From Klebsormidium nitens (Eukaryota > Plantae > Klebsormidiophyceae), in assembly GCA_000708835.1 (NCBI GenBank), contig DF236961.1:378332-442331 (forward strand): a DNA stretch of 64,000 bases, in the 5' to 3' direction. The position numbers and the translations under genes are program-made. The notes under the pieces were generated by a model, which ran no database searches, was not told the origin of the DNA, and was given only the letters and a program-made list of their open reading frames with translations. How positions within the stretch are numbered: the first letter of the stretch is position 1; every line of letters starts with the position of its first letter. Positions 1 through 64,000 of this stretch are shown piece by piece.

Positions 1-407
1 TGACTCAAGCCAAATTGGTTGAAAAGGAAACATAGTCATGAGTTCGGATTTTGCGGCAGGCAACAAAGCTCATTCATGGATACAGGATCAAAGTTGCGGT
101 GTATGAACCACGTGAGACTCTGCGTCCCGTGAACTTGTCAAGAGTTACTGAATGCGACAAAGTACGAACCTCGATGAAGCGGACGGTTAACGAATTGATC
201 GAGTGACTTAGTGTCCCTCACCTGTCTAGTTCCTCGCCCATGCTCGTTGAGGATTTATACGAGAAGTATCTCTGCTTATAATGCACCGTCAAACCTCAGT
301 TGTCAAGCTCAAGAAAGTCGACCAAAACGACCGCTGATATTGGAGAGCTGTCAAGGCCATGTGCCATCTGGTACCAAGCTCAACTTGTCAACCGTCAAGC
401 CACGGAC

Positions 408-2071
408 CTGTTCTGGTTCGAAGGATCCGCTTCTCCTGAGCTGAGGTCGTCTGTCTCCTCGGGGCGGGCCTTGACCAGGTTCATAAGGGCTTCACTCCGC
501 TTGGCCAGCTTTAGATAGTGCTCAGAGATGCGCACCTGCACACGAGACGGGAAGCAAGGGTCAGATGAAGAATGCTCGAACCGTGAAAACTCTTGTCTGC
601 AGTGATTATCGTCAGGAAATGTCACAACCCTTTTGTGCACGGGAGTCGCTATGATTGATCATCAACGGTCTTCAGAAAGTCCGATCTTGTCCACGGGTGG
701 TTTCCATCTGTTTGCATGCGCAGCATAAACTATTCAATACGTTATTATTGCACATAGTGAAGTGACGCATTTGATAGTTATCAATTTCATGCAAAGCATA
801 TATGAGGGTGGCGTAACTTGTTGCCGTCAGTCTGATGCTGATGGTCAATATCAGTTGATCAGATTCCAAAAATATCCTGATACCAAAAGCCGAGACCTTT
901 GACGTCCTCAAAAATCTGCAGGTGGCTTAGGCTTTGTTGCACAGATCCTGCTCTTTTCTGCACATATATACAGTATCCGACTTGTGTGTTTTTAAACCAT
1001 CTCCACTTTGTGTATCCAATTTTTGTTTTTGGGAAGTATTAAGGACGAACAAAACCAAGGAAAGTGTTTAGATTTGCATGGATTGATCGTTCTGATTTGT
1101 GTCCGGCAGCATGGATCTGACCAGGTTCTAAACCTACTTGAACATGACGACTGAAGATAGGTATTCATAACCTTTGCCTGTTGATGCATATCCTCTCTTT
1201 CCTTGGCCTGATCTCTTCTTTCAGATCACACTAGTGTGCCTGGCTAGCAGAGATCAGGGGTATATGAAAATGTATCAGAGAACCTCTGCAACTCCTTGCC
1301 TTTGATGCCAATTGCCTGTGAGTATTTTGTCAAGGCCCCCTTGCAGCTACTGCATGGTCATGACCAAGTCTCTAACAAATGGAAGAAACCTGGTTTACCA
1401 CAGAGAGTACAGACTTCTCAGAGATCCGAAGAAGAAAGGGGACCCCCTGACTCTTCCTTCTTTCACAAACATGTTTTCACCTTCATGCGCTTCTCAACAT
1501 CGTGGGGGCTTCCCTGCAGTGCCGCCAGTGCTGCTAACTCCTCCTCAGAGTACACTTCCTTGAATGCATCTGGAACCTTCCCCTCAAAAAAGGGCTTGAG
1601 CCCCACGATCCCAGCCCCATTCAAACCTCCCCGATCAAAGCAGGACTCTTTGATTGCTGCCAGTCTGGGGTCATCTTGCGGGGGCAATGCTTTGGCATCT
1701 GTGCCCCTAAACAGCCTCTCTAGATCTAGAGGTGAGCTTGTCAGTTCCGCTTCAGGTGCTGCATCTAGTGTCAGTGTGCTTTGAGCTTCTGAGCTCCTCT
1801 CCCCGGCAGCCTGACACCGCGCTGATCTGTCTGGAGAGCGCCTTCTGAAGGGCACAGAACTGAGATTGCCTTTACTGGTGGTACTGGTAGGCGTGGTGGT
1901 GTTGCCACCAGAGTGCCGCAGCCTGAAGTTATCCAGATTGCCGCGGGAGAGTGGAATCGTCACACCCAACCTGCATTTTCCTGATGGCAAAGTACGCCCT
2001 GTATCAATGGAAGCGGCTGCTTGCAGGGAGCTCGACAGCAAACCAGGCCACTGCACAGCGGTGCAAGCCAT
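408..2071 (-). CDS. Multi-exon gene of unknown function with a probable chloroplast transit peptide (model partial; may continue below 408)
   Basis: ORF 2071-1463 begins with a Ser/Thr/Arg-rich, acid-poor segment (MACTAVQWPGLLSSSLQAAAS...RSARCQA) followed by an acidic globular-looking region (VYSEEELAALAALQG). Candidate donor AAG|GTGAAA at 1480. A further exon-like block 535-408 (VRISEHYLKLAKRSEALMNLVKARPEE) has a TGCAG acceptor. The intermediate exons are not resolved. Confidence 0.45.
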
Positions 2072-2454
2072 TTTGTCTGTAGCTCGTCCGATCCAGCCGC
2101 TGTCGATGTTGATCTTTGTGAGAGCCTGTTCATGAATGGAACTGAGTCACTTCTGGAGCAACAATCTACGTAGACTCTGACAAGAGATTCCCGAGAATTG
2201 TGTGGCTCGGATGAGAGAGCCCTACTACCTAACGCCGAACGCAGCAGCAACATGCTTCGAGTCCCTCCTTTCATTGCGACTCGGAGGCTAAGATTGTCGA
2301 CCGTTTACCTACTTCTTGCGCCTGGCATTTACAATGCAAGACCAGACATCTGCTGAGTGCTCCTTACCACCTGCCGACATTTGGAAAGCAGGGATGCTAG
2401 CGCAAAAGATTCCGACGGACTCGAGCAGCGGTAGACCAATGATGCCGCATAATA

Positions 2455-2843
2455 GGCCCCGGAACATGGAATATCGGAATACGGAATACCCATTTTTGGA
2501 AGCGGAAGAATCCGGAATACCCAGATTTGGGCCTTGGAATACTAGAATACAGAATACAGGGCTTTTCCGAGCACATACATGTTGTTGGACACAACATGTG
2601 GCCAACAACGGCAAAATACTTGACTTCGAAGTAAGAAGACTTTCAAAAGCATGCTTCGAACGGAAGAAGATTGTAAAAAAACTCACACGACAAGCGCACT
2701 CCTTACGTACCTTTCAAAATGTCAAAAGTCAAATTTGCGAAACGGAATACAGAATACTTGAGCACCCTGGAATACGGAATACTGCCTTTTTGAAACCTTG
2801 GAATACAGAATACTGGGGTTCAAGTATTCCATGTTCCGGGGCC
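2455..2843. mobile_element. MITE-like element with 19-bp perfect terminal inverted repeats
   Basis: GGCCCCGGAACATGGAATA (2455-2473) is the exact reverse complement of TATTCCATGTTCCGGGGCC (2825-2843). There are several internal GGAATAC(G/A)GAATAC repeats (2476, 2536, 2744, 2769, 2800). No clear target-site duplication is seen. Confidence 0.6.
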
Positions 2844-3708
2844 GAGCATAAGCGCAATCTGCTTATATGTACGTTCCTTTTCATGATGACACTGAATGAT
2901 TGGAGTGCTAATTATTTGGCTGGTACACATGGGCACATTTTTGTCGGCACAGGCTTCTGAGCCGTCGATTGACCAGAGCGCAACCACAAACCCTAAAAGT
3001 TCTATCCTGAACGAGGCCTTGTGGGTCGGATGTACACATATGTGCAACCGCGGCCACCTGGTCTTTTGCCCCGCTAAGAAAGCTGACATGGTGGTATTAG
3101 GGAACGGCGCAAGGCCTCGACAGGATGCAGATCTAAAGTGCTCCAACACTGTAACGATCTTGACGCGACTGAATGCTTAGCTAGATTTACATGCCCGTAG
3201 CGGGACTCCCAAGCAAATACAGTGTCAACGAAGCTACGTCAAGTGCAGCCACAATTCCGACTTTCTTGAAGTGCTCGTGAGGCTTGAGCCTTTCTGTCAG
3301 ACGGTTGCATGATCAGAGTCAGAGTCGGAGGTTGTCAGAGTTTCAAGTGCACACCTGGTGCGAGTTGTATCGCGTCAAGCAATATTTCAGCAGCGTGAGT
3401 TACTTGGTGCTTGTACTGACTTGCATAGCGCGGGCAGCGTTAAGTTCAGCAACGAGCACTCAGCACAGCATATGATTCAGGCGGAACAGAATCTGATAAC
3501 GGATTCTGACAGCTGCAATCCTCTGATCTTTTGGTTGGAGAAACTCTTCTTGAGGCTCTGCAGCTGCCAGTCCTTCCCTCGATTGCTTTCCTAAGCTCAA
3601 CCAAGTGGACTTCATGTTTTTGTAGAACGGCCCAATCCGTTCATTGAGATCAGGGACGCCGCCTTCCTTCGCGCCAAAGCATGGTCTTCTGGAAGTCTGG
3701 GGCAAAAG

Positions 3709-6700
3709 ATGGCCCCCTCACGCCGAGTTCCGCAGTTGAACATCGCAGGCATTGGGTCGCCAAGAGAAGCACCCCTTGAGAAATCTGAGGAAACCCTAGT
3801 CCCAATCAGGAACCCTATTTCTGATGTGGTCTCTCCTCAGCCTGCCACAGGATCTCACAACGAAAGCCATGCATTCTCCTCTGAGCAGCCAGTTGGGGTT
3901 GCTGCACAGCATGCGGGCTCGGTTATACATAAGAGCTCGCACGAGTGGAAGCTCCTCTCGCCACGCAGCCTCGCAGCTCTCCAATTCACGAACGAGTTGG
4001 ACAACATCCTCTCCAAGACTAACCTCAAGTCGGCGCCAAATTCGCCCCGGCAGGGGGGTGCGAATGGACCCGTGGGGAGACCCCATCCGGGCACCATACT
4101 GCGCAGCAAGAGCCAAATCATGGGCACGAACGCAGGCAGCGTTCCAACCCTCCTGGTCAACCAAATGCTTGTTGGGGGTTCCAAAGATAAGGAGAGCCAG
4201 TCTGCTGCGCCGAGTCCCAGGTTATCCAAACCGAGTTTCGCGCAGACCCCTCCGCACTCTCCAGGGGGTTTGTTCATCGAGCAATTGGGAGGGAGTCAAT
4301 TCCAGCAAGCCAGGTTGGGGGCGCCAGAGATCAGCCGGTTTGGGGCCGAGAGGTGGTTAGGCACTAACCCTGGTACTGACCAGCCCACTCCAGTCCCGGG
4401 GGAGTCAGCCCAGGCGGAGCCGATTATGCGGAACAAGGACATGGTTAAGAGGCTGCAGCTGGAGAAAGGAAGCGGCGCGCCACGGAAGCGAAGCAGCAAC
4501 GAGGGGAAGCTGCAAAATAGGCCGCCCGACAGAGCGTCAGGGGTTTGGAGGCTTGAGGATGCTGCCCCTCAGGAAAGCGCCAGCTTAGACGGCCTGGTGT
4601 CAAACTCCCTAGAGCTCGTGAAGAAGGAGAATGGCTTGGGGGCTTTGACACCAGGGAACGGGGTTGCGGAGGAGAGGAAAGTCAAGCGGGGGCCAATTCG
4701 AATCAGGGCGGTTAAGCTGCCAGAACAGAGGATTGTTGAGCAGGCGTCGTTAGGAGAGAGGGGAAAGGGGAGCCCAAGGGGGGACAGTATTGGGGGGCAG
4801 CTCAAACTGGAAATTGCTCCGGTAGAGACCCCCATCGAAGGTGAGGCTCGCCGAGGTGAAGGATTTCGTACACAAGCGCGTTTTTTACAAACCCGTAATG
4901 TTGAGGTCCGAGGTCACCGCAAAGGTTCTTCCTGAGGCCGTTTCTTGCACGCCCGGGCTGGGATCCATGTCGGCAGATGCTTTTGAGCAAGAAGCTAGGC
5001 GTTTGTTGAGATGCATGCACTTCTGACATTGGCAACTTGACTTTCTGAGTTTGTTCCGCCCTCAAAAAACAGCTTCGAAGCTTTTCAGAATTCATCAGCT
5101 GAGACAGTCTTCACCCCGATTGAGAAACGATGTCAGGGCTGCGGCAAAATGTTGCATGCCAGTCATGGCAAAGGTGAAGCGAGCAGATACTGCCGGCATT
5201 TCCATCTCTATCCTCATTTATCCGCCTTGACAAACGAAAGGTTACGTTTGGACCTCAAAAATCTATTGTCGTCCCACCTCGTTCTAGCTTCCCTGGTAGT
5301 TTATGTTCGCTCTTACCTGACAGAGCATCACCAATTCATATCGACTTTCTCAACTAATCTTCTCAAGTCTATGCTCGACCCTTTGCCACACAGTCTAAGC
5401 ACGACCTTCCCCACTATACCATCTTCGAACAGATCTGCCGTATGTGCCCCTATCATCCTTGCTTCTCGTCTCACCTTTGCCGCCGTCGATCCCATTTTGC
5501 AGCGAAACCGGAGCCCGAGTTTGTGATAACCTGGACGGGGGATCCCCCTCTCTTTCCCCAACCAAACCACGGCCGCGCCGCCACTCACGTCCCCCAACCC
5601 CTCTCCCTCCTCACCGCTCGCCAAGTGTCCGTCCTCAACCTCCCCGCTGACATCAGCAAGATGTCACCCAAGCACTCCCCCGGGGGGGGCAGCCCGCGCA
5701 CGCCGCCAGTCTCCTCCGACCCCCCCCCCGTGCCTGAAAAGCACTTTCCGATGGCGCCCCCCCAGCTCGGATCGCTCACTCAGCGGCTGTATGAAAAAGA
5801 TGACGTGCGGTTACTCCCCGGGTTTGGCGCTAACCACTGGGTAGTTTACGACCGGGAAAACCAGGCGGACCTCACGCCGTTCCCCACGTGGAAACCCCCC
5901 CGGAACGAGCCCCCGAAAAACGCGGAGCGCTCGCCCCGTGGGCCCACCCCCGGGTTCGAAAACGCGGTTAGCCCCCTAACCGGGGGGAAAACTAAAAGCG
6001 CGCTGCAGGTCGGTTTCGAAAACCTGAAAATTGGGGCGGATCTGAAAGGGATCCTTGAGGGTCTCGCGAGCGACGTGGCGCCTCTTCAGCCCGCCAGCCA
6101 CAACGCGCTAATCCGCGTGGTTAAGGAGACGGATTCCAGCGCAACTAGCAGCGGGAGGAATACGCCCCGGGCGGCGGACGTGTTGAGCTTCGAGTCGCGG
6201 TTCGAGACTGGGAACTTGCGAAAGGCGACGCTGGTTGAAGATAACGAGTACGATTTGATGTTGCAAACGGACGTCGGGATGTCGGGTCACACGCAGTGGT
6301 TCTACTTCGGCGTGCGGAACATGCGGCCCAAGACGAGGTGAGATATGGATGCGAAATGGCCGTTTGTTTTGACTGCAGTTCTCTTCATGAGTCTTATGAT
6401 GCCTTGGGTCGGCGAACAAAAGCACGGAGAGGATTTTGCTTCTTTGTTTAGCCATATCAGCCGCAAAGTGATCGAGGCAACATCTGCTTTAGAGTCCGAG
6501 GATCATCATTGAAACTTCTGAAAAGAATGGTGCTTCCAGACGAGGATTTGAAAAGTGTCCAACGAAGAATTGAAGGCTTCTTGTCCGGATTACGGTAAAG
6601 ATACAATTAACCCGAACCGGCCGGAACATCAAATTGGTGTTGGAACAGCTTTGTAACGAAAGCTGTCTTATCTTACCAGGCTCTCAATATGCTCCTCTCA

Positions 6701-9700
6701 AGGCTCACAGACAAAGAAAATTAAGAGTCCCGATTAAAGGCAAACCCATTCCCTGCGCAGGTACAAGTTCAACGTCCTTAACCTGCTCAAACCGAAGAGC
6801 CTTTTCCAAGAGGGGATGCGCATTCTCGCATACTCAGAGCGTCTGGCATCGACGATTAAGCAGGGGTGGTTTCGTACCGGGGACGAGATTGCGTACTTTC
6901 CGAACAAGGTTAAGAAGAAAGGGACGGGTTACTACACGCTAACCTTCGTGCTGGACCCGCCGTTTGCGGACGACACGCTCTACCTGGCGTACTGCTACCC
7001 GTATACGTATACGGATCTGCAAGCGTATCTGAAGGTGAGGATTCGAGAGACTGGTTGATACCGTCTCCTCTTTGCTGACATGGGATCAGTGCCGGTTCTT
7101 GTCGTGATGTTGAAACGCCGTCTGTAAGAAGCATTGGGTCGAGGGAGGCCTCAGCTTTGCTCGCAATCTTTGACATTGGTACCCAATAGCGGTGCAAGGG
7201 CCGCCTGGTGCTTGGAAAATGATCATGTCCACGACGAACTAAAATGTGGAGCTGTTGAGGAATGCGTAGCTTAAAATCGTTCGTACTTCCCGAACCGGCG
7301 CTTCGAAACCATAGTAGCAAATTTATGCTAGTATTCTGAAGCAAGAGCAAAGGAACGGGCCGTCCATGCTTAACCCGCGATTTTCTGTTTGCGACCGGTC
7401 AGATGGGCCTGTTTACTTTTGTGAGCCAGACAAAGTCAGAAGAGAAGAGACCGATCTCGTTAACCTGGATCCCATAACTTAACAGTTCGCTTTCGTCAGG
7501 TCTTGTGTTCAGAACCCGTCCGGTAGCTTTTCGTCGATACATCAACAGACGTTATGCTACCTGTATTCAAACAAGAGCAGAGGGACAGGATCTATGGATC
7601 AGAAAGCAAATCTCTCGACTTAAATTCTGAGAGCCAAGCAACCCTCTCCCGGCAGGCTTTGTGTTCCGATCCTGTCCGGTCGCCCTTCGTCGAACGGGAG
7701 CTCCTCTGTCGGACGCTGTCCGGAAACCGGTGCGATCTGCTGACCATCACCTCGCGTGGCGGGCAGGAAAAGGTGAGCCAATAGGTAGCCCCGAAACAAA
7801 ATATAGATCGTCCGTTAAAATAGAGTCACCCACAAGCGGTGCCGAGAAGTATCACTGTGCTCCTGCATCTTGCCTGAGCTTGCTTTTATCGATTTCCAGA
7901 AACTGCCTTTGGCTTCTTCGGACATTGGCCACCAGTCTCAGTCTCAAACGATACCTCTTGGATTATCTGAGCGTCGATCGCGCGTTTGCGAATTCCCGTC
8001 GGGTCAGAATGCTCAAGCGAGCGAAATTCGTGAAGCCTGGAGGAGTCGGCATTGAAATCCTGTCATATTCGGACGGCAAAGTTGGCGTGCCGCTTTTGTC
8101 CGCACGAAAAACTGATTGCCCGTTGCGCGCAAGCAGAATGTTCGACTTTGGACCGTCGTGGCAGCTGCAGGAAAAAGAAGCGCGTATAAAGCAAACCCGG
8201 TGTCTCCGTCTAACAAGCCCAGTGTGCTCAGACGCTTCCCACTTTATGTACTGATATCGGGTACTTTATTCAGTCACTAGTTGTTAGCATAGTAGCCTAC
8301 TATGCTTTTGAATTGCAGGGCCAGCTCAAAAAGCGCGCTCACAGCACATCCGGTGTGTCCATGAGACCAAGCCCAGTGGGCTCAGACGGTTTCCAGTTCT
8401 GGTAATCACTGATTTAATCACTCATGTCTCCCTTGTCTCCTTTGTTTGACCGTCTACTTTGCACTTGTGGTTGCAGGGCAAGCCCAAGAAGCGCGCGGTG
8501 GTCCTGTCCGCGCGCGTGCACCCGGGGGAGAGCAACGCGAGCTGGATGATGAAGGGCGCGCTCGACTTTCTCACCAGTGCGCGGCCCGAGGCGGAGAAAC
8601 TGCGCGAGACCACGATATTCAAGGTGAGACGATCGTGACAATTCTAAGATAGCCTCAACAGTCTTGGTCTGCAAACTCGCTTTCGACCTTCTCCTTGGGT
8701 TAACTCCAGGCGCAGTCAGCCGAGCTGCAGCTTTTCCAGGGTTTGATCTGGTCTTCGGTCAGAAAGATTGTTCCTAGAAAAGTTTGAAGTGGATCACGTC
8801 AAAGCTGTATTCAGAAACATGCGTTCCGAGGTTGCACTCGACGGCGAGGTATCGGAAAAGTGCTGGTGGCTCTCCATTGAGTCCAGATGCTCGGATGCCA
8901 AACCCTGCAGGTGCAATCTTCGTTTTATCGCCGATTTGCGCAGGAGGTTTTTGGAACAATGACAAGCCGTAAGGCCCCATTCTGGTGCGGCTCTGATCAA
9001 CATTCCGCCTACTCCGTTCCGTTCCGCCCAGATCGTTCCAATGCTGAACCCCGACGGCGTGATCAACGGCAACCACCGGTGCTCGCTCAAGCCACTAGTC
9101 TTTTCGAATCGCGTGATGAATCGATGCGGCTTGCTTTCCGACATACTCAAAATTCCGCTCATGCGTTCCCGTTGCGTTCCGTTCAGATCATTCCGATGCT
9201 GAACCCCGACGGCGTGATCAACGGCAATCACCGGTGCTCGCTCGCGCAAGTGGACCTGAACCGTCTTTACACCAGCCCGCTCCAAGAGCGCCACCCCACG
9301 GTGTGGCACATCAAGGAGATGGTGAAAAGGCTCCAGCAGGAGAGGGAGGTCATAGCGTATGTGGACCTGCACGGGCACTCAGCCAAGAAGAACGTGAGCC
9401 ATCCGCTTATTGTCTTGTACCCTTTTGTTAACTTAGAAGCTAAGCCCTTCTGTTTTCTGTGCCACTACTTCAAGCCACATCGTTGGGCCGCTGCTTCTGG
9501 CACCTGATGCTGCTTCTGGCACCTGATGCTGCTTCTTCTTATCGATTTGCGCATTTTGTCTCCGTGTCTCCGCAAACCCAGCTCTTCTTCGATGCATGCC
9601 TTTTGGTAATTCTTGGGCCACCGTCTGCGCGGACACCTTTAGACCCTGTGGTTTTTTGATGTCAAAGGCCCTCGTGTGTAGATGCACTCTAACTGTGAAT

Positions 9701-11530
9701 ACCTAGACGAACGAGGTACTCTTCTCCTTCCCAAGATCGGCCCATCATTCCGTAAAAGCGCCTTTCAATCTAAGAAGCTCTATAACCCCATTAATCCTCT
9801 GTGTGTCGTTCAATTTGCTTAGAAGTGTTTCTTCACGTGGAATATTCCAAAATTGGATACCCTAAAACCCTCAGTGGTCACTCCCCGACGCCTCGTCACC
9901 TTACTCCAATCCCTTCTGCAGATCTTCATGTACGGCTGCGAGAACAAGCACGCCCCCGCGGCCGCACCCGACGCCACCCCCGCGCCGCCGAGCTACGCGG
10001 CCGCGGCCGCGACCCGCCTCGCGGAGCGCGTCTTCCCATACCTAGTTTCCAAGGCGGCTCCGGACGCGTTCTCGTTTCCGGACTGCAATTTCCGCGTCCA
10101 AAAGTCCAAAGAGTCGACGGCGCGCGTCGTGGGCTGGCGCGAGTTTGGGCTGCTCAACTGCCTGACGCTCGAGGCGTCGTTTGCGGGGCCGTCGATCGGG
10201 CGCGTAGCAAACCACGTGAGTGCGACGCTAGTAGATTCACCATTTCCTTTCTGTGTTCGTCTGTTTCCTTCTAGTTTCATAGTGTTTCATTTCGAGTGCC
10301 TCGTTACTACTTGGGCTGCTCAACTGTCTGACGCTCGAGGCGTCGTTTGCGGGGCCGTCGATCGGGCGCGAAGCGAATCACGTAAGTGCACCCTTTTTAA
10401 ACTTTGCTTCCGCTTTCTCTTGTTCTCATGACACCCTTTATCTTTTTCTATGGTGTATTGAGCCGCGCCTTCACCATTTTTGCGCTCACTCCTCTGGTGA
10501 CTAGAATCTCGCTTTCCTTCGGGGGCAGTCCATCCTATTGCAGTCATCGCAAAATACCGGATTGACAAGCATGTTCAACATCGCATGGTCGCCAGGGCAA
10601 CGACGTTCTCGCTGCGTCCGTGAAGCTGACACACAGTCCCTAAGAGAAAGTCGGAATCGGATCCATTAATTTGGTATAGGGATTCCGTCCTTCTTCCCAC
10701 TTAGAACCGCACACTTTCAGTCCCACTCACACAAGGTCGATACTTTCTCGCAGCACTTTACCATGGCCGATCTGATGGACATGGGCGCCTCGCTCTGCCG
10801 CGCGCTCCTCGAATACTGCACGGTCGCCGAAACGCCTTCCCCCGAGCGGTCTCTCCCAGACATCCTCAAAGAGGTGGAGGCCGCCCAACCGGGCACTTCT
10901 CAGGGCGACCCAAACGGCTCCGACGAAGACTCCGAAGCCGGGAGCAGCGCGAGCGACGACGTTCCGCACGATTTGCGTCAGGGAAAGGGCGGCCTCGCGT
11001 GGGCGCTCGGCGGCCGCAAGAGCGCCAAAACCCCGGGGGTTCCGGCGGGCGACGGTGCGGCCGCGGCTGCGGCCGCGCGCGCGCCCGCGAAGCGGAAGAA
11101 GCGGCGGAAGAAGGCGCGGAAGGTGGACCTCGAGGAGATGGCACGCAAGATGGGGACGGCGAAAGTGCACAGCGAGATGGCCGCGAGCGTGTCGGCGATG
11201 CTCCAGGCGAAGGGCGGCCGCGGGGTGGTTTGCGAAACCCCGCATAAACCCGGGCGCTCGTCGTGGGCGCGGCCGTGGCCCGACGTCGCGCGGTTGTTGG
11301 GCGGCGAGGGGTTTGGGGTTTTAGACAAAGGGGCGTCGTTCCGGCGGCTTCCGGTGGAAGCCCCGATTGTGGACCTAGGAGTTGAGGGGTCGGTGATCAA
11401 ACGGGCACCCCGGAGAACTAGCAAGGGCAACATCCCGTTGCCCCGGTTGGAAAAGGGGACGTCGTTTAAACTGGCCCCCATGCGGGAGCCCCCGCCCGAC
11501 CTAGACTTGTCGTGGCTGCCGCCGCTTTGA
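3709..11530 (+). CDS. Cytosolic carboxypeptidase (M14 zinc peptidase, CCP/Nna1/AGBL family; tubulin deglutamylase type), about 1260 aa
   Basis: Phase-compatible exons 3709-4840, 5503-6337, 6761-7034, 7656-7772, 8477-8623, 9187-9393, 9922-10215, 10754-11530 total 3783 nt. Family motifs: [10 protein letters not shown] and HTQWFYF (CCP N-domain), ARVHPGE (Zn ligands), [18 protein letters not shown] (third Zn ligand), TLEASF (catalytic Glu). The paralog subtype is not assigned. Confidence 0.92.
9491..9536. repeat. 19-bp tandem repeat (about 2.4 copies) in a CCP intron
   Basis: CTGCTTCTGGCACCTGATG x2 plus a partial copy. Confidence 0.8.
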
Positions 11531-14500
11531 GTTGGAAGAATCGCGTTTTACCTCGTAGGTGAAGGACGCTCGCATGCCATTTGTGTTGGTTCTTGGCTTG
11601 CCGGTCGTTTGTGATTCTTGGGCACTGCTTGGAGCAAGCAAAATAAGGACGTACGAGCAAGGACCAAGAAAGTGTCGCCTGCTTCCACTGTCCACTGACT
11701 GAGAGCTCGAGAATTCTTTACTAATCGTTGCGGTCATGGCAATTCTTTCGGCAACTATGACGACATTTTCAGTTCGTTGCAACAGACAAGGCTCAAGCAC
11801 AGATTTGCGCCTAATCTGGCTTTGGTGTCTCTAAGCAGGCTCGTGATTAAAAGGAGTTGACATCGTGGCCTAGTGGTTCGTCCGGCATACCTGAGTGATT
11901 CCCATGAAGGTGTATCGTCTACTTCGATTATGTTTGGAAAAATCTTCGATCAGAACATTGCATGCAGATCATTGGATCCTGCAGTACAAGAAAGGCGTTA
12001 CACAGCGATTGCCGCAAACGGAAGTGCTATTCAGCAATGTTAGTAATACAAGCGCGATAGTAACGAATTGCATCATTGATATCCGATTGATATCAATGAT
12101 GCAATTCTTATCATCGATGCAGCATCTCGAGCCGCTTATAAAGCATTCCTGGCCAGGTGGCAATTGCATGTACTGGCAGGCCCCGTGCCTGTCCACTTCG
12201 CGAATGTATGTGACGCCTCCGCATTTTTTGCTATTGGACTGGTCAGACTATTGTCACCAAGAATTCGCTATACACTGATTGGCGTACCGCTGTCTATACT
12301 GGCAACTCACTTGTTTCTTCAGGGGCTTGTCTTCTAAGATTCACAAGCCCTAGGCACCGCAACAAAAAACGTGACCCAAAAGCTCGTGCGCTTCGCAGCC
12401 TACTACCCATGCACCCTAACCACTAAACCAACCCTACCCGGCCCCCGGCCTGTAACCTAAGGAGACAAGCCCTTACCAGACAAAGAATTGTAGCCAAGTC
12501 CGCAGATTGAATATATAGCGGTTGGTGGACAAGGCTGCCTATCGGTGTCACCACGTGCACCGCCGATATTGGTAATTTTTACAGCTGGGACGGCAATAAT
12601 CGCTCCTTCTGAAGCTCATGGTACTACAAGAACAGTAAAATATGTGTCCGGTCAGTCTAAGCTGACTTCATCAGCTGAGAACGGACGGCTCTGACAGTAG
12701 GTCGCAATGAACAGTCTCATCCATCATCTGGCGACGAGCCTTTGGACGTTTTCAACAAAATTTTGTTCTTGGGTAACTTCAACGATACTTCTGATGGGGA
12801 CTCGCTCTTGTAGAACAAGTTTGAGAAGCCGCGACGCTTTAGATCTGAACCTCTCTCAGCCCCACTTGCAACAATTTTCTGTTCGGTGGCACCAGCGATG
12901 GTCCCAGGATTGCAACAATTCTTTTGTATCAATTTACGTGACTCCTCACCTCTAACCGACCTCCATATCTTTGCAGAATCGTTCAGAGGGCGTTCAAGGG
13001 CGCATCCGACCAGCCGACTCCTGCGGCTGCACTCCCCTCTGCACGGCGTCTATAGTCTTATCCTTTTCTATCCAAGTAAGTAATAGCAATCCCAGCTGAA
13101 CATGGACTGAGATCTGTTGTCGAGTCCTCCAAGCAATAATGCTAAGGTCATCGCGCTGCCAAGGCAGACTCAAAAACTTAAAGTGGACGGAGCTGTCTCC
13201 TACAACAACGCTCTGCACTAAAAGTACTGGTGGATAAGGTTTATAAACTCGAGTTCTCAGCTGGTTGTTAGACCACTCCTCGATCCGGGAGTTTGTCTCC
13301 CCGAGATCTGCTGCTAGCGCGTCGATCTTTGACTTATCCAATCTTTATACACGTCGTCTGAATTACTGTCCCGAAAAACTGCCTGAAAGAAATCTACTGT
13401 GTTTGGCTAAAATTGCTTCTGACTGCTATTGTGGCATATGGAAGTAGACTCTCGTTCACAACCTGCGGCATGATAGATATCTCGTAAGGGTGCCGATCAC
13501 AACTCAAATGCTCCGCTGTTGCTGCAGCCATGGCGATTGCAGTGATTGTACTGAATGAATCTTGTATGTGTACACATGATTGACGCAAACATGAACGCGC
13601 AGAAGATGATCGACCAGTCGCATCGATCCCCATCCAAGTTCAAGCTCGCATGGCAAATTGATGCGCATGCTTGGCTGACGTACTATGTCAAGCGGTAGAA
13701 CCAATGCTTCGAGGCGGCTCACCTTCAACTGGACTTATTGGAGCGATAACAGCCGCTGCAAGTTCATCTTGTCTTTGACGGTATTGCAATTGGACCGGCC
13801 ACCCCCCTCTCACTTCTGTGTCCTCGCGTTCTTTCGCGTCCTGTCTAACCGTTCCATCAGCTCTATCTGCGAGAAAGGTACGCCATGATGGGTATATTTG
13901 GACGGCTGTCTGCTTGCCGAGCGGAAGCGCTCATTTGATGGCGTCCAAAGCAGGAGTTAATATACAAACTTATTTCGACGAAGTTACTTCAACCCTCGGG
14001 AAAAAAACCGCTGCTCTTCAATTACCTCTTCCGTCGTATACCTTATTCATACAAAGCGCTGTCTTCGCGGGCGTCTTATTTGGACAGATATGCTTCTGTC
14101 TTGTACGACCTCTATTTGGCTGGACCAGTGTTTGTGTTCTTTCTGTCTGTTGGGCGTCGGAAATGTAATTACTGCCATGCTTTCCCCGAACGACGAACGT
14201 GAGGACTCTGCAAGACTGGTTGGAAACAAAAGCAGTAATCGAATTTATATTCCGCGTAGTCTCACTTCCTAAACCTCTTCCAAGAAGTCCCAAAGCGGAT
14301 GCGTACCCTTTTTCCAAGATGAAGCGCTGAAATTAGACAGAGTCCGATTCAGATCCCCCCATTCCAGGCCTTACCCTGCATATTTCCGGGCGTCCAAGTT
14401 GGAGGCTTACGAGTGCCTCGACGGCAACTACTAGGTAGCTCAAGGAGCCGGACCTCCCCGCTGCCACCGCCAAGGCAGCAATCAGGCGGCTCAACATTGC

Positions 14501-16482
14501 CCCAAGGACCGCGCTCTTCCAAGAGAAGCTGGCCGAGAACACGCAGCAAGTGCGGCGATGCGTGGACAGCTCAGGTAAGGGGTCCCTCACATGTGCGGTA
14601 CGAGATCGAAAAGGGTAACACGTTTACCTTCTAACGCACAGGAAGTGAAAGGGTGTGCTTCGGAGATCAACCAGCGGCCGGGGACCATGCTAGTTATACT
14701 TTGTACCTATACTAAGCCGCCCTCCAAGTGTTAGAAAGCAAGGGCTGAGCGAGGGTGAATGCCCATCTGCGGATCTGAATCCTTCATTTTGATCAAGACG
14801 TGAGGTGCTTACGTTGGTGTGGCTCTGCGTGATTACGCCATGTGGAATTCAGAGGGCGTTCTGTCCCGTAACAGCCTGGTAGAAAATGATGAAATCTTTT
14901 CTAGATACAGAAAGCTGGCTCGCTATGAGTGCACCAGTCTGTCATTTCGTTTCGTACACGAAAGTTTGTCACAGCCTGTCTGCCTTTGGCGGTGGAGTTA
15001 GTTAAGTTGTCGACTTTGATCATCCGGGATCTGCCTCAGCAGCTCTGCCTACTCAATCTGTTACTTCGATGCGGATAACCGATGGAACTCACGACAGTTG
15101 CTGATAAGTTGGCCCTTTTGGTGGAGCGGTCCTGCTCAAGGGAGAAGGCCTGGGTTGAGGCTGCTGTAAAGATGGCGACGAGAAACAGAACCCGATCAAC
15201 ATCGCATCCGCAAACAACTTTACGCATTTTTCTACAGGCTAAGTAGTGCGGGCGTATGAGGACCGTTGACCTAGGTTCCGTCCAGCATGTGTTGACAACT
15301 TTGTGTGGATCCAGCTGAGTCGAGTACAGTTGGAAATCGACTTACAAACAAGTTCCCGTATGGATGTGAGTGGCAAGCAACGAGCGGCAAGCAAGCAGCC
15401 CATCTCAAAAAAAATGAGCACCCGTATATATTCGAATATGCAGCCAGAAAGTCTCGGGGGACGCTTGTGCCCGTGACTCCTTGAATCTGTTTTATGTCCC
15501 TAGATTGGTTGCGTGCAATGACGCGATCTTATCCTTACCGGTTACTGGTTACCCAATGGCGCACACACCCGTGCGCAAGTATTCTGAGCGGTGTGACTGC
15601 GCAGTCGTGCCAAAGCTAGGTTTGTGTTCTTGGGTATAAGGCGTTCAAGGACGTGCACTGCAAGATCATATTGCATGGCCGTCATGCCCCATCGGACATC
15701 ATACCAGGATACGATCGGTGTCTAACCGTCCGACTAGACCGTCAGAAGGATTCGTACTGATCACGGTGCAGTGCACATGCCTGATTACCTTAGCCAGTTG
15801 ATTGGGTCAAACTTAAATTAGACTTGGGAAAAGGGCGGCTGCCGAGAGCAGCCTATCATTGCGGCCGGCCCGGGCCCCAGCCGCGCCACAGATGACGCGT
15901 ATCGATTGGCGGCTATAAGCCACTGAGGCATGGGCCGCGCCAACCAGCTGCATGCAACCATTTGGGGTGGCGGCAGAATCGGACATGTGCGTATGTTGAT
16001 TTCAACCGCTGTATGCACCGCACACACACATGTGTGTTAAGTTGCCCGATCTGACAGAACAGATTCCCTCGACCTACACCTGTAGATATTTACGCCTCAG
16101 TACAATCGCGGCTCAATCTGCTGAGTCACTCACTGCATGCAAGTCAAATCAACATTTCAACATCACATGAACTCAAAGATGCAATTTTATAGTCTGGCCA
16201 TATGCGGCGTAAGGTACCAACTGTTGAATGGCCATGCCGGCACCGTCGCTTTAAACATACCTTAGGTATGATCTAACACATGTGACATGAAGTGTTCACG
16301 TCTTCCAATCGCAATTAGAAGCAACTTTCGGACTCAGGTTGTGTCGGATGGGCATTAGTATATGCATGTCATTCGCCAGGTCACTTTGACACATGTCTGC
16401 AGCGTAAGCACGACTTTGTCGGTTGTGGCAATCCGATGCAGATTGGTACTTGGGGAACTCGTATCTCAGTAACAGTAAGATA

Positions 16483-19375
16483 TTAGGACTTTTTAAATAC
16501 CCCTAGCTGCTTGGCAATCATAGTACCAAGCCAAACAACGGCGGCCCCCTTCATCCAACTCATCAGAATCTGCACCTGCTTCTCCACTCTCTCACTAGCG
16601 TCTTTGCTCCGCTCGCTCGCAGCCGCGCTCCGCTCGCTTGCCGCCTCGCTGCGCGCGCTCGCCTGCTCACTCCGCTCGCTCGCCTCCGCGCTGCGCGCGC
16701 TCGCCTNNNNNNNNNNNNNNNNNNNNNNNNNNNNNNNNNNNNNNNNNNNNNNNNNNNNNNNNNNNNNNNNNNNNNNNNNNNNNNNNNNNNNNNNNNNNNN
16801 NNNNNNNNNNNNNNNNNNNNNNNNNNNNNNNNNNNNNNNNNNNNNNNNNNNNNNNNNNNNNNNNNNNNNNNNNNNNNNNNNNNNNNNNNNNNNNNNNNNN
16901 NNNNNNNNNNNNNNNNNNNNNNNNNNNNNNNNNNNNNNNNNNNNNNNNNNNNNNNNNNNNNNNNNNNNNNNNNNNNNNNNNNGCTCACTCCGCTCGCTCG
17001 CCTCCGCGCTGCGCGCGCTCGCCTCCGCGCTTTGTTTACTTGCCGTTGCGCTTTCTTCGGCCTTGTCTGCAGCGAGCTTCGACGATGAGGCTGCCTCGTT
17101 CGCAGTCCTCGCGCTCTCCGTTGTGATTGTAAGCAGACGACTAACGTCTTGTGCGAGTAGATCTGCAGAGGGGAAAATTCGCTCAACATATCGATTCCGC
17201 TTACACAGGAATCAAGGGCACTTGGCAGGCGGCATGTCCATAAACGCCATGCAGCCAACTTCAACGGACATGCCAGAAGAAGAATGCAATCAGATGATTT
17301 CTTGATAGCACGTCAACGCCGGGAGCTGCACACTTTCAGCTGATGAGCGGAAACACTTGGTCAGGTAAGGGACGTTTCTTACGTTCGCAAGATACATATA
17401 GGAGGGCCCCCACTTTGTGCAGCGCCGACAGGTTGGGGAATATGTCTGGATGAAGCTCCACCAGCCGACGTGCGACAGGCTGACTGTCCCGGTGGAGCGC
17501 TAGTGCCGCATATACGATCACCTAGCAATTCAGAACAGAGGCTGACTTAGTACTCAGGTGTGGCCAATTTGACTGGTTGCGAAATCCGTAACACTGGACC
17601 TGATGTGGCAATGAACAGATTCTGTACACTCCAGTTTCTTTCTAACATTGGAATCCATCCATAATCTCTTCCACTAGACGTCCACAACAATTGATGGGGA
17701 GGGCACGAGGCCAATTTGTCTCAATTTGTCACCCAGGATCGGCAGTTGGGATCGACCGATCAGGTCCGAAACATGTCGGATAGAGTCAGCCAATCCACCG
17801 TATCCAGTTCAGCGAACGCATTTTGCAGACTCTATGCATGATTCTGCTTACCTGGGGCGCTGAGAAGGAGCAGTCGGAAGTGCTCTGCAGGTCGGTCAGG
17901 GGCGTGCTGTCAGCTGGGGCGGTGCTCTGTGAACTGGTTGATCGTTGAAGCGCGTCAGGCGGGGGCACGTGCTGCACGTTGGTTGGCGGGTCAACCGAGG
18001 AAGGGTCGACTGGGGGCGCGCTTGGCTGGTCCACACCCATGGATGTTGGGGGGAGATGCTCCGGGCCGCTGGTTGAAGTGGTTTCCACGTTGGTGATGGA
18101 GCTGCTGTTGGGGGCAATTGCTAACCGCGCCCTTTGCAGGGCTACTTGCGCTGCCCGCTCCAACGATGCAACCTTCTTCGGGATGCCCGCTTCCTCGACG
18201 AGGGACGACTCCGCAACCACCAGGCTATTTGTGCCTGGCAGCGCCGAAGGGGTGATCTTGCTGTTTTCGGACGCTTCAATTGGGGAGTCTTTCGGGGTTT
18301 GTGGCTCTGGATTCAGTGGTTCCACAATGTTATCCAGGCCCTGCAAGTACCAGACGTTACACAGCTGTCAGACTAGAAGGGCATGAAAGCTCCGGAAATG
18401 CCAGTTCAGCAGTGAAACAAACTCTGCAGCAGCCACAGCCACCTGCCTGACAGTCATGGACCGTAGTGCTTTCTCTTGTCCAACGTGCTTCTCAAAGCAA
18501 ACGGTTTCTTGAAACCGTTTCTGCCACAATCAGCTCTTTACCAAGTGCCAAAAGTACTGCCTCGGCCATGCTCAGAAGGACTCAGAGTGAGGAAGACACT
18601 CCTATTTACCACCAGGCCTTGTTCCCAGGATCAGGGCAAGAAATACCCCAGACAATCAGGCCTAGTGGTGAGGAGCAATGTTAACCTTTTCTATCACCAT
18701 TAAGCCCTTGCTTGGAGCCCCAACAAGCAGAACAACCATGCATACGTGGCTCAGTACGAAGGGTGACAGCATGAGAAGCCTCCTCTGCGCTCGAAGACTG
18801 AAATCAGACACATACACTCGCGGCATTCCCAAAGTTGAGCTCCAGTGGTTGACTTACAACGCGCAATATGAGTCCCCTTCTAAAGTGGATACAAGTAGTA
18901 CTCCGCAGGCAGTTTGACTCACCACCAGCGTGATCGTCAACTTTCCGGGTGATGTTGTCTCTCTTGACCGTCGTGTGTGGATGTAGAGATCCACTTCCAG
19001 GCTTGCATCCACAGCTGGAGCGGCTGCCTTTCCGTCCCCCTTTTCTAAGATAGCTTTTGACAGACTCTGAAGCGTCATGATGGGGTCCGGCACATTTCCC
19101 CTGGCGTGCTCGACCAGGAGGGTCTGCAAGCTGAGCACATTATTCTTGATCTTCTTATCCCTCCCACTATGTAACAATGCCCTTGCAATGTCATGCATGT
19201 TGGCGAGTGCTGCCTGCGCATCCAACCCATTCACCTGTCGGGCAAAGGACTGTGATGTCACATCTCCTGCTTCACAAACCTTTACATTGGCCTTCTGTAA
19301 ATACTGGAGCAAAAGATTCTGTGCTATAAGCTCCTGATACACAGAAATCCCCTCCCGAACCATGACGGTGGTCAA
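16483..19375 (-). CDS. Unknown protein: Pro/Ser-rich middle, Ala/Ser/Glu/Arg heptad repeats, C-terminal hydrophobic segment (5' end uncertain)
   Basis: Phase-compatible exons 18340-17852, 17521-17383, 17162-16483 (TAA at 16485-16483), plus a probable upstream exon ending at 18923. The last exon reads ...SAEASARSAEASERSEQ[gap][59 protein letters not shown]. Confidence 0.55.
16600..17030 (-). repeat. Coding tandem repeat (21/42-bp units) collapsed around an assembly gap
   Basis: Units such as CGCTCGCTCGCCTCCGCGCTGCGCGCGCTCGCCTGCTCACTC flank 276 Ns (16707-16982). The reading frame is the same on both sides. Confidence 0.85.
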
Positions 19376-20459
19376 AATGCTGTTCTACTGATCTAGATCT
19401 GGAACTAGCAAGCCGCAAATGCCGCGGACGGCGCAAGAGAGATGTCCTCTTATCTCTCAAGTTAAGGAGATTGACGGTTGTCAGCGAATAGGGTTCCAGT
19501 TCCGCACCTTCACTTTATGTGCAAAGGTTTGCCACCTTTGTTTACGTTCGAAGCCGCCATTCTGACCGTGTTGACTTGCAAGAATCCGTTTGCTGTGGGT
19601 ACTAGGACTACCTAAGGCTGCACACTGCACAGCGTTGTCCTTCTTTTTGCACGAGATTCATGCGAGCCTCAAGTACCGGATATACGGTGTCAGACTCAGA
19701 GTCAGAGTCAGAGCAGTGAGAGCACTCGTGAACGCGTACAGCTGCAGCTAGGCTCAATGGTGCGACACGTACCCTGCACGATCAGTGACGTCACCGCAAA
19801 GGTGGGGAGTCATGGCCGTCGATTTGCGGCCATCGCAGGCAAGGGAGGGTCTCGATCTCGATTGGCGGTCGTGACGTCAGGAACCAAACGCTCCTGAACA
19901 GGCAAACCGACAAATTAGGGGCGCATGACCGCCCGACGTCTGCGTCGGTCTTGTCGGACGCCGGCCCGCTAGTAGTTCTTAGACCCACTTCGGACGGTCA
20001 CGTCGAGTTCAGTGCTGGCACCGACGGTGAACGTACTGAACAAGCAAGTTCGGTCACACCGACTGACTCACAGCGTCCGCAAACTCGGTTTACAGTATCG
20101 AACTATCGACATCGGAATACTGTGGGCCGGGTGGTATAGGACTACAGCGTAACACATTCGACCGCGAATTCTTGGATTCTGCCGCGAAAATCTGAGTGAC
20201 TGGGGCCCAGGGTCTCCATATAAGTTTTTGTCCCGGCCAGCCAGCTGCCGGCACCCTCCCGGTTCTTCCAGCTGAGAGTCGGTGTTTGAGGCTACCGGCC
20301 AGCTGGGCCCACTATGTACCTGCAGTTTCTGCCAGCTACACAGCAGGCGGGGTGCCTTCGGCACCAGCCGGGGCCCTTACCCGGCCAGCCAGGTCTGCCC
20401 CATGCTGCCGGCTGTGGGAAACCCTGCACTGCCGGGCTGTTAGTGGCGCAAAACTATCA

Positions 20460-20985
20460 AAGTAGACTCCTTTTGTTAGTGTCTCCGCCACTCGATCGGT
20501 GTGAATCACTCTCAACCCACCTGGAAGCACCTGAAGTGTGACAAATGTTGCAATCTGTCAGTGGTTACGAGAGTGGTTACAACGTTGACAACGAGACTAA
20601 CATCGACATCGACATTGACATCGACATCGCCATTGACCCCGGGCACTTACTGTGACATTAGGGTTACGTTGCAAACCTGTGACGGTTCACGCCAATCGAC
20701 GAGCGCTTTGTTAGGGTTACGCCATTTCCAAGTGACATTAGGGTTACTCACTGACAGTGACAACCGGGCAGAGCTCTTTTGGTTTTAGTGTTGTGACCCG
20801 GTTCCATCCGTACTAGAAACCGTACCGCAAGTGTACGGTACAACTTGACATTCTGACACAGTTTTGTTCAAAAGACCTGATCTGCCAGTACGGTCCACGC
20901 GGATAGCCTGTGAACCAATGATCCCGCGTGTAAGATGTATTCACACGTTTTTGGAGCCTGAGACACTAACAAAAGGAGTCTACTT
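20460..20985. mobile_element. Non-autonomous element-like segment bounded by 26-bp perfect inverted repeats
   Basis: AAGTAGACTCCTTTTGTTAGTGTCTC (20460-20485) is the reverse complement of 20960-20985. The interior has GACATC/GACATT runs and three TTAGGGTTAC copies. Confidence 0.5.
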
Positions 20986-21479
20986 CGTCGTACTAGCGTC
21001 AGTGGCAGGTTCAAGTGGTTTCTTGCACAATGATGCAATGGCTTCCTATGCAAACTCTCATGCATCATTTATCACAGCCCTTGTGCAATACCTATATAAA
21101 GTTCTTTTCAGGGCAATTGCCGTCTCTCTCAGAAGCAATTGGTCAGTGCAATCTGTTCTGAGTCAGGGACTATGCCCATATCATTCAGCATCTTTCTGAA
21201 TCTTTCAGCATGCTGTAATCTATATCTAGAGAACATCGTCCCATTCTATTTTAATTCTGACCCATGCAAGCCTTATCATTCTGAAGTAATGTCTCAGTTG
21301 CACACCACCGGCCCCTAAAATGTACTAATGACACGTTCTTACTCACTCGATCACTCACGTTAGTATGCACTATTGAATTAAGATTGTAAGATGCTATATG
21401 GTCGACCTTCGTGAAGAAGGGGGCTCGAAGGGGGTTCCAAGTATGTCACTTACTTTGAGAGCGTCAAAAGGGGTTTTGA

Positions 21480-22513
21480 GTGGGTTATTTGGATTTGCTA
21501 CAAAAATGCACAACCCCTACTGCTCGAATTTGCAAGGTTAGGACGGGGTCTCATAAGCTGGCGGTTGAAACTGGTCGTTGGCATGGGGTAGCCCGAGCAG
21601 ATAGATTGTGCCAAGTTTGTAAATGCAGCTGCATTGAAGACGAGTCACACTTTCTGTTTGATTGTGATGCATATGGAGACATTAGGCTTCAATTTAGGCA
21701 TCTTTTTACAAAATCTCGTAGCAAGGACCTAGGCGACTTTCTCAATTCCGAAGATCAATTCTCCGTAGCTAGGCATCGTGTCAAAACATCTGTGCAAGGG
21801 CGTCCGGAACTCCGAAAAATAAACCGGCCACCAGGGGGGTAACAAACGAAAATTGACCCAAAAAACACCGGCCACCAGGGGTACCCAAGTTCCGACTCGA
21901 TGTAAACCTGGTTTAAAGGGATATAAGGGGATGGAGCGAGTGCAATATCTGCTTGGTAATTGTCGAAACATGACCAGAGGTTTTCAGGTGCTTCTCTTCG
22001 GTTCGGCCCCGCAATCAACTTATAAAAGGCAAAAGAGAGCACTATTACCTAAATGCATCTGGATTTGAGTTGTGTGGTGATATCTGTGCCAAAACATTTG
22101 GTTCGAGACTGGTCGGTTGATGTGGCCTCGTAACCTCCAGCCTCTTGCAAGGGGCTGACAGGCTCAAGACAACACATACGCGGCTGATTAGTCGCTAGCT
22201 TATAAGCGGAATTCCGCTTCGATTCTTGGAATAATGGAACATTTATCAGAAAATTCAGCCGGGCACCGGCCACCAGCCCCCTCGACTCATCTTGACGGTG
22301 CTCCGAGAACCGGCCACCAGCCCCTCCAGATAAATTGCGAAAACCGGAGTTCCGGACGCCACTGCACCTATGTTTTGACATGATGCCCTATGATACATTC
22401 ATTGGAGCATAAAGAGAAGGAAGGAGAAAGTAGGCTAGCTGAACTCTTGTAGAACAGTCCACTAGGCCTGTTGTGGCCCCAAACGGACTTTAATGAATCA
22501 TTCATTCATTCAT
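21480..22513 (+). mobile_element. 5'-truncated non-LTR retrotransposon (LINE) 3' remnant
   Basis: Peptide RTGSHKLAVETGRW...RLCQVC...IEDESHFLFDCDAYGDIR matches the Cys/His C-terminal knuckle of LINE ORF2 proteins. After removing the nested MITE, the frame continues to TAG at about 22452, followed by a (CATT)n tail at 22498-22513. Confidence 0.75.
21772..22388. mobile_element. MITE (Tc1/mariner-type, TA target duplication) inserted in the LINE remnant
   Basis: About 43-bp imperfect TIRs: GGCATCGTGTCAAAACATCTGTGCAAGGGCGTCCGGAACTCCG, and at the right end (reverse complement) GGGCATCATGTCAAAACATAGGTGCAGTGGCGTCCGGAACTCCG. TA flanks both sides (21770-21771, 22389-22390). Four ACCGGCCACCAG subterminal repeats. 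Confidence 0.8.
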
Positions 22514-23558
22514 ATCGACAAGATTCAAGCCTGCGCCGCGGCTGCAAGATGCATGTACGGCAATTAAGTTGTTTACTAGCTCTTACACAGTGACATGGCG
22601 ATCGATCTCTTCAATGCATATTAACGCCCTAAGTTTGGGCACGATGGCGCCAGGCCATGAACAACAATCGCCACCGACTCAACGGAGCACTGACCAAATA
22701 CATGCATGCATGCATACATACATACCGTACTGCCGTATGTATTAGTATGTTGTTCTATAAAAACATCATACTTACTTGGTACCACGGTACTAATACTATG
22801 TGTACAGGCAAGCAAAGCTCGGATGTATCACAAGTGAAAGTAAGCCTGAATGATAGTCGGACACGCTTGCATGGTCTTATCTTGGATGTGCTCAGACAAT
22901 GAGTCATAGCGGTCATTGATAGTGACCAACAACAGAGCCTCACCGCACTAGCAACAGGTTTAACCAATTGCCAAGATGAATATACTCTACACGATTATGC
23001 AGAACTGTACAATTCAAAGCTCTAAAGATTTTCAAGGGACACTAGAACTATTGAATAGACTGAACACATAAGATAACATTCGATCTAGGGTTTAGCCTGG
23101 GCCGCGCTGTCTCAGTTTCCTAGTACATTTGCAGCTTTAGAATTTGTGGTCACCAGCACGATATATCCTCTTCATGACGGAAATGCGCTCGAAGGGCCAC
23201 GTTGCCTAAACAGGCTCACTCCTTTTTTAAAAATTTGGTTGGAGACAGTGGAGGATGTCGTCAACGACAACCGTACTACCATATGACTAGAACTGAAAAC
23301 CGACCTGCCAATAGCACACCAAACAAAGCTGCACGCATGCAAACCCCATTCCTCCAGCCCTATACGTAGGTCGGATGAAACGACAAACCGCCCAGATGCA
23401 AGAATCCTAAACGAACCCCTGTGTATCTCTTGAAACAAGAATGGCTTCTGCCTTGTGTGGTCACACCTTGTAAACGTGCACTCCATCCGCATTCAATCCT
23501 CATCTGGCTACTATTACCCGTTCTAAGGTTAAAAACCAACGCGCTTTATGCTTACACA

Positions 23559-26500
23559 TTAAGGGGGGTCGCTCTCCCTAAAGCTTGTCCCCCCTGGGGC
23601 CGCAGTTAACCGGTCCGCCTGCGCGGCGCCCAAATCTAGCTGAATCCCATTTCCGATCGTCATCACATTCTCCATCTTTGCGGAACCCGTCGGCTCGCCG
23701 TCGCCGAGCGCTATCCCGTTCAGCCCGGGCATTGCGGCCCCATTCACGGACTCCTCTCGCGGGGGGGTTGCGACGGGGGCGGAATCGGCCCCCCCGGAGG
23801 ACGCGTCGTCGAAAAGCGAACCCCAAGCGGAAGTCACCGCCTCTTCGGTGGAGACTGGCGCCTCGGGTAGCTTCTCCCCGATCAGATCCGCCCACACGTT
23901 CGCAACCGCGGCCGCGTTCGGGTCCTTAAATCCTGTAAAGGGTTTTAGCGGCCGGGGCGCGCCGACCATGTAGAATGGCCGCGTTCTATCGATGAGCGAA
24001 TCGAGCTTCGCGAGTGCCTTCACCTGCAGGCAGATGATACAGCTTTTATAACAACGGCTAAGCCCAAGAAACGCAACTCTGAGGTGGTTGCATCTTACGA
24101 CTAAGTTCAGCGGTCGGGTGTGCTTTCAACTCAAGCTGTGCCAGAGGTTTTTGAAACCGACTGTAAACGAAGGAGTGTCAACGTAATCTGCAAAGGCCGA
24201 CGGCGTCATAAACCGCCGGCGAGATGGGGCAGCTAAAGAGGCCGTACGCATTCATTTGAACAATCTCAACTCGTGAGTCTATGCCTTTTAGAAGCAATTT
24301 ACAGCCCTTTAAACTCGAGAGGCCACCAGAGAGCCCGACCGTGTTATTATTCACGCAGGCCCTGCACACGGTTCCGACACTGTATCAACGTACACGGTCC
24401 TCGGGCAGATTACACACCTGCGTCTGGTTGGTCATGAGATCCAAGATCTCGTCCCGCCATTGGACGACTCCCTCGTCCATAACTTGCATCTCGATGACCT
24501 CATCGGCGGTCAGCGGCCGCCGCTCGTTGTCGTTCAGGACGGATAGCGTGTAGTCGAGAGAAGTGATGCCGTCCTCGATAGCGGTCAGCACCTCTTCCGG
24601 GGTACTTGGCATCCGGTCAGCAACAGGCTTATAGTCTGCAGCAAGAATGTGGAGTCTTAGAAAAGCTTCGCGAGAGACACTTCGAGGGGATTTGTCGAGG
24701 AAAGTGATGCCATTCTCGATAGCCATAGGACTTCCTCCGGGCTGCTCGGCATACCGTCCGCGACTTGCTTGTAGCCTGCGCATAGAAACCGGGGAATGTT
24801 CCATTTCGTGACAGATACAGCGTTTGGATCAGTAGATTCGAGGGACTTAGACGAGTCAAGATGCCGTCCTCGATAGCAAAAAGGACCTCTTCTGGGGTGC
24901 TCGGCAGAAGGTCCCAACAGGCTTAGGATGCACGCAAAGGAGTCGGAATCAATATGCTTTACACCGACACGGCCTTTGGAAGCTGCATCCGAGCGCACCA
25001 TTGCACGGGAGATTGAAGGCAAGAGCTTTCGGAGAAGTGGAGTCCAAGAGCCTGATGTTGAGCGGCAAAAGCTAAGGTCCAATCAACTTTTCGGCTGGCA
25101 AAGAATCCAAACTCGACGTTTTGAGGGCTTGTACCAGAGGTGTTTCGAGTGATGGCTTCGATTGAGCGCACCAGAAATACTACATTCAACCGTATGGCAA
25201 TGACAAGAGCTCGTATAAGCCTAGCTGAAACACTCTTCTTTCGGGCCTCGCTCGCACTAATCTCAAACAATAACCAAAAAACGGCTTCAAACGACTGCTT
25301 CAGCTGAGCGCAGCCGAATGCCCCAGACTCAATCTGGCAACCACGAGAGCTCAACATATAAGCCCAGCTAAGATGACGCACCGTCGTAATGAAGCGCCTC
25401 AGTCGCACTCATCCCAAGAAACCAAAGAACGGCTGAAACAAACGTCTCCCATGAGCGCGACAAAAAGATACTATCTGCAAGCAAACGCAAGAGCTCGTAG
25501 TTCAACCTAACTCAAAGGGACACCCCACGTACAACCGCGAATAGCTTACCCTCGTCTCCAAACACGAGCGCTCATGCCTCAACCTCGTTAAAAACAGGAA
25601 TCAACGTTCAGCAACGAACAACTCACCGTCGTCTTCGGTGCCATCACGTGCGGCCTCGTACGCCCGCAACGCATCGAGGTAGTCCCGGTCACGGACCACC
25701 TCGATGCGTCCGGTTTTGATAAGCTCGTCGATCCGAGAGATCGCACCCGATAGGCTCTCCATCACGTCGAAAGCGCCCGGGAGGATCGTGTCGCCCCGGG
25801 CCTTCATCTCCTCGGCGTTCCTACAAAGGAAATCAGTTTTGAGATTGCAAGATCGAGTCATATCTTCAAAACCTTGGGCATCCTTAGAAGCAAACAGTCG
25901 AAACTCGCAGAAGAGTGAGAGCAGAAGCTTGAAGAGGGTTGTAGGGAAAACGAGCCAGGGCATGATAAGAAAGATTGTGACAGACCATCCCGGACTCAAG
26001 ATAGTGAAGATATTAGGATTTCATTGCATTGGCTTGTGGCGTGCACAAAAAAAGCCCCCCTGGCCAAGCACGAGTCCTTGAAAGTGCGCTTTATCAGCCA
26101 CCTCGGACCACCGTCAGCAGGGATACAAGACGCGGAACCTCATAGAAAGACTGCACTGACATAAAAACTTGAAGACAATTTGTAGACTTGTCTAGAAACA
26201 CACAGATTGGAGAAGCGCAAAAAACCGCGCATCCTTACTCAATCATGTCCCGGTACGTCTGCTCCATTTCCGCCACCTCCGATTCCGCCAGCGGCTTCCT
26301 GAGGTACGGCACCGGAAGCCCCTCGTCCGCACGTAAGCCCTCCTCTAGATCCTCACGGATCTTTTGGATCGTCACCCCGATGTCCCGATAGTCCTGCTCG
26401 CTCAGGGGCTGGCCTGCGGGGCGATCGCCGGCGGGGCGCAAACCTGCATAAAAATCAAACAGAATCAAATAAGCATTCACTAATATTCCGACATCAACAT

Positions 26501-29500
26501 TGCTGACTGTCTCAATCGTCACCGCAACATCGCGATGGTCCTGCTCGCTCGAAGGCTGCCCCCACCTGTCGCCCGGGGTGCGGGGCACACAAAGCTGTAC
26601 TGAAGATCTTTGAAAGGAAGAAAATCTCTAACTTCAAGATAACCGACAATGTCAGGTGCGCATAAAATTCTGGTCCGTGTATGATTCTTCTAGATCGCTT
26701 TTGCGAACCCCGGTGATCCTGTTTATTCAGTGGCTGGCCCGCCTGGTCGCCTGCAAGAGGCAAACCTAAACGGAAAATGAGATACAGATGTGAATCTGAA
26801 GTTACTCTCAAAAACGCCAGATTTTCAACGCTTACATGTCCAAAGAGGCACCGTATTTCTTGCAAGCGCATGGTCGAAGCACACTCCAACTCCGCTGCCC
26901 CGTCCCCACCTCGACCATTTGTTTTCTCAAAGCGCTTGAAATTTGAAGAGAAGAACCACCTCTCGATCCGGCAACTTGGAATCCTGTTCATATTCCGAAC
27001 CCCAAGATTCCCGCAACCCCTGCGAATCTTAAGACCCCTTTTGGAAAAAACCATGCATCAATCAAACGCATCCTCACTCACCCAAGCTCCTCTCAAAGTC
27101 CGCAAACTCCTCCTCAATCTGGTCCTCGAACGCCTCGATGACGCGCTCCCCCTCTTCCAGCATCCGCTCCGCTTCAGGGTCGCGGCCAAACCGGTTAAGC
27201 CGGTCCTGCCAGACGGAGGGCCGTCCGTTCTGCATCGGACGGCTCGGGTTTGATCAGATCAACGTGACCGGATGGGGATACCAGCAGATGCTGCTGTCTG
27301 CCACCCAGGCTGATTAGTGGGCCATTCTCTTAATCAGCAAAAATAACATGTAATGAAACAAAGGCCCAAAAACGGAAAAGCGGAGAGGCTTGAGGGGGCG
27401 GCAGTCCCCCCGGTTTAAAGGTGAAAAGGGGGTCGGAACAAGGAACCGTTTGCGTCTGAGCAGCTTCAGTCGCTATTGGACCACCGTAAGAATCCATGTT
27501 TAAAGGAATCGGACGGCTTGCTCCGTCGAGATTGCTAACAACTCAAACCAAGGCTAACTCTTGGAAGTAGGTACTGCTTACGTCTTTTCTGCTGTTGCTC
27601 CAGGTGCTGCTGAACCGTCTAATGCATCTTTGTAGTTGACTCAAAGTCCAAGAATCGGAAGCTGAAGGAAACCGCTACTTCCGCAGCATGACATAAAAAC
27701 GCTCGCGCATCAAGCCCTTCCTGCTGCGCCGTACAGGCACAATTTTACAATCATTCCCGCTTCTGCCACAACCTCTTCGAACTCCGTACACTTTCATAAT
27801 CTTCGACAGTCTGATCGTAAAGTCCCAGGTCTCATCACACTTGCTCCGCCACCCTGACTCTTCTCGTCCTTTGCATTCGTTTCCGGTTCTGCTTTTGCTC
27901 CTTTGATCTGAACCTGCCAATCGTCAATCTTATAAAAGTGTGCGTTTAGCCGTGAGGACCAAGTTCTGTCTCACCTGCTCTGCCGACCTGCGCTCCCCCA
28001 CCCACGCCTCCTGACTGCCTTAAAATCGGTTTCCGTTTCTGCTTTTGCTTCTTTTACTTGAATCCGCAAATTGCACTCTTGGAAACAAAGTGTGCTTTCA
28101 ATCGTGAGGTTTTAAAGTCTCACCTGCTCTGCCGACCTGCGCTCCGCCGCCCACGCCTCCTGGTTCCTGCGGTACTCGTCCTTCTTCTCCTCCAGCTCCT
28201 GCCGCATCTGCTCCGCCTGCCCGTACATCTGCAACGAAGTGACGTCAGCAGGACGTCAGCGACTAGGTGAGGTCAGTGCTCGACGTTCTGCGGCTGATTG
28301 CAGTCAGGCTGCCAAACGTTCTACTTCTTGCTTACTTTCCTGGAATGAGCGAGTCTGATCTATCCCCACTTCGTCTCAGCAGGAGCTTCTGCTCGGCAAT
28401 GCATTGGTGTGCGCATCTACTAGCCGCTCTGCTAAAAGCAGACAAAGCCTATTTACTAATGATGTGGGCAGTCTGTCTCGGTATGCCCCCCTCTCCGACT
28501 CAACAGCAGCCCCTGCTCAGCAAAGCTTACGCCTTATGCAGGGGGTCAACTACGCACCAGTAACCGACCCGACTATCGTTTCAAGGGCCAGAAATCCGCC
28601 ATAGCCTTCAGCCTTGTCGAGCCTCAACCTTGATCAGAGGCTGCTTACATTCAGGCTTTTAAGCACCCTGTAACACATAGTTAGGGGGCCAGCTTGTACC
28701 CTTAAAACCACCCCCCCGGTTTCAACTCACCAGCAGCTTCTGCTCCGCGATCTTTTGTCGCAGCTCCTCCTCGCTCTCCACGTCATCGAACACGCCCGGC
28801 TGCAGCGGGAGGTCAGGGAAACGTGGCAGGTCGCCCATTCGCCACGTGGCCTCCAGCATGGCTTCCTGACTCTTGTAGCTCGCCTCCTGGAGCGTCCGCC
28901 CGATGAACGCCTGGAGCTCGGAAGGGGTGGGGGCCGGCGCGTCGGGGGTCTTAGGGACCACTTCGTCGTTTACTAGGGTGTACTCGCCAGCATCCTGCCA
29001 AAAACAAAAACACCAAATTTCTTTTCAGCTGTTATGATCAGTCCGTAATCTGGCGCGTCGGGAGACTTGGGGACCACTTCGTCGTTCACTAGGGTGTACT
29101 CGCCAGCATCCTGCCAAAAAGGAAAGACCAATCATAAGATCATTAGTTATGTTCAGTTCGTAATCTGGCATGTGGGAAGTCTTGGGGACTACTTGGTTGT
29201 TCACTAGGTGTACTCGCCGGTTTCCTGCAAAGAGTCCAAGTCTTCCTTAAGCTCCCAATAAACGTCTCATAATTTTGCGTGTCAGGAGCCTTCGGGATCG
29301 TTCACTGGTGTGGAGTCGCCCTTATTTACGATATCTCCAAGTCTGGCTCGTTTTCCTGATGTCTAGCTGAAGCCGAAGAAGTTGTTGGGTAACGGCCAGA
29401 GCCGGGGGTCAAAGGGGTCAGGGCCGGCGTGTCAAGAGTTTCTGGGAACACGCAGGTTATTAGTCGGGGTAAACTCGGCCGCTTTCTTTTGACACACATC

Positions 29501-32500
29501 CCACTGGCTTGTCTAGCTGAAGCCACACATAATGTTCCAAGACCTAGGAGTTTAGGAGGTCTCAGAGTTGTTGTCTCTCACGTAAGAATGTTTGTCAAGC
29601 GCAGCCAGAGACTCACGAACCCATCAGATCAAAGTTGGCCCCTAAAACACACTCCACTTTACGGAGCCATATAGCGCAAGGACCGGAACCGGATTCAGGA
29701 GAAAAACTACAGGCTATTCGATCGTCGATGAAAGTACCTGTACTCGAGCATTTCCACCGGTTTCGTAGATCCCCAGAACTAAGCAATTGAATGAGCAGTA
29801 GAACAGGACACACTAGCGCCTCACCTTGTCCAGCTTGTCGGACTCGCTCGTTACCCAGGCCCGGCAACGGCTCAACGTCTCCTCCAAAATACTCAGGGCT
29901 GTCGTCCGATCCTCCCCGTCCAGCCCAAGCACAAAGGTCTCCTTGTCACCGCCCAGAGCGTTTTCAAGGTCGATCATCCTGGGAGACAGATTTCGAGCCG
30001 TGGTCAGACTAGCAATCTTCGGCCATTATGCAAAATCGAGCTCATGCAGCCGACCAAAGAACTCGTCTTTTTTGCCATGAAACTTGAGCGTTGCCGGGGT
30101 CTGTGACCGACTCTTCTTCCTGTGGGACTCGACGCTCTTGTGCGACCCCGCAGCTGGAGAATCGAAAGCCGGCCATGACAAGTTCCCCTGCCTAGAAGCC
30201 TGGTGGATACGAAGGGGCTTTCTTTCAGCTACCTTTAAAGAGAGCATCCACCCAAGTACACTCGTGCATCCGAGTCCTGAGGAAAGAAATCATCCGAGGG
30301 CCCACATTCAATCTCGAATGTCTTCAGCAACCCAACGCACCACGTGAACAAGTATCTGGTCGCTTGACGGGAGCGACCCCCCCTCTAAGACCCCGCAGTG
30401 CTTTTCAAGGCCCGATGTTACAAAGCGTGTATCACATCGGGCATTGGGAGAGACTAGCCGACTTACTGGTCTCCCTTGAAGCTGTCCAGGAACTCCTTCC
30501 GCTCAGCAGTCGGCATCAACCGCGCAACAGTGTATACTGCCCCGAAGTAGTTCTCCACCGCTTTCCGCATCGTATCCAGACCCATCCGGAGCTCCGCGAC
30601 CTTCTCAGAATCTTTTGGGGCGCCGTCAGCGGCTGATAGGTCCCCCTGTAGGACGACGAGGATGCTGAGTGGCCCATATAACACTTCCGCACTCAGACTG
30701 TCTTCCTCCGCTCCTAACACACGTAGTGTTTTGCCCAAAAAAGCAATTTTATTGTTCGCATTAAGATGCAAATATCATTTAAGAGTTCCGCACTGAGAAC
30801 GTTTCCTGTGAAGCATAAGGAGCTGACGCTCTGCAGCCTTTTCTGACATCGTCACAGAGTGACCCAAAGCTTGGTCTCTTACTCGGACCACAGCATCACT
30901 TTAAAGGCACACTTCTTGAAGCCTCGTGAGAGAGTCTCTCACGTCTGACACATCGAAACGACGAACTTCGAAATGCAAGCCAACAAAGGTTGTCGAAAAC
31001 CAGGATTTTTTTTTTGAACTGAAATAACCTTCTCGCAAGGCCACAATGACTGGACAAAAGTTGCCTCACATCATCTTCGTTATCATTGCAAGAGGTAATC
31101 AGCCAATAGAGAGAGGACCAGTCTACAGATTCCGACTGGAGCGACTCTTGCAAAGCCTGATCTCTGATAATTGGGTTCGGTAAGTGAAACATTCTTGTTG
31201 ATCTTACTCTCTTACCTGTCCAGCCTCTTCTTCTGTTGGCTTCGCTACGCCATTCTCGGGCTCCCTCTGCGAAAACGAGCAATCATCAGCACCACCGCTG
31301 CAAACTCGCAGAGTAAACCAGATCTCTACACGTAGAGATCAGCTACCAACGAGTATCAATCCTCAATGACTTTTCAAACTACCAAACACCTCGTTGAGCT
31401 TCTGTCAAGAATCAATGCTACCACTGCAGGTCACTAGCTCGCTGAAGACAAGAAGAACTTGGTAGATCAGGAAGTAACATGAAGGGCATTGACAGTCTCC
31501 TAATAGGGGACCACCACCCAAAATCCAACTATTTTGCAGCTGATCATCTTTGAAAGTGTTTCAAGCTTCAACGTGCAGTTTGAGGTCAGCCCTTTTTGAG
31601 TCTAAACTCAGTTTACCGCGCTTAAAACGAAGCATCATGAAAGACAAGCTTCGAAAAGCGTGCTCAAAGCAAATACCAATTCCTGCAAGCTGCTGCGCAA
31701 AACCATAAAGTGTTTCTCCAATTTTGCAGCAGTGGCAGGTGAATCCACTTACCGTAATCATGGAGGATGAACATTTGTTACCACCACAGCAAGACTTAAC
31801 TGCAGCCGACTGTCCAAAGGTAAACGGTAAGCCAACATGTGGAAAGGAAGGACTGCGGATGATGTACAATAACCCTAAATCCCTGAAACACAAATATGCC
31901 TCACCTGCGTAGCCCTCAGGCTGGCTTCCAGCTCAGCCTTCAGCTGCTCGTCCACTTCTTCATCGTCTTCCTCTTCCTCCTCTGCATACGCATCCTCATC
32001 GAAATCGTCGTCTACTTTCAAGCTCGCCCGGCCGTTCTCGCTGTTCCCCTCAGAGTCTCTGACTGCCGTTGCAGCTGTTGAAGACTTTGGGCCGCCAGCC
32101 TCGCCGAGGCGCTCAAAGATTGTGCTTCCTACAGGAGGAGTGCTTTGTCATACTTGGGGGCATCATGATTCTTAAAACAACAAGCAAATCTGTTGAGTCG
32201 GGGGATAGGGCGCCTGATCAGGCATTTGGCGTTCAAGGCTATAATTGAAGAGTATGACAGAAGGGGAACCTTATAGAACATGAAGATGAATCCCCTGCAT
32301 CAGACTAAGCTCTTGCTCTTGGCACATGAGCTTTCTCTGACGAAGTGGAGGGCTGATGGTGGTGGCTAACATGCTTCAGAACTAAAGCACAATTTGCGAG
32401 TTCAGTATTTGACATGTTCAGAACCCTAGAACTAGAACAGTCCTGGTCGTTAGTGTCATTCTTGCACCTTCAGTCAGTGCCGGTGGTTATACCATCTTCA

Positions 32501-33722
32501 TTTACAATTGCCAGGCACTGACTTCAGATAGAAACAGTTCCTTCAAGGGTAAGTCAGCATAACATCAGAGATGCGTCAGCAGCCACCATCAGAGGGAAAT
32601 GAATAAATATGACTTTAAAAATAAAGCTGAGATGGTATCTGCAAGAAAGAGGGGGACGATGCAAGGGTGGTGGTTTTGAATATAGGTCATCCTTTTGACC
32701 AAACCAGTAAGTCGCAGCAATAGCGCAAGGCATTCATTAACATTAAGTGCAAAAGTGCGAGTTCTCTGTTGGGTGCAGGTGATTTGACATCACTACACCT
32801 TCAACGGCCAAAGGAGTGATGTACAAGAAAAGTTGAACCTTCTATCACAAAACTGGTCAAATCAAAATGGGCACCAAAGATCCTGTGTGACGCATTTGGC
32901 TCACAGTTGAGAGGTAGTGTTGATTGGAAAATATCCATTCCCTGGGAAGAAACATCTTAGGTTAAAAATAGTCTCCCACTAGCGGACATAGCAGGTTTTG
33001 AATTCAAAGAGAGGGGCATCATTCCATCAGCTTCCATGAGTCATATCTCTCATAAATCAACGGGCTGTCAATTGGCAGCGAGGTCAGTGGTAGTCATCTA
33101 CGGGGGTCCAGCAGAGAAGCCCACTCCTCAAAATGGCTTTGAACCTCAGAGGACATAGTCAAGGTTCAAGTAGCTGTTTCTCATATTAACCTCACACTGA
33201 TAGGAGGAATTGTGTGCATTGAAGTTCCACACATTAAAATTATGCGTTGAGACGCAGGACCACCAAGCAAACAAGCTACTTTGCATAATGTTTGCACGAA
33301 AACAAGCGACAATTGGCGGAGCAGCTAAAACAGCGCACACCATTACCAACAAGCGATCTCAAACAATTATCAAGTAGAACAGTAAGGTCCTCACCTGACG
33401 AGCCTGTCCCGCCAGTTTTGGACTCTCCTTTGAGGCCATGCAACCACTTGGCCCCAACTCGGACCTCACGTTTCCTTGGCTTGCTGAGGCGCACTCCTCG
33501 GGCAGGCAAACCCCCGAATGTCACATCCTCATCGAATACCCAAGGCAGACTATTACTAGCCTGAATGAGATTTGGCTGTCTAGGAAGCTTTCCTACTTTG
33601 GCACATGTCGGTCGCGGCAGGGGGCTGCCATACCACTCCTTCCCGAAGTGAGGAGGTGCCCCCCCTGTGAATAGACCGGTTTGGAAAGTGCTGCCAACCG
33701 CGTGTGCCAAAGAAAGGGCCAT
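23559..33722 (-). CDS. Large acidic, largely helical protein of unknown function with a probable plastid transit peptide (>850 aa)
   Basis: Exons 33722-33395 and 32128-31905 are phase-compatible. Nine consecutive exons 30713-30467, 30008-29825, 28994-28731, 28228-28124, 27205-27082, 26443-26239, 25820-25627, 24635-24418, 24023-23559 are phase-compatible with canonical splice sites. The link between 31905 and 30713 needs at least one unresolved exon, so this could be two genes. Confidence 0.7.
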
Positions 33723-34702
33723 GCCTGTTGAAATCTCTGACAAACTCGAAGGTAACTTACAATGCAGCCCTTCTTAGTCCAAACAACCATGCCACTTGGC
33801 AGAGCTCGGCTAATTTCCTTCGTCACCACTACCTAGCGCCCTAGATTGCCAGGAGATCGCCCCTGCAGCAATGCTGGCGCAGCAGGAAGTGGGAAAGCGG
33901 AATTGAGGAACCCGCGAGGCTGATGAACAGGAATCAGAACAGTCTGGCTCCATCATAGACTCTAGACTCTAGAGTCTAGCCTTAGGATTACCATTACCGT
34001 GCACGATATTTTGAGCAAAATGGCTCTCTACGCCGTCCATCTGTTTTCACAATCCTCAATCGACGTTTCTAGGTCTGGGTTATAAAAATGCAGGTACCGT
34101 CGGATTGCCTTTTCCCGGAGCCATCGAACGGTCTGATCGGGTTTAAATATGACCTGCAGAGCGAACAATAGACGCCGCTCCTAGTTCGCAGCTTTGCTGA
34201 CTCATGTTGGGAGGGACAAGCTCAGCTGCCAGCTGGGTGGAACTTTTCGAAGATGCCAATGGCGTCTCTCTGTGTGTCTCCTCCTTGCAGGAGCGCTTTT
34301 GCAGCACTTGAAGGTGGGCAAAGCATCATATAAGCTGAGCAGCTCAGAAGCTCTCCCCGCAGGCGGTTGAGAACCCTCAATTGCTAGGAAGTGCAGCAAT
34401 GCGGCTTTGAATTTTGAAGCAGGTGCCTAACGCAGCATTCTACGGTCTGCAATTGCCTGTCCCCCAAGAATTTGGCCTCTCGATACTTTAAATTCTAAAC
34501 ATCGCTTTGCTGATAGGCCCCGCCGCTGTGCAAAAGTGTTCAGTGGTGGGGACAAACTTTGAGAAGACAGTCTGAGTACCACCAGCATCAAGAGATCGTG
34601 AAGGAAAGTGACTGACGCCGTCGCTTCCCTCATGTTAGACACTTGCGAGACGGGCTTCTGCTGCGAAGCTCGCGAGGACTAGCTGGCTCTCAGTGACTTT
34701 TG

Positions 34703-35809
34703 ATGGCAAGCCAGAAGGATACCTTGGACAAGGCGGTTGCATTCTTTCAAAAAAGAGACGGGGTTGACAAAGCACTGAAGATATGTAGGTACACATCAAA
34801 GCTGCTGCTCAAGACAGATGTTGTTGCTCCCAGCTCGCACTTGGCACAGAGGCTAGCGGAATTTGAAGGAAGCGTTGGAATCAGCAGAAAGGCATTCCGG
34901 CTAGGAAAGTTCCTGCAAGACTTGGACGCAGTAAGGAAGGGCCCAAAGTTGTCTACCAGGGATGGACTTCTTCATCTCATTGCCAATGGGTTTGAGGGCG
35001 CATACTACTTCACCGAGCAAGGCATCTGGCTGGTAAGGACATTTGGATTCATGAGTTTTTAGTCACTTGTCAACAACGGTGTATTTTTTGGGCCCTTGAG
35101 CTTCTGAGATCCAGATTGTGTTAATGTAGATGAACGCCTTGCCAATCTTAGCGCATACGAAAACATGCTATCAACCTCTTGAAAGACATTCACTCTCCTT
35201 CATCCATTGGGGCCTTGTTCATACTTGATACCAGGCTTCATAGAAACCTGCTGGGTTTGTAAAATCCTCTTAGAAATTGAACAAGCATGCAGATTACTCA
35301 AGCTGAGCTGAAATTGTGCATTTCCAGTCGAGTGAAAGTGGATTTTGAAGCCAGTAGAATCAGTCTGACAACTTAAGAAGAAAGCTAAGCCTTGATTAAT
35401 TTGCCATTTGCAGGCCAAAGCAGGACTGATTGACAAGAGGCACTGCGCGCCCTTAACAAAGATCAGTGCGTGGACCGAGTTCTTTGGCTACTTTGGGAGT
35501 GTTTCTCTCAGCTTGTTGGCCATCTCATCAACGTACAGACGAGAAGCGGAGTTGATCAACGAGCTTCGTGCACAAGGAAAGACAACGGTGGGCGATGGAA
35601 GTGAGGACGATGTTCGATTGAAAGAGCTTGCACAACTGCGAGCTAAGCGACTCTTGAAGATGATAGCAGTCGCCCAGGATGCAGCAGATGCACTGCTCGC
35701 CCTAGATGACATGATGGAACGGAAAAGCGTGCTTAAGAACCCGGCCCTTTTGGCTCTGGCCGGCCTGTTGTCGGCTCTCATAGGCGCCTACAAATGCTGG
35801 CCAACTTAG
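34703..35809 (+). CDS. PEX11: Peroxisomal membrane protein PEX11 (PEX11a-like), 241 aa
   Basis: Exons 34703-35032 and 35414-35809. Motifs FFQKRDGVDKALKICRY and SVGISRKAFRLGKFLQD are characteristic of plant PEX11a. Hydrophobic C-terminus. Confidence 0.92.
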
Positions 35810-37020
35810 CTGAAAACGACTGAGCCACTTGATTGGGTTCAAAGCTTTAAATTGCGAACTAGAGCATGCTATGAACTTCGAGATTGACTTGTAATTAGAT
35901 GAGGGTAAAATAGTTCTCTTAAAAGCAGTGTTTCAAGTGCTTTCTTCTTAAAAGCCCCGGGCCCGTGTCCAAACCAAAGCAATGGTGGTGATCCATTACG
36001 AAGTCACATAAATCACTCAGTGACTCGATCAGTGACGATCCAGAACGTCGGATCTGCTCAGAGCTGGCCCTGACTCAGTAAAGTAGGTATGTACCGTCTG
36101 GCACATGCGTCATGCTGGCGTACAGCCCCAAATATACTCCGTCCTGTCATGGCGGCACATGCTTACATGTTGCGACCACATGGACCAAAACAAAGATTAG
36201 TTGTAGGTCTGTAAACAGGCTTGTTGCGATCATAATTGTAACGATCGGAATTTGCTTCTAGAATGTATTTGCCGCCATATACGCACGGTGCATCCAAAAC
36301 CTCGACTGACATGCCGCGGCCATGCATGGGACTCCGGTTAACATGGCCGCGAGATGACGCGCGTGCAATTGGGTCACTAATTGCGAACGGCGCCTGGCCC
36401 ATTCGCAGCCCGAAACATATATGCGCGCCGTTCATTACTATAAGTGCAATTGCTATAAATATGCACACATACGTTACCAGCCAGCATGTTCAATGTATAT
36501 TTGATATTGATCCGGCATAAAAAGTTCGGATGCACCCGGGCGGCCTTGGTCGAATCATGCTATCCGATCACACCTCAATGAACAAACGTCCGGTCGCCGC
36601 CGAAGCAGCCCACTTGTTGGTCAAGGCTTCCGATCGAGTTCACTCCGACTTGAATGTCGAACTCAATAATCATTGAATGATAAGTAACACTTGTCGAGAG
36701 AATCAGCGTTGATGAATAGGTCTCGACACATGACGTGTGTCGGCGGTTGCATACGGAAAACTCGAATTACCAATGTATATGTACTCGTTCAGCACGTGAT
36801 GATGAGTGATCATCAGTGATTGGATCGATTATCTGCCTGCCTCCCTGCGGCGACCAGAGCAGCCGGCCAGAAGTGAAATTTAAGGCCGCAAGTAGATTCA
36901 GCCGTGATACGCAACCTGGTAACGTTGCTGGTCGAGCAACTTGCGACACCGAATAAAAGGTGAACAACTGCGACCGGGACCCTCGAGAAATAGCAGTTAA
37001 TGTATAACGAATCGACGAAG

Positions 37021-39816
37021 CTACTCGTCGTCTTTGTAAGGAAGCTCTTCGGGCACCGTCTCTATTAGCCTCATTCGAATCTCATATACGTCGTCCCCTT
37101 TCAGCATATCCTTGACGATCCTCACCTCTGTTCGCATTGAGATCTGCAGAAAAACAAACCACCTTGCATTCTCAAGAATCAAGGACCTCTTAGGAGAAAT
37201 CCTCTGACCAATGATGCGGAACGAAACCACATCGACCGAGAAGCTGAGAGGGCTGAATAATCTCAATTCAACTCTCGGGGCCAATACTTTTTGTGGTCCT
37301 TGCAACGATACGGTTGACATGCTCGACCAGAAAAGAGGGAACCCTTATCTGCGGACTTCTGGAAACACCAAATGCAAGTAACGTAGGCCAACAGACGAGT
37401 CAGGCCAAAGGCGAACGTTGGAAAACATCCAGCTCGTAGCCTTTTCGCAGGTGAGACAGTCGAAAAGAAAGTTGGCGCTTCACAAACCCTCCGGAGAGAC
37501 GCCGTCGTATAGAGGCCGGAAAGACGCCGTCGTATAGAGTCCGGAAAGACGCCGTTGTATAGAGTATTGACGGAACACGGGAAACAGCTTCAACACAGAG
37601 ATCGGCGACCTGAGCGCACCACAAAGCGAAACAGACATGTAATCTTTCTGATCGTGAAGTGTTGAGGGCTTACCATTTCCAACGCCCCCCTTAAGACCCC
37701 GCACAGTATGCTGCAGTACGAGAGGCCTTGGCAGGTGTCGGGCAGCTCGACGAAGTCGACCAGCGGATTGTCGTCCATCAGAAGGCTGCACTCCTTCCCG
37801 TCTGGGCTCCAGTTGGCGACCGTGGGAGAGACTCCGAGAAACATCTTGAACCCGACCTGCGAAGAGCAGAATGTTCAACGGTCAACACCCATTGTGGACA
37901 GAGAGTTTATCCTTGTCTTAGAGTCTCTTTTGTCTCTTTCAGTTGACCGCGACCACGAAGTATGTGGCTGAGGCAAGGAAGAGGGAGGCCTTAATCTTCA
38001 CCGGCGAACGAAGGTCGGCCTTGGTATGTGGACTAACCGTTGGAAATTGATGAATACCTCCTATATCGGAGGGAATTGTCAGTGATTCCTCCACAAGACC
38101 TTTTAGCGGACATTTCCCTTTCTTTTTGTCTTAAAACACTTTCCCTCTCGCAATGAAAGTGGCCGAATCTGTCAACTCGGTGAGCAACGAAATTTGGGAA
38201 ATGAGGATGAGCAGTACAGCCGTTGGTCCATCTGTAAGGGACTTCGACTTTCATTTTTCAGAAGAGTATCTTTTCCTGATGCTGATTCTTGCCAGGATTG
38301 GCTTGACGAATTCTCCTAGATACCTGGAATATGCAACTTCTGTTCGTCACAGATTGACCAATCCACCAATCTGACGTGTTGACACATAGGGGTCAGCGGC
38401 TCTTAAAAAGACTCTGACAAGATTCTAAGAGAGCTTGTTTCGAGTCTACCGATTCAGGGCCCGCCCGCTGGCCCGTTGACAGGTCGCTCATTTTCATAGG
38501 CACCAGTCCTGGAAACTATAATTCAGACAAACGGCAAGTAGTCTCCAAAGGAAATTCGAGCCAGGCTTTGAACTGAGGCCGGATTCAAAAAGGTCATACA
38601 TCCATCGTGCAGTTCGCCAACTTACCCTTTAGCTATGATTGATGCTCGATTTGACTAGCAACACTCACAATTGCAAATCAAGTTGGTGCCTCTGCTAAAC
38701 ATTCATAAGTCATTTGGTTGACAATCTTGGTCAGAGCTCACCTTAGCAATGACATCAGCTGTTTCCCTGAAGTCGGCGCACTTCGCAGAGTTTGATTTGG
38801 CGAGGAACTCATCAATCAATCGGATGCCAATATTGTAGCCCCTGCAGACAACCAGAAAATTCCGTCTTCAGTTTGTACAATTATATGACTTAGTCTTTAT
38901 CAAATATGGCCAGGTCCACGAGAGTAAGCAGCAAATGTCAAGATAATATGTAATGGGTGGAAAGAAGGGACGAGTCGCTTCCACGGTCACCTCTGGGTTT
39001 GCGGTCGATCATACAGTTCAGAAGATCTCCCTCTGTGGGATTCAAGTAACCAGATTGCTTGACCAAACTTAAATCAAGTCTTCGGGCACAGCTTGATAGT
39101 AGGTCAACAGGCAAAAATAATCATAATCGAGGCCAGCCGAAAAAACTTTGATATGAGTTGGCGCTGTCCTTCTTCACCGGTTTTCGAATGGTGATGAGAG
39201 TCGGGCAAAGACTATGATTAAAACTAAGCTGTCTGAGTGAAGCCCAAGTCCCAAGCCCAAGTCCTTTGAAAATTATCCAGGGGGCTCAGACAAAACTTCC
39301 ACAGCTCTAAGCCCCGACCACTCAGGGCTGCCGACAAATTTCATGGAGCAGGGACCACTCTATGAACTCTTACATGCTGTCTAGCTGCTTGTTGACATCA
39401 TCCACATCCTCGTGGTCTGTCAGCAGCTGCCGTACAACTGCCCCATATGTGAGAGTGAAGAGCTCCGCATTCTGCAAACGAAGATTCTGGCTGATCAATC
39501 AATGTTAAAAAACTTTGATGAGCAGACATTCTTGTAAGGGATGACACATGGGCAAACAAGAAGCGAAGAATGAAAGAAGAGATTTATGGCAAGCTATGGT
39601 ATCTGATGAGTTTCAGGAAGAAGATCACAACATGTAAAGTGTTGTACTCCTCTAACATCACAGGTCCCAACTTAGTTGTGGTAGCCAAAACTAAGTTGAG
39701 CCAGCCAATGCAGACGGTGCATTCGGTTGAGCACTGCTCGTAGTTTTCGCTGGCGGACTCACCACCTTCTCCACGTTTGCAAACGCCGCATCCCCAGGCC
39801 TGAGAGCTGCTTTCAT
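37021..39816 (-). CDS. BET3: TRAPP complex subunit 3 (BET3/TRAPPC3), 185 aa
   Basis: Exons 39816-39763, 39471-39374, 38841-38742, 37856-37674, 37143-37021 total 558 nt. Motifs NAELFTLTYGAVVRQLL, MGYNIGIRLIDEFLAK, VGFKMFLG, DNPLVDFVELP, LRGALEM and the C-terminal PYKDDE. Confidence 0.95.
37495..37570. repeat. 25-bp tandem repeat x3 in a BET3 intron
   Basis: CCGGAAAGACGCCGTCGTATAGAGT-type unit repeated three times with minor variation. Confidence 0.75.
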
Positions 39817-40559
39817 TGTTGCGGGCTTTCCTGAAGCCTAGTTTTTCCCAACACCAGCTGCACCGCACAGAAGCTCCTACATATTCTGTCAGCAGGTGGC
39901 TGCCAATTCTAGTCACTGGCTTTCATCGATTGAGCGCCCCTGCTTCGCGAAGGTCTGATGGGCTTGCAGCCAACGGAAGAATCACAATTGCTCCTCCCTG
40001 TGTCCCCTGATCATGCTCTCGTCACTTTTCACTGTTCCGCCTGGAGAGCTGAGCCAGACCCATGGACATGGAACTTTGGAAGTGTTGGCACTCTTGCAGC
40101 CTGCTCCAGCCTCTCGAGTCTTGCCCCTCTGCAATGGCAACCAATTCTGATCTTAGAAATTTTAACCAATCTGGTCAAAATTGCCATGCGACGGGCGACG
40201 TTTGACATCGACGTCGAAGACTAGAACCTTATTTGGACTGCTTGTACTGCAAACTACCATCCGGAGTGACTTTTCGATGAAAGGGCGGAACGTTACAGTT
40301 TGTCTCATGAGCCACCAGAATTTGGGCAGATTGGCTAATATATTACATATCTTCGGTTTCAACAAAGAGAGAAAGCGAGCTGGCTGCAGTAAAGAAACGG
40401 AGGAGAAAGGATACTTCATTTGCTAGGGCGCCATTGCAGTTCCCTTCAGGCTGCATCTACCCCTCAACCGGAGCGCCCGCTTCTGAGCGAGCTTGAGGAG
40501 AGTCCCTTGCCCAGGATCTTTCTTTCCAAGCCCCCAGCGCTTCAAAGACAGGCCCGTTT
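39817..40559. promoter_or_regulatory. Head-to-head (probably bidirectional) promoter/5' UTR region between BET3 and BZW
   Basis: The start codons of BET3 (-, 39816) and BZW (+, 40560) are 743 bp apart and divergent. No specific motif is called. Confidence 0.4.
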
Positions 40560-43500
40560 ATGAGGTGAGCGCTCTATGCCCTTCCTTGCGTTCGGTGCCA
40601 GAGAGGGCTAATTGACATTGTCAGGCATTGATGTCGAGGTCATAAGATGTCTCGCCGTTATGATGTTCTAGGCTGAACTGCATCCAATAAAAAGACGTGA
40701 TCATTTGTCTCTCTCCATTGCGCTTTGGAGCATTCTTAAGGCACTCCCTCCATCCAGACCTTTGATGCTCCTCTATCCCTGCATGCAGCTCGAAGGAGAG
40801 ACCCACGCTTGGGTAAGTGCTCAGTCTCTGACCTTGTATGTGCATTTCCCATCTTTTAGGCCTTACCATAGATATGTTGTAGCTAGTTGTCTAGAATGCA
40901 GTCACGTTGTTGAATGGCAACAAGCCTGTTCTTAATAGCAAAGATACTCAAAACAGTAAGTGCGCATTTAGTACTCTGCTTCTTTTGACGACCACTCTTG
41001 CTTGACTCGGCTCTTGCAGTGGCGCGCGGATCAAGACCCGCAAGCGGAACATCGCAGTTCCGAATGACCCCTCTGGGTTTGCGGACAATGTCATTCAGTT
41101 CTTTAGGGACAAGGACGGTGACTTGGTGAGTTTGCGGGACGGCTGCTCATTTTGTGGACCCATGGTTTTGAGTGGACATTGTTGTTGATTGCAAGCATGG
41201 GCGACTCGCAGAATGTGGGTTCTAGGGTTTTGCAATGACCGCAGGACCGCTTGGATAGGTAGTTCTGTCATTATTCGCAGAGGGGATGCTCCCCTCCAGC
41301 TTACGTCCCACAAACCCTAGAATTGCGTTGTGTCGCAAGTGCATTGTCCTGAGTTCCTCTCTTGCTCGCCTCCATCTATTAAAAATGCAGACAGATTCAG
41401 ATAATTTGCTGCAGCAATCCGCTCAACAATCCAATTCCCGCCGCTGAATGCCATGTCTCCTGCAGGACGCTATCTCGAAGGTGATTGGAGAGGTCGACGA
41501 CCTTGATTTTTCAAGGTATGGGGACACCTTGTTTGAGGTGATCTTCACGGGGCATGCGCTGCAGCCGGGGAGTGTGGTGCCGCTTGAAGATGCAAGTGAC
41601 CAGCCCTGGAATGTGCTAGCGTGCGGTGAGATTCAAGCATCCGAGACCCTTTCATTTCAGTTTAGTGTTGGTTCATCGTTGGGTTTGGGGGACTCGTGGA
41701 ATTGGATGGTGTTCCAAATCTAGTCTATTGATCTTTTGTGTTATTTATCCAAAAAGTCCTGATTCTTCACTTTCAAGTGGTGTTGCTGTATCCAGAGGTC
41801 ATAGCCATTCCCAAATACCGCTCTACTGGCTCGGTGCAAACCCTTTAAAAGTTGCAGGTAGTAACATCACCAGGTGAGGTGTGCAGCATATCTTTGTCAG
41901 AAGAAGATTGTGAAGTCCTTCCTTTCATTTCCAGAAAGAGAGCACCTCAGCCGGTTTTTACTTTTGGCTTCTCAGCTGGTGGTTGGTGGTCACATAAAGT
42001 ATGAGCAGCTACGGTCTGCGGCCCCTTGGAGTGACCATTACCATCTGTCCTTGAGTGGGTGTGGTTATCACATGGTCAAGGAGCCTGAGTGAGATTTGGA
42101 AGTTGTGGCTTGTACTTCTTCCAGACAGATCGCTGGTTGCTGAAGTAAAGTCAAGTTGGGAAGTTTATCGTAGTAGGACCTCACCTCCATGCTAGCAGAA
42201 TTGCTATGCTTATCTCTCCTCTCTGCCAATATGTTTCCTCATGTTTCAGGCACCAAAATGGTCCCAGGATCGTGTTCATGGGACTCACCTAGTAGCACCC
42301 TTTTCTTCTCAAGCCAGATGGACTGAAGATGGCGCACCCCTCTCCTCACGAGTCCGCGCATTGAGCAACGTACCCTTTCACCAAGCATGACTGAGAGTAC
42401 TGAGAGTACCTGTGAGATGCAGAGATCTTACGCCAGTTTTCCGAATTGCAGAGCCAACCAAGTCGGGCATCTTGGTGTACGTAAGCTTTGTGCAGAAGCT
42501 GATCCGGCGGCGGCCATTCCTGATCAAGAACCTGGAGAACAACCTCCAGAGGCTGCTGCAGTCGCTGGAGCACTATGGCCCGGAAGACCGCAAGAAGCTC
42601 GCCGTCTTCACGGCACTCACCTTCTCGCAGAAGCTGGGGGTGAGCACTCGTTTACACTCCCCGCCCCTCCCTTTTCAGAGAATCTTGTATGCTGACCGTT
42701 TCACACCTAATTGCGCTTCTGGGCGCTGGGGCTCAATTTCAAGCCTTTTGGCTGCAGTGTTGCTGTCAGTACCTCTTTCATGGAGAAATAGAGCAGCTGA
42801 CGCCAGAGACTATCTTCGAGGGCCTTGAGAAAGGTTATCGAAGAAGTGCTGGTAACAAGCTGGTGCCAGTACAGTTGTATACATGCTGAACTTCTCCCTG
42901 TCTGCCGGTGTCGATCTGAGGGCCTTGAACAGGTTTTGAAAGATTGTTGGAATCAAGCTGGTGCCAGTGCCAACTTTATGAATGATTGGACAAACGCAGC
43001 CACTTTCAAACTTGGTTTACTAGTCTTATCTCTTCTAAGCAAGTCGCTCCCCCGTTGTTTGCAGCTGCCTCCAGAGACCATCTTCGAGGGCCTGCTCAAG
43101 GATGCCATCGTGCAGAAGGGGACCGTGCTGTCCTTCCTCACCGAGTTCTGCAAGGAGTACCTGGCGGACAACAAGTTTGAGGAGCTGGTCAGCCTGCTCA
43201 AGCGGGCCAAGGTGAGCGCGTGCAGAGATTCACGTTCCTTTCTTTCTTGATTACAGAACATTGTTTGTGGAGCAGAATCAAGTGTAAAGGAAAAAGATCA
43301 GGTAAGAGGAGCTGATTTGAAAGCAAGTTCAGTTTGGAGAGACTGGCTTATGAGATATGGTCAGCAGCCTGCTCGGTTGTGACAAGGTGAGCGCTGCGCG
43401 AAGGACCAGATTGCTCCTTTTCCATGTGGGAAAGTTGGAAGTTTCTGAGGATGTAGCAAGGGACCGTTTGAGAAGGAGAAAGAAGAAAGCGCTTTAGTAG

Positions 43501-46500
43501 TTGGTCAGCAGGCCAAGATGAACGTTTGCGCAGAGGGTCAGCAAGGCAACTTGTTTGCGGGCAAGTCAGAATTTTGGGACGCCGAGTTTGACCTACTGGG
43601 AAGGAGTTGAATGTCGAAATGCATGATTGTGGTGAGCTTTGGAGGGTCTGCCTTTCCTTTGGATTAGCCCGTTCCTTTCGAAGCTTCTACGTGGAAGTGT
43701 TCACGAACTCATAAATGGCAGTCGGCCCAGTCTTCACCCTCCGTAAATTATTCTGGTCGCTGTCTTCTGCATACCAGTTGCATATGATGCAAGTTCCGGC
43801 AGAAATCTGCAACGGGCCAGCGGTTCCGTCAGGTGCCATTTGATTCATCGAGCCTTCCTTGACAATCAGGATAGTTGAACAAAGTCGACGAGACTTAGAA
43901 GGGGATGTCGGAGGGAATCGCGGACGGGCGTATGTGTGAGGTTTTGGACGAAGTTCAGGTGTCCTGAAAGAGTCTCTCTCTCATTCCGTCTCACAGGTGG
44001 ACGACCGGTTGCTGGAGTTCTTCCCCATGCAGAAGCGGACTGTGGAAGCGTTCAACGACCACTTCCACAAGGCCGGCCTGGTAAGCAGGACCGGCTTGTA
44101 GAAATCACTTCATGTTAAATTGCATCGGATTGTAGGCTCTGAAGTTCACCTCCGATCCCGTCCTACTCACTGTCTGCTTCAATCACTCTCAATTCACTGA
44201 AGAGTTTTTGGTTCTATCACCCTCACTTTGCTGAAGTGGTTCTGCTTCCATCACTTTCGCTATCCTGATGTTTTCCGGAAAAGCGATGCCCTGCTTCTTG
44301 CAAACGGTGATGTCTGCGGGCAAATGCATTGTTACTTAATATGTTTGAGACCCATCATCTTAGAGACAACCAAGAGTAACGAGGTACGTTCGAAACGGAC
44401 TGGTTTTGGGTATCCAAACAAAGAGCCGTGTTTGCTGCTTCAGGACGTCCTGGTCGAGTACAACAACAAGAAGGTGTTTGACATCAAGCTGAGGGAGCTC
44501 AAGGCCACCGTGACGACAATGATCAGGTTCGCGCCCTTCGTACCACCGGTTCAGTCGCTTCGCATTTCCGCTGATTGTCTTAGAGATTGTCCACTCGCTG
44601 ACTGAGAGTTTCGTGGTCCGTGCCATAGTCTGTTCTGCTTGACGAACTTTGTTGGTCCGCGACGTGAACGTGATGGTTGTGACCGTTTCGCTTCAGGTCA
44701 CCATTTGACCTGAGCCCCCAAACACACGTCTGCGACTGTCTGTGATGCTTGACAGAGCTTTGGCTCCTTGACATGTTCTCTGCTGAAGGATGGGTTTTGA
44801 TGGCCTTCACAAGCTGCTGAAACGGCCCTCGTTGGGATAAGAAAAGAATGTCGGATGTCTGCTGACGTTATCCTGACGCGCTCGTGTGGCAAGGCGGTTC
44901 CCGATGATGACGTAGTTGCATCTGCGGAGAGCTCGCAAATTTTTTGGGAACAGACAGCATTTGTCTGAGGCACGATGTCTGAAAATCTTCTGACGTCATG
45001 CTGACGCTTTTCTGCAGCGAGGAGGCCCCCGTGGACGACGTCATTGCGTTTGCCAAGAAGGAGAAGAAGGACTCGAGCCTGCCCGAGGTGGACGTGCTGC
45101 TGGACCTGTGGGACGCCATGATGGACGCCGTGCAGTGGAGCGGCAAGAACCAGCAGCAAAACACCAACCTCGCGCTCCGCCAGGTAGGTTCGGGTTTTAT
45201 GTCTTATTTTGTACCTTTCGGATGCGTTCCTCTCGTATTCCTTCTTTTTTGCTCCGTTGGTGCTCTGCTGAGAGTTTCTCTTGAACTAAAAACCGGCAGC
45301 AAAAAGCGAACCTGACAGCGAACCTGACGCTTCGCCAGGCATTACTGGGTCGATGTGCTGCTTTGCTATGCGAGTCTCGTTCTTGATTTTGCCCTTAAAC
45401 GCTTTGGCGGTTCTGCTAGATGTCTCGTGCTTTTATCCGCATTTTTCACGGCTCCCTATGAGGGGCGTACATACTTTGAAAAGCCCCTCGAGAGAGAGGA
45501 TGAGTTGCGCGTTCTTTGCGTTTGATTCTTGCTTCAATGAGGAGACCGTCAGCAACGTCAGGTAGGGTCCCTTTTTGCACGTTCCCCTCTGGTTTTCGAA
45601 TGACCTTCCCCGTTGGTGCAACCTGGGTATTCGTGGGGTACGATTGGTCTGTTTCCACAGATGGCCGTTTCAGTTTCACGCTGTTCCCGTCGGTGTGTCA
45701 GATGAGTCAAGAATCTTAAGAAGAATACCAACCTTGCGTTGCGGCAGGCGGCGTCGCTCTTCCTTTGGTTTTCAACTTGCTTGGGACTCGAGAAAGTCGC
45801 TTTCACGTCAGATTTGTCTTCTTACTCGCTTGTCATCCCGGGTCCATCCTTTCCCATGCTAGGAGAAGGGATGGGGCCAAGCTCCTGTGTGCTTTCTCCA
45901 CCCCCTTGCTGGACGTCGATCTGACGCCTTGGCCCTCTCTACTTGTCACGAGTTTCCCCTCACCCCTTGTTCGTTTGTTGCCGCGCCAGGTGAGGGGTGG
46001 GACAAGCTCCTGGGTGCTTCGTCCACCGCTCACATCATATTCTCCCTCTGCTTGTCATGGGCTTATCCTCATCCCCTTTCTGATCGTTGCTGTGCCAGGT
46101 GAAGGGACGGGGCAAGCTCCTGGGCGCTTTCTCCACCACGAGCAAGGCGGAGTTTGCGCTCATCTACAAGGTCCAGGCCTGCTGCTACGAGGACGCCAAG
46201 CTCATGAAGCTCTTTGCCGAGGTGGGGCGGTTCACCTTATCCGGAGGAGATGTTTTTGTTTTTCCCTTCTCGTGATTGGTTCTGTCGTAGAGACGGATTT
46301 ACGATGCTGTGACGCGCCAAGCTCATGAAGCTCTTCGCCGAGGTGGCTGCGGCTCACCTTGTTCTCAGGACGCCTGTAGCCTTCTTTAGTTTCCGTTTTC
46401 TAATTTGTTCTGTTCCAACGATGAGTCACGCTGCTATGAGGACGCCAAGCTCACGAAGCTCTTCGCTGAAGCGGGGCTGCTCACGTAGAATCTCAAAAAA

Positions 46501-47110
46501 CGCGTTTTCCTTTTCTCAAGTCAAGCTGATCAATAGAGGGACCATGGTGCCGTTAGGCAAACCAAGCTTAGGAGCTTATCCCCGAAATAGGCTGCTCACC
46601 TACGCTTTCAGCCCTTTCGGAGGGAGGTACTGTCCATTTTTCTGCGTTTCTTCACTTTGTGGGAGAAATCATTGGGGTTCTGGGAGAAGTACTGCTGACA
46701 AGCGCTGATATCCGGTGGAGGTCGACGAGCGTTCAATAAGCAGATGTTTGGTCGTTGTCCGCTGGAGCTCATAGCTTCTGGCAGCTTCTTTTGTGTTAAA
46801 AGGCATTGTGTTGATGTCTCGGTCCTGCAAAGTTCAAAAACCATTCGCCTTTGCAATAGTGCATACTCTTGACGACCTGGGCTTCCCTACATCAAGCTTG
46901 TGGTTCACCGAGACTGTTTTTTAACTGGACCTGATTCACTTTCCTTTGCAGATTGTGCGTATCCTGTACGACTTGGACGTGCTGGGCGAGGACACCATCT
47001 TGACCTGGTATCGCAAGGGGACTAACCCCAAGGGCAGGCAGGTGTTTGTGAAGGCCCTGGAGCCGTTTGTCAAGTGGCTGGAGGAAGCCGAGGAGGAAGA
47101 CGACGAGTAA
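40560..47110 (+). CDS. BZW: BZW / eIF5-mimic protein (5MP; MA3-like plus W2 domain), full-length copy
   Basis: Eleven phase-compatible exons: 40560-40564, 40789-40812, 41020-41125, 41466-41625, 42452-42639, 43065-43211, 43997-44080, 44444-44526, 45018-45183, 46099-46221, 46952-47110. N-terminus MSSKERPTLGGARIKTRKRNIA and C-terminal W2 AA-box FVKWLEEAEEEDDE are typical of plant BZW/5MP. Confidence 0.93.
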
Positions 47111-49659
47111 ATGTATCGAATTTGCCGTGACGATGCTCGATGCTGTTTTGTTTTCGACCGAAGGGGTTTTGAGCTGTATCGCTTATATTTCATGAAGTCC
47201 AAAGAGCTATATAAGGTGCAATATGAGGTGCACTGCGCTCTAACAGAAATCGGGCCGTCTGCATCTTCCAGCCACTATTATATGTTTAAGTGACACTTTC
47301 TTCGAATGCTCGGAGTTCTACTGTGCGCTAGCTTCCAGCTTGTTGGAAGGCGTTGAGCGCTATCAGCTTTCATAGGGATATCCTGACTGATATAACCCGA
47401 GCAAAGAGTGACCTTGTGCTGGCCATCGACAACCCTGAATTGTATTCGGCGGTTGGCCTGGAATGGCCGGAGGCGCACACGAATTCAGTCAGGCAATTCC
47501 GCCCGGATAATAGCGGATAGCGGATCGATGATAGCGGCCCGGCCATTCTGTCAGGTGATCTGGTATTTAGTAGTGCATGTAGTCTAGCATGATGGTTGAT
47601 CGATGGTTTCATACCTACAGTATCATGTGTTGCTATTAAAAGGGGCACTTCTTTAGCTCTAGTGATTATGTTCAGGTAGACGATACAGCACCCCGACTTG
47701 GCCTATGTACTTGATTTGCCTTTGATATTACTCGGAGAGTGTGGGCCCCTGCCAGACCCCTCCGTCTGCCCACGCAATCTGTTTTTGCCACTAGCGCTCT
47801 CAGATCATGGCGTGGGGCGAGTGGGCCCTAGCCAACCCCTCTCCACGCCCATCTCGTCTGCCTCATCTGTAAGTACATCCGCACAAATATATATGTTGTG
47901 TGTGTTGTCGGTACCTTTTCGACTCCTTCCTTGAGCTAAGATTCCCTAAGCTTTCAAGTACGGGGCATGAGGTTTTAACGGCCGGCATGATGCGCAGATC
48001 ATGTATACTGCGTGTGTGTTGCATCCTACTTGGTTTCGCTTATCTTTTTTTCTAGGTACTGTTGCGGCAACGCGAGGATATGAACAAAGCTTACTAAGGT
48101 TTTGCCATAGGAACAAGCACTATCGAGAAAGAATCATGTGATAAGCTTACGGTACTCGTTCTAAGCCTCACTGTCGGAGTCACGCTCGGTAGCTGAGTGA
48201 ATGACGTTTCTTTAGAAGTTGCAATTAAAACATCATACACACTCAATATGTATGCCATGAGAAGCCTTAGTATGGCCCATGTGGCTACCGTACGGCGTGT
48301 AGAAGAGAACATCATTAGACTTGTAGGTGAGTGCTTTAACTTAGTTAAACGAGAAAATAATTTTGTCAATGAGGGTTTAAATTACGAGTCTTTCTACTTC
48401 ATGTACGCTCTTGCATTTCTAAAGTTCGATCAGATCTGGCCGCTATACTGTTATATCGTAATCAATCAACTGGCAAATTGTCTGCCTCCGACACTAACAT
48501 CATAACTGAATGCAATTAAGTTACACAATGTGCCCAAGCTAGATGCGCGCATGAACGCGGAACTAAAGAGTAGACGAGACAATGGCCGGCGAATAGCTGC
48601 CGCGTTGGGCCATGGCGCATGTATGAGTCGAGTTTGCCAGCATTTGCGGCGCCGAGCTATAAGAGCGGTTCCACTAGCTCACTTTGCCATAGCTGCTACT
48701 GATGTATGCATTGGCATGCGGGCCATGATGCACTTCTTCGCAAATGTCGACTGCGTGCACTTCAAACGGCAATGACGGCCCGGCCATGGTACGTAAGAAG
48801 TTCTAACCAGAACAGACTTCATGTAATTAATAAGAACGTCAGGTATGCAGCCACTGCGTGTGCACTGAGTGCACCCGCAGCATGTATATGGGCGGGGCGG
48901 CCGGCTGCCGGCTGTACTGCTTCATGTGGATCCGATTCTGGTACGTGGCCCGGGCGGCAGTGACGTACGCACCTTAGTATGTCACGGTCAGCCTGAGTCG
49001 AAATCCTTTGTAAGCTTTTGAAAAGTTCGAACGGTCAGTGGCAACAAGTAGATATTTTCCAAAGCTCATAAATACATGCTAGACCGCCCTCAAAGGGCGG
49101 CGGGGGCTTAACAAGCCTCTTCGGCAGCAAACAGGAGGAAGGTAAGAAAATGGAGTTGCGTGATTCCGGTCAGGCGTAAAACTTTGCGCTAAGCAGAAAT
49201 TTTGTCTAAATACTCATACGGGCCTCCTTTTGATTGACATGACAGACAACCATGTGCACCGTTGTACAATTCTGACAATTCATGCAATGGTTGAACGCTA
49301 TGCTCTTGGCCGGATATATACATAGGCCGGCCGCATCCGGGCCTTTTGAGTTCCCGCTTTGGGCTTCAATACTTCTAGCTGCCGGACCTCGGACACATTG
49401 TAAGAGACCAGGCTTGCTTTGGACACATTATGAGCATCGCACAAGTTTTAGCTTGGAAACGAGGCCAGGCTCTTAATATCATTATGTAAACGGCCTCGCA
49501 TGCTGTGTCATACATGAAGGTAGAACTTGACCTCTTCCAAGTTAGGCAGCAGATCGCATGGCATACATAACTCGTTGACAGGCGGAGTACTCTGAAAATG
49601 GGTATGCAAGCGCAGTTTGAAGGAGCATCAAGGACCAATGGTGGGTCACAGTTGACTTT

Positions 49660-49760
49660 TCTCGTCCGATTGGTTCTTACCCTCGTCCAATTCGTTCTTA
49701 CCCTCGTCTGATTGGCGCTTACCCTCGTCCAATGGGCTCTTACCCTCGTCTGATCTCTTA
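49660..49760. repeat. 21-bp tandem repeat x4 (core CTTACCCTCGTC)
   Basis: Four copies at 21-bp spacing. On the minus strand they read GACGAGGGTAAG (DEGK heptads in the ORF 49927-49646). Confidence 0.8.
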
Positions 49761-50679
49761 CTCTCTAAGTGGCTCTCTACTCCTTGGACAATCTTTAAAG
49801 CTTGTCCGCGGTTATGATTGGGGATAGCGCATCTTTGGCGGAAGCCGAAAGACTGTTGAAGTACTCTCCCCAAACCGACTTTCCGCACACCGCCACTGCT
49901 ATCGAGCTTCACCACGGAATTAAACACAAAAGAACGTACAGAAGGAAGAGCGATCTTCTTAAAATCATCTCTCCGAACGTGATTTTGGCAGCTTGTTCCG
50001 CCTGTTCAGAGAAATCCCTTTAGCGGACTCGAAGCCCTCTTCCACGTTGCAACTGTTGATAGGAAAAGTATTCAAATTGGCCAGAGAGTGCTAAGAAGTA
50101 TTGACCTTGGTTTAGCAAACAACATGTCGAGGCATGCGAACGCTAAACTATACTTGTGAATGTACTTGCTGACTCGTGAACAGCATAACTCAGGTCAGAC
50201 TGGGCAAAGGCCACTCAACTGACTCGCAAATTTTCAGATTGCAGCTTAGGGGTGAAGCAAACAACTTCGGATTGAGAGTTCTTACCATCTCGAATTTAGC
50301 TGTCCATCGAGCCTCTGCCTTTGCAAGGTCCCTGCGGGTCGCGGTCTCGTCCATGTCGCCTTGCTTGGTGCCTTAAAGAAGGAAACATGGGTTTGTCACG
50401 AAATGCTCACTTTGCGGTGCGGAACGACCGGATGTGTGATCATTGTCTTCCTTTGAGATAATAAAACCTGCCGAATGCTGGAAAGCGGAACGTAAAGATA
50501 CGCCATCAAGGAAGGAGCCACAAGCATGAAACCTTGATTACTCCTCCCTAGGCACAGCTCCCCAACTGCAATGATGATGAAACCAGCAAACTGCTTGCGC
50601 TGCCTTGTGCGCCCAGAATACATTATTATACCCTCTGTACGCACTTACTTATTACACAGAAAACGCCCTTTTGAATCAC

Positions 50680-52033
50680 TTCCGCAGATTCCGGCCCGTA
50701 GCTCACACGGGCATCCTCAATACTCTGAAGGCGACCAGGTACACCGGCCACCTGCTCGGCCCCTCGGACCAGTTCCCCCGCTTGCCTGGGGCCTGCCACA
50801 TCGACCATCTCAACATCCGGAATCACCAGCCGTATCTACAAGACAATATCCAGACCAAGATATTCAGAAACAAGACGACTCTGCGATGAAACTTGGAACA
50901 CGTCACCCAGTGACTGAAAAAAGACATGTGCTCGTCAACGCCATTGACGGCAATAAAGATTGACTCTGCATTGAACATGTACATAGACCGCGCATATTCA
51001 ACATCTAATGGTGCAGCCAACTGATAAACATGCACGCAAAGGTTTGAGGGTTTTTCAATCTGGTCAAAGGCTCGTTGCAACCTGAAGACACACTGCTTTC
51101 GTCTCTGTAAATGCAGAAGACTTGACAAGGTAATGAGCTCTGCAATGATTGATATGATACCCCATGGGATGCACTTGCCTCCGCTGTCGTGATGCCCTTC
51201 TTCTCCAGACCGGTCAACCAGCGCACATTGCCTAAACCCGACAGCACAAATCCTCTAAGCGTAGCCCAGAACCAGATGAAGGTCGCCACTGCAGCTGCCG
51301 TCATAATCACTGCCATCCATGCCAATGCATATCTCTGAGGTGAAACTAGAGGGGAGTCCGGAGGTACAGATACTGCCTGGCTTGCTACCACCTTAGGAGT
51401 CTGACTGATCTGGGGGCTGGAAGGGGATGGGCTGTGGGGCAGCTTAGGAAGGGGCAGCCGGATACTCTCTTTAAAGTGGATGATAGGCTTTTCTCGCGAA
51501 ATCGAGGGATTCAGGTCCAGTATCTCATCAGGAGGAGTGTTGTTAGACCGTGCAATCGACGAGAGTGTGTCCCGCCACTGGACTATGTAGAGACCGTGAC
51601 CAGATGATGAGGCATCCACGTCGTTGCGGTCTTCTGCATCAACATGAAGATGGCTTTTAGTGATCTTTCAGTGGTCACCTTTGCCATGACAAGAAGATAT
51701 CCCTTTTTCAGAAGCGTCAGTGACCTCCACGTACCCTTCACGCATGTTCCTATCATTACATAAGACACCAAAGCCACACGTGCTCGCTCAATCGCTTCTT
51801 TTGAGGTGCAGAAGAAGCAATTGCCCCAGACTCCTAAGAACAGCCATAGAAGGGACGATCTCTTAGCACCGCTTGTCAAAGCTGACGTTTGCCAGAACTG
51901 CTGCTTTTGAAGCAGGCCGCACGGAAGCAGCCCCGGAGTGTAAGACAGAACCAGTCCTAGGCCTTCTGGTTGAAAGCGAGCCACTTAGACCACCTGTGGG
52001 GGCTGCTGCTACTCTCAGTGCCGTCGCTGCCAT
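50680..52033 (-). CDS. LysM-domain protein with a transmembrane helix and a probable plastid transit peptide (exon linkage at both ends uncertain)
   Basis: ATG at 52033 gives MAATALRVAAAPTGGLSGSLSTRRPRTGS... (transit-peptide-like). Exon 51633-51179 encodes LysM YIVQWRDTLSSIARSNNTPPDEILDLNPSI...ESIRLP, a Pro/Ser linker and the hydrophobic YALAWMAVIMTAAAVATFIWFWATL. A GC donor (GAG|GCAAGT) is phase-compatible with an exon at about 50835-50680. More 3' exons are likely near 50300-50375. Confidence 0.65.
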
Positions 52034-52353
52034 GTTCAAATTTGGACAGGCTGAATAGGCTTTCTGTGCGGCTCTCCTTGGTGTACCAACAGTGTTGCGT
52101 CCATTGATGCTGCAGTTCAGCGATGCTCCGCGAAGGGTGGGCACCAAGAGGAGGAGTCCGTTTCGTTATCTCTCCTCCTGCCAAGTTTTGGGCGCTGCAA
52201 CGCCTGAGGCTGCAGCGCTGAGCCCTGCCACAAACTCAAACTAGAATCAAGCCTTGATGTGGCGGAAATTGGTATGCCATAAGCTGATTCGAATTGTGAG
52301 AGGCGTGAGGACATTGGCCCAGGTTCATTTCAGCATTGCGGAAGAAGATTTTT

Positions 52354-52612
52354 TACCGTACCAGCGTTTGATTTCGTCGGTCAGCGTGCCGAATAATTAG
52401 TTTCTAATCGATCTGACATTTCGGCAGAGTATTTTATAATTTTCTGACATTTCGTAAAAGTAGCATTCCTCTGCCAAATACAACCATTACCAGCCTTTAC
52501 CGTCCGTACATATTATTCGATCTTTTCGTCATCGAAGAAAAACATATTCCAAAAATGTCGGGCAGCCCAAATAATTACTTAATTAAAAACGAAATCAAAC
52601 GCTGGTACGGTA
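52354..52612. mobile_element. Short MITE with CCGTA-type TIRs (Tc1/mariner superfamily)
   Basis: TA|CCGTACCAGCGTTTGATTTCGT at the left end and its exact reverse complement followed by TA at the right end. AT-rich interior. Confidence 0.8.
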
Positions 52613-53382
52613 CCGTAGTATGTGTGCCGTTGCAGTGACTTCACGGTGCTTCAGCAGTTATCCCGGGGCATGTGTGGCGCTGTGAAATGCCACCATGCAG
52701 TTGGTCAGGAGCCAATGTCCATCTTGGTGCTTTGAAAGATGTGGTTTAAAGCAGCAGATGCTGCTGATTTGGAGATGCACAGATGCGGCAGCTTACAGCG
52801 AAGCATCTCGCCTAGCAGCACTGGACTCAATGCTGCCTACAACATGCGGCTGCTGCTCAAAAGCAGATCTGCTGCCCGATAAAAGCCTCAGCATTGCATG
52901 TATTTTCTCATTTAGCCCTGTCCAGCTTCCATTCTTGCCAGCAAGCTTCAGCCTTGTTTTGAAGCAATACCATGGCGCCATCCTGCATTTCCAAATCATC
53001 CATCAGAGCAGCGTCTGCCAGCTCTTCTGCTACCACCCGCATCTCTGCGGACCTGGGCCGGGTGCAGGTTGCGCACCCCGCTCCACTCGGCTGCTACCGA
53101 AGCGCCAGCACATGGTCGCGGAGCTTGATCATAGCGCCTTTGGTTATCCAGCCCATGCGCTGAGACTCTTCAATGAGAAAACACTCGAGTATGACGAGCC
53201 CATCGCTTTCAAACGCTGCTCTTTGAACATGCTGAGAGCTCTTGAGCTGCAGCCTCCTGTTGTAGATGGTGCTGACAAGTTTGAAGGTTTCCTAAGATCA
53301 TGGAGCTGAAGGACCTTTCCCTCATGAATGAGAAGGAGAGGGGTAGTTTGCGCGAGCCGCGCGTCAACGAGGTCTCTTACAT

Positions 53383-55040
53383 ATGCATCGGCTAATTGTG
53401 AAGAAAAAGGAGCAGGAGCGGAAGCGCGCCGTCAAAGCGGCCCGGCTTCGGAAAGTTCCCGACGAAGCAACGGTGAGCAACATCTCAGTGTTTGGAATCA
53501 TTGCATTGTGTTTTCGCTGGCTCGATTGTTGGGCAGCTTATGTAAACACTGAGCTTCACACAGGCTGTCCAACTTTCTTTGAAGTTTCTCATGAGCATAG
53601 ATGCTTTGACAAACCCGCTGCTTTTCTGCAGTCAATGTTTTCGGAGCTCTAGACATAAATAAAATCAACCTACAAGCAACGAACAATCGATTGAATTGCA
53701 CGGCTGCTTTGCCGCGTCCTGATCTACTTCAAAAGCCTGGTTGCTTATGGTGCTGGTGGTTTGAAGACGTTGTTGTTCATCGATCTAACTTCCATCGAAA
53801 GTTGACCACCTGCAACTCGTCCTGACAGATCATTCTCTCAACCCCATATGCTACCTCAAGTTGCTACCATAATTTCAATCATACAGGTTCTTGCTTCCCG
53901 TCGTTGCAGGGCCTGGTTCGCGCGGCGCCGCCAACGTCCATCAGCCCAATCAGCGAGTTGAAGCCGCGGAGGCTTACCCGCGACCTGACAGCCAAGGCCC
54001 TCACCAAGTGGTACGTCGACCTCTCCTTCAAGCATATTCTTTCCGCGTGCACGTGTTTTTCTTGAATCTGTTATTGTCGTCATTATTTCATGTCAACCTG
54101 CATTACGAGATCAATCTCGACCACTCTTACCTGGTAACCTGATAGTTATAAGTCCATTCGCATTTCCTTGTCTCCAGGTTGATTGAAGGCATACATGTGG
54201 GCCCTAGACCTGCCCCCGCTCTGATGATAACCAATTATTCTGGACATCGGACATGCTGAAAACTTTAGTAATTTCCAGTTTCAAAGTGAGGCGATCAATC
54301 CTGGCAGCCAATGAGGGTCAACTTTGATTGACATGGCATGTGCAGGTTCGGAGGAGAGAAGCGTGGCAAGGTCCAGACCTGTCACAGCAGCCGCTAAAGA
54401 GAACGAAGGGGGCGCCCAAAGAAGATCAGGTGATCATTTTGACATACTGTTACCTGCAATGTTGCTTGCTGTGAGCTTCAGTCATGTTGGTATGATGCAA
54501 ACGCAAGGACAGACCTATCTGTTCAGGTTTTTTTCTCCTTTCTCAAATCCTTCTTGGGAACACTCTGTCAAGCTTTGCATGGAGCTGGAAAACCTTAGTG
54601 CTCCTTGTGGCACAGAATGCAACTACACTCAGTGCACAGTGGACCCTCGAAGTGACAGCGAATGCTGTTGAAATGTAGATATTGCAGTCTCGCAAGTGGC
54701 TTCTTGACCATACTCGCCCGGCTTGAACGCCTGACCTGTTATCTACCAAGATGCTTCAATCATTCTTAAGCGTCTGGCCTTGCAGGTGACGTCATCTTCT
54801 CGCACTCCGCCCCGCGCCGTACTCCGGCCTCTGCCCGTGTGTACCAACGGCACGGTGGTCTTTGCCAACGGAAGGCCAGTGGCCGTCAGCCGTGCCGGCG
54901 CTGCCCCGTGCTGCCAGACTGTCCCGCCGTCTTCTGCCCCGGGAGAGGCCCTTGTCAAGCCCGAGGTAGTTGTAAGAGAGCCGGAGAGCAAGCCCGATTT
55001 CACCGATCGAAAAACACCAGCGGAGCTGAAGAAGCTGAAG
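53383..55040 (+). CDS. Putative novel 5' exons that may splice onto the duplicated BZW 3' exons
   Basis: Exon-like blocks: about 53383-53472 (donor ACG|GTGAGC), 53910-54010, about 54346-54429, and 54786-55040 (TTGCAG acceptor; ends LKKLK|GCAAGT, a GC donor in phase 0 that matches BZW exon 55396). Internal phases between 54010 and 54346 are not reconciled. Confidence 0.35.
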
Positions 55041-55395
55041 GCAAGTTGACCCTTGATCTACGTCCGGTGGGATTTGTTTGGGAGCGATCGTCTGCCTTTT
55101 TTACACGGATCTAATTCTGCCTGGTCCAACCCTCCGTTGAGCTTTCCTAATCGTCATTCTCCTGGTTTTTACATCATCAACCTGCTTTGAAGGTCCCCGT
55201 CGCTTCTTTCTTCGGCTATTGCTACCTGGTTATTTGACGTTCCCAAAGAACCTCAGTCAAGGTTGCCATTACCTCTAACTCGTGACTCCCTGATGACCTG
55301 TACTTTGGCAAATTTCCTCATCTGCGTTGAAGTTTGTTGCACCAAACGGCTTGGTTTGGACCGAAGTAACGAACTGCTGTTCGCTGCTGCTTCAG

Positions 55396-57779
55396 GACGT
55401 CCTGGTCGAGTACAACAACAAGAAGGTGTTTGACATCAAGCTGAGGGAGCTGAAGGCCACCGTGACGACCACGATCAGGTACGCGCCCTGCGCACACCGG
55501 TTCAGCCGCTTTGCATTCCCGCTGATTGTCTTAGAAATTGTCCACTCGCTGAATGAGAGTTTCGTGGTCCTTGCCATAGTCTGTTCTGCTTGACGAACTT
55601 TGTTGGTCCGCGACGTGAATGTGATGGTTATGAGCGTTTCGCTCCATGTCAACATTTGTCTTCGCCCCCAAAGAAACGTCTGCGACTGTCTGTGATGCTT
55701 GACAGAGCTTCGGCTCCTTGACATGCTCTCCGCTGAAGGAAGGATCTTGATGGCCTTTACAAGCTGCTGAAACGGCCCCCGTCGGGATAAGGAAAGAGTG
55801 TCAGATGTCTGCCGACGTTACCCTGACGCGCTCTTGTGGCAGTGCGGTTTCCGATGATGACTTGGTTGCATCTGCAGAGGAAAGCGTGCAAGAGTTTTGG
55901 GAACAGACAGCATCCGTCTGAGGAAAGGAGAAGCCTAGCTGACTTTCGACAGATTGCTGACGTCATGCTGACGCTCCTTTGCAGCGAGGAGGCCCCCGTG
56001 GACGACGTCATCGCTTTTGCCAAGAAGGAGAAGAAGGACTCGAGCCTGCCCGAGGTGGACGTGCTACTGGACTTGTGGGACGCCATGATGGACGCCGTGC
56101 AGTGGAGCGGCAAGAACCAGCAGCAAAACACCAACCTCGCGCTCCGCCAGGTGGGTTTGAGTTTCGTGCGCTTTCTGGTGATCTGCGGATGTGTCTCCCT
56201 TGTTCTTGTCCTTTGTTTTGCTCCCGTTGGTGCTCTGCTGAGAGTGTCTCTTCACTGATCCAACAAAACCGGCAGCGAAATACGGACTTGACGCTGCGCC
56301 AGGCAGGACTAGGTCGATGTGCTGCTTTGCTTTGCGAGTTCGTTCTTGATTTCGCCCTTGAACGGTTCTGTGTTTCTGCCAGCTGCCTCACGCTCGCTAT
56401 GAGGGCAATCTATGTGTCACAAAAGCCGCCTTGAGAGAGGATGAGCCACGCGTTTTCTTCTGTGCGGTTGTCGGTTTCTTAGCATGGTCCGACGGTGGGT
56501 GAAAGTTGCTCTTGGTCTCCTTGACTAAGCAAGGACCAATAGCAAAAAGACTAAGCTCCCGCTGCGCCAGGTGAGGTCCGTCCGTGCGTCTTTCTTTCTC
56601 GTATTCGTCACGTTCTCAATCTGCTTGATCGGCAAAAACCAATTCCGCGCTGCACCAGGTAGGGTCCTTGGTTGCGCCTTTTTTCTTTTGGTTTGCGGGA
56701 TACCGTTATCACTTTACCCCGTCGGTGCAACTTCTGGGAATTTGGGGTAGCTTTGGTCTTTGCGAAGGTGCACAGATCTTTTCTTTGCTTTTATTGGCTT
56801 TCCCCTTCTGTGCAAGTGGCTCGTGTCAGATGAGGCAACGACCCGCAGAAGAACATCAAGCTCGCGCTGTGGCAAGCGGCGACCCTCTTAATGCCTGGGA
56901 GGTGAGAAGGTTACTTTCACGTCATTCTCCTCTCTATGTTCCGAGCCTCTTCTCACCCCTCTTCCACCCTTTCTAATGCCAGGTGAAGGGATGGGGCAAG
57001 CTCCTGGGTGCTTTCTCCACCACGAGCAAGGCGGAGTTTGCGCTCATCTACAAGGTCCAGGCCTGCTGTTACGAGGACGCCAAGCTTATGAAGCTCTTCG
57101 CCGAGGTGCGCCGCTCACGTAGACTCTCAGAGAACGTGGTTTTCTTTTCCCACGTCAGTCTAGTAAACAGATGGATCGATGAGAATACAGGCTTAGGGGC
57201 CTCTCTCGCCGAGGTGGGCTGCTCGCTCAGGCTTATAAGGGTGTCAGAGAATGTTGACTTTCACTATCTTGCGCCGTTCATACACTTTGCGACACATGAT
57301 ATGGGTTCTGGAAGAAGCACTTTTCCACAAAACGCTGGGTATAGCGTCTCTGGTAGAGACTTTACGAGTTTCCGTAAGCAGATGATGGGTCTGGGTCAAC
57401 TGCTGTACCTTTGTTTGACCTCCATAGCTTCGGAAATTCCGGCATCTATCAAACCAGAGTATGCCAGAAGTATTTTGTTGTTTCCTTGGATCATACGAGG
57501 CTTGAAAAGCACATCCTTCGCATATGGTGCATATTTTCTGAAGACCTGCGCTTCCCTACTTCAAGCTTGTGGTTCACCAAGACTCAAATTCTGTCGGACC
57601 TGACACACCGTCTTCTGCAGATTGTGCGCATCCTGTATGACTTGGACGTGCTGGGCGAGGACACCATCCTGACCTGGTATCGCAAGGGGACTAACCCCAA
57701 GGGCAGGCAGGTGTTTGTGAAGGCCCTGGAGCCGTTCGTTAAGTGGCTGGAGGAAGCCGAGGAGGAAGACGACGAGTAA
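55396..57779 (+). CDS. BZW: Duplicate of the last four BZW exons (W2 C-terminal domain)
   Basis: Exons 55396-55478, 55985-56150, 56983-57105, 57621-57779 have the same lengths as copy 1, intact splice sites and an intact frame. The introns and about 500 bp of downstream sequence are also recognisably homologous. No equivalent of exons 1-7 is visible upstream. Confidence 0.88.
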
Positions 57780-60404
57780 ATGTATCGAATTTGCCTTACG
57801 ATGCTCGACGCTGTTTTGTTTTCGACTGAAGAGTTTTTGAGCCGTATCGCTTATTTCATGAAGTCCCAAGAGCTGTGTGGGGATGTTTTCAGAATGTGAG
57901 GTGCACTGTGCTCTAACAAAACCCGGCCGTCTGCACCTCCCAGCCACTATCACATGCTTGAGTGACACCATCTTCGTATGCTCGGAGTTCTACTGAGCGC
58001 TAGCTTCTTACTGAGCGCTAGCTTGTTGGAAGGCGTTGAGCGCATTGAATGACCTTGTGCTGGCCATCGACAACCCTGAACTGTATTCGGCGGTTGGCCT
58101 GGAGGCACACGAACATAGTCAGGCTGTTTCGGCCGCTTAGGCCGGCCCGGCCATTCTGTCTGGTGATTTGGTGTTTAGTAGAGCTGTAGCTTAGTGCTTT
58201 AGACGAGGAATAACTCTGTCAATGAGGGTTTAAATATGTTCCTTATACTTCATTCACGCACTTGCATTTCCGAGGTTCAGATTTGGCCGCCGTACTATGA
58301 TAATATGATTATGTGAATACCAAAGAGGGCACCCCGCTCCTCCGAATGCATGTCAGTCAATTTGATTCCCCCCACGTGAACCATCTTAACACGGCAGCGG
58401 GATTCGACCTATAGAAGACAAAAGACAGGCAGAATGCAGATCAAACGTGGCGCGTCGATTTGATGCATGAGCAACGCAGTGCAACTCGACGATCTGCAAC
58501 TTCAAATGTGCAGTAATATTTGGTCGAATTTGCAGATGCAATCGTCAACTTTACTTGCACGGCCGCCGCATTGAGACGGTGACGGTGAATGTTTTCGATC
58601 GAAGATCGAACTAATCCGAGAACGACGTTTATCCCTAGCGTACCGAACTCAGTACGGTACCGTAGTGACTACTGATTATATAATAACAGAATCTCATACA
58701 GAGCCGGAAGAAAAAAATTTGCATGCCTATACATAATATACCATAAAAGGTCTATACATGTATATACACTTTGTATCGAAATATCGCGAGGCCGGACTCG
58801 TAGCATTCAGTGAATTGTACGTATGGTATGGCATGCATGTTACGTATGGTATGGGATGCACGAGTACTTACGGCCTGGCCCGGGAGTACACAACGCTGTA
58901 TGCATAATACTGTGAGTCAACCGTGCAACGTACTGCATGTCGAATGATCATTCAAGCATCTAGCACACTGCAGGCCGGTACAATACGTCATTGTATGACG
59001 TCTGACACTTGTCTTTGAGACAGGTCCATCTTGTCTTGATTGTCGAGCACGGTCCAATCCATCAAACAATCTGCTACTTTCTTTGAAGGTTGCTTTGGAT
59101 CACGAACACACGGGAAGGAACCAGTCCTTTTCTCGAGCAGATGTAGCCGGGGAACGGCTCGACGGGACCTGACGAAAAGTGGCCGTTCGCATCATGATGC
59201 ACTTTACCGCGGCTGCAATTTTTGCCGCCTGCAGTGCGGAGACTTGACGAAGTACGGCGATTGCTTAAACGGCTTTGACATTGAAGATCTATCGGTTTGC
59301 GAGCAACCAAGCCTGCGATTGGAAAGCTTGGCTTGTAACACACGGCAACAGATAGCTACGAGCTTGAGACTCTTTGAGTTGTGATACAGGTGTCCAGTAC
59401 GTTCAAGACCCTTTCGCGTGTCTCGAAACACTATAGATAGGACACAGACACTCTCAATGATCACTACAGGACCATTGCTCCGTCTTTGCCTGAAAAGCAA
59501 GATTTGAAAAGCAGCAGCACACACGATACAATCGCCCATGTGAAGTCATTATGGGACCGGATGATTATGCATGGATCGAATGTCGAGGACCGCCAAAGCT
59601 GCTGCAAAAGGCTGTGCACCGAGGTTGATAAAAGTAGCATACAAGCACTCTAGGTGAACTTTCCATGGACAGACGTACACGCCATATGATGCACAGATTA
59701 GATGATTGGAGCACTGTTCTAGCGTCCACTGTTGGATGACCGCAGATCAGCATGAAATTCCGTCCAAATCTTCGCTGAACTGAATGTGTTGGCGACCATC
59801 GATTAGAGCATGATGTTATCATGACCCAGGAATGTATTGTTTGTCGATCTATGTGACATAAAATAATCTGAGGGTTGGCCTATTACTGCACTTGCCTAAA
59901 CCAGTGCTGATTCTGCGGGGGCCTGCATCTCCACGCTACATACTTTAGGCCGTTGGTAGAGCTCCTTAATCCGCCTTGGACCCCAAAATGAGAGGCAATA
60001 GAGCACACCCCCCGCCAGAAATATCCACGTGGTTCCACGAAGGGGTCAACTGTCCGCAACTCAAGCCGAGTCAACAAATGACAAACGGTAACAACCGCAC
60101 CACGAAATTTTGACAACCTGGTGCACTGGTCCCTTCGAATTCAGCTGATCGAGCTAGCTCCGGGCTGCCATCTCACCATTAGTTGGGTTACTGCCTGCTG
60201 CGCCGCTTTTACCACAATCCAACACCTCCTCCGCTAATAGCTGTGCTATATAGCTTATATGCATCTCATTTGCAGGAATCTTATTCCAAAGAATGGCCTC
60301 TATAGGTATCACCGTCAGATTCACTAATGCTAAGCAAGGCTCGACCGATGAGCGCACCCCAGCACCACAAGCTTTAGAACTACAATCTAAAAGCACCTCG
60401 CACT

Positions 60405-60899
60405 TTAACCAAAGAAACCGGGGGTGTCTTCCCAGGAACGGCTGGAGAAGTCGGCAGGAGCCTGAGGAGTTGGGGCTGGAGCCTCAGGGGTTGCTTCCCC
60501 CCAGAAACTGGGGATGTCTTCGAAGGAACGGAAGTCGGCAGGAGCCTGAGGGGTTGGGGCTGGAGCCTCAGGGGTTGCTTCCCCCCAGAAACTGGGGGTG
60601 TCTTCAAAGGAACGGCTGGAGAAGTCGGCAGGAGCCCGAGGGGTTGGGGCTGGAGCCCGAGGGGTTGGGGTTGGAGCCCGAGCCCGAGGGGTTGGGGTTG
60701 GGGCTGGAGCCTGAGGGGTTGGAGCTGGAGCCTCAGGGGTTGCTCCCCCGAAGAAACTGGGGATGTCTTCCCAAGACGCGAAAGAGCTTTGGGCTGGAGC
60801 CTTAGGGGTTGCTTCCCAAGACCCATTGGAGCTTTGGGCTGGAGACCGAGGGGTTGCTTGCCAGAAACCGCTGGAGCTTTGGGCTGAAGAGTTTGCGCT
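60405..60899 (-). repeat. Coding repeat array in the RbcS tail (84-90-bp units plus 18-bp APTP sub-repeats)
   Basis: Four S[WF]ED[IT]P[SG]F[FW]G motifs separated by 45, 18 and 20 aa of [17 protein letters not shown]-type spacer, preceded by two W[QE]ATP..PAQSS units. All length differences between units preserve frame. Confidence 0.95.
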
Positions 60900-62420
60900 G
60901 GGCTTGTACACGATGAAGCCAGCAGCCTGGACCTGCCTCCTCCTGTTGAAGCCGAGGACGCGGACGTAGGTTCCAGGGAAGGTCCTCTTGCACTCCTCAA
61001 CCTCGCTCAGCACCTCGTTGGCGTTTTGGCAGCCGAACAGAGGCAGCTTCCACATGGTCCAGTAGCGGCCGTCATAGTATCCAGGGCTGGTGTGGTGCTC
61101 CCTGTGGATGAAACCGTTCTGCAACAGAAAAGTCAAAATGAGTGCACCAAATGAGGATGGACAATGAAGGGCATTTGAAGAGGCTGGGGTCTCCTATTTC
61201 TCCAAATGGAGGATTAGTCTCAAACCAATGTGATGACTTTCTAGGAATCAAAAGCATTGATGGCTGACAGGTTCTCTTGCCCTCTTGTGACATTTGCATC
61301 TTCTCTACATCACAATCGATCACTTGCGAAATCGTCTTAAGGCTTTCGCTTTTACCAACAAATCTGTCAAGGCACTGCAGAGCTACCAAGCCGAGTCAGC
61401 AGATCGACGTTGACGTGTTCAAAATGAGACTAGATCTACAAGACAGACAGACTGGAGACAGAAGAGGGCTGTAGTACTTACATTGTCGAACTCAATACAG
61501 GGGCTCCAGCCCTGTGCCAGGAGGTAGTCCACCTGCTTCAGGATCTGTTGAGCGGAGAGGGGGGGGAGGTAGGAGAGGGTCTCGAACTTCTTGTTGTTGA
61601 TGGGGGTCCACACCTGGAAGGCAGAAAGGAAACAGAATGTTAACAACTTTCCCAATGCCGAATGCAGCTCTCTGTCTTGGAGCTATCCCGTAGCTATACT
61701 CAAAGCAGAAATGAAAAGAGATGTTGAATGCAGCTATGTGTCTCGTAGCTATACTCAAGGAGGTAATGCCGCTAGTGGGATAAAGTGGATCTGCGCAAGC
61801 ACTCTTTGCCTCCCTTATTGACATGACATGTTCCTACAACGGTAAGGCATTTTTATTCATGATCCTATTGGCCGAACCCTTACCGGATTGACCGCGTTGA
61901 CCAAAATCGAAACTCGAGCGAGTAACCTCTTAACCGTCCTCTACTAACCCCACCAGACTCCCTGCTTCGAAAACGAGACATCCTTAACCCCAAAAGAAAG
62001 CCTTCATCGCAAAACTTTCAAAGGGGAGGTCATTCTAGTTTCAACTTCAAGTCCAGCCTGTATTGTAACCTTCAGTGGACCTTGAGTGACTCAGTTGCAC
62101 ATACTTTCCTTCTTAAAAACCAGTCTCTGACTAGATCTGATCTACAGTCCCTCACTACAATCTCCTCTCAGTTTGTCGAAACCATCAAGAAAAGGATGAA
62201 TCACCTGCATGTCCTGCATGGCCTGAACGCGAGATCCATTTGACACAGTCTGAGAAGCGAAGCCTTTGGAAGGAGTGCACAGAGCGTTCTTCTGCTTGAG
62301 GCCGGAGAAAGCTCTGAGAGGGGTGGCTGTCGAAGCCTTGCCGGCGACGCTAGCCTTGGCGGAGGCAGCTGCGAAGGAAGCAGCACAGCCGACGGACTGG
62401 ACAGCCAGGGAGGACGCCAT
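60405..62420 (-). CDS. rbcS: Rubisco small subunit precursor with a 164-aa repetitive C-terminal extension (353 aa)
   Basis: Exons 62420-62205, 61613-61482, 61118-60405. Transit peptide with AFSGLK and VSNGSRVQ motifs. Mature domain [19 protein letters not shown]...EFDN|[30 protein letters not shown]...[13 protein letters not shown]. Both introns are at the positions conserved in land-plant rbcS (MQ|VW and in the betaA-betaB loop). Confidence 0.97.
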
Positions 62421-64000
62421 TTTGGTGCGAGAGCTAAAAGATGCGCCTTGAAAAGTTGATGAACTGGAGGGAGAAAGGAATGCTGCGTGCTGCACTGTGT
62501 GATATGTATGATCCCTGCCCTCACAGCTGATCAGATGGAGAATGTGGAGCCTTCCAGCTTGAGCGGGAATGGTGGTTTAAAATTAACTATTAAGTAGGTT
62601 AGTGCGCGACGAAATCTGATAGGCCAGTGTTTAGGCCTGGATCAGTCCGTTTGCGAGGCCGGTGGCCGTGTGCATGCTGCAGGAGCCGGCCGGTTAACGA
62701 GCTTCTTGTGTGGGCCAGTGTGGGGTGAGCAAAGAAACCTGCACACATTTCAACATTTGTGGCCTGCGTTTTGCCTTCACAAGTACCGAATCTGCTCGAG
62801 GGGTTTTGGTGGCCGGTGGATAAGATTCGCACTTGACACCGCACAAAAAGGTAAAGGGCGACAACTGCATGGCACTTTTGGCGGTTCATCATGACGCTGG
62901 CATAGCCTGCGATCGAGTGCTGGGTCGCCTAGGACCCTATTGGCTGGCCGTCGAGTCCGAACACCAAGTGTGACATCATACATGAATGGCACAGGCGGAT
63001 TGAAATTGGACACCTGTCCCAGGGCCAAAGCGAATCGACGGCATCCTGAATTCCGCGGCAGCCTCCTGTGTCACCGTCGACCCCGACTCCCGCGCGGGCC
63101 TGGTGCGGCCGCCGGCCGGCGCGTCGGCCGGCCAGCGGTTTCATTGAATCCGACTGGACCGATCCAATCGCCACGCGGCCGGCCGGGCAGAGCCCGGGCA
63201 GAGTGGCCGACGACGCGGTGCAGCCTGCATGGCACACCGTACGGTACCACAACCGTTCGATAGACTTTTCCGTCATCGTGCGCCGTCAAATCGTTCATCG
63301 CACGGCCGGAGTTCAGTTTGAACCATTACATCGCAAAATTGGACCCGTCGAACGAAACTCATTAAGCTTTGCCTTAGGACTCAGGTGCAAAAAGTGCGCG
63401 GCACTGACTCGGGTATTGTCGTACTGCCCGGCTGAAATGTGAAAGTGGTCGGAAATACCACATTTCAGTCCGGCCGAGTGACCGCGGGACTGCATCCGGT
63501 AGGTACTTATCGAAATTTAAAATTCTTCACGGAACTCGGTGATTTCCGACTCGCCGAAACGCCTTGTTTCCAGTGAACACTGAGTTAAACTCACTGAACT
63601 CCGAGGCTACAAGCAGCGCACGAGGCCCGTAGCCCCAAATTCGCCGGCGACTCCGACTCAAATCGACCGGGCCTCGCGTGAGAGGCTGTACCACTGTTCT
63701 ACTAGCAAAATAGGCTGCGCCGAGGCTGCAGTGGCCAATATCCGGGCCTCCGAAGCGTTACATAGGTAGCTGAGACTTCAGACTTGCTGTTCGATCGCCT
63801 CTCGTGAGTTGGATTTCCTAGGGTCCAGACCGGTTGTGACGTCACGGAAATTTGCAAAACCTCCGAACCTTCACTTTCATGAACGGACGTGCGCGGCGGC
63901 CGGGCTTCAGCGGCCGCCGCCATTGAAGCCGCGGTCAAGATTGTTGCTTTCCAGTGACCTTATTCCCACGGGGTGGCAACTCCAGTTTTAAAATAGAGGG

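Follow-up and report, generated by a model that had tools for sequence, protein, structure and literature searches.

Background

Pyrenoid matrices form through multivalent stickers carried on disordered proteins. EPYC1, CsLinker and SUPA1 are free, abundant and basic, and their stickers, which are helical or fold on binding, are regularly spaced at ~60 aa. The PYCO1 protein of Phaeodactylum tricornutum uses short non-helical Trp stickers (KWSP) that bind the Rubisco small subunit, RbcS, and the aromatic residues of these stickers are essential (PMC10288592). In the hornwort Anthoceros agrestis an extended small subunit, RbcS-STAR, assembles and condenses Rubisco (Robison et al. 2026, reviewed in PMC13655443). 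As summarised in that review, the extension has two domains, predicted to be alpha-helical, which assemble homotypically into tetrameric coiled coils, and RbcS-STAR ranks second in abundance among the RbcS isoforms of the hornwort (PMC13655443). A disordered extension is also present in the gene model of Ulva RbcS2. It was dismissed as a linker on account of low abundance and poor RNA-seq support for the extension exons, and the extended gene model itself was doubted by the authors (bioRxiv 10.64898/2026.07.16.738900).

Klebsormidium has prominent pyrenoids that are crossed by thylakoids (PMC5633629). A literature search returned no paper that ties Klebsormidium or streptophyte algae to an RbcS-borne linker. 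To our knowledge no pyrenoid matrix linker is known in streptophyte algae, and the sole streptophyte case is that of hornwort RbcS-STAR, from 2026. The locus described here lies in a 64-kb stretch of DNA from Klebsormidium nitens (the window). It encodes an RbcS with a long C-terminal tail in which short aromatic and acidic motifs alternate with low-complexity spacers.

Gene structure and RbcS core

The gene consists of three exons on the minus strand (62420-60405) and encodes a protein of 353 aa (Table 1). The last exon (61118-60405) passes through the canonical end of RbcS (GFIVYKP) and continues for 164 codons in frame without a stop, to TAA. The sequence thus bears out the first-pass annotation, which had reported the missing stop after YKP and a 164-aa tail in the same exon. 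The exon 1/exon 2 joint is seen in RNA at 61610>62202 (cut +3), with GT..AG on the minus strand. The 5'UTR is 77% identical to that of the orthologue described below (contig L001). At the other end of the gene X9 record 22 and X1 record 1, two contigs with the depth of the gene, extend from the tail to ~200 nt past position 60000. No further copy of RbcS or of the tail motif was found within the 64-kb window.

Table 1. Features of the tailed RbcS gene, with positions in the window
Feature	Position	Strand	Evidence
5'UTR	62421..62558, upstream limit approximate	-	RNA contig X9 record 28 spans 62202-62558
Exon 1: ATG and 72-aa chloroplast transit peptide, ending ...VQAMQDMQ	62205..62420	-	Sequence; RNA joint
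Exon 2: first 44 aa (N-terminal) of mature RbcS	61482..61613	-	tblastn; RNA joints on both sides
Exon 3, RbcS core part, to canonical ...FIVYKP	60900..61118	-	Pfam PF00101; RNA joint 61118|61482
Exon 3 continued, 164-aa C-terminal tail	60408..60899	-	Sequence; RNA contigs
Half motif 1, WQATP	60849..60863	-	Orthologue has WQAT
Half motif 2, WEATP	60804..60818	-	Orthologue has WDQAP at the equivalent place
Full motif 1	60747..60776	-	Orthologue has SWEDAPSFFG, 87% nt identity
Full motif 2, inside recently duplicated 84-nt unit	60582..60611	-	Sequence; repeat analysis
Full motif 3, inside recently duplicated 84-nt unit	60498..60527	-	Sequence; repeat analysis
Full motif 4, the protein C-terminus	60408..60437	-	Orthologue has SWEDTPSFFG, 29/30 nt identical
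Stop codon TAA	60405..60407	-	Same stop after same terminal motif in orthologue
3'UTR	59800..60404, downstream limit approximate	-	X9 record 22, X1 record 1

The core is that of an ordinary small subunit. Its exon 3 part alone matches the Pfam family PF00101 (RuBisCO_small) with 79 bits and an E value of 2e-22, and the full orthologue matches it with 128 bits, both against a cut-off of 27 bits. All invariant RbcS columns are retained in the alignments. The closest named RbcS is the canonical K. nitens protein P0004, which is 75% identical across exon 3, ends in YKPGQY and has a near-identical transit peptide. Calculated from sequence, the mature tailed form would have a mass of ~31 kDa, as against ~14 kDa for the core alone.

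A small tandem duplication (62205-62222, minus strand) is found at the end of exon 1, in the cleavage region of the transit peptide. This region reads ...VQAMQDMQ|VWTP here, ...VQAMKSWNP in the orthologue and ...QAMKVWTP in the canonical K. nitens RbcS, and the duplication could shift the mature N-terminus.

Short extensions occur at the C-terminus of other small subunits. A Klebsormidium-like RbcS (P0005, L023:272-694) from JGI metatranscriptome 3300038448, which also contains the tailed orthologue, carries a 21-aa extension that is rich in Ser, Asp and Arg and ends in ...YSQSAW followed by a stop. In the RbcS of Chlorokybus (P0087) an Asn/Gln-rich extension of ~19 aa is found at the same end. 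Short C-terminal extensions thus seem to be common among the RbcS of early-diverging streptophyte algae. The top-scoring database match (P0001, metaclust, 288 aa) is an RbcS whose core segments are internally repeated, most likely a chimera of assembly rather than a genuine tailed RbcS.

Transcripts and their abundance

Contigs from four public runs (X1, X9, X15 and X17) were aligned to positions 60000-62600. Depth in these runs is 0-15 in the introns and hundreds to thousands in the exons, and both GT..AG joints are present, which indicates that the runs are RNA. The joint 61118|61482 was found in contigs of all four. Transcripts that splice or end before the tail had been named beforehand as an outcome that would count against the fusion. 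Three contigs (X9 record 24, X17 record 17 and X15 record 12) span the exon 2/3 joint and continue through 60900 into the tail with 0 mismatches, so that the YKP-tail junction is crossed without splicing or termination. Other contigs cover the remaining tail and ~600 nt of 3'UTR, with contig breaks confined to the repeat. Among the contigs of the four runs there is no splice joint within the tail.

The depth profile is consistent with a single mature transcript. In X9 the depth is 155.7 over exon 1, 166.5 over exons 2 and 3 with the proximal tail, and 157 over the distal tail and 3'UTR; the corresponding values in X1 are 478, 627 and 549. This equal depth, together with the absence of a joint inside the tail, indicates that most of the mature mRNA includes the tail, and since no stop precedes the tail, translation of RbcS must enter it. 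An assembly artefact and an origin of the tail from an intron or untranslated region are both ruled out by the RNA contigs.

Expression of the transcript is steady across the four runs, at a low share of total RbcS. Depth summed over conserved RbcS stretches comes to 6200-6660 in X9, 9200-17300 in X1, 280-740 in X17 and 32-39 in X15, and most of this is contributed by other paralogues. The tailed isoform accounts for ~3-13% of RbcS contig word depth, a value that is an upper bound and that comes from contig depth, a poor measure of expression. The ends of the paralogue contigs in X1, X9 and X17 match exact 30-mers at four places, one of them intronic, in contig DF237042.1 of the K. nitens assembly GCA_000708835.1, and these places lie in the canonical K. 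nitens RbcS locus. Since contigs of these runs also match the window without mismatch, the window is assigned to K. nitens or a near-identical strain.

One contig departs from the depth profile of the gene. It is 83 nt long, matches 60485-60567 exactly and reaches a depth of 5741 in X1, ~9x the value for the rest of the gene (~550-630); the ratio in X9 is 1.8x. Three copies of the repeat within the gene cannot yield a ninefold excess, so that another transcript sharing the repeat, or a library artefact, is possible.

Composition of the tail

The tail consists of 20% Pro, 18% Ala and 14% Ser, with a pI of 4.35 and a net charge of -8. It carries six motifs, two of them half motifs (W-Q/E-A-T-P) and four of them full (S-[WF]-E-D-x-P-[SG]-F-[FW]-G), separated by spacers rich in Pro, Ala, Ser and Thr. 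Every full motif contains E-D and has F-F-G or F-W-G as its last three residues. The tail has 19 aromatic residues, and each of them is part of a motif or adjoins one. Successive full motifs are separated by 45, 18 and 20 aa; these spacings and the motif positions had been given exactly in the first-pass annotation.

Tandem Repeats Finder detects an 84-nt unit (28 codons) in 2.9 copies with 87% match, and a 45-nt unit in 2.4 copies that covers the half motifs. Indels between units that are multiples of 3 had earlier been taken as a sign of selection on the protein. The repeat periods are indeed all multiples of 3. However, the three C-terminal units are recent in-frame tandem duplicates and are not independent evidence of selection. 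GC3 is 0.52 in the tail and 0.86 in the RbcS core, which indicates that the tail is without codon adaptation. In both species the tail has a second open frame on the same strand, +1, and in a G+C-rich repeat this makes an open frame alone weak evidence; nothing points to use of the +1 frame.

Conservation in a sister species

A tailed orthologue (cluster P0002) is represented by three spliced mRNA contigs, of which L001 and L025 come from two JGI metatranscriptomes and L024 from one SRA run. The full open reading frame (P0127) has 273 aa. Relative to the K. nitens gene, core dS is ~0.17 and dN/dS is 0.39. Judging from these sequences, the source is a sister, Klebsormidium-like species. Its tail is 87 aa long. 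The motifs in it are WQAT, WDQAP, SWEDAPSFFG and, at the C-terminus, SWEDTPSFFG, after which come the same TAA stop and a homologous 3'UTR. The reading frame, the terminal motif and the stop are therefore kept despite a difference of 77 codons in tail length.

Nucleotide identity between the two species is unevenly distributed. The core shows 90% identity and the two shared full motifs 87% and 97%, as against 54-62% for the spacers and 68% for the 3'UTR. The motifs are thus conserved like the enzyme core, whereas the rest of the tail turns over faster than untranslated sequence. The spacers also differ in composition, being rich in Ser, Arg and Glu in the orthologue and in Pro, Ala and Thr in K. 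nitens. This contrast between motif and spacer is the signature expected of stickers and spacers, as seen in one close species pair.

Retention of the motifs in orthologues had been proposed as a check on the sticker-and-spacer layout, and the sister species provides it, in that its tail has retained the motifs, with the terminal one followed by the stop, on a background of unconserved spacers. The suggestion that the many Thr-Pro sites of the tail act as phospho-switches fares less well. There are 15 such sites in the K. nitens tail and 1 in that of the orthologue, a disparity that makes Thr-Pro a matter of spacer composition and not a conserved feature.

Predicted structure and distribution

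The tail is predicted to be intrinsically disordered, again in keeping with a sticker-and-spacer layout. In an AlphaFold2 model of the orthologue, made with a small alignment, pLDDT is 80-90 in the core and 41-55 in the tail, which contains no helix or strand. In the model of the K. nitens exon 3 product the 164-aa tail has a pLDDT of 45-72 and no secondary structure by DSSP. No Pfam family matches the tail. Against PDB sequences the sole matches are faint ones to the flexible Ala/Pro linkers of pyruvate dehydrogenase E2, and against the ESM Atlas nothing is matched but low-scoring disordered repeat proteins.

Wider searches found a related tail only in the cluster of the orthologue. The K. 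nitens tail itself is absent from proteins of 130-415 aa in a collection of 5.8 billion proteins. A word search of this collection with the K. nitens tail alone was swamped by Pro/Ala-rich candidates and gave one spurious match, and a word search with the orthologue tail returned its own cluster only. The tailed gene model seems to be publicly unannotated. An exhaustive search of 1.84 billion representatives with a profile of the motif unit (30 positions) produced three unrelated matches, of which two are translated satellite-like repeats and one is a bacterial repeat domain. Proteins with a single motif fall below the detection limit of this search, which found no stand-alone protein with at least two motifs among the 1.84 billion representatives.

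Protein patterns and degenerate DNA patterns were also run against metagenome contigs, in a collection without the short metatranscriptome contigs that carry the orthologue. They matched 21 loci, all of them chance or unrelated, such as a bacterial family with SWEDPPWFFG and the N-terminus of a cytochrome oxidase. On present data the tail family appears limited to two Klebsormidium-like species.

Possible functions of the tail

The RbcS C-terminus is exposed on L8S8, and C-terminally extended or tagged RbcS can assemble. Tentatively, but in preference to the alternatives considered below, the tailed RbcS is interpreted as a covalently attached multivalent linker or tether of Rubisco in the pyrenoid matrix. 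Its core would enter L8S8 with the C-terminus facing outward, giving the holoenzyme a flexible arm with 4-6 stickers, which may bind a surface on a neighbouring Rubisco and so cross-link the enzyme or hold it in the pyrenoid matrix. The share of the isoform (3-13%) implies about one tail or fewer per holoenzyme. The tailed enzyme could accordingly be pictured, among untailed Rubisco, as a multivalent node in a role similar to that of a free-standing linker protein.

Several features weigh against this interpretation. The tail might be removed once the protein has been imported, and the tailed isoform contributes little to RbcS transcripts (~3-13%). The candidate sticker is acidic, whereas EPYC1 and SUPA1 have basic ones, and no second protein with the motif was found in the profile and word searches. 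GC3 of the tail is low, and conservation is seen in a single close species pair (core dS ~0.17). A more specific version, which we regard as somewhat unlikely, is that Klebsormidium has a self-linking Rubisco that arose independently of hornworts, in which a disordered sticker arm on a minor RbcS binds neighbouring Rubisco and nucleates or holds the matrix, without a free linker or alongside one. Such a built-in linker had been put forward from the sequence as a distinct route to a pyrenoid matrix. The fusion on which this proposal depends is real and transcribed, but the isoform is a minor one, and an RbcS-borne linker already has a precedent in hornwort STAR (2026).

An alternative that seems unlikely is that the motifs dock some other protein of the plastid, for example Rubisco activase, an assembly chaperone, or a protein of the starch sheath or pyrenoid membrane, and thereby anchor Rubisco or recruit that factor. 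Conservation of a short linear motif at the very C-terminus is a common trait of docking peptides, and low abundance would be more fitting for a tether or recruiter than for a linker that makes up the matrix in bulk. Short Rubisco-related motifs also organise tethers and chaperones in Chlamydomonas and Ulva. However, such an adaptor has no known partner, and the presence of 4-6 motif copies per arm suggests multivalent networking over single docking.

The tail may also have no dedicated function. It would in that case be a read-through extension, young and quickly evolving, that a minor RbcS paralogue tolerates at its exposed C-terminus or loses after import. The motifs shared by the two species would then reflect recent common ancestry and repeat duplication. 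This is consistent with the occurrence of the tail in two close species only (core dS ~0.17), with the low GC3 of the tail and the instability of spacers and repeat number, and with the short unrelated extensions on other streptophyte algal RbcS (P0005 and P0087). Low abundance, poor codon adaptation and narrow phylogenetic range together keep this explanation alive. We nevertheless judge it improbable, since the motifs are as conserved as the core (87-97% at the nucleotide level) while the spacers, at 54-62%, fall below the 3'UTR at 68%, and since frame, terminal motif and stop have outlasted a 77-codon change in length in a gene that is steadily expressed in 4/4 runs.

The least probable explanation is a homotypic linker, in which tails would stick to each other and bridge Rubisco through PSF[FW]G motifs resembling cohesive FG-type aromatic repeats. 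It is in line with the placement of 19/19 tail aromatics in or beside motifs and the F-F-G or F-W-G ends of the full motifs, with the lack of a predicted Rubisco-binding helix in the tail, with the condensation of Rubisco through homotypic contacts that the review of RbcS-STAR describes, and with the homotypic phase separation driven by the Trp and Tyr stickers of PYCO1 (PMC10288592), but a net charge of -8 and an E-D in every full motif would oppose self-association, the orthologue has only two full motifs, and at most about one tail per holoenzyme leaves a low valency for a pure tail-tail network.

If the preferred interpretation, a covalently attached linker or tether, is true, this gene would be a second, unrelated RbcS with a built-in arm, and would suggest that fusion of the linker to Rubisco is a recurrent evolutionary solution. 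Under the more specific version above, the motif would be a new Rubisco-binding peptide that acts on a land-plant-like (streptophyte) Rubisco. As a short sticker for crop-like Rubisco it would be of direct interest for building pyrenoids in C3 plants.

Comparison with known systems

Like Ulva RbcS2, the tailed RbcS of Klebsormidium is a minor paralogue that belongs to a green alga with pyrenoids and has a C-terminal extension predicted to be disordered, and the abundance caveat raised for the Ulva protein applies to it as well. Unlike in Ulva, the tail is encoded in the core's own exon, RNA contigs span its whole length, and it has been conserved in the sister species.

EPYC1 of Chlamydomonas, CsLinker of Chlorella and SUPA1 of Ulva share with the tail a layout of repeated short motifs and disordered spacers of tens of residues, in the same green-lineage pyrenoid setting. 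None of them has sequence similarity to the tail. In contrast to these proteins, the tail is an acidic part of RbcS, its motifs are unevenly spaced at 15-55 aa, and its transcript share is low. PYCO1 likewise has no sequence homology to the tail, and its likeness lies in disordered repeats with short non-helical motifs of Trp and Pro (KWSP there, [WF]EDxP here). PYCO1 is, however, a separate protein whose basic stickers have proven binding to a red-type Rubisco, whereas here an acidic candidate sticker is fused to RbcS.

The closest parallel is RbcS-STAR, as far as it is described in the review. Each is a nuclear-encoded isoform of RbcS in which a normal core is followed by a C-terminal extension, both occur beside canonical RbcS in a pyrenoid-bearing streptophyte, and the logic proposed for both is that of a linker that is covalently part of Rubisco. 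The extensions themselves differ. The first-pass annotation had described that of STAR as structured, and this is correct according to the review, in which two predicted alpha-helices form coiled coils (PMC13655443). The models of the Klebsormidium tail contain no helix (pLDDT 41-72), and the tail has 20% Pro. Its short aromatic-acidic motifs in Pro/Ala (or Ser/Arg) spacers further set it apart from STAR as described there. In the ranking of the 5.8-billion-protein search no tailed hornwort RbcS stands above the canonical RbcS. The hornwort and Klebsormidium lineages are far apart, with canonical RbcS between them, which makes it likely that the two extended small subunits originated independently.
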